A DNA stretch of 64,000 nucleotides, taken from contig NIVC01000539.1 of assembly GCA_002269645.1 (NCBI GenBank), positions 124,001-188,000 on the forward strand, read 5' to 3'. Shown piece by piece: positions 1 to 64,000 of this stretch (the first letter of the stretch is position 1; the number at the start of each line of letters is the position of its first letter). The notes below the pieces were generated by a model. The model had not been told where the DNA came from and did not search any database. It saw only the letters and a program-made list of their open reading frames with translations. The DNA is from Macrostomum lignano. Lineage: Eukaryota. Made by a program: the position numbers and the translations under genes.

Positions 1-634
1 GAGGAAAAGCGAGAGGAGAGAGTAGAGATGAGAGAGCAGAGAGCTGCAGATGAGAGGAGAGAGGAGACAGCAGAGAGAAGAGCAGAGAGGAAACAGGTGA
101 AAGAAGAGATGAGAGAGTAAAGGGAAGAGAGAAGAGATAAAGATACATCTCTACATCTCTAAGGTTGTAGAGATGAGAGAGGTGGAAGGAGAGATGAGAA
201 ATGAGAGATGAGAGATAACGGAGAGAGGAGAGTGGAGTGAGAGAAGAGAGGGAGACAGAGTATAGAAAAGGGAAGAGAAGAGAAAAGAAGAAAGGAGAAA
301 GGAAAGTGAGGAGTCAAAAGAGGGGAAAGAAAAGAGTACAGAGGAGAGAGGTGAGAGAACATATAAGACAGAGATGCCAGATTAAAGAGGGGGATGAGAG
401 AGCAGAGACGAGAGTGAACAGATGAAAGATGGGAGAGTAGAGAGAACAGAGGAGAGGTTACAGAGACGAGAGGAGAGAGGAGAGACAAAGGTAGAGAAGT
501 GAGTGAGGAGAGAGGAGAGGAAAGAGGAGAATGGAGAGGGGAGAGAGTAGAGAGAGGAGGAGAGATAAGAGAAAAAATCAGAGAAGAGAGAGAGAGAGAG
601 AGAGAGGAGGAGAGATAAGAGAGAAAGACAGAGA

Positions 635-697
<63 letters not shown>

Positions 698-723
698 GAG
701 AGAAAGACAGAGAAGAGAAGAGA

Positions 724-788
<65 letters not shown>

Positions 789-1205
789 GGGGAGAAGAGA
801 GAAATGAGAAGAGATAAGAGAGAAAAGATAAAAGAAGAGAAAGGAAAGATGAGAGAGCAAAGACGAGAGAGAAAAGAGGTGAGGGAAGAGACGAGAGAAG
901 AGGGGAGAGATGAGAGATTAGAGGAGAGAGTTAAGAGAAGAGAGAAAAGAATAGAAAGGAGAATGAAGATCAGAGTGAAGAGGGGGTGAGAGGAGAGAGG
1001 AGAGGGGAGAGGAGAGAGGAGAGGAGAGAAAAAACAAAAAAGTAGAGAGGAGAGAGGAGAGGAGAGAGAAAAGAAGAGACAAGAGATGAGATAAGAGAGA
1101 TGAAAGAGAAGAGAGATGAGGGAAGATACGAGAGAAGAGGGGAGAGAGGAGAGAGGAGAGAGGAGAGACGAAGGACGAGAGAGATGAGAGGAAACAAAGA
1201 GACGA
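1..1205. repeat. Degenerate polypurine (GA-rich) low-complexity tract with embedded (GA)n runs
   Basis: Sequence is almost only G/A; pure (GA)n at about 590-790. The overlapping L/S- and E/R-rich ORFs are compositional artefacts. Confidence 0.95.
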
Positions 1206-1703
1206 TAGAAATTTTAAAGGATCCAAGGGACGTAGGGAGAGTCAGGGAGAGACCAGAGTTTAGCAATATATGTTTTAGAGTCAGACAGACATTGTCTGAC
1301 ATTCTGCGCAGTACCCCAGCCAACAATGTCTCAAATCCTAATTTTACACGAATGTGCTCCATTTTATGTCTACCTCTATCCTACTAACTATTAACAAGTT
1401 TTTGTTTGTGTATGGCCTTAGATTTCAGAATACATGCAAAAGTAGTTCCGGGTATTGGAATTCCCCGGGTTCAAAATCCGCGGGTTTCAACAGCTTGTTA
1501 CACCTAAATCAAACAGCTCATTCATCCAGGTACTGCGTAGCTATAGATTGACAAAAAACTTTGGTTAGAGGAATAATCTAGCGTTTACTAAACTACACTT
1601 GAAGCTGGTTTCAAAAACAGACTAATAGAGATTACAATTTTGTATTTACACACTCCATCAGGCAGAACAGGAACCATTTCCACACTTCATCGGGTAGAGC
1701 AGC

Positions 1704-2032
1704 AACCATTGCACACAGCATCAGATAGAAGAGCGGCAACCATTGCACACAGCATCAGATAGAGCGGGAACCATTGCACACAGCATCAGATAGAGCGGGA
1801 ACCATTGCACACAGCATCAGATAGAAGAGCGGGAACCATTGCACACAGCATCAGATAGAGCGGGAACCATTGCACACAGCATCAGATAGAGCGGGAACAC
1901 CATTGCACACAGCATCAGATAGAGCGACAACCAATGCACACAGCATCAGATAGAGCGGCAACCATTGCACACAGCATCAGATAGAAGAGCAGCAACCATT
2001 GCACACAGCATCAGATAGAGCGGCAACCATTG
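1704..2032 (+). repeat. 31/34-bp minisatellite (ccattgcacacagcatcagatagagcgggaa), about 10 copies
   Basis: Direct tandem copies; ccattg recurs at 1771 and 1802. Confidence 0.9.
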
Positions 2033-2524
2033 CCAAAAACTCCAGAAAAAATATGCTTTAAGGCAAGTGACAAAAAAGGTAAAACAACAACACGCTTCTT
2101 GAGAACAAAGGAATTTTCTCAACTGGATTTATCATTCATGCTCACAACCGGGAATTCAGCATCCTCCAGAGTTTTTTTATCCTGCTTTATCTCCATCCAT
2201 TCCAATTCTCCCATTCTATAGCCCTTAAAGCGAGCGCTTCCTTGGCAAAAAATGTTGAGCAAAAAAAATAACAGCGAACTGATGCATGACGTGCCGTGCA
2301 TGGTAAGAAACTGTTTTGCCCGAAACATGCATTCTGATTCTGCAGCTGTCTTGAGCAGCACGCAATATGATTTGTAGTCAGGCCTGAGTCAAATTAAACT
2401 AACTCTGATAAGCTAGGAGTGAGGCGGCCTGCATTGATAATTATAATAATTGCAGTAAGCACCCTGCCCATTCCTGAGCACATGCGAGCGCGCCAATACT
2501 GTACGCAGGCACGCACTCATACAC

Positions 2525-2567
2525 CAAGGACTACTAGACTATAAAGAAGTGTTCCTAGTGGTCCTTG
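2525..2567. mobile_element. 43-bp minimal P-like element or deletion remnant
   Basis: Ends CAAGGACTACTAG / CTAGTGGTCCTTG (12/13 inverted match), flanked by TCATACAC and TCAAACAC (7/8 direct match, 8-bp TSD-like). Same CAAGGAC terminus as the 4348-6040 element. Confidence 0.55.
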
Positions 2568-2884
2568 TCAAACACACTCACGCTGAGTGTACAGCGGTCC
2601 TGACTTTCTAATAGTCAAGCAAATGCAGTCTCTGTGACTTGGGGGCTTAGCCCTCATGTGAGTGTGAATCGCACGACAACCACCCGTCAATTTTCAAGCA
2701 CAAAAAGCCACGAATCGATGCGAGTAGTATCGGTTCGCAGAATCTACCGAACGTTATGGAGATTGGAGTCAGAAATTGGCGATGGGCAGGTGGAGGGGAC
2801 GCGGTGCATGGAGTTGGGGTGGGTCGGCGGGAAGGTTAGCAGAACAGTTGCCCAACAATGCGGCGATAGGAGAGCGAGCGTACA

Positions 2885-3170
2885 GGGTAAGGGGGTAGGG
2901 GTGCAAGGCAGAGCGTGGGGTTGGTTGGCCCAGCGCACAATGAACAGGGTGAGGGGGTAGGGGTGCAAGGCAGAGCGTGGGGTTGGTTGGCCCAGCGCAC
3001 AATGAACAGGGTGAGGGGGTAGGGGTGCAAGGCAGAGCGTGGGGTTGGTTGGCCCAGCGCACAATGAACAGGGTGAGGGGTAGGGGTGCAAGGCAGAGCG
3101 TGGGGTTGGTTGGCCCAGCGCACAATGAACAGGGTGAGGGGGTAGGGGTGGAAGGCAGAGTGTGGGGTTG
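2885..3170 (+). repeat. 61-62-bp G-rich minisatellite, about 4.5 copies
   Basis: Unit ggggtaggggtgcaaggcagagcgtggggttggttggcccagcgcacaatgaacagggtga repeated; tgaac recurs at 2941, 3003, 3065 and 3126. Confidence 0.9.
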
Positions 3171-4749
3171 GTCAGGTGGTAGGTAAGCAGCACTCAGCGG
3201 AATATTATTGATACAAGATGTTTGAGGCAGAAATGTTAGGGGCTGTGCAAGCGCACGAATATGTAAATCATTCCTGGATCGTCGGCTCTTTTCAAGCACA
3301 ACAATCAAACGCTCTTAGAAAATAGAAAAATCAATTGTTTTTAGATTAATAAGCCAAGTTGCGGCGCGAGAGTCAGACGCAGCCGCTCTTACCCCCTGGC
3401 AGCTTGCATTGGAATTGGAACCCAGACCAATCTGAACTGATGGATAGCTAGGCGTGAGGCAGACCAATTTGATTCGGAGATACGAGAGAGTAGAAAATAT
3501 TCAAAATTTTAAGAGCGCATTGTCTGCTGCACCTCTCCCTTTACAGCCCTCGCTTTCCCCAGCAACATGGATCCCATTTGGCCCATCGCATTCCACTGTT
3601 ATCCAGATGCAGTCTCCCCTCCTTCATCGTGGTCAGGAATTCTACCCATTGTGCTAGAATTGCCGCCTACACCCCTTTAGAACTAGGAGCTGGCAAAGCT
3701 GCAATGGAAAGCCGCATATCTTTCATCGGATCGGAGCGAATCGTTCGATTATAAAAGTACATGTTTGTGGACTCTTTAGTGCGCAGCCCGCCTCTGGGCT
3801 AGGTACGGTAGATAGGGATTATTAGAGAGAACGAGTACAGGTGAGAGAGAAGGAGGGCTCCCGGTTAGTGTTGCTGATGGAGCTAACATGAATATATCAG
3901 TTTGGCAACGGCAGCAGCCCTGTTTAGCGCTGCAATCTTCATAATCTGTCTACCACCCGCTGTGTGCGATCTATCTGCTGACGCTGACACCTCCTGGGCA
4001 GCATAGCCCGAATAGAATGCGGCTGGTTTTAACTCGTAATTAGCTAAATTTGCCGGGCATTGGCCTGCGTTCCGCGAACCCAACAAACATCAACACGGAG
4101 TGATCGTAGGGCTGCAGGCCTGTCATGGGTGTTTTTATTGTTCCGCAAATCCACAGAACCGCTCTCGGCCATAGACAATAAAGCCGATCAAGCGGCTTGA
4201 TTCCTGCTTGATTTTGCGAGCAAGACTGCTTAAGAAACGGCCCATTCTCTGCCCGATATCGGGCTGGGCCATAGACGAAGCCGAAACGATTGTATTTAAA
4301 ACATTAAAAGTGCAACATTACAAAGAGGACAACAGTAACGATTTAATCAAGGACAACTTGATAACTCAGGACCGGAAACGAGCCAATTCATGGCGAAAAA
4401 AAGTATGAGGCTCGTTTAAAAGCATTGTTCTATGGCCCGTCCGTATGCGCATGCTTTCAGTTGCCAATGTATACGCGTATCATATTTGACTTTTTGATAG
4501 GCAGTCAGAAGGCGAGTGCAGGGTCGGATTTCTTACATACATGTAAATAGTTTTATTATTTATTACATAAAGTAAACGTCGTGAAAATACACAATGGGAA
4601 AGCTGTACATGCAGCACATGTATAAGGAAACTCGAGAAAAATTTACGATTCTTTCTTCATCTGAACTACAAACAGAGAGGAAAATAACAGTCACAGAACG
4701 GGACAAGAGCTGACTATGATAAATAGTGAAGTGTTTGCTCCAGGTTCGC

Positions 4750-5424
4750 TCACTGTCCACTCAGCTTCAGTATTTTTCTATCGTGCACTTTATCCGGTGA
4801 AGGAGCGCTCTTTGCTCCTCGTTGAACATAACCCTTGAAGAAACAGTTGGTGAGGCGCACGCAGCATCCCAGAACATCTGCTTCAAGGAAGTAAAACTCG
4901 CCAACGGCAGCAAACAATTTGCGCACTCGCAAAGCACATGACGTTGATCGCAGCGAAATGAAGCATCCGAAACAGAGGCAAGCAAAATTAAACAGCCACT
5001 TTGGCGGGTGCTTCAACTTTCCCCGGGAAATCATTTCAGTGAATTCACCGAGTTGGGGTGTTTAAATTTTCGGCAGGATCCAAGCAGATCTCGAACCGTA
5101 ACTGGTGAGTGTAACCGAAAGCTTCGCACGGAATAGTTTGGTGAAACGAAAACTCGCAGAACCATTTCGGCATTGGCGCTTAACGAGAAGATAAACAACT
5201 CCTCTTGAACAATGGCAACAATAAGCTGATGTGCTTTGATGACGTCTGAACAGTGAATGGATGCTCGGAATTCAGTCCACGATGGCAGCGTGTCACGCTC
5301 TCGAAATTCTACTAGTTCATCTTGGAAAAGGCATCGTTCGGATAACAGCACGCCCCTTCCCTCAGCCTGTCGACTGGCACGCACTGCAATATCCAAGCAC
5401 GCATCTTAGTGTTTCGTTTCGACC
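4750..5424 (-). pseudogene. Frameshifted remainder of the transposase: post-THAP region joined to a C-terminal fragment, catalytic core absent
   Basis: After a 62-nt intron (5486-5425): GSKRNTKMRA, a frameshift, then DIAVRASRQ...DELVEFRERDTLPSWTEF..., then in another frame EMISRGKLKHPPKWLF...CVRLTNCFFKG. The last segment resembles the SRGxLxxP C-terminal region of P/THAP9 transposases (recognised by eye). Confidence 0.6.
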
Positions 5425-5486
5425 CTATTTGATGGAGCGCAAAATACGCTCGAATATTTGAATTGAAGCAGTAGAAATTCACAAAC

Positions 5487-5847
5487 CTTGTGTTTGAACG
5501 AGGCAGGACTGCGGGACTCCGTCGAAAACTGATGTTGGATGCAGCGGCCTTTCATTTCTTCCCTTCTTAATCATTGGTGCATCTTGAGGCCAGTGCTTAG
5601 CACACACGCCCATGTAGTCTGTCACGGTCTAAACAACAACAGAATTGTTAATGAATTCATGTGGACAGGCTAAATCTGATTCACAAAGCACATTTGAAGA
5701 AAGTCTTACCGTCAGTTGATTAGGCAGAGACAGTCGCCAAGCCTCTCGTTCAGTTGCATCTTTAGGAAACGAAAATACTGCAACATTCCGATCACGGTTA
5801 CTATTATAGTTTGCAAAACAGAAAATGACGCTGCATTTTCTCGGCAT
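5487..5847 (-). pseudogene. Spliced THAP zinc-finger domain of the transposase (exons 5847-5710 and 5628-5487)
   Basis: Exon 1 MPRKCSVIFCFANY...AVFSFPKDATEREAWRLSLPNQLT, then an 81-nt GTAAGA...TTTAG intron, then exon 2 TVTDYMGVCAKHWPQD...PTSVF. Together these give the C2CH THAP signature (C-x4-C, FP..W, VC..H). Confidence 0.85.
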
Positions 5848-8603
5848 GATATTTAGTTTCAGCAAGAATAAAAGTTCTCTCTCTCAATTGCAAGTGCATG
5901 CGAAGAACTCAATTTTCAGCTCAGATTTCTTCGCTTTCGTAGCTTTGGATGGGCCATAGAACAATGCTTTTAAACGAGCCTCATACTTTTTTCGCCATGA
6001 ATTGGCTCGTTTCCGGTCCTGAGTTATCAAGTTGTCCTTGGATTTAATATAGTCTTGTGGTGCAACCCACGCCGTCTTTACAGTACATAGGGTATTTCAA
6101 TGCCCAAGTGGCGTTCGGAGGTACTCACTTATAGGAAAAATAGAACACGGGATCCATTTTTCTCTATAGCACTGCAGTCGGCAGAACTCCATTAAAGTCC
6201 CTTTGTTCGCAGTCAACAGCAGATACTTTTAGGTCGCCACGCTCAACGCTAAAACCAGGCGATTGAAGTGGGACGTCGCTCGTGACTCGTTTAACGATTG
6301 GACCAGGCGGTGAAGAATTCATTGTCAGAGCATCCGACAGTTGACGCTTCTTCCCTGGCGAGATCCGCTTTGTGTACCTCTGAACCTCTGGAGTAGTCTA
6401 TTATGTTCTCAGAACGCTCGGGTCAGGAGTTAATTAATTAAATTTTAATAAAAAGTTAGACTAATCATTACTTTGTCAGTCGCTCTTTTAGGCTCAGAAA
6501 TAAAATGAAATACAGTTTGCATTTTGTGCCATAGACAAATTCCATTTTCTTGCGGGCCGAGAATCAGGACTTGCACTGAACTCAGACTGAAGCGAATGCA
6601 GTTTGACTCGCGGGCCGAAGAATGTCGTTTCTCGGCCCGCTCTTGAAATCAAGAAGGAATACAAATCCAGCAGGTTATCTAGGGCAAAAAGTCGGAAAAA
6701 GTTCTCTAGAAAGTGCCCTAGAAAGTGCCCTAGAAAGCCTGAAGGATTTATATATTCCGGCCGCATAGCTTCATTGTACCATGAATTTTTGCCCAGCGGG
6801 CCCTTAATCAATCCCTTTAGTACCATAGACTATATTTAAGCCCGCATGAATCGAACATAAGTCTAAGTGGAAAATTTCATTTAATTCCTGCAAATTTGCA
6901 AGTTTTGTTTTCATCAAATGAAAGTGTCTATGGATGAAGGAATAGAAAGGATTGCTCATCTGAAATCGAGTCTATGGCCAAAACCTCCTAAAAATTGGGA
7001 TATTCCCCCCATGAATTTCATTGGCTGCTGGAATTTAATAGTCCCCCTGAGTTCTTACTGACTGAAGCTTGTACCCGGGGGAAATTTTAAAGTCACGATT
7101 AACGTTAGAAATCTATAATTGCTTTCTTCCTCTGGGCCACGACGGCTTAAGGGAAAGAAATTAGCATTTAGAACAAGAGAAAATGTTATCTATGTTAATA
7201 CAAGAGCCTAGTATGCGCGTTAATCGTTTTGATTTTGTTTTTTACATACATACCCATGCTCTAAGGGCGTGTTGATTTTTAATTGAATAGTCCAGCTATA
7301 TAGGTGAATATATTCTTTTGCAAAGAAAACTTTGCAAAACTGTACTCTGGAATTTAATTATCCCCTGTTGAACTTGGTGACTGGTATCTCTAAGTAAACA
7401 TCTAGCATTGTGATGCAGGTTAGCAAGGCGACTTTAATCTTTTGTTGCGTGTGTTGCAGCCCGTCACTGTCCGATTAGCAATTACTATTTTATTGAATTT
7501 CCCTCTCCGCCGGCCTGTCTGAGCACTGCTCGCCCGCGGCCAGCTCGGGCTAAACTCTTTCATCCGATGGAAGCACTCCAATCGGAAATTAGCTATATAT
7601 ATATACATGCAGCTATAGTAACTAAGCGCATTTCGCCGCCAGTTACGGGAATCGAGTTGAAAGAATGGCTGCTGGTCTTACTTGGTCCCGGATCTGCGAA
7701 ATTTGCTTTGCAACCAGTCCAGCCCGAGGCAAGACAAGCGGGCTGTAATTTAAAATAAAGACAGAAATGTAGATATATATATAAGTATAGCGAAGCTTAT
7801 TTGAATTTGCACTTATACTATTTGAATTTATTTGACGCCCATGGCCCGTTGTCTCCGTCTACTACAGCTCACGTTTGAGTCTATGATGGATTCTCTCTCT
7901 CTCTCTAGCATGTGGATAATTGGCTTCTGAATTGTGGAATTCCGGCTCAATCCGCGATGGATACCTTCTACACAGTTTAAAATGAATATTGCATTAGAAA
8001 TTGAGGGTTGAATTCAACCAGAGACAAGTAGGTCTTTCGTTCCAGGTGCCTCCACAAGTTTTTGGCAAACATCCTGTTCCTGTATTAGCTTAGAATTATA
8101 TGAACAAGTTTTTTCCCATCTCGAATCTACTGTTCTATTGCGGCATTAAATTTACTAAGCTTATACCTTCTTTAATCAGATCGAAGTGGAAGTTTGCCTG
8201 CCCCAATTTTCTCTCTTAATAACCTCTGTGACGAAGAAACTAAACTGTGACGCTACTTTCAATGAGATGATGACACACCCATTGCGTCAGTTCCAAACAT
8301 GCTGTATTCTCTATTCTCAAGTTTGGGTCAAGTGTCAATTTTTTTGGCCAAATGTTTTGTTTCAGGGACTCCTGTCGGCACTTTGTATTGCAAGAAATAT
8401 TGTTAGCGAGCTCAGGAGCTCAGGAGCTCCCTACTGAACTTTCTGTGGATTGAATTCGAATTTGTAGCCAACGTATGATGCATACTACTCTTGGCACTAT
8501 ACCAGACTAACACACGATCAATGTGGGACATGATTTATTGATCAAAACACGCTGAGTTGAAGTGAATGAGCAGTATTACGTGAACCACTGTGATCAGTGA
8601 TAG

Positions 8604-8753
8604 AAGGTGGCTTTCACAAACGCGAAACTTTATAACCTCTACAAAGACTGACTTTTTTGCGGTCGTGAAGTTTCGCGTCTATGAAATGTAGCGCTTATGA
8701 AATTGGGTGATTTAGCGGTTGTGAAGTTTTGCGTTTGTGAAAGCCAAACCCAC
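8604..8753. mobile_element. Short Mutator/Foldback-type MITE
   Basis: Inverted repeat ggctttcacaaacgcgaaactt / aagttttgcgtttgtgaaagcc, flanked by perfect 9-bp direct repeat CAGTGATAG (8595-8603 and 8754-8762). Confidence 0.7.
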
Positions 8754-9341
8754 CAGTGATAGGAATACTTGTACATCTACTGTACACATTACCAAACTAT
8801 TCAACGGTAAACTGTAGCCTCAATGTGATGCTTACACTCTAAATTTAGAATACCTTTGTCTAGTATCGAATCCTAAGCTCCTTTCGCCTTTTATTGATAG
8901 GAGCTTAGGACAGAGGATTTAACTAATCTACTCTCATTCACTCGGGGTGTCACTTTACAAGACCTTTGCCAAAGCAGCCACGCCCAACAATGGGAAGATG
9001 TATAGCAAAGTAAGGCTACTGATGTTTTTTCTCTCCTGTTTACGAGTATTCAATCTGGACACAACCTACAAACTGAATACCTCCTCATTGGCCTATGGAC
9101 TGCTAGCATTGTGCAAGTTATATATGTGTAAGCTGCAGAGGAGCAGGCAACCATAGTGCGAGCCCACAGAGTACGATTTCGTCGAAATTCCCATAGAATG
9201 ATCAAATCAAACTGTGGCTACGATCATGAAGACCCCGACAGTCTGGAGTCTGTCATGTCCACGTACGTGCTTTTTTATCTGATTAATTATTGCCTTGGGC
9301 TCAGGTTCTTGTCGGGCTAAGAAAGATAGATAGATTTATAT

Positions 9342-10465
9342 CAGGGGTCGACAGTATCTGGCTTCGACAATATCTTTCTTCTCTCTTCTTACCTCTCTCC
9401 TCTCCTATCCTCTCCTATCCTCTCCTCTCCTATCATCTCCTCTCCTATCATCTCCTCTCCTATCCTCTCCTCTCCTCTCCTCTCCTCTCCTCTCCTCTCC
9501 TCTCCTCTCCTATCATCTCCTCTCCTATCATCTCCTCTCCTATCCTCTCCTCTCCTCTCCTCTCCTCTCCTCTCCTCTCCTCTCCTCTCCTCTCCTCTCC
9601 TCTCCTCTCCTCTCCTCTCCTCTCCTCTCCTCTCCTCTCCTATCCTCTCCTCTCCTATCCTCTCCTCTCCTATCATCTCCTCTCCTATCCTCTCCTCTCC
9701 TCTCCTATCCTCTCCTCTCCACTCCTCTCCTCTCCTCTCGTCTCCTATCCTATCCTCTCCTCTCCTCTCCTCTCCTCTCCTCTCCTCTCCTCTCCTATCC
9801 TCTCCTCTCCTCTCCTATCCTCTCCTCTCCTATCCTCTCCTCTCCTATCCTCTCCTCTCCTATCCTCTCCTCTCCTATCCTCTCCTCTCCTCTCCTCTCC
9901 TCTCCTCTCCTCTCCTCTCCTATCCTCTCCTCTCCTATCCTCTCCTCTACTCTCCTATCCTCTCCTCTCCTATCCTATCTTATCCTATCCTCTCCTCTCC
10001 TATCCTCTCCTCTCCTATCCTCTCCTCTACTCTCCTATCCTCTCCTCTCCTATCCTCTCCTCTCCTATCCTCTCCTCTCCTCTCCTCTCCTCTCCTCTCC
10101 TCTCCTCTCCCATCCTCTCCTCTCCTATCCTATCTTATCCTATCCTCTCCTCTCCTCCCCTCTCTCCTCATCTCTCTCCTCTCTCCTCATCTCTCTTCTC
10201 TCTTCTCATCTCGCCTCTCTCCTGTCTCCTCTCCCCTCGCTCCTCTACTCTCTATTCTTTTCTTTCCTTCTTTCTCCTCTCCTATTTCATCTCTCGTCTC
10301 CTCTCCTCCCCTCTCTTCTCCTTTTTTTCCCACGTCTCTCTTTTATTCTATCTCTCTTCCCTCTTCTCTATTCTCCTCTCTCGCCACCTCTGTCCCGCAG
10401 TCATGCGCTACGTTTTCTATCTGGCCCTTGAAGTAAGGGCCTCAAGTAAGGATTGCCGACCCCTG
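9342..10465 (+). mobile_element. hAT-type non-autonomous element carrying a (CCTCT)n satellite
   Basis: Ends CAGGGGTCGACA... / ...TTGCCGACCCCTG, with 8-bp TSD-like flanks ATTTATAT / ATCTATAT (7/8). Confidence 0.75.
9388..10160 (+). repeat. (CCTCT/CCTAT)n pentamer microsatellite
   Basis: Direct reading of the sequence. ORF 9290-10525 is an artefact. Confidence 0.95.
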
Positions 10466-11529
10466 ATCTATATATCACCAATAGGTAGAAGCATGTTAAT
10501 TTTGTTTTTTTTACTCGTAAATTAATGCCAAAGATACACTACCAGTGCAACATTTGGTCTGGGGCTTCAGTGCGCGACCATGGACTATAAAATTTCATTA
10601 AGTTACCCCGAAAAATATTTTGTCTATGGTAACTGACGGAGTTTTTGCTACTTGCTACTGGCTTATGCAGGTCTTAAAATGTGTCTGTGACCATCGACGG
10701 CCAGACTCCTAGTGTTTGTGCTCTCAGACATGATTATCCAGTGTCTGGAGCAGAGCCAGGAGAACTCTGTGCCGTGGGTGCATTTCACTCAGAGAAATGA
10801 GTGAAACTAACTAATTGTAGCCTGAGGAAACGCTGGTGGGTGCGTCATTTCATTCTGACCACACAGCCGCAAAAGTTGTTTTTTTCCTCCAGTCATGCAG
10901 AAAGCTGCTCACTCGCTGCTCCGTTTAGGTGCAGTTGGATGGCGGTAAACAACTATAATTAATGCTTGGTACTTTTATTAGCCCCAAAGACCACGAGAAG
11001 CACGGGAAGGAACAAAACAAGCTTCGATCGGAAGTGGGGTGCAGCCAACAGTGAAATACTAGTGCAGAATAAGCGCCCACGCACTCTTACACGCAAGTCC
11101 GGGATTTTGGCGCACTTTTCTACTGAGTTTCCTTGTCTCGGGAGTCCTGATTTCTTTGAACTTGGCTCCGACTTGGAACTGGAGAGAGACTTGCCACTTG
11201 AATGATGCATAGAAGTCAAGCCGAGAAAACTTCACAGGGGGCCAACGCTAAATGCTTCTTTCACTCAGTCGCTTTCTCTAGCGCGCATAATTGCATCAGG
11301 CTCTGGTTGGGCCGCACTGCCATGCGTCATAATCGGATTAAGCAATGAGGCAATCCATTTCCCCTAGATGCGCAATCGTTCCCCTTTTTGGTGGATGCGC
11401 GCGGGCCCGGCGCATTCTTAAAAGAGTTTTGTTGGAGCTCTCAGTTGAAGCATCCCCGGAACTGGGCGGATAAGTTCGGCCGGTTAGGAATCTCACGGGG
11501 GAACAATGATGAAGGAAGGAGATTGAAGG

Positions 11530-11925
11530 TTAAAGAATCAGGGGGAGAGGTAGACTAGGTAAAGAGAGAGGGATGGACAGAGACACAGAGAGGGAAAGAC
11601 ACAGTGAGTAGGGCACGGTGAGAAGGGGAGAGGAGAGAGAGGGAAAGACAGAGAGGGGGAGAGGAGAGGGAGAGACAAAGAGGGGGAGAGGAAAGGGAGA
11701 GTGAGAGAGGGAGAGGAGACAGAGAGGGGGAGAGAGGGAGAGGGAGAGACTGAGAGGGGGAGAGAAGGAGAGGGAGAGACTGAGAAGGGGGAGAGAAGGA
11801 GAGGGAGAGACTGAGAAGGGGGAGAGGGAGAGGGAGTGGAGGGAAAAAAAGGTGAGAGGAGAGGGAGAGACAGAGAGGGTGAGAGGAGAGGGAGAAGGAG
11901 AGACAGAGAGGGGAGACACAGACAG
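11530..11925. repeat. GA-rich low-complexity tract
   Basis: Degenerate gagagggagagac-type units. Confidence 0.85.
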
Positions 11926-12769
11926 TAAGAAACTAAACCAATTGTTTAAATTAACATATTTTAGTTGTTACTTGTTTTTTTCCAGCCAATGAGTAGTATA
12001 CTTCGAATCTTTGCAACTGATTCTTTAAAAAATCCGGTTCTTTCTAGAAAAAAATTACGGTCCAGCAGCATCCCATACATACATGGTGGGTGACGGGGGA
12101 GGCCTCGGTTGCCTGCACGCAAAAAATGAGCCGCACAAAATACTCGCAATGCAAGCACACTCGTACGTTACGATTTTGTTGATTGGCTTTTTACTTTTAG
12201 ATTAAAAGCCAAAGCTGCTCGATAAGAACTGATGCGGCTCTCACAGTTGGCTAGAGAAATAAAAGTTAGGGGATATATACGAGCGTAGATTGGGGGGAAA
12301 GTCCTATATAGTTATGCTCCTCTCAGATTCAAAGGCCATAGCAACTCAGTAAAATGACAGTGCGTGTTCGTTAGAGTGAAAGGCTGCCAGTGGGAGGCCC
12401 GAGAATTATTCTAAGAAATCTGGAGCCCACTGTGGGAAAGAAATCCTCAGCATTGTCAAGGTGTTCTAAAATCGGCGTCTGGAGTGGCTAATAAGAGAAA
12501 CAAAACAAGGAATTTAAAATAAAATAAAATAAACATGAAAAACATGAAAACATGATTCTCTACAGCAACACTAGCTGAGGGGTCCGCAAGATTCTTATTT
12601 ACCTCAGGTACCAGATGAAGAATCCAACTCACGGCTGCGGACCAAGATGAGAGATCAAAGGATAGTGGATAGAAAAGAGAAAAGAAGAAAGAGATAGAGA
12701 CAGAGACGAGAGAGAAGATGAGATGTACGAGAACGAGAACATGTGAGAAAGAAGTTAAGAGGAGAGAGG

Positions 12770-14310
12770 AGAGATGAGATGAGAGAAGGGATGAGAGAAG
12801 AGGTGACAGAGGAAATGAGAGCGGAGAGAAGAGAGAAGAGGTGACACAGGAAATGAGAGCGGAGAGAAGAGAGAAGAGGTGACACAGGAAATGAGAGCGG
12901 AGAGAAGAGAGAAGAGGTGACACAGGAAATGAGAGCGGAGAGAAGAGAGAAGAGGTGACACAGGAAATGAGAGCGGAGAGAAGAGAGAAGAGGTGACAGA
13001 GGAAATGAGAGCGGAGAGAAGAGAGAAGAGGTGACAGAGGAAATGAGAGCGGAGAGAAGAGAGAAGAGGTGACACAGGAAATGAGAGCGGAGAGAAGAGA
13101 GAAGAGGTGACACAGGAAATGAGAGCGGAGAGAAGAGAGAAGAGGTGACACAGGAAATGAGAGCGGAGAGAAGAGAGAAGAGGTGACAGAGGAAATGAGA
13201 GCGGAGAGAAGAGAGAAGAGGTGACACAGGAAATGAGAGCGGAGAGAAGAGAGAAGAGGTGACAGAGGAAATGAGAGCGGAGAGAAGAGAGAAGAGGTGA
13301 CACAGGAAATGAGAGCGGAGAGAAGAGAGAAGAGGTGACACAGGAAATGAGAGCGGAGAGAAGAGAGAAGAGGTGACAGAGGAAATGAGAGCGGAGAGAA
13401 GAGAGAAGAGGTGACACAGGAAATGAGAGCGGAGAGAAGAGAGAAGAGGTGACAGAGGAAATGAGAGCGGAGAGAAGAGAGAAGAGGTGACACAGGAAAT
13501 GAGAGCGGAGAGAAGAGAGAAGAGGTGACACAGGAAATGAGAGCGGAGAGAAGAGAGAAGAGGTGACACAGGAAATGAGAGCGGAGAGAAGAGAGAAGAG
13601 GTGACACAGGAAATGAGAGCGGAGAGAAGAGAGAAGAGGTGACAGAGGAAATGAGAGCGGAGAGAAAATAGAAGAGAGAACAGAGGAAATGAGAGCGGAG
13701 AGAACAGAGAAGAGGTGACAGAGGAAATGAGAGCGGAGAGAAGAGAGAAGAGGTGACACAGGAAATGAGAGCGGAGAGAAGAGAGAAGAGGTGACACAGG
13801 AAATGAGAGCGGAGAGAAGAGAGAAGAGGTGACACAGGAAATGAGAGCGGAGAGAAGAGAGAAGAGGTGACACAGGAAATGAGAGCGGAGAGAAGAGAGA
13901 AGAGGTGACACAGGAAATGAGAGCGGAGAGAAGAGAGAAGAGGTGACACAGGAAATGAGAGCGGAGAGAAGAGAGAAGAGGTGACAGAGGAAATGAGAGC
14001 GGAGAGAAGAGAGAAGAGGTGACAGAGGAAATGAGAGCGGAGAGAAGAGAGAAGAGGTGACACAGGAAATGAGAGCGGAGAGAAGAGAGAAGAGGTGACA
14101 CAGGAAATGAGAGCGGAGAGAAGAGAGAAGAGGTGACAGAGGAAATGAGAGCGGAGAGAAGAGAGAAGAGGTGACAGAGGAAATGAGAGCGGAGAGAAGA
14201 GAGAAGAGGTGACAGAGGAAATGAGAGCGGAGAGAAAAGAGAAGAGGTGACAGAGGAAATGAGAGCGGAGAGAAGAGAGAAGAGGTGACAGAGGAAATGA
14301 GAACGGAGAG
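12770..14310 (+). repeat. 38-bp polypurine minisatellite (gtgacacaggaaatgagagcggagagaagagagaagag), about 40 copies
   Basis: Period 38, with two variants (cacagg and cagagg). The long minus-strand ORFs are open only because the strand lacks stop codons. Confidence 0.95.
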
Positions 14311-14339
14311 AACAGAAAAGAGAGAACAGATGAGGGCTG

Positions 14340-14436
14340 AAAAGAGACATATGCCGGGGCGGATTGCAATTGTGAAGTTTCAAAGGACCCGAGGGCTGGA
14401 TAGAAAGGTTTCGCGGGCCGAAGTTTGCCGACCCCA
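14340..14436 (-). mobile_element. hAT-like terminus adjoining the 38-bp array
   Basis: ...cgcgggccgaagtttgccgaccccag resembles the 10441-10465 end (TTGCCGACCCCTG). The partner end and TSD are not clearly identified. Confidence 0.45.
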
Positions 14437-15257
14437 GGTCTAGAGCACAAAACCTTCCACAGAACTGCATGCAGAAACTGCAGTCAGCGGATGAAAAGAG
14501 TCCATTTCCAATCCAGATTTTGGTTCTGGGAACTGCTTGTGACCAGCGTAGCTAGCTGCAGGCGCAGAAAAGAGCGATGGGTTGCTGGGAGAAGTCTCAA
14601 AGCAAAGAGTATGCGTCGGAAGAGCTGCAGACGGTGTCCTCTCCGCCTTCCCCCAAGCTAACCAGAGCATTTGCTGTCCCACAGGCTGTGTGGTCTTTCC
14701 CCTCGAGTGGCCAGTATAGCAGCTCACCGAGATCTGTGATCCCGCCCACACGATCACTGTCCGCGCGAGATCCCCGCCAGGAAGGGGGATGAAAGCAAGC
14801 AGACGGCCAACCAGATTTTGCCCAGTCTCCGGAGTCGGCGGGAGATGCGGCCGCTCTGCACTCGCGTATCAGCCGCCAACTTTTCTATTACTAGTTTTTG
14901 CTTGCCTCGAATTCTTCCTCCCCTCGAGCCCGGCTCCGGGAAGATTCGCTTTCTTGGGCAATTTTTTTGCTATCCGCTTCATCTGTTGTAGCCGACTTTT
15001 ACTTTTTCTCTCTTTCTCCTGCCGCGCAACGCGCCTGGGGCGATAAGTTAATCCCCACCCTTCCCCCCGCACCCCGGCTCGCTTCCTCTTAAGTCGGTTT
15101 CTCACGCTCGCCTCTCGGCGCAGATAAGCGTCCCCATTCCCCCCCCCCCGCCGGGCCAAACTTGTCAATCAGTTTATCTCACCGAAGAAGCCGCGAAAAG
15201 GGAGACAGGACGAGGAAACTGGGAGGTCTGGCTTGGAGTAGCCAAGGTGCGGTTGCC

Positions 15258-15481
15258 ATGCCCACCTGCAAGCGGCTGGTTGCTCAGTCCAGCTCTGAGC
15301 ACAGCCTGTCGGCATGCAGCGGCGGCGGCGCTGGCGGCGGCGGCGGGAGTCAAACAACGCTGGAGACGCCAACAACTCCGGCTGACTCGGTGGACGGGAT
15401 GTCGCTGTCGCTGTGGAATCTGTACTTGGAGTACGCGGCGGCTGGAGAGGCCCAGGATGGATCTGATCAAGCCGGGGCTCA
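15258..15481 (+). CDS. Possible first coding exon (MPTCKRL...GMSLSLWNLYLEY...AGAQ); gene assignment uncertain
   Basis: gccATG context, GC-rich, Gly run, strong donor ca|GTAAGC at 15482 (phase 2). The phase is compatible with the 24293 exon. Confidence 0.35.
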
Positions 15482-15516
15482 GTAAGCCGGCGTTGGTTGC
15501 TAAGTAGGGATTGTCG

Positions 15517-16570
15517 ACTAGTGAGGATTATCGAGTAGTGAGGATTGTAGCGTAGTGAGGACTATCGAGTAGTGAGGACTATCGAGTAGTGAGGACTATC
15601 GAGTAGTGAGGACTATCGAGTAGTGAGGACTATCGAGTAGTGAGGACTATCGAGTAGTGAGGATTATCGAGTAGTGAGGATTATCGAGTAGTGAGGATTA
15701 TCGAGTAGTGAGGATTGTAGCGTAGTGAGGACTATCGAGTAGTGAGGACTATCGAGTAGTGAGGACTATCGAGTAGTGAGGATTATCGAGTAGTGAGGAT
15801 TATCGAGTAGTGAGGACTATCGAGTAGTGAGGACTATCGAGTAGTGAGGACTATCGAGTAGTTAGGATTATCGAGTAGTGAGGATTGTCGCGTAGTGAGG
15901 ATTATCGATTAGTGAGGATTATCGAGTAGTGAGGATTGTTGACTAGTGAGGATTATCGAGTAGTGAGGATTATCGAGTAGTGAGGATTATCGAGTAGTGA
16001 GGACTATCGAGTAGTGAGGACTATCGAGTAGTGAGGACTATCGAGTAGTGAGGATTGTCGAGTAGTGAGGATTATCGAGTAGTGAGGACTATCGAGTAGT
16101 GAGGATTATCGAGTAGTTAGGATTATCGAGTAGTGAGGATTGTCGCGTAGTGAGGATTATCGATTAGTGAGGATTATCGAGTAGTGAGGATTATCGAGTA
16201 GTGAGGATTATCGAGTAGTGAGGATTATCGAGTAGTGAGGATTATCGAGTAGTGAGGATTGTAGCGTAGTGAGGACTATCGAGTAGTGAGGACTATCGAG
16301 TAGTGAGGACTATCGAGTAGTGAGGACTATCGAGTAGTGAGGATTATCGAGTAGTGAGGATTATCGAGTAGTGAGGACTATCGAGTAGTGAGGATTATCG
16401 AGTAGTGAGGATTATCGAGTAGTGAGGATTATCGAGTAGTGAGGATTATCGAGTAGTGAGGATTATCGCGTAGTGAGGATTATCGAGTAGTGAGGATTAT
16501 CGAGTAGTGAGGACTATCGAGTAGTGAGGATTATCGAGTAGTGAGGATTATCGAGTAGGGAGGATTATCG
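15517..16570 (+). repeat. 17-bp minisatellite (agtagtgaggaytatcg), about 60 copies
   Basis: Direct tandem repeats, one CpG per unit. Confidence 0.95.
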
Positions 16571-17096
16571 CCTAAATAGTGATGATTATGTACCAGTGGT
16601 TTATCAATCAGTTATTACAGGAACAAACAATTTGTGCAGCTAATCTTAGTTTAGTCCGACACTGATAGACTTAAGAATATTTAACAATTTTCGGATGATT
16701 TTCTCTGCCTGGCTCCACGCACTGCAGGTCAGGAGATTTTCAATCCTACGTTTATAAATAAAAAGTTTCTTCAAAGCCTGAGTCTGCTGAGTACTATTAG
16801 AACTAATGCACTTTAGTGAGAGGCCAGTGACCGATACAGTCAATGGTTTCGCTTCAACTGCTAATTGTGGGAAAATTTCGATTAGCCTGAGCTAGATATT
16901 AGATTAGGAGCGGCGTGCGGGATTTCCACTCCCCATACAGTTGCGATATCTGGGATCAGATGAAACAGTTTCTCCCTTTTCGACTGACTTCATACAAAAT
17001 ATCTTAATGAGCTTTTGCATCTGAATAATATAGTGCTTACTGTCACAACTTTGCTGGAAACAAAGTACAAAGTACACACGATACACGATGGGGATA

Positions 17097-17850
17097 TCCA
17101 ATGAGATCCCATCGGTTCCTCCCCCCCCCCCAATAAGATCCCATCGGTTCCGCCCACACAATGAGATCCCATCGGTTCCGCCCCCCCCAATGAGATCCCA
17201 TCGGTTTCGCCCCCACAATGAGATCCCATCGGTTCCGCCCCCCCCCCAATGAGATCCCATCGGTTCCGCCCCCCCCCAACAATGAGATCCCATCGGTTCC
17301 GCCCCCCCCACAATGAGATTCCATCGGTTCCGCCCCCCTAATGAGATCCCATCGGTTCCGCCCCCCCCCAATGAGATCCCATCGGTTCCGCCCCCCCCCC
17401 AATGAGATCCCATCGGTTCCGCCCCCCCCCAATGAGATCCCATCGGTTCCGCCCCCCCACAATGAGATCCCATCGGTTCCGCCCCCAATACCAATGAGAT
17501 CCCATCGGTTCCGCGCCCCCCCCAATGAGATCCCATCGGTTCCGCCCCACCCCCCCCAATGAGATCCCATCGGTTCCGCCCCCCACAATACCAATGAGAT
17601 CCCATCGGTTCCGCCCCCCAATACCAATGAGATCCCATCGGTTCCGCCCCCAATACCAATGAGATCCCATCGGTTCCGCCCCCAATACCAATGATAACCC
17701 ATCGGTTCCGCCCCCCCCCCACAATACCAATGAGATCCCATCGGTTCCGCCCCCCAATACCAATGAGAACCCATCGGTTCTGTCCCCCTCTCCCCAATAC
17801 CGATGAGATCCCATCGGTTCCGCCCCCCCAATACCGATGAGATCCCATCG
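17097..17850 (+). repeat. Minisatellite aatgagatcccatcggttccg + variable C-run (about 29-38 bp)
   Basis: Constant 21-bp core with C6-C10 runs and optional acaatacc inserts. Confidence 0.9.
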
Positions 17851-18054
17851 GTTCTTCCCAGTGATCCCATTTTATCAATGAAACCATCAGCTCAAAAATT
17901 TTTCTTCAGAAGATATAATTTAAAAAATCATTCAGACCATGACTTCTGTAACTCAAGCCTACTCGATACTTACTACTGTAAGTAGAAAAACAAGAGTATG
18001 ATTATATTAAATAATTAATGTATATATAAATAATATCACTAAACTCACATTGTG

Positions 18055-18725
18055 GGGTCGCTTTCACAAGCCCTAAATTTCACAACGTCGCAAGACACAA
18101 ACTTTCATAAGCTCTAAATTTCATAAACCCTAATTTTCACATCGTCGAAAAGTTGTGCACAGTATTTCATAAGCTCTAAATTTTACAAGCTCTAAATTTC
18201 ACAACGTCGAAAACAAAACTTGCATCAGACTGCATAAACTATAAATTTCACAAGCCCTACTTTTCATAAGACCTAATTTTCACAACGTCTAAAAGCACGT
18301 CTGAGAGATTGTATCTCCATAGTGTTTTTAGGCGTTGTGAAATTTAGGTCTTGTGAAAGATTGTATCTCCAGTGTTTTTAGGCGTTGTGAAATTGAGCTT
18401 GTGAAATTTAGAGCTTCTGAAAAAAGAAGCAAATTTAATTTTCGACGTTGTGATATTTAGGGTTTGTGAAATTTAGAGCTTTTGAAATTCTGTGCATGCC
18501 TTTTAGGTGTTATGAAATTTAGGGCTTGTGAAATTTAGGTCTTGTGAAATCTGCTGCATTGCTTATTTTCGACGTTGTGAAAATTAGGGCTTGTGAAATT
18601 TAGGTCTTGTGAAATCTGCTGCATTGCTTATTTTCGACGTTGTGAAAATTAGGGTTTATGAAATATAGTTCTTATGAAAGGTTCTGGTTTCGACGTTGTG
18701 AAAATTAGGGTTTGTGAAACGACCC
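18055..18725. mobile_element. Foldback (Mutator-like) element with modular long inverted arms
   Basis: Ends GGGTCGCTTTCACAAGCCC / GGGTTTGTGAAACGACCC. Left arm is built of ttcacaagccctaaatttcacaacgtcg units, right arm of their reverse complement. Flanks CACATTGTG / TACATTATG (7/9, 9-bp TSD-like). Confidence 0.8.
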
Positions 18726-19639
18726 TACATTATGATATCTAGAAGAAACTTTTATCTACACTCAATTGCAGCATTGGTATAATAATTTCTCAAACATTTA
18801 TCAATCGCAAAGAATAATTTAACAGGCATGTTTCGGTTGTAAGGTCACTACCTGAAATGGCATTAGTTTTACAACTAGTTGTTGCCATTGGTCAGCTCAT
18901 TTATGGCTGTGAAATTTGGTTTTTATTTTTTATTTGCCCCACTTTCGGCCTTCTTAAGTCGCACGCAATAAAACGATCTGACGGAGGTGGTCGCATGGAG
19001 TACGAAAATAGCTTAGACTGGAGTGGAGTATCTATGATCACCATGGATAGGGAAAATGGAAGTTTCCAATCCAGATACCTCTCTAGCTTAAGAACTCCGC
19101 GACTCAGACCACAGAGAGGCCGCGCTAACGTTTAATGGCCAGAGGCTGATAGTGGGGGGTTATTGTTTCCCAGTCAGTCTCACTCTGGACATATCCTGAG
19201 GCCTTGCCAGGGATCTGGGAAGCATTATTCTTAGCTCCAGTTCCCATTCATTATTCACGCATCGTGGCGGCGCATGCGTGGATATTCGCCCTCCCTCCTG
19301 ACTGATTTGGCGATTGTCAAACTTTCTTAGAAAATTTCCGGCTTCTAATATGCTGAATGCTCTCCAGTTCTCAAGGGGGGAGAGAAGGAGTTTATCCCCT
19401 GTTTCCATTCTGAGAATTTTGCCTATACTGAGGAAACACTGATTGAAGAGGAGTTTTGCATGGTTAAAGCTCCCGTGTCAATTCGCGCCTACGTCAATGA
19501 ACAACGCGGTATTTTCCGTCTGATTCCTGTAGTAAATATTTTGGCTGTAACAATTGGTTGCCAGGATATTTAAACGATGTGAAAAATTGTCAACACAAAA
19601 ATAAGCCTGTGGGTTTTTATAGAATATACTGTACTTTCT

Positions 19640-20180
19640 GTCCCTTCCATCCGATAATTGCTGCCCCCAGCCAATCAGTGCGCTAGGAGAGCCAGTAGAC
19701 AGGGGTAGAAAATATCAGTGTACAGTTAAATAGTTTCCGTCCCTTCAATCCGAAAATTGCTGCCTCCAGCCAATCAGTGCGCTAGGAGAGCCAGTAGACA
19801 GGGGTAGAAAATATCAGTGTACAGTTAAATAGTTTCCGTCCCTTCAATCCGAAAATTGCTGCCTCCAGCCAATCAGTGCGCTAGGAGAGCCAGTAGACAG
19901 GGGTAGAAAATATCAGTGTACAGTTAAATAGTTTCCGTCCCTTCAATCCGATAATTGCTGCCTCCAGCCAATCAGTGCGCTAGGAGAGCCAGTAGACAGG
20001 GGTAGAAAATATCAGTGTACTGTTAAATAGTTTCCGTCCCTTCAATCCGATAAATGGTGCCTCCAGCCAATCAGTGCGCTAGGAGAGCCAGTAGACAGGG
20101 GTAGAAAATATCAGTGTACTTTTAAATAGTTTCCGTCCCTTCAATCCGATAAATGGTGCCCCCAGCCAATCAGCGCGCTA
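19640..20180 (+). repeat. 99-bp tandem repeat, about 5.3 copies, each with an AGCCAATCAG (CCAAT box)
   Basis: ccagccaatcag at 19667, 19766, 19865, 19964 and onward at 99-bp spacing. Confidence 0.9.
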
Positions 20181-20835
20181 GAAGAGTCCAGTAAACAGGA
20201 ATAGAACTTGTACGAGCGTACGAGCTAAAATTTCATAGCGGTCCGGTCAACATAAAAACTGATTTCTCGTCGCATATTTAATTTCTATAAAAAATCTATA
20301 ATCGCATAATGTCTCATTTAAAATATGCCCGTATGTAAGCCAATATAAGCAGCTTTGAATAAGTGGAGAAACCAAGAATAGAAAATTCCCCCAGGAAAAA
20401 ATTACAGCACACCTAATCCTGGATAAACATTGAAAAGTTTGTTTTCCAACACTGGAGTGGTATACCTATTCTTTGCATGGGGCACAGAGTTTGATAGCCT
20501 CATTGGCAGCTCCTCGAGGTCTACATCCCTAGCCCCAGCTCAGTCACAACAACTCACCAGTCCTACTAGCCAATAGAAAGCCAGGGAGGAAACGGATAGA
20601 GATTGATGGGGCCATCTATTCACGCTATCGTTTCCTAGACTCCTCTCCCAGCTCCTCATTTCTTTCTCTCTTTCTTATCTACCGGCTTGCCTCTGCCTTA
20701 CCTCTCCCCAATGCCGATAAGAAGCCATAGTCGCCAATAAATCTTTCTTTGACAACACTTATCTGCTTCTAGCGCCGGACAAAACTTTGCTTGGACAAAG
20801 GATGCAACAGAACACTCGCTAAGCTGTCTGGAGCA

Positions 20836-21035
20836 ATGTCCTCGTCACCCTCATCTGCTTCTGCCACAGTTGCTGGTCGGCCAAATACAAAAATTCTGAA
20901 ACAGAGACGCAACGCTGCGTTGTTTGTTGTTGAGACAGACGATGAAGCTACGGTAGCCAGTGGCTATCCAGACTCCTCCTCGGCGCCGGCTGCCGCTGCC
21001 GGCGGGAGGCGAAGCGGCCAGCGTTCGCGGAACGG
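20836..21035 (+). CDS. Probable N-terminal coding exon, tentatively of the Hv channel gene (MSSSPSSASA...RSRNG)
   Basis: Open frame, GC-rich 3' half, donor gg|GTGAGG at 21036 (phase 2) matching the phase-2 acceptor at 24293. Confidence 0.45.
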
Positions 21036-21110
21036 GTGAGGGGCGAGCCGCTCATTTCGTGACGAGCGGCTATTATTCCATTATTTAGGCCGGGCTGCAG
21101 CTGCTCCTGC

Positions 21111-21678
<568 letters not shown>

Positions 21679-22171
21679 GGGGATATAACTTGCATCAAGG
21701 ATGTTGTCACGCAGAAATTATTTTAATAACTTCCCCTCCGAGTTAGACAACTGCGATTTGAGCTGCTTTGAGTCCCATATTAGGCAGGCAGACAGTATAC
21801 ATTATTTCGGAATAAGCACTTGTGCGTCGACACCTTTCATTAACCAGCCAGCACGACTCGTGCTTCTCTCTACACCTAATTCGAATCTATTGGAACCATG
21901 TCCGCCCGGCTTTGCTAAGGTAATCAACTGGGATAAGTCATCATAATATTTTAATAGAAATCAAAGGCCAGACCCGTAGAATCCAATTCTTCCCAAATAT
22001 TTCTACACGGAGGGACAGGAACGGCTTTATAATGAACAGGTTGAACTATCTGGCGCGACATGGAGGCTGATAATTGAGAAATTGTGTGAGAGGCGGGCGC
22101 AATTCGCTTAAAATGTCTAACGTCAAACGCTGCTGTCTTCTTAGATTGAATCCACTTCTGCATGGGCAGGT

Positions 22172-22792
22172 GGGATTGTCACTCTGATGAGCGTCTGAAT
22201 GCACACCCACTACCTACATTCAGTCCAGGGATTGTCACTCTGATGAGCGTCTGAATGCACACCCACTACCTACATTCAGTCCAGGGATTGTCACTCTGAT
22301 GAGCGTCAGAATGCACACCCACTACCTACATTCAGTCCAGGGATTGTCACTCTGATGAGCGTCAGAATGCACACCCACTACCTACATTCAGTCCAGGGAT
22401 TGTCACTCTGATGAGCGTCAGAATGCACACCCACTACCTACATTCAGTCCAGGGATTGTCACTCTGATGAGCGTCTGAATGCACACCCACTACCTACATT
22501 CAGTCCAGGGATTGTCACTCTGATGAGCGTCTGAATGCACACCCACTACTACCTACATTCAGTCCAGGGATTGTCACTCTGATGAGCGTCTGAATGCACA
22601 CCCACTACCTACATTCAGTCCAGGGATTGTCACTCTGATGAGCGTCTGAATGCACACCCACTACCTACATTCAGTCCAGGGATTGTCACTCTGATGAGCG
22701 TCAGAATGCACACCCACTACCTACATTCAGTCCAGGGATTGTCACTCTGATGAGCGTCTGAATGCACACCCACTACTACCTACATTCAGTCC
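22172..22792 (+). repeat. 56-bp minisatellite, about 11 copies
   Basis: Unit gggattgtcactctgatgagcgtctgaatgcacacccactacctacattcagtcca; period 22172 to 22228. Confidence 0.95.
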
Positions 22793-23002
22793 AATACACA
22801 TTAATCATAAATGGGTGTTTTTCTCCGTCACTGCAGTGAAGTACTTTAGCAAACTTAAGTTACCTCGGTCAGCAGCTGCCTGACAAACTTTGATTGTTAA
22901 AGAATCTCTGACTTCATTGGCTTTTTCAAAGCTTTCTTTAGAAAGAAAAAAGGAACCAATGTAAATTTTAATGGGGTTAAAATATCTTGTTGGATAACTC
23001 CG

Positions 23003-23377
23003 GGGGGCCGTCTCCTAGTGGTCTGGTGCGGCGCTCTGATGCGCCAGCGGCCCAGGCTCGATTCCCAGTGCAGTAAACATTGATTTGGGACTAAATTGGA
23101 ATCTCGGCTTGGCTCTGCTCGTGAAATTAACGCCCTTGAACTCGAAGGCCAACCCCCAAGGCACAGTGAAGTGTACATGCCTAACATCGATAAACTTAGG
23201 GCCGCTGTACACTCCTGTGTGAGTGCGTGCCTGTGCGTATGACTGCGTACGTATCCGCGCGCTTGTGTTCCTGCTCAGGGGAGTCGGCGGAATGGGTAGT
23301 AATGCCTCTCGCCGGTTGTGTGACAATGTCGCTTAAAGTGCGCCAGGGTGCACACAGACCCTAACCACTAAAAAAAC
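23003..23377 (+). mobile_element. tRNA-derived SINE (3' limit uncertain)
   Basis: Head with A-box-like CCTAGTGGTCTGG, anticodon-like stem GGCGC..GCGCC and B-box-like GGCTCGATTCC. The body caaggcacag..gtgtacatg..agggccgctgtacac recurs on the minus strand at about 33985-34085. Short A-run near 23371. Confidence 0.65.
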
Positions 23378-23703
23378 TGAATGATTCCTTTAAGGACTGC
23401 TGTAACGCCTGTTTTTTTACTAATTATTGTGTCGAAAAATTTCTAAATAGTTTTTTGCGGAAAGTACTATTTTGTGTATCGCCGGCTATTTATTGCAGCA
23501 AAATATTAATTTACGCGCCTTGTCAGCGGGAACTGGCCGTGGCCGCGCTCCCCTTTGACCCGGGCAAGCGGACTGTCTGCGACTGAGCCAATGGGGGCGG
23601 GGGGCAGAGAGGGGCACTTTGATTAGCGTCCCCCGACTCGAATCTGTTTTGGCAGACCACTCTGCCCACCCCGCCCCCTGGAGACGGGAGCATCGCTTTC
23701 AAG

Positions 23704-23747
<44 letters not shown>

Positions 23748-24292
23748 TCTGAAAGTGGACTCCACCGCTGAAGGAGGCGGGCCTACTGAAGCGTGCGCAA
23801 GGCCACCGAGGCTGTGGCTCAAACCCATTAATGACGATGAGGGACTCTACATAGCTTAGATATTGGTCTCTTATCCAACTAAAAATCCACATAGCGAGTC
23901 TCTGTCTCGACTGGAATTCTGAGAACCCGGGGTCTTCCAAATCCTCTTCGACCTGAGAGACTTAGCCGTCGGAAATACTTTTTTCTTACTTTCTTGTTAG
24001 GCCGTCACTTTGGCCTGCTTTCCTCTGTGCGGTTTCTCTTGCCAATAACTGTTATCTATGAATCAATAATTAGGGTATTAAGCTGATGTTGGACTCCAGC
24101 ATCTACCAATCGGAATCTGGGCATCTGTCAGCTCAAGCACGCCATGCTGAACCGCAACTACTGGTTACTTTATAATGTCACGATGACAATGAATCATAAA
24201 TAAGTTCCTCTGCATCATTGCGCAGACTCAGTTGTGCTTGAACTAACACTATATTTACTTTACTTACTGTTACTTATTTTTACTAATTCCAG

Positions 24293-24418
24293 GTACTCCT
24301 ACCAGTTCGGATGGATGAACAACAAGAAGTTTATCAAGCAGTTGCAGAAGGACAATATCGACTTGGCCATCCTACAGAGCGAAATCGGGGCTGTCAGCAC
24401 CAAGCGGCGAAAGAAATC
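24293..24418 (+). CDS. Coding exon YSYQFGWMNNKKFIKQLQKDNIDLAILQSEIGAVSTKRRKK, probably Hv N-terminal region
   Basis: Pyrimidine-rich acceptor ttccAG, donor tc|GTTAGT, strong C/G third-position bias. Lies upstream of the Hv core on the same strand; linkage not proven. Confidence 0.65.
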
Positions 24419-24461
24419 GTTAGTGAAATAAGGTTTATTTGCAGCGTCCGTGTAGGTTTGT

Positions 24462-25092
24462 GTCAGACATCTATGAATCAGTGTAGATTTGTGTCAGACA
24501 GCTATGCATCAGTGCAGGTTTGTGTCAGACATCTATGCATCAGTGCAGGTTTGTGTCAGACATCTATGCATCAGTGTAGATTTGTGTCAGACATCTATGC
24601 ATCAGTGTAGATTTGTGTCAGACATCTATGCATCATTGTAGATTTGTGTCAGACATCTATGCATAGGTGTAGATTTGTGTCAGACATCTATGCATCAGTG
24701 TAGATTTGTGTCAGACATCTATGCATCATTGTAGATTTGTGTCAGACATCTATGCATAGGTGTAGATTTGTGTCAGACATCTATGCATCAGTGTAGATTT
24801 GTGTCAGACATCTATGCATCATTGTAGATTTGTGTCAGACATCTATGCATAGGTGTAGATTTGTGTCAGACATCTATGCATCAGTGTAGATTTGTGTCAG
24901 ACAGCTATGCATAGGTGTAGGTTTGTGTCAGACATCTATGGATCAGTGCAGATTTGTGTCAGACAGCTATGCATAGGTGTAGGTTTGTGTCAGACATCTA
25001 TGAATCAGTGCAGATTTGTGTCAGACAGCTATGCATAGGTGTAGGTTTGTGTCAGACATCTATGGATCAGTGCATATTTGTGTCAGACATCT
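24462..25092 (+). repeat. 31-bp minisatellite (gtagatttgtgtcagacatctatgcatcagt), about 20 copies
   Basis: Direct tandem repeats. Confidence 0.95.
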
Positions 25093-25407
25093 GCCGTGTA
25101 GATTTATGTCGGTCACTTTTCTGACCACAGCATGGCTTTGCAGGACGACTAAAAGATGAATTTGCATAGCTATCAATGTCGGAGAAACTTTTGTGGAGAA
25201 GTCAAAAGTTGGATTTTCAGGCGCTTTGCGTTGCGTAACAGCTTCAGCGCTAATGCGTTTGAATGGCTGGGAAAAGGGATTAAGCAGGACTGCCAGTGGG
25301 GCAGATAACCGCCTGTCGCTGTGTCTGCGTAATTTCCATGCAAATTTTATTTTAGTAAATTCGGGTTGTGCCAGACACGATATCGATTTGCGGATTGTTA
25401 CATTGGC

Positions 25408-26770
25408 CCTTCCAGATCCTCTGTTGCTGGGCCATCACCAGCCTCCCAGATTCTCAGTTGCTGGGCAGCCACCCTCCCAGATCCTCGGTTGCTGGGCCAT
25501 CACCAGCCTCCCAGATCCTCAGTTGCTGGGCCATCACCAGCCTCCCAGATCCTCGGTTGCTGGGCCATCACCAGCCTCCCAGATCATCGGTTGCTGGGCC
25601 ATCGCCATACCAGATCCTTTAGCTTTAGTTTGGCTACTCCCAGATTCTCAGTTGCTGGGCAGCCACCCTCCCAGATTCTCAGTTGCTGGGCAGCCACCCT
25701 CCCAGATTCTCAGTTGCTGGGCAGCCACCCTCCCAGATTCTCAGTTGCTGGGCAGCCACCCTCCCAGATTCTCAGTTGCTGGGCAGCCACCCTCCCAGAT
25801 TCTCAGTTGCTGGGCAGCCACCCTCCCAGATTCTCAGTTGCTGGGCAGCCACCCTCCCAGATCCTCAGTTGCTGGGCAGCCACCCTCCCAGATTCTCAGT
25901 TGCTGGGCAGCCACCCTCCCAGATCCTCGGTTGCTGGGCCATCACCAGCCTCCCAGATCCTCGGTTGCTGGGCCATCACCAGCCTCCCAGATCCTCGGTT
26001 GCTGGGCCATCACCAGCCTCCCAGATCATCGGTTGCTGGGCCATCACCAGCCTCCCAGATCATCGGTTGCTGGGCCATCGCCATACCAGATCCTTTAGCT
26101 TTAGTTTGGCTACTCCCAGATTCTCAGTTGCTGGGCAGCCACCCTCCCAGATTCTCAGTTGCTGGGCAGCCACCCTCCCAGATTCTCAGTTGCTGGGCAG
26201 CCACCCTCCCAGATTCTCAGTTGCTGGGCAGCCACCCTCCCAGATCCTCAGTTGCTGGGCAGCCACCCTCCCAGATTCTCAGTTGCTGGGCAGCCACCCT
26301 CCCAGATCCTCGGTTGCTGGGCCATCACCAGCCTCCCAGATCCTCGGTTGCTGGGCCATCACCAGCCTCCCAGATCCTCGGTTGCTGGGCCATCACCAGC
26401 CTCCCAGATCATCGGTTGCTGGGCCATCACCAGCCTCCCAGATCCTCGGTTGCTGGGCCATCACCAGCCTCCCAGATCCTCGGTTGCTGGGCCATCACCA
26501 GCCTCCCAGATCATCGGTTGCTGGGCCATCACCAGCCTCCCAGATCCTCGGTTGCTGGGCCATCACCAGCCTCCCAGATCATCGGTTGCTGGGCCATCAC
26601 CAGCCTCCTAGATCATCGGTTGCTGGGCCATCACCAGCCTCCCAGATCCTCGGTTGCTGGGCCATCACCAGCCTCCCAGATCATCGGTTGCTGGGCCATC
26701 ACCAGCCTCCCAGATCCTCGGTTGCTGGGCCATCGCCATACCAGATCCTTTAGCTTTAGTTTGGCTACTC
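25408..26770 (+). repeat. Composite 31/34-bp minisatellite with higher-order blocks
   Basis: Units cccagattctcagttgctgggcagccaccct (31) and cccagatcctcggttgctgggccatcaccagcct (34). Spacer gccataccagatcctttagctttagtttggctact occurs three times (about 25603, 26080, 26735). Confidence 0.95.
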
Positions 26771-26794
26771 CAAATGCACTCTTTGTACTCACAG

Positions 26795-26832
26795 TGTACT
26801 TCAACTCTGAGCTGAGAGAAAGCGAGATGAAA
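26795..26832 (+). CDS. Possible 38-nt exon (YFNSELRESEMK)
   Basis: Good acceptor ctttgtactcacAG and donor GTAAGA. Phase 1 in, phase 0 out, so an additional unseen exon is needed to connect it to 24418. Confidence 0.3.
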
Positions 26833-27805
26833 GTAAGATAAAATGAAGATGAGCAAAGGCAGTAACTGAGCAGGAGCCTGTACTCACAGAAAGTTAATTA
26901 GTGAATTTAATTATCACAATATTTCAAGTGCTGGCAGATACTAATTCCCGACTCCTCCTTGATGGGGATTGCAAAAGGGCCAAGCCCAGGGATTCTCTGT
27001 GGAATGTAATGTCGCACTATCAACACTATGGAATCATCAACACTATGCTATTAGTAAAACTAGCCAATGCTTTCTAGCGGGAGTATTTTCTAGAATCACT
27101 TTTTTCACACAGTTTTGGCTACTTTCAGTAGTATTTTGGCTATTCAGTTGTGTCAGAATTGGACAGTACGACATCTGTAATTTTTTATCATCGTCCTTTC
27201 CAGCTGCTTTTGTCACCTGTTGACAGAGTCCGCAGGGGATTGACTCACCTGTGAAAATTTGAAGTTGATGCTTCGCTTTAAAGTTACAGCAGTGGAGACG
27301 AACTCAATTCCTTGAGTTCTTATTCTTGATGGCAGCTGGGAAAAGCCTGGCGGATTAAAAATCTGAGTCAATTTGAGTTCTAGCCGAGCAGCTGTCTGCA
27401 GATTATCAACTCGGTGGGACGGGGATTTGCTGAGGCCATCTTCAGTTCATGGGGATGCAGGCGGCACCGATCAGGGCCGGTGCGTGGGCGGCTGTCACGG
27501 CGGGGCAGCGTGCTGCCGCTGCTGCTATAGCGACTTTAGGCCTGCTCAAGCTCTCATCTACATGTAAAGCCGAAGGAAGAATTTCTTCTGGGTGCTTTCA
27601 GAGATAAGTTCTGCTTTTCTTGACGCCTCAGACTGGTGCACCGCATATTTTATGGCATTCTTCATGTCCTACAGGATCTATAGAGTCGAAGGCAAGCCGA
27701 GAAACACTTTGGGGGCATTGAGAAACTTACTTAAAACGAATCAAAAGCCAAGCTCTCTCAAGCAACTCCTGTCCGTCTCTTTTTTCAACTCTTTACCCCC
27801 TCCCC

Positions 27806-28540
27806 AAATCCATCGCAATGTACACACACTCTGACCCTCCAAATCCATCGCAATGTACACACACTCTGACCCTCTAAATCCATCGCAATGTACACACACT
27901 CTGACCCTCTAAATCCATCGCAATGTACACACACTCTGACCCTCCAAATCCATCGCAATGTACACACACTCTGACCCTCCAAATCCATCGCAATGTACAC
28001 ACACTCTGACCCTCCAAATCCATCGCAATGTACACACACTCTGACCCTCTAAATCCATCGCAATGTACACACACTCTGACCCTCCAAATCCATCGCAATG
28101 TACACACACTCTGACCCTCCAAATCCATCGCAATGTACACACACTGTGACCCTCTAAATCCATCGCAATGTACACACACTCTGACCCTCCAAATCCATCG
28201 CAATGTACACACACTCTGACCCTCTAAATCCATCGCAATGTACACACACTCTGACCCTCTAAATCCATCGCAATGTACACACACTCTGACCCTCTAAATC
28301 CATCGCAATGTACACACACTCTGACCCTCTAAATCCATCGCAATGTACACACACTCTGACCCTCTAAATCCATCGCAATGTACACACACTCTGACCCTCT
28401 AAATCCATCGCAATGTACACACACTCTGACCCTCTAAATCCATCGCAATGTACACACACTCTGACCCTCCAAATACATTTCAATGTACGCACTCTCTGAC
28501 CCTCCAAATCCATCGCAATGTACACACACTCTGACCCTCT
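27806..28540 (+). repeat. 35-bp minisatellite (aaatccatcgcaatgtacacacactctgaccctcy), about 21 copies
   Basis: Direct tandem repeats. Confidence 0.95.
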
Positions 28541-28819
28541 AAAATATCCCCACTTCATTTCAATGTAAGCACACAATACCCTTCAAAACAATCTGAGCCC
28601 ATCAAAACAGACAGGCTCACGAATTCTTCTCCTCAAAACTCTAGCATAGAAAGTTGCATTAATATTGATATTTCATTGTCATCATGTCCGCATTTTGCTG
28701 CCACTCTCCCTGCTTCTCTCCGCCGAGAGCTCCCATTCGCTGTCGAATCATAAATAAGCATAACTTGGGATAACCCTGCGGCAGGTCGGGCATATAGAAT
28801 AAGGTTTTAACTCTATCAG

Positions 28820-29116
28820 TAGCATTTGCCCCGAGCATTGAGGTGATGTCGGAGCCCAGCTCTCATCTCAGCCTGTTGCCAGGCAGCTGGCGTCATCAGC
28901 GAGACTCGCCTCCCATTGATGAGGAGGAAATTTACCAGAGAAGTCGCGGCCCCAGCTCTAAGAATCCGCCATCCGTTCGGGCCCGTTACAGGTGGCGCGA
29001 ACGGCTGCTGCACGTGATCCGGTCCAATGTTGCGCAGATCATCCTGTGCGCTCTGGTGCTCATCGATGCGGTCATTGTCATAGCTGAGATCATCCTGGAG
29101 ATCAAGGCCATCACCA
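28820..29116 (+). CDS. HVCN1: Hv voltage-gated proton channel exon: S0 and S1 (5' boundary uncertain; in-frame ATG at 28846)
   Basis: WRERLLHVIRSNVAQIILCALVLIDAVIVIAEIILEIK aligns by eye with human Hv1 S1 (LVVLDALLVLAELILD; D112 and E119 equivalents). Donor a|GTGAGT at 29117, phase 1. Confidence 0.85.
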
Positions 29117-29184
29117 GTGAGTTCTTCGCGGACTGGGGCGCGGGATGAGCCTGGTCTGGCTCAGTGATTTGTTTGTGCTAACCG

Positions 29185-30052
29185 ATAGATGAAGGAATAG
29201 AGAGGGTTGCTAATCTAGCCAACATCATGATTGATGAAGGAATAGAATGGATTGCTAATCTAACCAACATTATGATTGATAAAGGAATAAATGGATAGCT
29301 AATCTAGCCAACATTATGATTGATGAAGGAATAGAATGGATTGCTAATCTAGCCAACATCATGATTAATGAAGGAATAAATGGATTGCTAATCTAGCCTG
29401 CATCATGATTGATGAAGGAATAGAATGGATTACTAATCTAGCCTGCATCATGATTGATGAAGGAATAGAATGGATTGCTAATCTAGCCTGCATCATGATT
29501 GATGAAGGAATGGAATGGATTGCTAATCTAGCCTGCATCATGATTGATGAAGGAATAAATGGATTGCTAATCTAGCCTGCATCATGATTGATGAAGGAAT
29601 GGAATGGATTGCTAATCTAGCCTGCATCATGATTAATGAAGGAATAAATGGATAGCTAATCTAGCCTGCATCATGATTGATGAAGGAATGGAATGGATTG
29701 CTAATCTAGCCTGCATCATGATTGATGAAGGAATAGAATGGATTGCTAATCTAGCCAACATTATGATTAATGAAGGAATGGAATGGATTGCTAATCTAGC
29801 CTGCATCATGATTGATGAAGGAATGGAATGGATTGCTAATCTAGCCTGCATCATGATTGATGAAGGAATAGAATGAATTGCTAATCTAGCCAACATCATG
29901 ATTGATGAAGGAATAAATGGATTGCTAATCTAGCCTACATCATGGATACAGGAATAGAGTGAATTGCTAATCTAGCCTACATCATGGATGCAGGAATAGA
30001 GTGGATTGCTAATCTAGCCAACATCACGGATGAAAGAATAGAATGAATTGCT
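29185..30052 (+). repeat. 44-45-bp minisatellite (atgattgatgaaggaatagaatggattgctaatctagcctgcatc), about 19 copies
   Basis: Direct tandem repeats within the Hv intron. Confidence 0.95.
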
Positions 30053-30909
30053 GTTTCATACCAGTAAAGAAGAATCAGAGCCATAATTCCATACATTTGA
30101 AGTCAGCAGCCATTAGAAAATGTCTCTTGACAAGCTGACCGCTAAATGCCGCCCATCCTGGCAACACAACTCATAACTGCCTTTCCTTGCTTTCTTACTC
30201 GCCAAAGAGTGGATCAGCCCTTCACTGTCACTGAGTGCATGTCGCCAGGTCATTCATTACGGCCAGAAGTGCACCCGCTGAATCCCCTGGAATCCCAGCA
30301 CTCCCGGAGTCGTCCATCATCTGCGAATTGTCGCTTTGTATTTTTGCACCCTAAGATTCTTCAAGTTGGCCTCGCACAATGCGGCAGAGCCACAGTTTCC
30401 ACTTTCGCTATAAAATAATATATGCATCCTATAGTTATGATTGACAGTTCGAGTTTGGGCAGAAAATCTAAAAAACCGCACCCTACTTGGGATGGAGTTC
30501 GGTTCGAATGGGGTATTGGTATTTCTATGAAATCAATTATAAAGGTAATTATTATCTTAGATTTGTTATAGCTGGATAAATAATAAAGGCAGGCAGTGGA
30601 GGGAAATGGAAAAGTGAACGGAGAATTATTGATGGAATGAATTGACCTTTTAATGGACTGGCACACAAGGAGTTCAGAATCTATGCTCATATTAGGAAGC
30701 ATTGGTGCAGACAATTAGTTGTCTAGCAGAAGCAAAGTTGCGACAAAAGAGGCCAATAGTTGCTAGCAGTCCGGGAAAGGTGAGTAGTCAGACTGCAAAG
30801 AAACAAAACAAAAAGCTTTTGTGGCTTTTGTAGCGTGAGTACGCTCGTACTCAAAACAAAAGCACTTCGTTGGTCCTACTGGATTGCCTGCTTTTAGAAG
30901 GCTTTTGCC

Positions 30910-31461
30910 ACCTGAATGGATTAGTGATGTGTCAGTCCAAATGGTTCAACCATGGACCTGAATGGATTAGTGATGTGTCAGTCCAAATGGTTCAACCATG
31001 GACCTGAATGGATTAGTGATGTGTCAGTCCAAATGGTTCAACCATGGACCTGAATGGATTAGTGATGTGTCAGTCCAAATGGTTCAACCATGGACCTGAA
31101 TGGATTAGTGATGTGTCAGTCCAAATGGTTCAACCATGGACCTGAATGGATTAGTGATGTGTCAGTCCAAATGGTTCAACCATGGACCTGAATGGATTAG
31201 TGATGTGTCAGTCCAAATGGTTCAACCATGGACCTGAATGGATTAGTGATGTGTCAGTCCAAATGGTTCAACCATGGACCTGAATGGATTAGTGATGTGT
31301 CAGTCCAAATGGTTCAACCATGGACCTGAATGGATTAGTGATGTGTCAGTCCAAATGGTTCAACCATGGACCTGAATGGATTAGTGATGTGTCAGTCCAA
31401 ATGGTTCAACCATGGACCTGAATGGATTAGTGATGTGTCAGTCCAAATGGTTCAACCATGG
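30910..31461 (+). repeat. 46-bp perfectly homogeneous minisatellite, 12 copies
   Basis: Unit acctgaatggattagtgatgtgtcagtccaaatggttcaaccatgg; no variants seen. Confidence 0.95.
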
Positions 31462-31528
31462 ACGACTTTATTCAAGCAGCTGGACTGGAGTCTACTCGTA
31501 ATCTAGGATTCCACATGGTTCAACAAAA

Positions 31529-31925
31529 ACTCAGATTCCGAATCCCAACTCAGATCCCGAATCCCAACTCAGATCCCGAATCCCAACTTAGATCCCAAAT
31601 CCCAGCTCCGATGCGGAATCCCAACCCAGATCCCGAATCCCAACTCAGATCCCGAATCCCAACTCAGATCCCGAATCCCAACTCAGATCTCGAATCCCAA
31701 CTCAGATCCAAAATCCCAGCTCCGATGCGGAATCCCAACCCAGATCCCGAATCCCAACTCAGATCCCGAATCCCAACTCAGATCCCGAATCCCAACTCAG
31801 ATCTCGAATCCCAACTCAGATCCAAAATCCCAGCTCCGATGCGGAATCCCAACTCAGATCCCGAATCCAAATTGAGATTCCATTACAAACACAAAATTCT
31901 ATATCCGATCCCAGATCCCAACTCA
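31529..31925 (+). repeat. 19-bp minisatellite (cccgaatcccaactcagat) with 114-bp higher-order period
   Basis: Variant block cccagctccgatgcggaatcc recurs about every 114 bp. Confidence 0.9.
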
Positions 31926-31959
31926 AATTAAATCCCTTCTCAAACAACCCTTGCGACAG

Positions 31960-32549
31960 GCGAGAAGGTGGCCCTGGAAGGCGCCTTCGTCAAGACCGCC
32001 AGCTTCGTGAACGAGACCTTCGCAAACTGCCTGTCGGAGCGCGGCCTGCTGCTGCCCGAGTTCACCCAGCGCCTGCTCTCGTCGCCGCAGTTTGCAGAGC
32101 GCCTGGCCTCCAGCATGCTGAACATCCTGCTGGCCCTCGGCGGCCACAACTCCAGCTCGGTGTGCAACGTCACAGGGGTCGCCACGGCGGTGGCTTCGGC
32201 GGGCTCCGCGGCTGCGTCCTCCTCGCCGGCGGCGGCGGCAGCGGCTGCTCGTTCGTCAACAGCTGGACGACCGGCGTCGGCAACTGCCGCTGGACTCCGG
32301 TTGAGACGGGCGGCAAGCGGGGGCGGCAGCAGCGGAGGCGGCGGCGGCGGAGGCGGCAGCAGTGGAGGCGGCGGCGGCGGAGTTCGAATATTCAGCAGCT
32401 ACCAGCAGGATTACAGCCACGCGAAGCTGCTGCACGACGTGTCCTCGGTGCTGCACTACGTCAGCATCGGCATTCTGGGCCTGTTCGTGCTGGAGGTGGC
32501 ACTGAAAGTTGCCTGCTTGGGACGGAACTTCGTGAGGGAAAAATTTGAG
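31960..32549 (+). CDS. HVCN1: Hv exon: very long S1-S2 loop, S2 and S2-S3 linker
   Basis: Acceptor gacAG|gc (phase 1, matches 29116). Open frame ending VLHYVSIGILGLFVLEVALKVACLGRNFVREKFE, matching human FHYMSITILVFFMMEIIFK...KFE (H140, F150, E153, K157, E171 equivalents). Donor GAG|GTAAAG. Confidence 0.9.
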
Positions 32550-32612
32550 GTAAAGTTTTACTTGTCTGTTAGAATTTTAGCTCACTAGAGAGGACTGGGG
32601 AATAGCAGGGAG

Positions 32613-32799
32613 AGCAGACAGGGAAACAGCACGGAGACAGGATGTGGGGAGGGGAACAGACAGGGAAACAGCACGGAGACAGAATGTGGGGAGGGGAACA
32701 GACAGGGAAACAGCACGGAGACAGGATGTGGGGAGGGGAACAGACAGGGAAACAGCACGGAGACAGGATGTGGGGAGGGGAACAGACAGGGAAACAGCA
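32613..32799 (+). repeat. 42-bp minisatellite, about 4.4 copies
   Basis: Unit gagacaggatgtggggaggggaacagacagggaaacagcacg. Confidence 0.9.
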
Positions 32800-33329
32800 T
32801 TTAATTTGGCCAAATTAAGCTTCCCGAGGAAAGGTATGCGGAAAATCAAAAGAACATTTAGTGAAAAAAGACTAGCTAGGACTAAAAGTCTTTTATGACT
32901 GACTGTATGGAAACAAGGTTCAAGGTGGCCAGGGGGGTGTTTTGGCAGGAAGTGCGTGCAGGCGCAAACAGGGGGGCTGTCGGTCATGGAAGACGAGCAG
33001 GGAAATTCCATTCTGCCCAGTCTGGTCCGGGAAGGGGAGGGGTACAGAGAGACAGAGAGGAGCGGCGTAAGAATGCCGAAAGTAAAAGTAATGATAACAG
33101 GGCCTTGGACACGGACCTGTGCCGTGCGTGTGCCAAGGAGTGGCCTTGAGAGATAGAAAGCACTCGGAATTCTACAGGGGTGATGTGGACCAGTGAAACA
33201 GGGGCTAGTGAAACAGGATATTCATACTTGCGGAGCCAAGTTGGGGTGGCGGCATGTTCCAGCGAATATTTCTGCTGGGACCACCCACCCCGCGATGCTG
33301 AGGTACTAATTACTGACTGATTGTGTGAT

Positions 33330-33560
33330 TGTGGCTGCATGAATCAGCACTGAGTGTGTGATTGTGCCTGCGGGACTCAGCACTGAGTGAGTGAGATTGT
33401 GGCTGCGGGACTCAGCACTGAGTGAGTGAGATTGTGGCTGCGGGACTCAGCACTGAGTGAGTGAGATTGTGGCTGCGGGACTCAGCACTGAGTGTGTGAT
33501 TGTGGCTGCGGGACTCAGCACTGAGTGTGTGATTGTGGCTGCGGGACTCAGCACTGTGTG
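33330..33560 (+). repeat. 35-bp minisatellite with internal ctgagt/actcag inverted repeat, about 6.5 copies
   Basis: Unit ctgagtgagtgagattgtggctgcgggactcagca. Confidence 0.9.
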
Positions 33561-33620
33561 TGACTGAGAGACAGACTGCAAAAGAGATTTACGACCCAAT
33601 GTGACTGTACACCCGCGCAG

Positions 33621-33744
33621 ATCGTGGACGCCACAGTGATCCTGATCTCATTCGTGGCAGACATCGTGTTCGTGAAGCTGGAATCCACAGAGGTGTCTGT
33701 CATGGTTCTGTTCCTGCTGTGGCGCATTGTCCGCGTCATCAATG
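33621..33744 (+). CDS. HVCN1: Hv exon: S3 and S4
   Basis: Acceptor cgcAG, phase 0. IVDATVILISFVADIVFVKLESTEVSVMVLFLLWRIVRVING matches human ILDAVVVVVSFILD...LRLWRVARIING (D174, D185, W207, R208, R211, N214 equivalents). Donor g|GTGAGT. Missed by the ORF track. Confidence 0.9.
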
Positions 33745-33984
33745 GTGAGTTATAGCCAGTCTCCTAATTAAATTAATGGGCATCACTAGTTTGGGAAAGA
33801 TATTGTCTTTTTGCCAATGAAATTCAAATTCAGACATGAAGACTTTTTTTCTAAAATTGAATTTTCAATATTGCTTTTGATTAATTGAAAAAGGCTTTTT
33901 AACGACTTTTTGGTAGGGTTGTTCGCTAATTGCTTTCAGAAACTCAATGTGATTAATTTTATTGCTGCGGAATATTGCTGCGTA

Positions 33985-34085
33985 TTTATACTGTACACAC
34001 GCTCACTCAGGGTGTACATCGGCCCTGGCTTTCTAATCGGCAGACATGTACACTGTCTGTGCCTTGAGGGTTGGCGCTTGATCAG
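33985..34085 (-). mobile_element. Second, partial copy of the SINE body
   Basis: Reverse complement aagcgccaaccctcaaggcacagacagtgtacatg...agggccgatgtacaccctgagtgag is similar to 23146-23228. Confidence 0.5.
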
Positions 34086-34664
34086 GGAAGAACGGGTTTG
34101 TAAGCATGCAGCGTTAGAGCTTAGGAACTTTTCGCAATGCCAAAAAGAAGATTCGTTTTGGTCAGCCATCCGCTATAACTGGAGGCAGAGGCCCGAACTT
34201 GCCAATGCATTTCACGAGTATTTGTTTGCCTTTTCCCGGGACTGACTGGCACCTGCGCGCCAGGTGCGGCAGTGCCTGCAAGCCTCTCCGGCCCTCCTGC
34301 TGTGGGATGCAATTTCAGCTGGAAACTGCGGGGATTACAAGCGGGCTCAGGTGTTAATTTGTAATCGGCGAGCTGAAATAACTGCATTCTACAAGCTATC
34401 ACAGCTTATTAATGGCGTACACACTGTAGTAGTGCATGCCAAGTAGTTCTCCCCTGGTTTTATACTGTTAATTACACGGTTCGTTTGTACCAAAGTGATT
34501 GGGTGCGAGGCTGGACTTTTCATGGATGCGGCAGTTTCCAGCTGGGCTTTCGCGAGTTTTAGGGCTTCCGTGTAAAGCCAAGTTTAATTTTGGGGCTTCT
34601 GCACGAAAATTGGCCGAAGGCTGTACATGCCGTACTATGGGAGGAGTCTGGGCTGTACACCCTG

Positions 34665-35317
34665 CAGGGACGTCGCCACCGGGGGGACATGTCCCCCCCC
34701 CCAGTAAAAGCTATGGGGGGACATGCCAATGCTTTGTCCCCCCCCACCCCACCTTGTTGACCCGTTATGGAAATCAATAATTTTGCTTCAGGGCGACAAA
34801 ACATAGCGCCTGCGGCACCAAAATGAGCGCCTGCGGCACCAAAATGAGCGCCTGCGGTGCCAAAATGAGCGCCTGCGGCACCAAAATGAGCGCCTGCGGC
34901 ACCAAAATGAGCGCCTGCGGTGCCAAAATGAGCGCCTGCGGTGCCAAAATGAGTGTCTGCGGCGCTAAAATGAGTACCTGCGGCGCCAAAATGGGTACCT
35001 GCAGCGCCAAAATGTGTGGCCAAAATGAGTACCTGCGGTGCCAAAATGAGCGCCTGCGGCACCAAAATGAGCGCCTGCGGTGCCAAAATAAGTGTCTGCG
35101 GCGCTAAAATGGTGCCTGTGGCGCCAAAATGAGGGCCTGTGGCGCCAAAATGAGTGCCTGCAGCGCGAAAATGAGTGCCTGCGGCGCCAAAATGATCGAT
35201 GACAACACCGATTTGGAAATAAGTACATGTACAATAGGAATTTTGTCATGTAAATGTACATGTAGAAGTCTGGGCTTTGTCCCCCCCCCCACCATAAAAT
35301 CCATGGCGATGTCCCTG
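34665..35317. mobile_element. hAT-type MITE with internal 21-bp tandem array (gcgcctgcggcaccaaaatga, about 34805-35190)
   Basis: TIRs CAGGGACGTCGCCA / TGGCGATGTCCCTG (13/14). No clean TSD (ACACCCTG vs ACTGTGTG). Confidence 0.65.
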
Positions 35318-35423
35318 ACTGTGTGAGCGCCTGCGTACAGTATCAGGGGTCGCATGGATGTGGTATAGCAACATAATCGTGACAGTGACGCTCACACAAA
35401 GCCGCTTTGGTCGCCCCTGACAG

Positions 35424-35539
35424 GCCTGATGATGCACGAGAAGCAGAGGGACGAATTTCGAATTCAACTGCAGAAGCGAGCCCGGCGAATGTCCGAGATG
35501 AAGTGCGACACCCTGGAGACAGAGCGCGACCTTCAAGAG
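35424..35539 (+). CDS. HVCN1: Hv exon: C-terminal coiled-coil start
   Basis: Acceptor ctgacAG|gc (phase 1, completing the Gly of ING). GLMMHEKQRDEFRIQLQKRARRMSEMKCDTLETERDLQE. Donor GAG|GTTTGT, phase 0. Confidence 0.75.
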
Positions 35540-35650
35540 GTTTGTTTGCCTGCTGCAAAACAATTTGTTTGTTTCTTTTAGCAATGAATTGATAATATGT
35601 CACTTTTTAGACTACCGAATTGCGACTGAAGCACGCGCGCAGGCTTATTT

Positions 35651-35910
35651 CAAGGACTACGTTTCTTGAACAATTTAGAAGGCAGGTTTTACTGAAATAA
35701 TACATTACGGAGCTTTGGAGTTTTCATTTTATCAGCACAGAAGGCAGACCCAATGCTCATCTTATCCTACGCATCAAAAGCAACTACAATTTTTGTGCTG
35801 AAAAAATGAAAACCTCCTATCTCCGTAATGTACTTTTTAGGTAAAAACTGCCTCCTAGAAATTTTCCAAGAAACGTATAGTTTCCGGTCGTTCTAGCTGA
35901 GTAGTTCTTG
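35651..35910. mobile_element. Degenerate P-like MITE with long imperfect inverted arms
   Basis: Ends CAAGGACTAC / GTAGTTCTTG; ~85-bp imperfect inverted arms; flanks GCTTATTT / GTTTATAT (6/8). Confidence 0.55.
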
Positions 35911-36094
35911 GTTTATATCATTAAAAAATTTCGATTAAAAGCACTAATTAGAGTTTTGCCCGAACTTTGCTTTCTCATCAAAAAATATGACTAGTCAAAA
36001 AAGTCAAAAAAGTTCTTGTTTAGTTCTCAAACTTGAGAGAGATAATTTGACAATAAGATTCACTTCAGCCTAACCCTACACCGGATTACCGCAG

Positions 36095-36173
36095 AAGCAG
36101 ATCCTGTTCCTGGAGGAGCTCTGCCGCGAGCTCGGCGGAAGCGAAGATCAAATCGGCAACTGCAAGCCGCGGT
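36095..36173 (+). CDS. HVCN1: Hv exon: end of coiled coil (KQILFLEELCRELGGSEDQIGNCKPR)
   Basis: Acceptor ccgcAG phase 0, high GC3, heptad-like; donor t|GTGAGT phase 1. Read-through would give CELL-stop at about 36187. Confidence 0.7.
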
Positions 36174-36673
36174 GTGAGTTGCTCTGACTGCTAAATTGCT
36201 CCAATTAATCTCTTAGACAGTCGGCTCTCACCAATTGCTAAATTAACAAAAGCATTACGACCAACGCGTTGGTTAAAAGCTTGGAAGCAGACTTGTTGCC
36301 TACTAGATTTCTTGTGCTTTTTTGTGAGCAAGCAATGCAGATGGAGCAGTTATAGAGGAAAAGAGATCGAAGCTGCTTATTAGCCAATTCCCAAATGAAA
36401 GCGTAGAGGCGGCTGGCTTTTTCATCATTGCCGAAAAAAGGGGCTAAAAACAGATTCTTGATGCAACTGATGCAGCAGCCCACTCAGGGCTGGAAACTGC
36501 GCGGAGGAAGGCGCATTACTAGCAAATGCTGGCTGCATCTCTTTGTCTAAGCACAGCTTTTTTATGCAGGTATTATTACCTGACATCAAATTTGTCGGAG
36601 TGAGAACGTAAGGGAACCAATCAGGGATAGGTTTAGAAATGAAATTGTTACAAGATTGCACTATTCCTTTGGC

Positions 36674-39600
36674 TCTCTGACACCCACCGATCACACACAT
36701 CACTCAGCTGTCCATGCAACTCCGATGCCTCTGACACCCACCGATCACACACATCACTCAGCTGTCCATGCAGCTCCGATGCCTCTGACACCCACCGATC
36801 ACACACATCACTCAGCTGTGACCTGTCCATGCAACTCCGATGCCTCTGACACCCACCGATCACACACATCACTCAGCTGTCCATGCAGCTCCGATGCCTC
36901 TGACACCCACCGATCACACACATCACTCAGCTGTCCATGCAGCTCCGATGCCTCTGACACCCACCGATCACACACATCACTCAGCTGTGACCTGTCCATG
37001 CAACTCCGATGCCTCTGACACCCACCGATCACACACATCACTCAGCTGTCCATGCAGCTCCGATGCCTCTGACACCCACCGATCACACACATCACTCAGC
37101 TGTGACCTGTCCATGCAACTCCGATGCCTCTGACACCCACCGATCACACACATCACTCAGCTGTCCATGCAGCTCCGATGCCTCTGACACCCACCGATCA
37201 CACACATCACTCAGCTGTCCATGCAGCTCCGATGCCTCTGACACCCACCGATCACACACATCACTCAGCTGTGACCTGTCCATGCAACTCCGATGCCTCT
37301 GACACCCACCGATCACACACATCACTCAGCTGTCCATGCAGCTCCGATGCCTCTGACACCCACCGATCACACACATCACTCAGCTGTCCATGCAGCTCCG
37401 ATGCCTCTGACACCCACCGATCACACACATCACTCAGCTGTGACCTGTCCATGCAACTCCGATGCCTCTGACACCCACCGATCACACACATCACTCAGCT
37501 GTGACCTGTCCATGCAACTCCGATGCCTCTGACACCCACCGATCACACACATCACTCAGCTGTGACCTGTCCATGCAACTCCGATGCCTCTGACACCCAC
37601 CGATCACACACATCACTCAGCTGTGACCTGTCCATGCAACTCCGATGCCTCTGACACCCACCGATCACACACATCACTCAGCTGTCCATGCAGCTCCGAT
37701 GCCTCTGACACCCACCGATCACACACATCACTCAGCTGTGACCTGTCCATGCAACTCCGATGCCTCTGACACCCACCGATCACACACATCACTCAGCTGT
37801 CCATGCAACTCCGATGCCTCTGACACCCACCGATCACACACATCACTCAGCTGTGACCTGTCCATGCAACTCCGATGCCTCTGACACCCACCGATCACAC
37901 ACATCACTCAGCTGTCCATGCAGCTCCGATGCCTCTGACACCCACCGATCACACACATCACTCAGCTGTCCATGCAACTCCGATGCCTCTGACACCCACC
38001 GATCACACACATCACTCAGCTGTCCATGCAGCTCCGATGCCTCTGACACCCACCGATCACACACATCACTCAGCTGTCCATGCAACTCCGATGCCTCTGA
38101 CACCCACCGATCACACACATCACTCAGCTGTCCATGCAGCTCCGATGCCTCTGACACCCACCGATCACACACATCACTCAGCTGTGACCTGTCCATGCAA
38201 CTCCGATGCCTCTGACACCCACCGATCACACACATCACTCAGCTGTGACCTGTCCATGCAACTCCGATGCCTCTGACACCCACCGATCACACACATCACT
38301 CAGCTGTCCATGCAGCTCCGATGCCTCTGACACCCACCGATCACACACATCACTCAGCTGTGACCTGTCCATGCAACTCCGATGCCTCTGACACCCACCG
38401 ATCACACACATCACTCAGCTGTCCATGCAGCTCCGATGCCTCTGACACCCACCGATCACACACATCACTCAGCTGTCCATGCAGCTCCGATGCCTCTGAC
38501 ACCCACCGATCACACACATCACTCAGCTGTGACCTGTCCATGCAACTCCGATGCCTCTGACACCCACCGATCACACACATCACTCAGCTGTGACCTGTCC
38601 ATGCAACTCCGATGCCTCTGACACCCACCGATCACACACATCACTCAGCTGTGACCTGTCCATGCAACTCCGATGCCTCTGACACCCACCGATCACACAC
38701 ATCACTCAGCTGTGACCTGTCCATGCAACTCCGATGCCTCTGACACCCACCGATCACACACATCACTCAGCTGTGACCTGTCCATGCAACTCCGATGCCT
38801 CTGACACCCACCGATCACACACATCACTCAGCTGTGACCTGTCCATGCAACTCCGATGCCTCTGACACCCACCGATCACACACATCACTCAGCTGTCCAT
38901 GCAGCTCCGATGCCTCTGACACCCACCGATCACACACATCACTCAGCTGTGACCTGTCCATGCAACTCCGATGCCTCTGACACCCACCGATCACACACAT
39001 CACTCAGCTGTGACCTGTCCATGCAACTCCGATGCCTCTGACACCCACCGATCACACACATCACTCAGCTGTCCATGCAGCTCCGATGCCTCTGACACCC
39101 ACCGATCACACACATCACTCAGCTGTGACCTGTCCATGCAACTCCGATGCCTCTGACACCCACCGATCACACACATCACTCAGCTGTCCATGCAACTCCG
39201 ATGCCTCTGACACCCACCGATCACACACATCACTCAGCTGTGACCTGTCCATGCAACTCCGATGCCTCTGACACCCACCGATCACACACATCACTCAGCT
39301 GTCCATGCAGCTCCGATGCCTCTGACACCCACCGATCACACACATCACTCAGCTGTCCATGCAACTCCGATGCCTCTGACACCCACCGATCACACACATC
39401 ACTCAGCTGTCCATGCAGCTCCGATGCCTCTGACACCCACCGATCACACACATCACTCAGCTGTCCATGCAACTCCGATGCCTCTGACACCCACCGATCA
39501 CACACATCACTCAGCTGTCCATGCAGCTCCGATGCCTCTGACACCCACCGATCACACACATCACTCAGCTGTGACCTGTCCATGCAACTCCGATGCCTCT

Positions 39601-42600
39601 GACACCCACCGATCACACACATCACTCAGCTGTGACCTGTCCATGCAACTCCGATGCCTCTGACACCCACCGATCACACACATCACTCAGCTGTCCATGC
39701 AGCTCCGATGCCTCTGACACCCACCGATCACACACATCACTCAGCTGTGACCTGTCCATGCAACTCCGATGCCTCTGACACCCACCGATCACACACATCA
39801 CTCAGCTGTCCATGCAGCTCCGATGCCTCTGACACCCACCGATCACACACATCACTCAGCTGTCCATGCAGCTCCGATGCCTCTGACACCCACCGATCAC
39901 ACACATCACTCAGCTGTGACCTGTCCATGCAACTCCGATGCCTCTGACACCCACCGATCACACACATCACTCAGCTGTGACCTGTCCATGCAACTCCGAT
40001 GCCTCTGACACCCACCGATCACACACATCACTCAGCTGTGACCTGTCCATGCAACTCCGATGCCTCTGACACCCACCGATCACACACATCACTCAGCTGT
40101 GACCTGTCCATGCAACTCCGATGCCTCTGACACCCACCGATCACACACATCACTCAGCTGTGACCTGTCCATGCAACTCCGATGCCTCTGACACCCACCG
40201 ATCACACACATCACTCAGCTGTGACCTGTCCATGCAACTCCGATGCCTCTGACACCCACCGATCACACACATCACTCAGCTGTCCATGCAGCTCCGATGC
40301 CTCTGACACCCACCGATCACACACATCACTCAGCTGTGACCTGTCCATGCAACTCCGATGCCTCTGACACCCACCGATCACACACATCACTCAGCTGTGA
40401 CCTGTCCATGCAACTCCGATGCCTCTGACACCCACCGATCACACACATCACTCAGCTGTCCATGCAGCTCCGATGCCTCTGACACCCACCGATCACACAC
40501 ATCACTCAGCTGTCCATGCAGCTCCGATGCCTCTGACACCCACCGATCACACACATCACTCAGCTGTGACCTGTCCATGCAACTCCGATGCCTCTGACAC
40601 CCACCGATCACACACATCACTCAGCTGTCCATGCAGCTCCGATGCCTCTGACACCCACCGATCACACACATCACTCAGCTGTCCATGCAGCTCCGATGCC
40701 TCTGACACCCACCGATCACACACATCACTCAGCTGTGACCTGTCCATGCAACTCCGATGCCTCTGACACCCACCGATCACACACATCACTCAGCTGTGAC
40801 CTGTCCATGCAACTCCGATGCCTCTGACACCCACCGATCACACACATCACTCAGCTGTGACCTGTCCATGCAACTCCGATGCCTCTGACACCCACCGATC
40901 ACACACATCACTCAGCTGTGACCTGTCCATGCAACTCCGATGCCTCTGACACCCACCGATCACACACATCACTCAGCTGTCCATGCAGCTCCGATGCCTC
41001 TGACACCCACCGATCACACACATCACTCAGCTGTCCATGCAGCTCCGATGCCTCTGACACCCACCGATCACACACATCACTCAGCTGTCCATGCAGCTCC
41101 GATGCCTCTGACACCCACCGATCACACACATCACTCAGCTGTGACCTGTCCATGCAACTCCGATGCCTCTGACACCCACCGATCACACACATCACTCAGC
41201 TGTCCATGCAGCTCCGATGCCTCTGACACCCACCGATCACACACATCACTCAGCTGTCCATGCAGCTCCGATGCCTCTGACACCCACCGATCACACACAT
41301 CACTCAGCTGTGACCTGTCCATGCAACTCCGATGCCTCTGACACCCACCGATCACACACATCACTCAGCTGTGACCTGTCCATGCAACTCCGATGCCTCT
41401 GACACCCACCGATCACACACATCACTCAGCTGTGACCTGTCCATGCAACTCCGATGCCTCTGACACCCACCGATCACACACATCACTCAGCTGTGACCTG
41501 TCCATGCAACTCCGATGCCTCTGACACCCACCGATCACACACATCACTCAGCTGTCCATGCAGCTCCGATGCCTCTGACACCCACCGATCACACACATCA
41601 CTCAGCTGTCCATGCAGCTCCGATGCCTCTGACACCCACCGATCACACACATCACTCAGCTGTCCATGCAGCTCCGATGCCTCTGACACCCACCGATCAC
41701 ACACATCACTCAGCTGTCCATGCAGCTCCGATGCCTCTGACACCCACCGATCACACACATCACTCAGCTGTCCATGCAGCTCCGATGCCTCTGACACCCA
41801 CCGATCACACACATCACTCAGCTGTGACCTGTCCATGCAACTCCGATGCCTCTGACACCCACCGATCACACACATCACTCAGCTGTCCATGCAGCTCCGA
41901 TGCCTCTGACACCCACCGATCACACACATCACTCAGCTGTGACCTGTCCATGCAACTCCGATGCCTCTGACACCCACCGATCACACACATCACTCAGCTG
42001 TGACCTGTCCATGCAACTCCGATGCCTCTGACACCCACCGATCACACACATCACTCAGCTGTCCATGCAGCTCCGATGCCTCTGACACCCACCGATCACA
42101 CACATCACTCAGCTGTGACCTGTCCATGCAACTCCGATGCCTCTGACACCCACCGATCACACACATCACTCAGCTGTCCATGCAGCTCCGATGCCTCTGA
42201 CACCCACCGATCACACACATCACTCAGCTGTGACCTGTCCATGCAACTCCGATGCCTCTGACACCCACCGATCACACACATCACTCAGCTGTCCATGCAG
42301 CTCCGATGCCTCTGACACCCACCGATCACACACATCACTCAGCTGTCCATGCAGCTCCGATGCCTCTGACACCCACCGATCACACACATCACTCAGCTGT
42401 GACCTGTCCATGCAACTCCGATGCCTCTGACACCCACCGATCACACACATCACTCAGCTGTCCATGCAGCTCCGATGCCTCTGACACCCACCGATCACAC
42501 ACATCACTCAGCTGTCCATGCAGCTCCGATGCCTCTGACACCCACCGATCACACACATCACTCAGCTGTGACCTGTCCATGCAACTCCGATGCCTCTGAC

Positions 42601-45600
42601 ACCCACCGATCACACACATCACTCAGCTGTGACCTGTCCATGCAACTCCGATGCCTCTGACACCCACCGATCACACACATCACTCAGCTGTGACCTGTCC
42701 ATGCAACTCCGATGCCTCTGACACCCACCGATCACACACATCACTCAGCTGTGACCTGTCCATGCAACTCCGATGCCTCTGACACCCACCGATCACACAC
42801 ATCACTCAGCTGTCCATGCACTCCGATGCCTCTGACACCCACCGATCACACACATCACTCAGCTGTGACCTGTCCATGCAACTCCGATGCCTCTGACACC
42901 CACCGATCACACACATCACTCAGCTGTCCATGCAACTCCGATGCCTCTGACACCCACCGATCACACACATCACTCAGCTGTGACCTGTCCATGCAACTCC
43001 GATGCCTCTGACACCCACCGATCACACACATCACTCAGCTGTCCATGCAGCTCCGATGCCTCTGACACCCACCGATCACACACATCACTCAGCTGTCCAT
43101 GCAACTCCGATGCCTCTGACACCCACCGATCACACACATCACTCAGCTGTCCATGCAGCTCCGATGCCTCTGACACCCACCGATCACACACATCACTCAG
43201 CTGTCCATGCAACTCCGATGCCTCTGACACCCACCGATCACACACATCACTCAGCTGTCCATGCAACTCCGATGCCTCTGACACCCACCGATCACACACA
43301 TCACTCAGCTGTGACCTGTCCATGCAACTCCGATGCCTCTGACACCCACCGATCACACACATCACTCAGCTGTGACCTGTCCATGCAACTCCGATGCCTC
43401 TGACACCCACCGATCACACACATCACTCAGCTGTCCATGCAGCTCCGATGCCTCTGACACCCACCGATCACACACATCACTCAGCTGTGACCTGTCCATG
43501 CAACTCCGATGCCTCTGACACCCACCGATCACACACATCACTCAGCTGTCCATGCACTCCGATGCCTCTGACACCCACCGATCACACACATCACTCAGCT
43601 GTCCATGCAGCTCCGATGCCTCTGACACCCACCGATCACACACATCACTCAGCTGTGACCTGTCCATGCAACTCCGATGCCTCTGACACCCACCGATCAC
43701 ACACATCACTCAGCTGTGACCTGTCCATGCAACTCCGATGCCTCTGACACCCACCGATCACACACATCACTCAGCTGTGACCTGTCCATGCAACTCCGAT
43801 GCCTCTGACACCCACCGATCACACACATCACTCAGCTGTGACCTGTCCATGCAACTCCGATGCCTCTGACACCCACCGATCACACACATCACTCAGCTGT
43901 CCATGCACTCCGATGCCTCTGACACCCACCGATCACACACATCACTCAGCTGTCCATGCAACTCCGATGCCTCTGACACCCACCGATCACACACATCACT
44001 CAGCTGTCCATGCAGCTCCGATGCCTCTGACACCCACCGATCACACACATCACTCAGCTGTGACCTGTCCATGCAACTCCGATGCCTCTGACACCCACCG
44101 ATCACACACATCACTCAGCTGTCCATGCAGCTCCGATGCCTCTGACACCCACCGATCACACACATCACTCAGCTGTCCATGCACTCCGATGCCTCTGACA
44201 CCCACCGATCACACACATCACTCAGCTGTGACCTGTCCATGCAACTCCGATGCCTCTGACACCCACCGATCACACACATCACTCAGCTGTCCATGCAACT
44301 CCGATGCCTCTGACACCCACCGATCACACACATCACTCAGCTGTCCTGTCCATGCAACTCCGATGCCTCTGACACCCACCGATCACACACATCACTCAGC
44401 TGTCCATGCAACTCCGATGCCTCTGACACCCACCGATCACACACATCACTCAGCTGTCCATGCATGCTCCGATGCCTCTGACACCCACCGATCACACACA
44501 TCACTCAGCTGTGACCTGTCCATGCAACTCCGATGCCTCTGACACCCACCGATCACACACATCACTCAGCTGTGACCTGTCCATGCAACTCCGATGCCTC
44601 TGACACCCACCGATCACACACATCACTCAGCTGTGACCTGTCCATGCAACTCCGATGCCTCTGACACCCACCGATCACACACATCACTCAGCTGTGACCT
44701 GTCCATGCAACTCCGATGCCTCTGACACCCACCGATCACACACATCACTCAGCTGTCCATGCAGCTCCGATGCCTCTGACACCCACCGATCACACACATC
44801 ACTCAGCTGTGACCTGTCCATGCAACTCCGATGCCTCTGACACCCACCGATCACACACATCACTCAGCTGTCCATGCAACTCCGATGCCTCTGACACCCA
44901 CCGATCACACACATCACTCAGCTGTGACCTGTCCATGCAACTCCGATGCCTCTGACACCCACCGATCACACACATCACTCAGCTGTCCATGCACTCCGAT
45001 GCCTCTGACACCCACCGATCACACACATCACTCAGCTGTCCATGCAACTCCGATGCCTCTGACACCCACCGATCACACACATCACTCAGCTGTCCATGCA
45101 ACTCCGATGCCTCTGACACCCACCGATCACACACATCACTCAGCTGTCCATGCAACTCCGATGCCTCTGACACCCACCGATCACACACATCACTCAGCTG
45201 TCCATGCAACTCCGATGCCTCTGACACCCACCGATCACACACATCACTCAGCTGTGACCTGTCCATGCAACTCCGATGCCTCTGACACCCACCGATCACA
45301 CACATCACTCAGCTGTGACCTGTCCATGCAACTCCGATGCCTCTGACACCCACCGATCACACACATCACTCAGCTGTCCATGCAGCTCCGATGCCTCTGA
45401 CACCCACCGATCACACACATCACTCAGCTGTGACCTGTCCATGCTCCGATGCCTCTGACACCCACCGATCACACACATCACTCAGCTGTCCATGCAACTC
45501 CGATGCCTCTGACACCCACCGATCACACACATCACTCAGCTGTCCATGCATGCTCCGATGCCTCTGACACCCACCGATCACACACATCACTCAGCTGTGA

Positions 45601-48600
45601 CCTGTCCATGCAACTCCGATGCCTCTGACACCCACCGATCACACACATCACTCAGCTGTGACCTGTCCATGCAACTCCGATGCCTCTGACACCCACCGAT
45701 CACACACATCACTCAGCTGTCCATGCAACTCCGATGCCTCTGACACCCACCGATCACACACATCACTCAGCTGTCCTGCATGCACTCCGATGCCTCTGAC
45801 ACCCACCGATCACACACATCACTCAGCTGTCCATGCACTCCGATGCCTCTGACACCCACCGATCACACACATCACTCAGCTGTCCATGCAGCTCCGATGC
45901 CTCTGACACCCACCGATCACACACATCACTCAGCTGTCCATGCACTCCGATGCCTCTGACACCCACCGATCACACACATCACTCAGCTGTCCATGCAGCT
46001 CCGATGCCTCTGACACCCACCGATCACACACATCACTCAGCTGTCCATGCAGCTCCGATGCCTCTGACACCCACCGATCACACACATCACTCAGCTGTGA
46101 CCTGTCCATGCAACTCCGATGCCTCTGACACCCACCGATCACACACATCACTCAGCTGTCCATGCAGCTCCGATGCCTCTGACACCCACCGATCACACAC
46201 ATCACTCAGCTGTGACCTGTCCATGCAACTCCGATGCCTCTGACACCCACCGATCACACACATCACTCAGCTGTGACCTGTCCATGCAACTCCGATGCCT
46301 CTGACACCCACCGATCACACACATCACTCAGCTGTGACCTGCCATGCTCCGATGCCTCTGACACCCACCGATCACACACATCACTCAGCTGTGACCTGTC
46401 CATGCAACTCCGATGCCTCTGACACCCACCGATCACACACATCACTCAGCTGTCCTGTCCATGCAACTCCGATGCCTCTGACACCCACCGATCACACACA
46501 TCACTCAGCTGTGACCTGTCCATGCAACTCCGATGCCTCTGACACCCACCGATCACACACATCACTCAGCTGTCCATGCAACTCCGATGCCTCTGACACC
46601 CACCGATCACACACATCACTCAGCTGTCCATGCAGCTCCGATGCCTCTGACACCCACCGATCACACACATCACTCAGCTGTCCTGTCCATGCAACTCCGA
46701 TGCCTCTGACACCCACCGATCACACACATCACTCAGCTGTGACCTGTCCATGCAACTCCGATGCCTCTGACACCCACCGATCACACACATCACTCAGCTG
46801 TCCATGCAGCTCCGATGCCTCTGACACCCACCGATCACACACATCACTCAGCTGTCCATGCAACTCCGATGCCTCTGACACCCACCGATCACACACATCA
46901 CTCAGCTGTCCATGCAACTCCGATGCCTCTGACACCCACCGATCACACACATCACTCAGCTGTGACCTGTCCATGCAACTCCGATGCCTCTGACACCCAC
47001 CGATCACACACATCACTCAGCTGTGACCTGTCCATGCAACTCCGATGCCTCTGACACCCACCGATCACACACATCACTCAGCTGTCCATGCAGCTCCGAT
47101 GCCTCTGACACCCACCGATCACACACATCACTCAGCTGTCCATGCAACTCCGATGCCTCTGACACCCACCGATCACACACATCACTCAGCTGTCCATGCA
47201 GCTCCGATGCCTCTGACACCCACCGATCACACACATCACTCAGCTGTCCATGCATGCTCCGATGCCTCTGACACCCACCGATCACACACATCACTCAGCT
47301 GTGACCTGTCCATGCAACTCCGATGCCTCTGACACCCACCGATCACACACATCACTCAGCTGTGTCCATGCAACTCCGATGCCTCTGACACCCACCGATC
47401 ACACACATCACTCAGCTGTCCTGTCCATGCAACTCCGATGCCTCTGACACCCACCGATCACACACATCACTCAGCTGTCCTGTCCATGCAACTCCGATGC
47501 CTCTGACACCCACCGATCACACACATCACTCAGCTGTCCATGCACTCCGATGCCTCTGACACCCACCGATCACACACATCACTCAGCTGTCCATGCACTC
47601 CGATGCCTCTGACACCCACCGATCACACACATCACTCAGCTGTCCATGCACTCCGATGCCTCTGACACCCACCGATCACACACATCACTCAGCTGTCCAT
47701 GCAGCTCCGATGCCTCTGACACCCACCGATCACACACATCACTCAGCTGTCCATGCACTCCGATGCCTCTGACACCCACCGATCACACACATCACTCAGC
47801 TGTGACCTGTCCATGCAACTCCGATGCCTCTGACACCCACCGATCACACACATCACTCAGCTGTCCATGCAACTCCGATGCCTCTGACACCCACCGATCA
47901 CACACATCACTCAGCTGTGACCTGTCCATGCAACTCCGATGCCTCTGACACCCACCGATCACACACATCACTCAGCTGTGACCTGTCCATGCAACTCCGA
48001 TGCCTCTGACACCCACCGATCACACACATCACTCAGCTGTCCATGCAACTCCGATGCCTCTGACACCCACCGATCACACACATCACTCAGCTGTCCATGC
48101 AACTCCGATGCCTCTGACACCCACCGATCACACACATCACTCAGCTGTCCATGCAACTCCGATGCCTCTGACACCCACCGATCACACACATCACTCAGCT
48201 GTGACCTGTCCATGCAACTCCGATGCCTCTGACACCCACCGATCACACACATCACTCAGCTGTCCATGCAACTCCGATGCCTCTGACACCCACCGATCAC
48301 ACACATCACTCAGCTGTCCATGCAACTCCGATGCCTCTGACACCCACCGATCACACACATCACTCAGCTGTCCTGTCCATGCAACTCCGATGCCTCTGAC
48401 ACCCACCGATCACACACATCACTCAGCTGTCCATGCAACTCCGATGCCTCTGACACCCACCGATCACACACATCACTCAGCTGTCCATGCAACTCCGATG
48501 CCTCTGACACCCACCGATCACACACATCACTCAGCTGTCCATGCAGCTCCGATGCCTCTGACACCCACCGATCACACACATCACTCAGCTGTCCATGCAT

Positions 48601-51600
48601 GCTCCGATGCCTCTGACACCCACCGATCACACACATCACTCAGCTGTCCATGCAACTCCGATGCCTCTGACACCCACCGATCACACACATCACTCAGCTG
48701 TCCATGCAGCTCCGATGCCTCTGACACCCACCGATCACACACATCACTCAGCTGTCCATGCAACTCCGATGCCTCTGACACCCACCGATCACACACATCA
48801 CTCAGCTGTCCATGCAACTCCGATGCCTCTGACACCCACCGATCACACACATCACTCAGCTGTCCATGCAACTCCGATGCCTCTGACACCCACCGATCAC
48901 ACACATCACTCAGCTGTCCATGCATGCTCCGATGCCTCTGACACCCACCGATCACACACATCACTCAGCTGTGACCTGTCCATGCAACTCCGATGCCTCT
49001 GACACCCACCGATCACACACATCACTCAGCTGTCCTGTCCATGCAACTCCGATGCCTCTGACACCCACCGATCACACACATCACTCAGCTGTCCATGCAA
49101 CTCCGATGCCTCTGACACCCACCGATCACACACATCACTCAGCTGTCCATGCAGCTCCGATGCCTCTGACACCCACCGATCACACACATCACTCAGCTGT
49201 CCTGCAGCTCCGATGCCTCTGACACCCACCGATCACACACATCACTCAGCTGTCCATGCAACTCCGATGCCTCTGACACCCACCGATCACACACATCACT
49301 CAGCTGTGACCATGCAACTCCGATGCCTCTGACACCCACCGATCACACACATCACTCAGCTGTCCATGCAACTCCGATGCCTCTGACACCCACCGATCAC
49401 ACACATCACTCAGCTGTCCATGCAGCTCCGATGCCTCTGACACCCACCGATCACACACATCACTCAGCTGTCCATGCAGCTCCGATGCCTCTGACACCCA
49501 CCGATCACACACATCACTCAGCTGTCCATGCACTCCGATGCCTCTGACACCCACCGATCACACACATCACTCAGCTGTCCATGCAACTCCGATGCCTCTG
49601 ACACCCACCGATCACACACATCACTCAGCTGTCCATGCAACTCCGATGCCTCTGACACCCACCGATCACACACATCACTCAGCTGTCCATGCAACTCCGA
49701 TGCCTCTGACACCCACCGATCACACACATCACTCAGCTGTGACCTGCATGCTCCGATGCCTCTGACACCCACCGATCACACACATCACTCAGCTGTGACC
49801 TGTCCATGCAACTCCGATGCCTCTGACACCCACCGATCACACACATCACTCAGCTGTCCTGTCCATGCAACTCCGATGCCTCTGACACCCACCGATCACA
49901 CACATCACTCAGCTGTGACCTGTCCATGCAACTCCGATGCCTCTGACACCCACCGATCACACACATCACTCAGCTGTGACCTGTCCATGCAACTCCGATG
50001 CCTCTGACACCCACCGATCACACACATCACTCAGCTGTCCATGCAACTCCGATGCCTCTGACACCCACCGATCACACACATCACTCAGCTGTCCTGTCAT
50101 GCAACTCCGATGCCTCTGACACCCACCGATCACACACATCACTCAGCTGTCCATGCAGCTCCGATGCCTCTGACACCCACCGATCACACACATCACTCAG
50201 CTGTCCTGTCCATGCAACTCCGATGCCTCTGACACCCACCGATCACACACATCACTCAGCTGTCCTGTCCATGCAACTCCGATGCCTCTGACACCCACCG
50301 ATCACACACATCACTCAGCTGTCCTGTCCATGCAACTCCGATGCCTCTGACACCCACCGATCACACACATCACTCAGCTGTCCATGCAACTCCGATGCCT
50401 CTGACACCCACCGATCACACACATCACTCAGCTGTCCATGCAACTCCGATGCCTCTGACACCCACCGATCACACACATCACTCAGCTGTCCATGCAACTC
50501 CGATGCCTCTGACACCCACCGATCACACACATCACTCAGCTGTCCTGTCCATGCAACTCCGATGCCTCTGACACCCACCGATCACACACATCACTCAGCT
50601 GTCCATGCAACTCCGATGCCTCTGACACCCACCGATCACACACATCACTCAGCTGTCCTGTCCATGCAACTCCGATGCCTCTGACACCCACCGATCACAC
50701 ACATCACTCAGCTGTCCATGCAGCTCCGATGCCTCTGACACCCACCGATCACACACATCACTCAGCTGTCCATGCAGCTCCGATGCCTCTGACACCCACC
50801 GATCACACACATCACTCAGCTGTCCATGCAACTCCGATGCCTCTGACACCCACCGATCACACACATCACTCAGCTGTGACCTGTCCATGCAACTCCGATG
50901 CCTCTGACACCCACCGATCACACACATCACTCAGCTGTGACCTGTCCATGCAACTCCGATGCCTCTGACACCCACCGATCACACACATCACTCAGCTGTG
51001 ACCTGTCCATGCAACTCCGATGCCTCTGACACCCACCGATCACACACATCACTCAGCTGTGACCTGTCCATGCAACTCCGATGCCTCTGACACCCACCGA
51101 TCACACACATCACTCAGCTGTGACCATGCAACTCCGATGCCTCTGACACCCACCGATCACACACATCACTCAGCTGTGACCTGTCCATGCAACTCCGATG
51201 CCTCTGACACCCACCGATCACACACATCACTCAGCTGTGACCTGTCCATGCAACTCCGATGCCTCTGACACCCACCGATCACACACATCACTCAGCTGTC
51301 CATGCAGCTCCGATGCCTCTGACACCCACCGATCACACACATCACTCAGCTGTCCTGTCATGCAACTCCGATGCCTCTGACACCCACCGATCACACACAT
51401 CACTCAGCTGTCCTGTCCATGCACTCCGATGCCTCTGACACCCACCGATCACACACATCACTCAGCTGTCCATGCAGCTCCGATGCCTCTGACACCCACC
51501 GATCACACACATCACTCAGCTGTCCATGCAGCTCCGATGCCTCTGACACCCACCGATCACACACATCACTCAGCTGTCCATGCAGCTCCGATGCCTCTGA

Positions 51601-54600
51601 CACCCACCGATCACACACATCACTCAGCTGTCCATGCAACTCCGATGCCTCTGACACCCACCGATCACACACATCACTCAGCTGTCCATGCATGCTCCGA
51701 TGCCTCTGACACCCACCGATCACACACATCACTCAGCTGTGACCTGTCCATGCAACTCCGATGCCTCTGACACCCACCGATCACACACATCACTCAGCTG
51801 TCCATGCAACTCCGATGCCTCTGACACCCACCGATCACACACATCACTCAGCTGTCCTGTCATGCAACTCCGATGCCTCTGACACCCACCGATCACACAC
51901 ATCACTCAGCTGTCCTGTCCATGCAACTCCGATGCCTCTGACACCCACCGATCACACACATCACTCAGCTGTCCTGCCATGCAACTCCGATGCCTCTGAC
52001 ACCCACCGATCACACACATCACTCAGCTGTCCATGCAACTCCGATGCCTCTGACACCCACCGATCACACACATCACTCAGCTGTCCATGCAGCTCCGATG
52101 CCTCTGACACCCACCGATCACACACATCACTCAGCTGTGACCTGTCCATGCAACTCCGATGCCTCTGACACCCACCGATCACACACATCACTCAGCTGTG
52201 ACCTGTCCATGCAACTCCGATGCCTCTGACACCCACCGATCACACACATCACTCAGCTGTGACCTGTCCATGCAACTCCGATGCCTCTGACACCCACCGA
52301 TCACACACATCACTCAGCTGTGACCTGTCCATGCAACTCCGATGCCTCTGACACCCACCGATCACACACATCACTCAGCTGTCCATGCATGCTCCGATGC
52401 CTCTGACACCCACCGATCACACACATCACTCAGCTGTCCATGCAGCTCCGATGCCTCTGACACCCACCGATCACACACATCACTCTGATCACACACATCA
52501 CTCAGCTGTCCATGCAGCTCCGATGCCTCTGACACCCACCGATCACACACATCACTCAGCTGTCCATGCAGCTCCGATGCCTCTGACACCCACCGATCAC
52601 ACACATCACTCAGCTGTGACCTGTCCATGCAACTCCGATGCCTCTGACACCCACCGATCACACACATCACTCAGCTGTCCATGCAGCTCCGATGCCTCTG
52701 ACACCCACCGATCACACACATCACTCAGCTGTCCTGTCATGCAACTCCGATGCCTCTGACACCCACCGATCACACACATCACTCAGCTGTGACCTGTCCA
52801 TGCAACTCCGATGCCTCTGACACCCACCGATCACACACATCACTCAGCTGTCCATGCAGCTCCGATGCCTCTGACACCCACCGATCACACACATCACTCA
52901 GCTGTGACCTGTCCATGCAACTCCGATGCCTCTGACACCCACCGATCACACACATCACTCAGCTGTGACCTGTCCATGCAACTCCGATGCCTCTGACACC
53001 CACCGATCACACACATCACTCAGCTGTCCATGCAGCTCCGATGCCTCTGACACCCACCGATCACACACATCACTCAGCTGTCCATGCAACTCCGATGCCT
53101 CTGACACCCACCGATCACACACATCACTCAGCTGTCCATGCACTCCGATGCCTCTGACACCCACCGATCACACACATCACTCAGCTGTCCATGCAACTCC
53201 GATGCCTCTGACACCCACCGATCACACACATCACTCAGCTGTGACCTGTCCATGCAACTCCGATGCCTCTGACACCCACCGATCACACACATCACTCAGC
53301 TGTGACCTGTCCATGCAACTCCGATGCCTCTGACACCCACCGATCACACACATCACTCAGCTGTGACCTGTCCATGCAACTCCGATGCCTCTGACACCCA
53401 CCGATCACACACATCACTCAGCTGTCCATGCAACTCCGATGCCTCTGACACCCACCGATCACACACATCACTCAGCTGTCCATGCAACTCCGATGCCTCT
53501 GACACCCACCGATCACACACATCACTCAGCTGTCCATGCAACTCCGATGCCTCTGACACCCACCGATCACACACATCACTCAGCTGTGACCTGTCCATGC
53601 AACTCCGATGCCTCTGACACCCACCGATCACACACATCACTCAGCTGTGACCATGCAACTCCGATGCCTCTGACACCCACCGATCACACACATCACTCAG
53701 CTGTGACCATGCAACTCCGATGCCTCTGACACCCACCGATCACACACATCACTCAGCTGTGACCTGTCCATGCAACTCCGATGCCTCTGACACCCACCGA
53801 TCACACACATCACTCAGCTGTCCATGCAGCTCCGATGCCTCTGACACCCACCGATCACACACATCACTCAGCTGTGACCTGTCCATGCAACTCCGATGCC
53901 TCTGACACCCACCGATCACACACATCACTCAGCTGTCCTGCATGCAACTCCGATGCCTCTGACACCCACCGATCACACACATCACTCAGCTGTCCATGCA
54001 ACTCCGATGCCTCTGACACCCACCGATCACACACATCACTCAGCTGTGACCTGTCCATGCAACTCCGATGCCTCTGACACCCACCGATCACACACATCAC
54101 TCAGCTGTCCATGCAGCTCCGATGCCTCTGACACCCACCGATCACACACATCACTCAGCTGTCCATGCAACTCCGATGCCTCTGACACCCACCGATCACA
54201 CACATCACTCAGCTGTCCATGCAGCTCCGATGCCTCTGACACCCACCGATCACACACATCACTCAGCTGTGACCTGCATGCTCCGATGCCTCTGACACCC
54301 ACCGATCACACACATCACTCAGCTGTCCATGCAACTCCGATGCCTCTGACACCCACCGATCACACACATCACTCAGCTGTCCATGCAACTCCGATGCCTC
54401 TGACACCCACCGATCACACACATCACTCAGCTGTGACCTGTCCATGCAACTCCGATGCCTCTGACACCCACCGATCACACACATCACTCAGCTGTGACCT
54501 GTCCATGCAACTCCGATGCCTCTGACACCCACCGATCACACACATCACTCAGCTGTGACCTGTCCATGCAACTCCGATGCCTCTGACACCCACCGATCAC

Positions 54601-57600
54601 ACACATCACTCAGCTGTGACCTGTCCATGCAACTCCGATGCCTCTGACACCCACCGATCACACACATCACTCAGCTGTGACCTGTCCATGCAACTCCGAT
54701 GCCTCTGACACCCACCGATCACACACATCACTCAGCTGTCCATGCATGCTCCGATGCCTCTGACACCCACCGATCACACACATCACTCAGCTGTGACCTG
54801 TCCATGCAACTCCGATGCCTCTGACACCCACCGATCACACACATCACTCAGCTGTGACCTGTCCATGCAACTCCGATGCCTCTGACACCCACCGATCACA
54901 CACATCACTCAGCTGTCCATGCAGCTCCGATGCCTCTGACACCCACCGATCACACACATCACTCAGCTGTCCATGCAGCTCCGATGCCTCTGACACCCAC
55001 CGATCACACACATCACTCAGCTGTGACCTGTCCATGCAACTCCGATGCCTCTGACACCCACCGATCACACACATCACTCAGCTGTCCATGCAGCTCCGAT
55101 GCCTCTGACACCCACCGATCACACACATCACTCAGCTGTCCATGCAGCTCCGATGCCTCTGACACCCACCGATCACACACATCACTCAGCTGTCCATGCA
55201 ACTCCGATGCCTCTGACACCCACCGATCACACACATCACTCAGCTGTCCATGCAGCTCCGATGCCTCTGACACCCACCGATCACACACATCACTCAGCTG
55301 TCCATGCAACTCCGATGCCTCTGACACCCACCGATCACACACATCACTCAGCTGTCCATGCAGCTCCGATGCCTCTGACACCCACCGATCACACACATCA
55401 CTCAGCTGTCCATGCAGCTCCGATGCCTCTGACACCCACCGATCACACACATCACTCAGCTGTGACCTGTCCATGCAACTCCGATGCCTCTGACACCCAC
55501 CGATCACACACATCACTCAGCTGTCCATGCAGCTCCGATGCCTCTGACACCCACCGATCACACACATCACTCAGCTGTCCATGCAACTCCGATGCCTCTG
55601 ACACCCACCGATCACACACATCACTCAGCTGTGACCTGTCCATGCACTCCGATGCCTCTGACACCCACCGATCACACACATCACTCAGCTGTCCATGCAT
55701 GCTCCGATGCCTCTGACACCCACCGATCACACACATCACTCAGCTGTCCATGCAGCTCCGATGCCTCTGACACCCACCGATCACACACATCACTCAGCTG
55801 TCCATGCAGCTCCGATGCCTCCGATGCCTCTGACACCCACCGATCACACACATCACTCAGCTGTCCATGCAACTCCGATGCCTCTGACACCCACCGATCA
55901 CACACATCACTCAGCTGTGACCTGTCCATGCAACTCCGATGCCTCTGACACCCACCGATCACACACATCACTCAGCTGTGACCTGTCCATGCAACTCCGA
56001 TGCCTCTGACACCCACCGATCACACACATCACTCAGCTGTGACCTGTCCATGCAACTCCGATGCCTCTGACACCCACCGATCACACACATCACTCAGCTG
56101 TCCATGCTCCGATGCCTCTGACACCCACCGATCACACACATCACTCAGCTGTGACCTGTCCATGCAACTCCGATGCCTCTGACACCCACCGATCACACAC
56201 ATCACTCAGCTGTCCATGCAGCTCCGATGCCTCTGACACCCACCGATCACACACATCACTCAGCTGTGACCTGTCCATGCAACTCCGATGCCTCTGACAC
56301 CCACCGATCACACACATCACTCAGCTGTCCATGCACTCCGATGCCTCTGACACCCACCGATCACACACATCACTCAGCTGTCCATGCAACTCCGATGCCT
56401 CTGACACCCACCGATCACACACATCACTCAGCTGTGACCTGTCCATGCAACTCCGATGCCTCTGACACCCACCGATCACACACATCACTCAGCTGTGACC
56501 TGTCCATGCAACTCCGATGCCTCTGACACCCACCGATCACACACATCACTCAGCTGTGACCTGTCCATGCAACTCCGATGCCTCTGACACCCACCGATCA
56601 CACACATCACTCAGCTGTGACCTGTCCATGCAACTCCGATGCCTCTGACACCCACCGATCACACACATCACTCAGCTGTCCATGCATGCAACTCCGATGC
56701 CTCTGACACCCACCGATCACACACATCACTCAGCTGTGACCTGTCCATGCAACTCCGATGCCTCTGACACCCACCGATCACACACATCACTCAGCTGTGA
56801 CCATGCAACTCCGATGCCTCTGACACCCACCGATCACACACATCACTCAGCTGTCCATGCATGCTCCGATGCCTCTGACACCCACCGATCACACACATCA
56901 CTCAGCTGTCCATGCACTCCGATGCCTCTGACACCCACCGATCACACACATCACTCAGCTGTCCATGCAACTCCGATGCCTCTGACACCCACCGATCACA
57001 CACATCACTCAGCTGTCCATGCAGCTCCGATGCCTCTGACACCCACCGATCACACACATCACTCAGCTGTCCATGCAACTCCGATGCCTCTGACACCCAC
57101 CGATCACACACATCACTCAGCTGTCCATGCAGCTCCGATGCCTCTGACACCCACCGATCACACACATCACTCAGCTGTCCATGCACTCCGATGCCTCTGA
57201 CACCCACCGATCACACACATCACTCAGCTGTGACCTGTCCATGCAACTCCGATGCCTCTGACACCCACCGATCACACACATCACTCAGCTGTCCATGCAA
57301 CTCCGATGCCTCTGACACCCACCGATCACACACATCACTCAGCTGTGACCTGTCCATGCAACTCCGATGCCTCTGACACCCACCGATCACACACATCACT
57401 CAGCTGTCCTGCATGCAACTCCGATGCCTCTGACACCCACCGATCACACACATCACTCAGCTGTCCATGCAACTCCGATGCCTCTGACACCCACCGATCA
57501 CACACATCACTCAGCTGTCCTGTCCATGCAACTCCGATGCCTCTGACACCCACCGATCACACACATCACTCAGCTGTGACCTGTCCATGCAACTCCGATG

Positions 57601-60600
57601 CCTCTGACACCCACCGATCACACACATCACTCAGCTGTGACCTGTCCATGCAACTCCGATGCCTCTGACACCCACCGATCACACACATCACTCAGCTGTG
57701 ACCTGTCCATGCAACTCCGATGCCTCTGACACCCACCGATCACACACATCACTCAGCTGTCCATGCTCCGATGCCTCTGACACCCACCGATCACACACAT
57801 CACTCAGCTGTCCATGCACTCCGATGCCTCTGACACCCACCGATCACACACATCACTCAGCTGTCCATGCACTCCGATGCCTCTGACACCCACCGATCAC
57901 ACACATCACTCAGCTGTCCATGCACTCCGATGCCTCTGACACCCACCGATCACACACATCACTCAGCTGTCCATGCAACTCCGATGCCTCTGACACCCAC
58001 CGATCACACACATCACTCAGCTGTGACCTGTCCATGCAACTCCGATGCCTCTGACACCCACCGATCACACACATCACTCAGCTGTCCATGCAACTCCGAT
58101 GCCTCTGACACCCACCGATCACACACATCACTCAGCTGTGACCTGTCCATGCAACTCCGATGCCTCTGACACCCACCGATCACACACATCACTCAGCTGT
58201 GACCTGTCCATGCAACTCCGATGCCTCTGACACCCACCGATCACACACATCACTCAGCTGTCCTGCATGCAACTCCGATGCCTCTGACACCCACCGATCA
58301 CACACATCACTCAGCTGTGACCTGTCCATGCAACTCCGATGCCTCTGACACCCACCGATCACACACATCACTCAGCTGTGACCTGTCCATGCAACTCCGA
58401 TGCCTCTGACACCCACCGATCACACACATCACTCAGCTGTCCATGCACTCCGATGCCTCTGACACCCACCGATCACACACATCACTCAGCTGTCCTGTCC
58501 ATGCAACTCCGATGCCTCTGACACCCACCGATCACACACATCACTCAGCTGTCCATGCAGCTCCGATGCCTCTGACACCCACCGATCACACACATCACTC
58601 AGCTGTCCATGCAACTCCGATGCCTCTGACACCCACCGATCACACACATCACTCAGCTGTGACCTGTCCATGCAACTCCGATGCCTCTGACACCCACCGA
58701 TCACACACATCACTCAGCTGTCCATGCAACTCCGATGCCTCTGACACCCACCGATCACACACATCACTCAGCTGTGACCTGTCCATGCAACTCCGATGCC
58801 TCTGACACCCACCGATCACACACATCACTCAGCTGTGACCTGTCCATGCAACTCCGATGCCTCTGACACCCACCGATCACACACATCACTCAGCTGTGAC
58901 CTGTCCATGCAACTCCGATGCCTCTGACACCCACCGATCACACACATCACTCAGCTGTGACCTGTCCATGCACTCCGATGCCTCTGACACCCACCGATCA
59001 CACACATCACTCAGCTGTCCATGCACTCCGATGCCTCTGACACCCACCGATCACACACATCACTCAGCTGTCCATGCAACTCCGATGCCTCTGACACCCA
59101 CCGATCACACACATCACTCAGCTGTCCATGCAGCTCCGATGCCTCTGACACCCACCGATCACACACATCACTCAGCTGTCCATGCACTCCGATGCCTCTG
59201 ACACCCACCGATCACACACATCACTCAGCTGTCCATGCAGCTCCGATGCCTCTGACACCCACCGATCACACACATCACTCAGCTGTGACCTGTCCATGCA
59301 ACTCCGATGCCTCTGACACCCACCGATCACACACATCACTCAGCTGTCCATGCAGCTCCGATGCCTCTGACACCCACCGATCACACACATCACTCAGCTG
59401 TGACCTGTCCATGCAACTCCGATGCCTCTGACACCCACCGATCACACACATCACTCAGCTGTGACCTGTCCATGCAACTCCGATGCCTCTGACACCCACC
59501 GATCACACACATCACTCAGCTGTCCATGCAACTCCGATGCCTCTGACACCCACCGATCACACACATCACTCAGCTGTGACCTGTCCATGCAACTCCGATG
59601 CCTCTGACACCCACCGATCACACACATCACTCAGCTGTGACCTGTCCATGCAACTCCGATGCCTCTGACACCCACCGATCACACACATCACTCAGCTGTC
59701 CATGCACTCCGATGCCTCTGACACCCACCGATCACACACATCACTCAGCTGTGACCTGTCCATGCAACTCCGATGCCTCTGACACCCACCGATCACACAC
59801 ATCACTCAGCTGTCCATGCAACTCCGATGCCTCTGACACCCACCGATCACACACATCACTCAGCTGTCCATGCAACTCCGATGCCTCTGACACCCACCGA
59901 TCACACACATCACTCAGCTGTGACCTGTCCATGCAACTCCGATGCCTCTGACACCCACCGATCACACACATCACTCAGCTGTGACCATGCAACTCCGATG
60001 CCTCTGACACCCACCGATCACACACATCACTCAGCTGTGACCTGTCCATGCAACTCCGATGCCTCTGACACCCACCGATCACACACATCACTCAGCTGTC
60101 CATGCAACTCCGATGCCTCTGACACCCACCGATCACACACATCACTCAGCTGTCCATGCAACTCCGATGCCTCTGACACCCACCGATCACACACATCACT
60201 CAGCTGTCCATGCACTCCGATGCCTCTGACACCCACCGATCACACACATCACTCAGCTGTGACCTGTCCATGCACTCCGATGCCTCTGACACCCACCGAT
60301 CACACACATCACTCAGCTGTGACCTGTCCATGCAACTCCGATGCCTCTGACACCCACCGATCACACACATCACTCAGCTGTCCTGTCCATGCAACTCCGA
60401 TGCCTCTGACACCCACCGATCACACACATCACTCAGCTGTGACCTGTCCATGCAACTCCGATGCCTCTGACACCCACCGATCACACACATCACTCAGCTG
60501 TCCATGCACTCCGATGCCTCTGACACCCACCGATCACACACATCACTCAGCTGTCCATGCAACTCCGATGCCTCTGACACCCACCGATCACACACATCAC

Positions 60601-63600
60601 TCAGCTGTCCATGCAGCTCCGATGCCTCTGACACCCACCGATCACACACATCACTCAGCTGTCCATGCAACTCCGATGCCTCTGACACCCACCGATCACA
60701 CACATCACTCAGCTGTCCATGCAGCTCCGATGCCTCTGACACCCACCGATCACACACATCACTCAGCTGTCCATGCAGCTCCGATGCCTCTGACACCCAC
60801 CGATCACACACATCACTCAGCTGTCCATGCAACTCCGATGCCTCTGACACCCACCGATCACACACATCACTCAGCTGTCCATGCAGCTCCGATGCCTCTG
60901 ACACCCACCGATCACACACATCACTCAGCTGTGACCTGTCCATGCAACTCCGATGCCTCTGACACCCACCGATCACACACATCACTCAGCTGTCCATGCA
61001 GCTCCGATGCCTCTGACACCCACCGATCACACACATCACTCAGCTGTGACCATGCAACTCCGATGCCTCTGACACCCACCGATCACACACATCACTCAGC
61101 TGTGACCTGTCATGCAACTCCGATGCCTCTGACACCCACCGATCACACACATCACTCAGCTGTGACCTGTCCATGCAACTCCGATGCCTCTGACACCCAC
61201 CGATCACACACATCACTCAGCTGTGACCTGTCCATGCAACTCCGATGCCTCTGACACCCACCGATCACACACATCACTCAGCTGTGACCTGTCCATGCAA
61301 CTCCGATGCCTCTGACACCCACCGATCACACACATCACTCAGCTGTGACCTGTCCATGCAACTCCGATGCCTCTGACACCCACCGATCACACACATCACT
61401 CAGCTGTCCTGTCCATGCAACTCCGATGCCTCTGACACCCACCGATCACACACATCACTCAGCTGTGACCTGTCCATGCAACTCCGATGCCTCTGACACC
61501 CACCGATCACACACATCACTCAGCTGTCCATGCAACTCCGATGCCTCTGACACCCACCGATCACACACATCACTCAGCTGTCCATGCAACTCCGATGCCT
61601 CTGACACCCACCGATCACACACATCACTCAGCTGTCCATGCAACTCCGATGCCTCTGACACCCACCGATCACACACATCACTCAGCTGTGACCTGTCCAT
61701 GCAACTCCGATGCCTCTGACACCCACCGATCACACACATCACTCAGCTGTCCATGCAGCTCCGATGCCTCTGACACCCACCGATCACACACATCACTCAG
61801 CTGTCCATGCATGCTCCGATGCCTCTGACACCCACCGATCACACACATCACTCAGCTGTCCATGCAACTCCGATGCCTCTGACACCCACCGATCACACAC
61901 ATCACTCAGCTGTCCATGCAGCTCCGATGCCTCTGACACCCACCGATCACACACATCACTCAGCTGTGACCTGTCCATGCAACTCCGATGCCTCTGACAC
62001 CCACCGATCACACACATCACTCAGCTGTCCATGCATGCTCCGATGCCTCTGACACCCACCGATCACACACATCACTCAGCTGTGACCTGTCCATGCAACT
62101 CCGATGCCTCTGACACCCACCGATCACACACATCACTCAGCTGTCCATGCAACTCCGATGCCTCTGACACCCACCGATCACACACATCACTCAGCTGTCC
62201 TGCATGCACTCCGATGCCTCTGACACCCACCGATCACACACATCACTCAGCTGTGACCATGCAACTCCGATGCCTCTGACACCCACCGATCACACACATC
62301 ACTCAGCTGTCCATGCACTCCGATGCCTCTGACACCCACCGATCACACACATCACTCAGCTGTCCATGCAACTCCGATGCCTCTGACACCCACCGATCAC
62401 ACACATCACTCAGCTGTGACCTGTCCATGCAACTCCGATGCCTCTGACACCCACCGATCACACACATCACTCAGCTGTGACCTGTCCATGCACTCCGATG
62501 CCTCTGACACCCACCGATCACACACATCACTCAGCTGTGACCTGTCCATGCAACTCCGATGCCTCTGACACCCACCGATCACACACATCACTCAGCTGTG
62601 ACCTGTCCATGCAACTCCGATGCCTCTGACACCCACCGATCACACACATCACTCAGCTGTCCATGCAACTCCGATGCCTCTGACACCCACCGATCACACA
62701 CATCACTCAGCTGTGACCTGTCCATGCAACTCCGATGCCTCTGACACCCACCGATCACACACATCACTCAGCTGTGACCTGTCCATGCAACTCCGATGCC
62801 TCTGACACCCACCGATCACACACATCACTCAGCTGTCCATGCACTCCGATGCCTCTGACACCCACCGATCACACACATCACTCAGCTGTGACCTGTCCAT
62901 GCAACTCCGATGCCTCTGACACCCACCGATCACACACATCACTCAGCTGTGACCTGCATGCTCCGATGCCTCTGACACCCACCGATCACACACATCACTC
63001 AGCTGTGACCTGTCCATGCAACTCCGATGCCTCTGACACCCACCGATCACACACATCACTCAGCTGTCCTGTCCATGCACTCCGATGCCTCTGACACCCA
63101 CCGATCACACACATCACTCAGCTGTCCTGTCCATGCAACTCCGATGCCTCTGACACCCACCGATCACACACATCACTCAGCTGTCCATGCAACTCCGATG
63201 CCTCTGACACCCACCGATCACACACATCACTCAGCTGTCCATGCATGCTCCGATGCCTCTGACACCCACCGATCACACACATCACTCAGCTGTCCATGCA
63301 ACTCCGATGCCTCTGACACCCACCGATCACACACATCACTCAGCTGTCCATGCATGCAACTCCGATGCCTCTGACACCCACCGATCACACACATCACTCA
63401 GCTGTCCATGCAACTCCGATGCCTCTGACACCCACCGATCACACACATCACTCAGCTGTCCATGCACTCCGATGCCTCTGACACCCACCGATCACACACA
63501 TCACTCAGCTGTCCTGCCATGCAACTCCGATGCCTCTGACACCCACCGATCACACACATCACTCAGCTGTGACCTGTCCATGCAACTCCGATGCCTCTGA

Positions 63601-64000
63601 CACCCACCGATCACACACATCACTCAGCTGTCCATGCACTCCGATGCCTCTGACACCCACCGATCACACACATCACTCAGCTGTCCTGTCCATGCAACTC
63701 CGATGCCTCTGACACCCACCGATCACACACATCACTCAGCTGTCCATGCAACTCCGATGCCTCTGACACCCACCGATCACACACATCACTCAGCTGTCCT
63801 GTCCATGCAACTCCGATGCCTCTGACACCCACCGATCACACACATCACTCAGCTGTCCATGCAACTCCGATGCCTCTGACACCCACCGATCACACACATC
63901 ACTCAGCTGTCCATGCCATGCAACTCCGATGCCTCTGACACCCACCGATCACACACATCACTCAGCTGTCCATGCAGCTCCGATGCCTCTGACACCCACC
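36674..64000 (+). repeat. Large satellite array, 54/61-bp monomers, over 27 kb (roughly 480 units), running off the window
   Basis: Monomer ctctgacacccaccgatcacacacatcactcagctgt[gacctgt]ccatgca(a/g)ctccgatgc. All ORFs called here are artefacts. Confidence 0.99.

Follow-up and report, generated by a model that had tools for sequence, protein, structure and literature searches.

A candidate convertase site in the long S1-S2 loop of an HV3-type proton channel gene of Macrostomum lignano

In a window of 64,000 nucleotides of Macrostomum lignano DNA, which is the whole stretch analysed here, we identified a gene for a voltage-gated proton channel (Hv) of the 'unconventional' HV3 type, whose long S1-S2 loop carries a basic R-L-R-R sequence in a tether predicted to be disordered. 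Furin-type convertases prefer R-x-[K/R]-R followed by small residues at P1' and P2', and the Macrostomum sequence RLRR↓AASG (residues 204-211) fits this motif. Our reading is that the tether site may be cut by a furin-like convertase, a proposal that we hold to be about evenly balanced. By itself the Macrostomum loop is only mildly unusual, since the chance of finding at least three sequons in it is P = 0.057 and that of finding an R-x-[K/R]-R is P = 0.027-0.042, and the weight of the argument rests on the comparison with the family.

To place the exons of the gene, which lies on the forward strand, we translated the DNA, inspected splice sites and ran tblastn searches with human Hv1. Exon 1 (28846-29116, +) runs from the ATG through the cytosolic N-terminus and S1, including D74, to a phase-1 donor (A/GTGAGT, the slash marking the exon boundary). 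Exon 2 (31960-32549, +) is a single open frame of 590 nt that encodes the S1-S2 loop (residues 91-248) and S2 between an acceptor gacAG/GC and a donor GAG/GTAAAG, and exon 3 (33621-33744, +) encodes S3 and S4. The post-S4 helix (LMMHEKQRDEFRIQLQKRARRMSEMK..), with which a C-terminal coiled-coil-like helix starts, is found in exon 4 (35424-35539, +), and this helix goes on in exon 5 (about 36086-36172, +; bounds approximate, from tblastn) to ..KQILFLEELCRELGGSEDQIGNCKPR. The gene model within the window consists of these five exons, with the rest of the C-terminal domain lying beyond it. All splice sites are canonical and their phases agree, codon S91 being split as A/GC and codon G329 as G/GC. 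The DNA of the window is extremely repeat-rich and packed with minisatellites; the open reading frames upstream of the gene (1-28800) were all dismissed as tandem-repeat artefacts.

Exon 2 appears to be coding and to be used over its full length. Its coding frame has no stops, as compared to five and one in the remaining two frames, and GC3 is 0.94 over the initial part of the S1-S2 loop. Inside the exon no donor-like site was found at a threshold of at least 7/9 matches, and the sole acceptor-like site, at 32090, is out of frame, so that an in-frame intron was ruled out by the splice-site scan. The first-pass annotation of this DNA had named an internal acceptor removing most of the loop as one finding that would overturn its view of the loop, and the out-of-frame site at 32090 is the only acceptor-like one. 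Moreover, the loop is old: the introns next to S1, S2 and S4, three in all, interrupt the same codons in the same phases in the window gene and in Taenia crassiceps, where the whole loop and S2 likewise form one exon. The full loop of a taeniid orthologue (P0005) is carried by contigs without introns in three runs derived from RNA, and that of a bryozoan-like relative (P0024) likewise on intron-free transcript contigs.

The top database match of the encoded protein was UniProt A0A1I8F401, annotated as 'voltage-gated hydrogen channel 1' of Macrostomum lignano, with 94-97% identity; a homology search of the sequence databases was run with the Ala/Gly low-complexity tract masked. The differences from this entry are short frame-shifted patches, typical of an older assembly. 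Among PDB sequences the best matches were human Hv1 (5OQK, 1.5e-17) and a mouse Hv1 chimera (3WKV, 4.5e-16). The alignment to 5OQK consists of two separate blocks, one for S1 and one for S2-S4, between which the human chain steps from 52 to 57 while query residues 94-251 have no counterpart, thus showing the loop insertion directly. Pfam returned only Ion_trans, just under the curated cut-off (23.8 vs 25 bits), and no match for the loop alone. A Foldseek search against the PDB returned only channels containing a voltage-sensor domain, none of them significant (E at least 1.1), and no lookalike of a loop cap. Hydropathy peaks are confined to the S1-S4 regions, and S4 continues into the long helix of exons 4-5.

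The functional residues of the voltage sensor are retained, as D74, H256, F266, E269, D290, D301, W321, R322, R325 and N328 are all present. We take D74, H256, E269, D290, D301, W321, R322, R325 and N328 to be the counterparts of human D112, H140, E153, D174, D185, W207, R208, R211 and N214, respectively. D74 (in LVLIDAVIV) aligns with the Asp of human VVLDALLV in a column that is nearly invariant among 56 relatives, and corresponds to the D112 selectivity filter. The outer end of S2 and S2 itself (32433..32549, +) contain H249, H256, F266 and E269. S4 reads L319-L-W-R-I-V-R325 (33714-33734, +), and the Hv signature RxWRxxR is consequently not matched in full: the tryptophan, R2, R3 and the asparagine are kept, and the first gating arginine, R1, is replaced by Leu, a departure by which the HV3-type subgroup is defined.

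Searching 1.84 billion representative proteins with a profile yielded 150 Hv relatives, whose loops were measured with two sub-profiles. Across these 150 representatives, loss of R1 and a large S1-S2 loop co-occur: channels with RLWRxxR have loops of mostly 0-6 residues, and R1-less channels (LPWR, VPWR, LLWR, LIWR) have loops of 82-574 residues. The window gene has both traits. Its nearest relatives are from cestodes and trematodes, with orthologues of 412-964 aa in total length, and the next are from Lingula, a nemertean, an annelid and a bryozoan; Tubulanus, Owenia, Bugula and Lingula are all represented among its relatives. In a neighbour-joining tree built on 117 core columns, from which the R1 and Pro columns had been removed, all 60 R1-less sequences fell into one clade together with three intruders. 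Support was modest, Macrostomum being placed inside the R1-less clade in 69% of 200 bootstraps, with the exact split recovered in 1/200.

A 2023 review describes a class of 'unconventional' HV channels, marked by xPWRxxR in S4 and an S1-S2 loop of very large size, and traces it to an early lophotrochozoan; the xPWRxxR state was reported in molluscs, brachiopods and phoronids, and proline-less large-loop versions in Annelida, Bryozoa and Nemertea (PMC10377628). The proline directly before the S4 tryptophan is absent in Macrostomum, where the residue is Leu, and the window gene is therefore grouped with these proline-less large-loop channels (PMC10377628). As to Platyhelminthes, the same review mentions solely long S3-S4 loops in Schistosoma (PMC10377628), and membership of flatworms in the R1-less class appears to be undescribed so far. 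AcHV3 of Aplysia californica has 980 aa and an S1-S2 loop of 299 aa and conducts protons on expression (Chaves et al., 2022; PMC10911540), and one of our relatives, P0128 (Aplysia LOC101855857, 980 aa, loop of about 290 residues), fits this published protein. Since HV3-type channels were already described by Chaves et al., the long S1-S2 loop itself is a known trait of spiralian Hv channels, and the remark of the first-pass annotation that such loops occur in molluscan paralogues is documented in the literature (PMC10911540; PMC10377628).

Exactly 158 residues (91-248) separate the end of S1 (..EIKAIT) from the start of S2 (HDVSSVLHY), as compared to approximately five in human Hv1. An earlier estimate of about 160 residues, against fewer than 10 in the human channel, was thus close, and everything it had listed for the loop, namely sequons, two cysteines, a helix, the RLRR and an Ala/Ser/Gly linker, is present. 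The sequons are NET108, NSS154 and NVT160, the cysteines are C114 (NCL) and C159 (VCN), and 29 Ala, 26 Ser and 25 Gly are found among the 158 residues. AlphaFold2, run on a 56-sequence alignment (mean pLDDT 73.6 and core above 90, compared to a mean of 52.9 in a six-sequence run), extended the S1 helix to about residue 118 and followed it by helices 122-131 and 133-150. This structured part of the loop (residues 91-150; 31960..32138, +; pLDDT 74-88) includes NET108 (32010-32018) and C114 (32028-32030), and its last helix is FAERLASSMLNILLALGG, modelled at residues 133-150 with pLDDT 74-81, in agreement with the helix that had been called for this segment from its residues. NSS154, C159 and NVT160 form a cluster directly after the helix (32148..32174, +), with pLDDT below 50 for residues 153-160.

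An Ala/Ser/Gly-rich low-complexity tether follows (residues 161-231; 32169..32381, +), which is predicted to be disordered, with pLDDT below 50 at residues 172-231, and the S2 helix begins at residue 236 in the model. Within the tether, R-L-R-R at residues 204-207 (32298..32309, +), followed by A-A-S-G, is a candidate proprotein-convertase site 41 residues before S2. A 30-nt tandem duplication (32309..32382, +; 2.4 copies, 90% match) yields a tract of two GGSSGGGGGG units. No 19-residue hydropathy window in the loop exceeds 1.4, a value below the level of a membrane span, and an additional span within the loop was rejected; hence, the four-helix topology holds. As modelled, the loop begins with a helical stalk or cap and continues as a disordered tether bearing the RLRR, and the RLRR is predicted to lie in a disordered segment (pLDDT below 50) that is luminal by Hv topology, the kind of setting expected of a convertase site.

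Family comparisons were made on 66 R1-less, long-loop Hv representatives, the window protein included. Their loops contain 216 sequons where 107 are expected (z 11.7), and none of the 66 proteins is without a sequon, while the cytosolic regions of the same proteins show no excess (178 vs 172 expected). An excess restricted to the loops indicates that they face the lumen and have been selected for glycosylation. Placed outside the membrane by topology, the Macrostomum loop is very probably glycosylated. The cysteines follow a different pattern, as 30 of the 66 loops have none. A Cys pair around an amphipathic helix occurs in the same order in Macrostomum, Bugula and P0024, but it can be aligned residue by residue only between Bugula and P0024 and not with Macrostomum. 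As the BLASTP alignment of Macrostomum with Bugula starts at S2, we make no claim that the Cys pair or the site is homologous at the level of residues.

A second Macrostomum gene, P0177 (A0A1I8GWV1), for which the available protein model is chimeric, came to light in an alignment-based search and shares 62-83% identity with the window gene, depending on the exon. The helical core of the loop (RGLLLPEF.Q.LL..PQFAE.LAS.M; 62% identical) and the NSS sequon are retained in it; RLRR, the second Cys and the greater part of the tether are missing. Conservation of the Cys pair, which the first-pass annotation had marked as worth following in orthologues, is therefore not supported, given the 30 loops devoid of Cys and the missing second Cys of this paralogue.

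The motif R-x-[K/R]-R was present in the loop of 33 of the 66 proteins, where 2.4 would be expected from shuffling each loop, and the total of 39 sites is 15-fold above the 2.6 obtained by shuffling (z 24); since the members of the family are related, these counts do not represent independent events, and many of the database proteins are gene predictions. In the cytosolic parts of these proteins (N-terminal, proximal C-terminal and distal C-terminal) the motif is enriched only 2.3-3.0-fold, and a general clustering of basic residues thus cannot explain the excess in the loop. The motif is also oriented, with 25 forward-only and 3 reverse-only sites. Small residues prevail after the motif, with Ala or Ser at P1' of 22 of the 33 sites (p 3e-10) and one of Ala, Gly and Ser at P2' of 23 (p 1e-8), and His is enriched at P5/P6 (12/33). 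The distance from the motif to S2 has a median of 30 residues and an interquartile range of 22-44, with a full range of 12-188. In a MAFFT alignment of 56 sequences, the motif formed the sole aligned island in otherwise unalignable loops, with R, K/R and R occupying the motif columns in 29, 42 and 40 sequences, respectively.

Carriers of the motif include a chiton, five bivalves, three gastropods among which is AcHV3, the bryozoan Bugula (RNKR↓AAG) and transcript-derived contigs. AcHV3 has two sites, RFRR and RRKR↓SS, and two sites per loop are likewise found in P0060, P0033 and P0043. None of nine R1-bearing long loops has the motif. Among molluscs the motif follows the S4 subtype, being present in 16 of 22 LPWRVIR channels and in none of eight LPWR[IV]LR channels, which suggests inheritance within paralogue lines. 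The bryozoan-like pair P0024/P0026 aligns through both cysteines and the RxKR↓AA site. To judge from the literature, a conserved basic motif in R1-less loops appears not to have been described so far.

The Macrostomum site (AAGL-RLRR↓AASGGG), at 41 residues before S2, falls within the interquartile range of the family. BLASTP aligns Macrostomum with Bugula from S2 onward only and finds no significant alignment between the loops, and homology of the Macrostomum site therefore rests on its position and on the frequency of the motif in the family. No strict R-x-[K/R]-R was found in the cestode and trematode orthologues. The conservation of RxxR, also earmarked earlier as a point to be followed up in orthologues, thus presents a divided picture: it extends to about half of the wider clade, and it fails in cestodes, trematodes and the Macrostomum paralogue P0177.

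These observations could also arise if the loop is a fast-evolving glycosylated spacer, in which the Macrostomum RLRR arose by chance in an Ala/Ser/Gly/Arg tract prone to slippage and stays uncut even if other family members are processed. Such an origin agrees with the probability of the motif in this loop (0.027-0.042), with the tandem duplication that adjoins it, and with the absence of tether and motif both from P0177 and from all parasitic flatworm orthologues. In addition, the motif lies within a low-complexity tract, and the A-A-S-G after it, and with it the match at P1'-P4', is expected from local composition alone. However, a chance motif need not have fallen inside the interquartile range of the family, and half of the clade has a site where about 4% would be expected, which makes retention a better prior than coincidence. 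We therefore regard a chance motif as rather unlikely, although it is the rival to which we give most weight.

It is less probable still that the basic motif acts without proteolysis, either as a tethered cationic element reaching the acidic outer vestibule of a sensor devoid of R1 or through contact with glycosaminoglycans or lipid head groups. The strict orientation of the motif and the small residues at P1' and P2' are known furin-type preferences, and disordered spacers that place it anywhere from 12 to 188 residues from S2 suit cleavage better than precise docking, even though the confinement of the motif to R1-less channels would fit such a role and the His residues at P5/P6 could form a pH- or Zn-sensitive patch. 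Finally, the exon may be mis-modelled or the gene a decaying copy, with the 158-residue insert not being part of a working protein. The extremely repeat-rich surroundings and the Pfam score below the cut-off would be in line with this, whereas the canonical splice sites with matching phases, the intact functional residues, the intron positions common to Taenia, the GC3 of the loop, the lack of an in-frame internal splice option and the existence of orthologous and paralogous loops of similar size, some on mRNA contigs, render it very improbable.

A convertase site is the most economical account of a strictly oriented R-x-K/R-R↓(A/S)(A/G/S) motif in a luminal loop that is predicted to be disordered and otherwise evolves freely. 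In the mechanism that we propose, the first 60 residues of the S1-S2 insert would form a helical stalk or cap, made up of a prolonged S1 and two short helices, and the next approximately 85 residues would form a disordered, N-glycosylated Ala/Ser/Gly tether that arose partly by tandem duplication and carries R-L-R-R↓A-A-S-G. The RLRR would be the local copy of a site held by selection in half of the R1-less spiralian Hv channels, and a furin-like proprotein convertase would cut after R207 during passage through the Golgi. The result would be a two-chain channel, with the N-terminus, S1 and the glycosylated cap in one chain and S2-S4 with the C-terminal helix in the other, and both chains would remain together in the membrane with nothing being released. 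One cut releases nothing because S1 holds one end of the loop in the membrane and S2 the other. Shedding of a glycosylated ectodomain, as the first-pass annotation had envisaged, is thus not to be expected, as a single cut would leave two membrane-anchored chains. Nor does its suggestion of a Zn-sensing cap find a basis in Macrostomum, where the loop has only two His as compared to 13 in AcHV3, and a zinc-sensing His-rich loop was rejected for this reason. What the analysis shows is the gene model, the assignment to the family, the anatomy of the loop and the enrichment of motif and sequons across the family; that the loop is glycosylated, that it is cut and that a cut alters gating are inferred. 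Neither PMC10911540 nor PMC10377628 mentions furin, convertases, proteolysis of the loop or glycosylation, and literature searches combining Hv1 with furin, HV3 with molluscs, and proton channels with Platyhelminthes returned nothing relevant.

On a wider scale, R-x-K/R-R↓A-A might be an ancestral, selected convertase site of the R1-less clade that gives rise to split sensors, with processing setting a leak-like, weakly voltage-dependent gating; Macrostomum would have kept the site, and the parasitic flatworms would have lost it and evolved Cys-rich loops. This reading is more tentative, and we place it somewhat short of an even chance. If it is true, a single cut, or excision where there are two sites, would shape the gating of HV3-type channels and could help to explain their leak and poor voltage sensing. 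A voltage-sensor domain is usually regarded as four helices in one chain, and a sensor made for cleavage between S1 and S2 would be without precedent. Furthermore, the HV3-type class is extended to flatworms, covering the free-living Macrostomum and the major parasitic groups; without cleavage, the finding would shrink to an ordinary addition to a described channel subgroup.

Among known channels, AcHV3 and the other HV3 channels come closest to the Macrostomum protein. They likewise lack the first S4 arginine, and like it they have kept the Asp of S1 and, in S4, the Trp with R2 and R3, followed by a helical C-terminus. The AcHV3 loop, like that of Macrostomum, bears a basic R-x-K/R-R site and several sequons, but it is longer (299 vs 158 aa) and richer in His (13 vs 2), and S4 is of the LPWR type in AcHV3 and LLWR in Macrostomum. 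The Hv channels of cestodes and trematodes (Taenia, Hymenolepis, Mesocestoides, Fasciola, Clonorchis and Schistosoma) share the LLWRxxR-type S4 with Macrostomum and have loops of 122-258 aa with sequons, with 52-58% identity in a best local alignment that covers about one third of the query. In contrast to Macrostomum, their loops either hold many Cys (up to 10) or are long and rich in His, and they are devoid of a strict R-x-K/R-R and of the Ala/Ser/Gly tract.

Human and mouse Hv1 (HVCN1; 5OQK, 3WKV) likewise have four voltage-sensor helices and no pore domain; the position of human R205 (R1) is Leu in Macrostomum, where H193 has no equivalent. The known cleavage of Hv1, which generates Hv1Sper, takes place in the cytosolic N-terminus (cited in PMC10911540). 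The candidate site of Macrostomum is instead located in the outer loop, and in this respect the epithelial sodium channel, ENaC, offers a comparison although its fold and family are unrelated to Hv. The alpha and gamma subunits of ENaC have furin R-x-x-R sites in an extracellular loop anchored at both ends; the cut pieces stay associated and gating changes, and excision of an inhibitory tract has been demonstrated. ENaC has two sites, as do some HV3 loops, compared to the single candidate site in Macrostomum. By analogy with ENaC, cutting would excise a peptide from the loop in those relatives that carry two sites.

Immediately C-terminal to RLRR, the candidate proprotein-convertase motif at residues 204-207 in the S1-S2 loop tether, which is predicted to be disordered, lies a tract of two GGSSGGGGGG repeats. 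The exon itself contains the 30-nt tandem duplication that makes this tract (32309-32382; 2.4 copies, 90% match), and replication slippage is how the tether grows. The helix that follows S4 in the cytosol has a second R-x-[KR]-R sequence, the R-A-R-R of LQKRARR (35478-35489, residues 347-350), which does not vary among the aligned flatworm relatives. This motif was rejected as a convertase site since it lies on the wrong, cytosolic side of the membrane. Some of the "forward" motifs counted in the cytosolic control are accounted for by it; in that control, R-x-[KR]-R counts in cytosolic regions of family proteins were compared with loop counts. Among the cestode loops (P0002, P0004, and P0005), those of one paralogue group carry 10 Cys in ~130 residues, including three CC doublets, and those of a second group carry 4-5 Cys. 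It seems that in parasitic flatworms a disulfide-rich domain has replaced the basic-site tether.

The public Macrostomum model, P0001 (UniProt A0A1I8F401), differs from the window only in short frame-shifted patches (EFTSACSRRRKRLASS and LLCAHCRVING, versus window 32060-32110 and 33714-33740), which have the look of indel errors in an older assembly; one yields a spurious RRRKR and the other abolishes the S4 motif. P0177 and P0034 (UniProt A0A1I8GWV1 and A0A1I8FSE..) represent a second, diverged Hv paralogue of Macrostomum, whose tether is far shorter and whose public models are chimeras with a downstream B-box-type gene.

Minisatellite arrays fill all introns of the channel gene (29184-30052, 30910-31463, 31528-31868, 32607-32799, 33316-33562, and 34805-35195), the second of these comprising 12 perfectly identical copies of 46 nt, and the long ORFs in 1-28800 were all dismissed as translated minisatellite arrays. 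About 500 nt beyond the end of exon 5 begins a satellite array that extends for 27 kb or more (36675-64000), with units of ~54 and ~115 nt (92% match) and a skew in which C strongly exceeds G. Since none of the conserved C-terminal exons known from the paralogue were found within the window, this array is probably located within an intron of the channel gene.

On the outer S2 extension, H249 and H256 (32433-32458) form part of a histidine ladder with the family consensus H..H..LH..S, which is kept across the R1-less channels (alignment A3). The ladder does not depend on the variable loop and is a candidate site for zinc or pH sensing. In the S4 motif L-L-W-R-I-V-R (33714-33734), Leu takes the place of the first gating arginine in RxWRxxR, the Hv signature, as it does in all cestode and trematode orthologues. 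For flatworm proton channels, those of medically important parasites included, this shared loss predicts a weak voltage dependence or leak like that of AcHV3, the HV3 channel of Aplysia californica.

Follow-up and report, generated by a model that had tools for sequence, protein, structure and literature searches.

A Macrostomum lignano Hv-family gene without the first S4 arginine, putatively of a proline-free spiralian subgroup

Positions 33621-33744 on the forward strand of a 64,000-nucleotide stretch of the Macrostomum lignano contig NIVC01000539.1 (the whole stretch is termed the window) are a real, intact exon of an Hv-family gene, in which the position of the first S4 arginine of canonical Hv1 (R1, R205 in human) is occupied by leucine. 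The locus is best explained as an intact M. lignano gene of an R1-less Hv lineage, and of the subgroup of that lineage in which no proline precedes the S4 Trp; we put the probability of this reading at roughly 0.7.

Tblastn searches with Hv1 and database orthologs gave a gene of at least five exons on the forward strand, all with AG/GT borders, compatible phases and an open frame, coding for a modelled protein of 397 residues. The exons and the repeat that follows them are:

28846-29116, forward: exon 1, from the ATG to the donor CCA/gtgagt (phase 1); N-terminus and S1 (…RWRERLLHVIRSNVAQIILCALVLIDAVIVIAEIILEIKAIT)
31960-32549, forward: exon 2; S1-S2 loop, then S2 (H256, F266, E269, K273) and the start of S3
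33621-33744, forward: exon 3; S3 (D290, D301), a short S3-S4 linker and S4 LFLLWRIVRVIN
35424-35539, forward: exon 4; post-S4 helix (G)LMMHEKQRDEFRIQLQKRARRMSEMKCDTLETERDLQE, with the EFRIxLQKRA motif of the proline-free subgroup
36095-36187, forward: exon 5; KQILFLEELCRELGGSEDQIGNCKPR, with a CKP motif
36675-64000: satellite array with units of 54, 61 and 115 bp (Tandem Repeats Finder)

Exon 1 was located by tblastn with human Hv1. An in-frame stop lies upstream of its ATG, and the RxRLLxxxRS motif that it codes is conserved among flatworm orthologs. Exon 2 is bordered by the acceptor cgacag/GC and the donor GAG/gtaaag; the M. lignano protein model P0001 matches the window gene at the junction of exons 1 and 2 and in the loop sequence. 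Exon 3, read on the forward strand in frame 0, gives IVDATVILISFVADIVFVKLESTEVSVMVLFLLWRIVRVIN and the first base of a Gly codon. Its borders are canonical (acceptor cgcgcag/ATC, donor AATG/gtgagt), and two other M. lignano models, P0003 and P0004, are identical to the window over it. Its absence from the list of open reading frames is due to its length of 124 nt. All ORFs longer than 130 aa in 1-36700 lie in repeats or non-coding sequence, with the exception of one that covers exon 2. Exon 4 was found by tblastn with the tails of P0001 and P0002 (E=5e-18), P0003 being identical there, and exon 5 by tblastn with ortholog tails. Exon 5 may either be read through to a CELL-stop at 36187 or be left at a phase-1 donor, 36172/gtgagt, that leads onward past the window.

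The modelled protein has 77 residues after the S4 Trp, which align with the same region of the orthologs. The ortholog tails are longer, and together with the phase-1 donor at 36172 they point to additional exons on the far side of the satellite, outside the window. A conserved downstream segment of the orthologs, …KEQTxNALKSIAALTTG…, was not found within the window, where exon 5 is followed by satellite. The array starts ~490 bp past exon 5 and extends over >27 kb to the window end with ~92% matches; it may be a giant intron or else flank the gene downstream, and in both cases it lies outside the protein. It is C-rich on the forward strand and accounts for the excess of C over G in the window (19692 vs 12812).

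The S4 of the window protein reads LFLLWRIVRVING, with Leu319 (CTG, 33714-33716) at the position of human R205, followed by L320 (L206 in human), W321, R322, R325 and N328. A phmmer search of all PDB chains with a loop-deleted query returned human Hv1 (5OQK, E=1.1e-17) and a mouse Hv1 chimera (3WKV, E=2.9e-16), with Ci-VSP next and far behind at 3e-3. The alignment pairs 'lfllwrivrvingl' with 'llrlwrvariingi' and matches W207, R208, R211 and N214, which places Leu at the R205 position. The three-arginine motif RxWRxxR is thus absent and S4 runs LLWRIVR. Human HVCN1 (5OQK, 3WKV) is the best match of solved structure, with ~35% identity over the voltage sensor and all core residues shared except R1.

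The remaining architecture is that of the Hv family, namely a four-helix S1-S4 sensor homologous to Hv1 and without S5-S6. The Pfam Ion_trans match is confined to the voltage-sensor part of the profile (positions 27-109 of 241), and the five-exon model holds no pore-domain (S5-S6) exon. The acidic selectivity-filter residue of S1, coded by exon 1, is D74 in LVLIDAV; it aligns with D112, and S1 as a whole aligns with the PDB Hv1 chains. Also kept are V78 (V116), E81 (E119), H256 (H140), F266 (F150), E269 (E153), K273 (K157), E287 (E171), D290 (D174) and D301 (D185). The D123 position is Glu (E85). The S3-S4 linker, KLESTEVS, is 2 residues shorter than the human one and contains no His, so that H193 is absent. 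The original prediction, made from the DNA letters, had named a sensor with leucine at R205 and just two S4 arginines (here R322 and R325), a retained S1 Asp, W207, N214 and S2/S3 countercharges, and a short linker in which H193 is missing and H140 is kept. The alignment to the PDB chains and the gene model bear out each of these features.

The protein differs from canonical Hv1 also in its S1-S2 loop, of ~165 residues (about 91-253) as against ~15, and in its C-terminal motifs. The loop is extracellular and carries poly-Ala and poly-Gly/Ser tracts and three N-x-S/T sequons (N108, N154, N160). From S1 to the S4 Trp the window protein spans 269 residues and human Hv1 118; the medians are 253 in flatworms, 242 in the group with an xPWR motif in S4 and 119 in canonical Hv, where the range extends up to 325. 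The poly-Gly/Ser tract is coded by GGC/GCG trinucleotide-type repeats at 32308-32382. P0003 is one residue off the window inside it (GGGSGGGG vs GGGGGGGG), which suggests a polymorphism of length or sequence.

A search with the full protein was swamped by the low-complexity loop and returned only 2 matches, loop-deleted and profile queries doing little better; relatives were collected with a flatworm profile (HMMER) from 1.84 billion representative proteins, with 1077 matches at E<=1e-3. Cestode and trematode orthologs ranked first (Hymenolepis; Sparganum and Rodentolepis, these two with two paralogs each; Schistosoma mekongi; and further Clonorchis, Heterobilharzia, Calicophoron and Hydatigera). 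The second rank was taken by Lingula LOC106155662, the annelid Owenia, the bryozoan Bugula and the nemertean Tubulanus, all with LxWRxxR, and the third by many molluscan proteins with LPWR or VPWR, among them Aplysia LOC101855857 (P0053). The latter is identified as AcHv3 by its 980 aa and its Leu429-Pro430, as described in PMC10911540. Canonical proteins with RLWRxxR made up the fourth rank.

The S4 motif was matched in 130/154 proteins, some of the matches being spurious (e.g. P0006, P0015, P0049, P0076). The R1 position is R in 63, L in 51, V in 10 and I in 2 of these, and K, A, T and M once each. Among the 127 relatives that were aligned, 63 have L/I/V/M there, AcHv3 included. All 13 flatworm sequences have Leu, and the residue is thus conserved across Platyhelminthes. 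D174, D185, W207, R208, R211 and N214 are invariant in the 63 aligned R1-less sequences, and of the 55 that include S1, 53 have D and 2 have E at the D112 position, as would be expected if selection maintained a working proton pathway.

Two positions divide the R1-less sequences. The residue before the S4 Trp is Pro in 44/44 xPWR (Hv3-type) proteins and L/I/V in 13/13 flatworm sequences. The gasket and charge-transfer residue F150 is replaced by L/M/I in the same 44 xPWR proteins, whereas Phe is found in 64/64 canonical Hv and in 12 of the 13 flatworm sequences, the window protein included. The replacement of F150 co-varies with the S4 proline, and it may bear on the leak of AcHv3. Among the representatives, 11 of the 15 flatworm or non-proline tails carry a C[KRSE]P motif, against 0/41 xPWR and 0/23 canonical tails; the window protein reads ...IGNCKPR. 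We also note that E153 is replaced by C/Q/Y/T in the parasitic flatworm orthologs (P0002, P0008-P0017), while the free-living Macrostomum has Glu (E269).

The ‘unconventional’ Hv3-type channels were defined by Chaves et al. in their 2023 review (Biomolecules, PMC10377628) by xPWRxxR, a large S1-S2 loop and large intracellular domains. The same review (section 2.1.4) reports that Annelida, Bryozoa and Nemertea possess channels with the large loop but no proline, from which it follows that the large loop predates the proline, and states a natural replacement of R1 only for Hv3 channels. For Platyhelminthes its text presents just two channels, both from Schistosoma and with a long S3-S4 loop; the LxWRxxR type is not described there, and accessions of Hymenolepis microstoma and Macrostomum poznaniense are listed without comment (PMC10377628). 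A literature search found no description of the flatworm LxWRxxR type and no recording from the proline-free subgroup. The supplement sequences of the review are damaged at highlighted residues and were used for qualitative comparison only.

The closest non-flatworm matches are proline-free spiralian Hv proteins of several other phyla, whose voltage sensors are 37-39% identical to that of the window protein; examples are Eisenia fetida GIUK01058977, Owenia fusiformis CAH1787434, Bugula neritina HVCN1 and Lingula LOC106155662. Like the window protein, they combine LxWRxxRxxN and a large S1-S2 loop with the post-S4 motifs (K/E)xR.EFRIxLQKRA and LCxxxGxxxxxxxCKP. EFRIxLQKRA and CKP are markers that the present analysis adds to the definition of the proline-free large-loop class, and the window gene has all features of the class so defined. 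Two distinct R1-less paralogs each were observed in Sparganum proliferum (P0008 and P0011) and Rodentolepis nana (P0009 and P0010), and one R1-less ortholog in S. mekongi (P0013); for this genus the 2023 review has just two channels, both of S. haematobium and with a long S3-S4 loop. Given these cestode paralogs and the S. mekongi ortholog, the upper limit of two Hv genes published for Platyhelminthes looks too low.

The relationships were examined by two neighbour-joining trees; both are distance-based, use short alignments and were built without TMEM266 and the sequences of the review supplement. The first comprised 127 sequences and ~125-127 columns from S2-S4 and the post-S4 helix. It placed all 63 R1-less sequences in one group (bootstrap 46%), and the window protein in a 13-member flatworm clade (62%) within a proline-free group of 17-19 members. 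In the second tree S1 was added and the R1 and Pro columns were masked (115 sequences, 164 columns); the flatworm clade was recovered at 99%, the proline-free group at 49% and an exactly monophyletic R1-less set at 37%. Under a tolerant definition, by which a split has to hold the flatworms with >=90% of the R1-less and <=10% of the R1-bearing sequences, 81% of 300 replicates contain a split uniting flatworms with R1-less sequences. In these trees the window protein groups with AcHv3 apart from Hv1/Hv2 with weak to moderate support, and we take the result as moderate support for R1 having been lost once, and early, in Spiralia. By sequence, the window gene is placed in a spiralian R1-less, large-loop lineage, in the proline-free subgroup within it.

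That the R1-less sequences form one neighbour-joining group argues for an inherited rather than an independent loss. An independent loss in flatworms, with Leu and the long S1-S2 loop as homoplasies relative to mollusc Hv3, is improbable, though it is the alternative that fares best. It draws on the exact bootstrap of just 37-46% for one R1-less clade, on the absence of a clear gap in flatworm-profile scores between xPWR proteins (up to 108.6 bits) and canonical or Hv2-like proteins (up to 106.4 bits), and on the ease with which long loops arise, canonical Hv reaching 325. It has to contend with the exact monophyly of the R1-less set in both trees, in one of them with the R1 and Pro columns masked, with the tolerant split in 81% of replicates, and with the brachiopod, annelid, nemertean and bryozoan proteins that bridge the groups and have the post-S4/CKP architecture in common. 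The original prediction had left a choice between an Hv3-like and an independently evolved channel. The latter is not favoured, as the R1-less sequences group even with R1 and Pro masked and the trait also occurs in cestodes, trematodes, a brachiopod, an annelid, a nemertean and a bryozoan. The former holds in the broad sense of a missing R1, a large loop and the grouping in the trees, and does not hold in the strict sense of Hv3, since the motif is LLWR without Pro and the gasket Phe is kept.

To our knowledge, AcHv3 is the only member of the R1-less Hv lineage that has been characterised by electrophysiology. The protein, from Aplysia californica (LOC101855857, XM_005094218), was reported by Chaves et al. 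(FEBS J, PMC10911540) to have 980 residues, a 299-residue S1-S2 loop, no R1 and a Pro directly ahead of the S4 Trp; its current is proton-selective, it gates at about 60 mV per e-fold, and it leaks protons. It had been proposed as the experimental comparator for the window gene from the outset, and the very large S1-S2 loop, ~165 residues in the window protein, adds to the likeness. Both proteins lack a pore domain, have Leu for R1 (L429 in AcHv3, L319 in the window protein), keep Trp, R2, R3 and the N214 equivalent as well as the S1 Asp, the S3 acidic residues and H140, and fall into the same R1-less neighbour-joining group. They differ in LPWR vs LLWR, in the gasket residue (L/M/I in the AcHv3-type xPWR group, Phe in the window protein), in the post-S4 sequence (HEHVKLRLLY in AcHv3 vs EFRIQLQKRA…CKP) and in the AcHv3 C-terminus of 535 residues, and their voltage sensors are only ~27% identical.

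Proton conduction and dimerisation are inferred for the window protein, and so are a weak dependence on voltage, a leak and the sensitivity to Zn2+. As extrapolated from AcHv3, at that identity of ~27%, the four-helix voltage sensor without pore domain would conduct protons through its own core, with D74 of S1 and R322 (R2) forming the selectivity filter. AcHv3 likewise does not have the full three-arginine RxWRxxR motif, yet conducts protons (PMC10911540). Dimerisation would probably take place through the helix that extends S4. Two S4 arginines would carry less gating charge than Hv1 and give a shallower voltage dependence. The Zn2+ site is predicted to be weakened, with H193 missing and H256, E81 and E85 present. 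The leak or pH-gated H+ pathway and the reduced Zn2+ block put forward in the original prediction stay at the level of predictions.

A leak like that of AcHv3 is not assured, because there is no Pro before the Trp and the gasket Phe is kept. The authors of AcHv3 are not convinced that an R-to-L replacement by itself accounts for the leak and the weak gating, and suspect the proline or a breached hydrophobic gasket instead (PMC10911540). By the same doubt, the biophysics predicted here could be wrong in degree. With its acidic counter-charges, gasket F266 and straight, proline-free S4, the Macrostomum channel may close better than AcHv3, and we give about even odds that it does so substantially, since it is without both features that the AcHv3 authors suspected. 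A farther-reaching version, in which the Macrostomum channel and the whole proline-free subgroup close properly and are steeply or moderately voltage-gated despite two S4 arginines, is a tentative proposal that we hold to be somewhat unlikely. If it were true, the leak and the near-absent voltage dependence of AcHv3 would be due to the S4 proline, the lost gasket Phe or both, and not to the loss of R1.

The study of AcHv3 could not tell whether the missing arginine, the S4 proline or the breached gasket causes the leak and the weak gating (PMC10911540). The flatworm protein separates these variables naturally, R1 being missing, the proline absent and the Phe intact. Flatworms also join the phyla that carry the R1-less lineage. 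M. lignano is a tractable model for knock-down and localisation. The advance is an incremental one, given that public databases already list the gene as homologous to Hv1 and that the class has been described.

A different function is conceivable, in which the protein senses voltage or binds partners in the manner of TMEM266/HVRP1 and passes no protons. Some Hv-derived proteins are probably without channel function now (PMC10377628), the large loop and the tail hint at additional roles, the E153 equivalent is lost in the parasitic flatworm orthologs, and the NCBI pipeline calls the Lingula ortholog, in two of its isoforms, ‘transmembrane protein 266’. We consider such a sensor less probable still than an independent loss of R1. 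TMEM266, as reported by Papp et al. (2019, eLife, PMC6392501), has three S4 arginines (RxxRxxR), Val (V111) at the D112 position, Met (M185) at D185 and no proton current, and is found in vertebrates only. The window protein has D74, D301, W321 and N328, which are invariant or nearly so across the clade, and AcHv3 of the same lineage conducts protons.

TMEM266, which also has an Hv1-related voltage sensor and in addition a coiled coil and a long tail, was considered as the class of the window protein and rejected on account of the two S4 arginines, D74, D301 and the flatworm source. On these residue criteria the protein does not group with the non-conducting TMEM266, the trees having been built without it. 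The Lingula anatina LOC106155662 cluster (P0019), for which an older record reads ‘C15orf27 homolog’, has the S1 Asp and LMWRxxR and is Hv-like, not TMEM266-like, so that ‘transmembrane protein 266’ is probably a misleading automated name.

The reading as an intact gene of the R1-less lineage is matched within M. lignano, which also agrees with the flatworm-like source that had been guessed from the DNA. The best database matches are three M. lignano UniProt entries called ‘Voltage-gated hydrogen channel 1’, with identities to the window protein between 94 and 100% apart from the paralog:

A0A1I8F401 (P0001): 94-97% identity to the window protein
A0A1I8HS36 (P0003): 98-100% identity from S2 to the post-S4 helix
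A0A1I8I230 (P0004): 82-86% identity; a paralog

P0003 and P0004 read LFLLWRIVRVING in S4 as the window does, and these separate models show the Leu to be no sequencing artefact. P0001 reads LFLLCAHCRVING at the same place, with Trp and R2 lost, which is either an indel error of the older assembly or a decayed duplicate in a partly duplicated genome. An assembly error or decaying duplicate as the source of the Leu codon or of the exon in the window, to which the S4 of P0001 and the location among hard-to-assemble satellites might point, is very improbable in view of the frame open over five exons, the canonical splice sites, the same S4 in P0003 and P0004 and the Leu in 13/13 flatworm sequences. 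The three entries, found by a named-protein search of limited sensitivity, are all of the LLWR type or of a damaged LLWR type. A variant of the tentative proposal of a properly closing channel is that the window gene would be the main or only Hv-type proton pathway in this free-living flatworm. A 2012 transcriptome of M. lignano contains 3 transcripts homologous to HVCN1, an indirect sign of expression in the species and not of the exact window locus.

The surroundings of the gene are rich in other repeats. Unrelated minisatellites crowd all four introns and the upstream 28 kb and extend over 220-35195 of the window; examples are:

12793-14322, 15508-16570, 25408-26738, 29184-30052, 33316-33562 and 34805-35195: minisatellites
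27806-28543: minisatellite of 21 x 35 bp, just 5' of the start codon
30910-31463: minisatellite of 12 x 46 bp, with copies that are 100% identical
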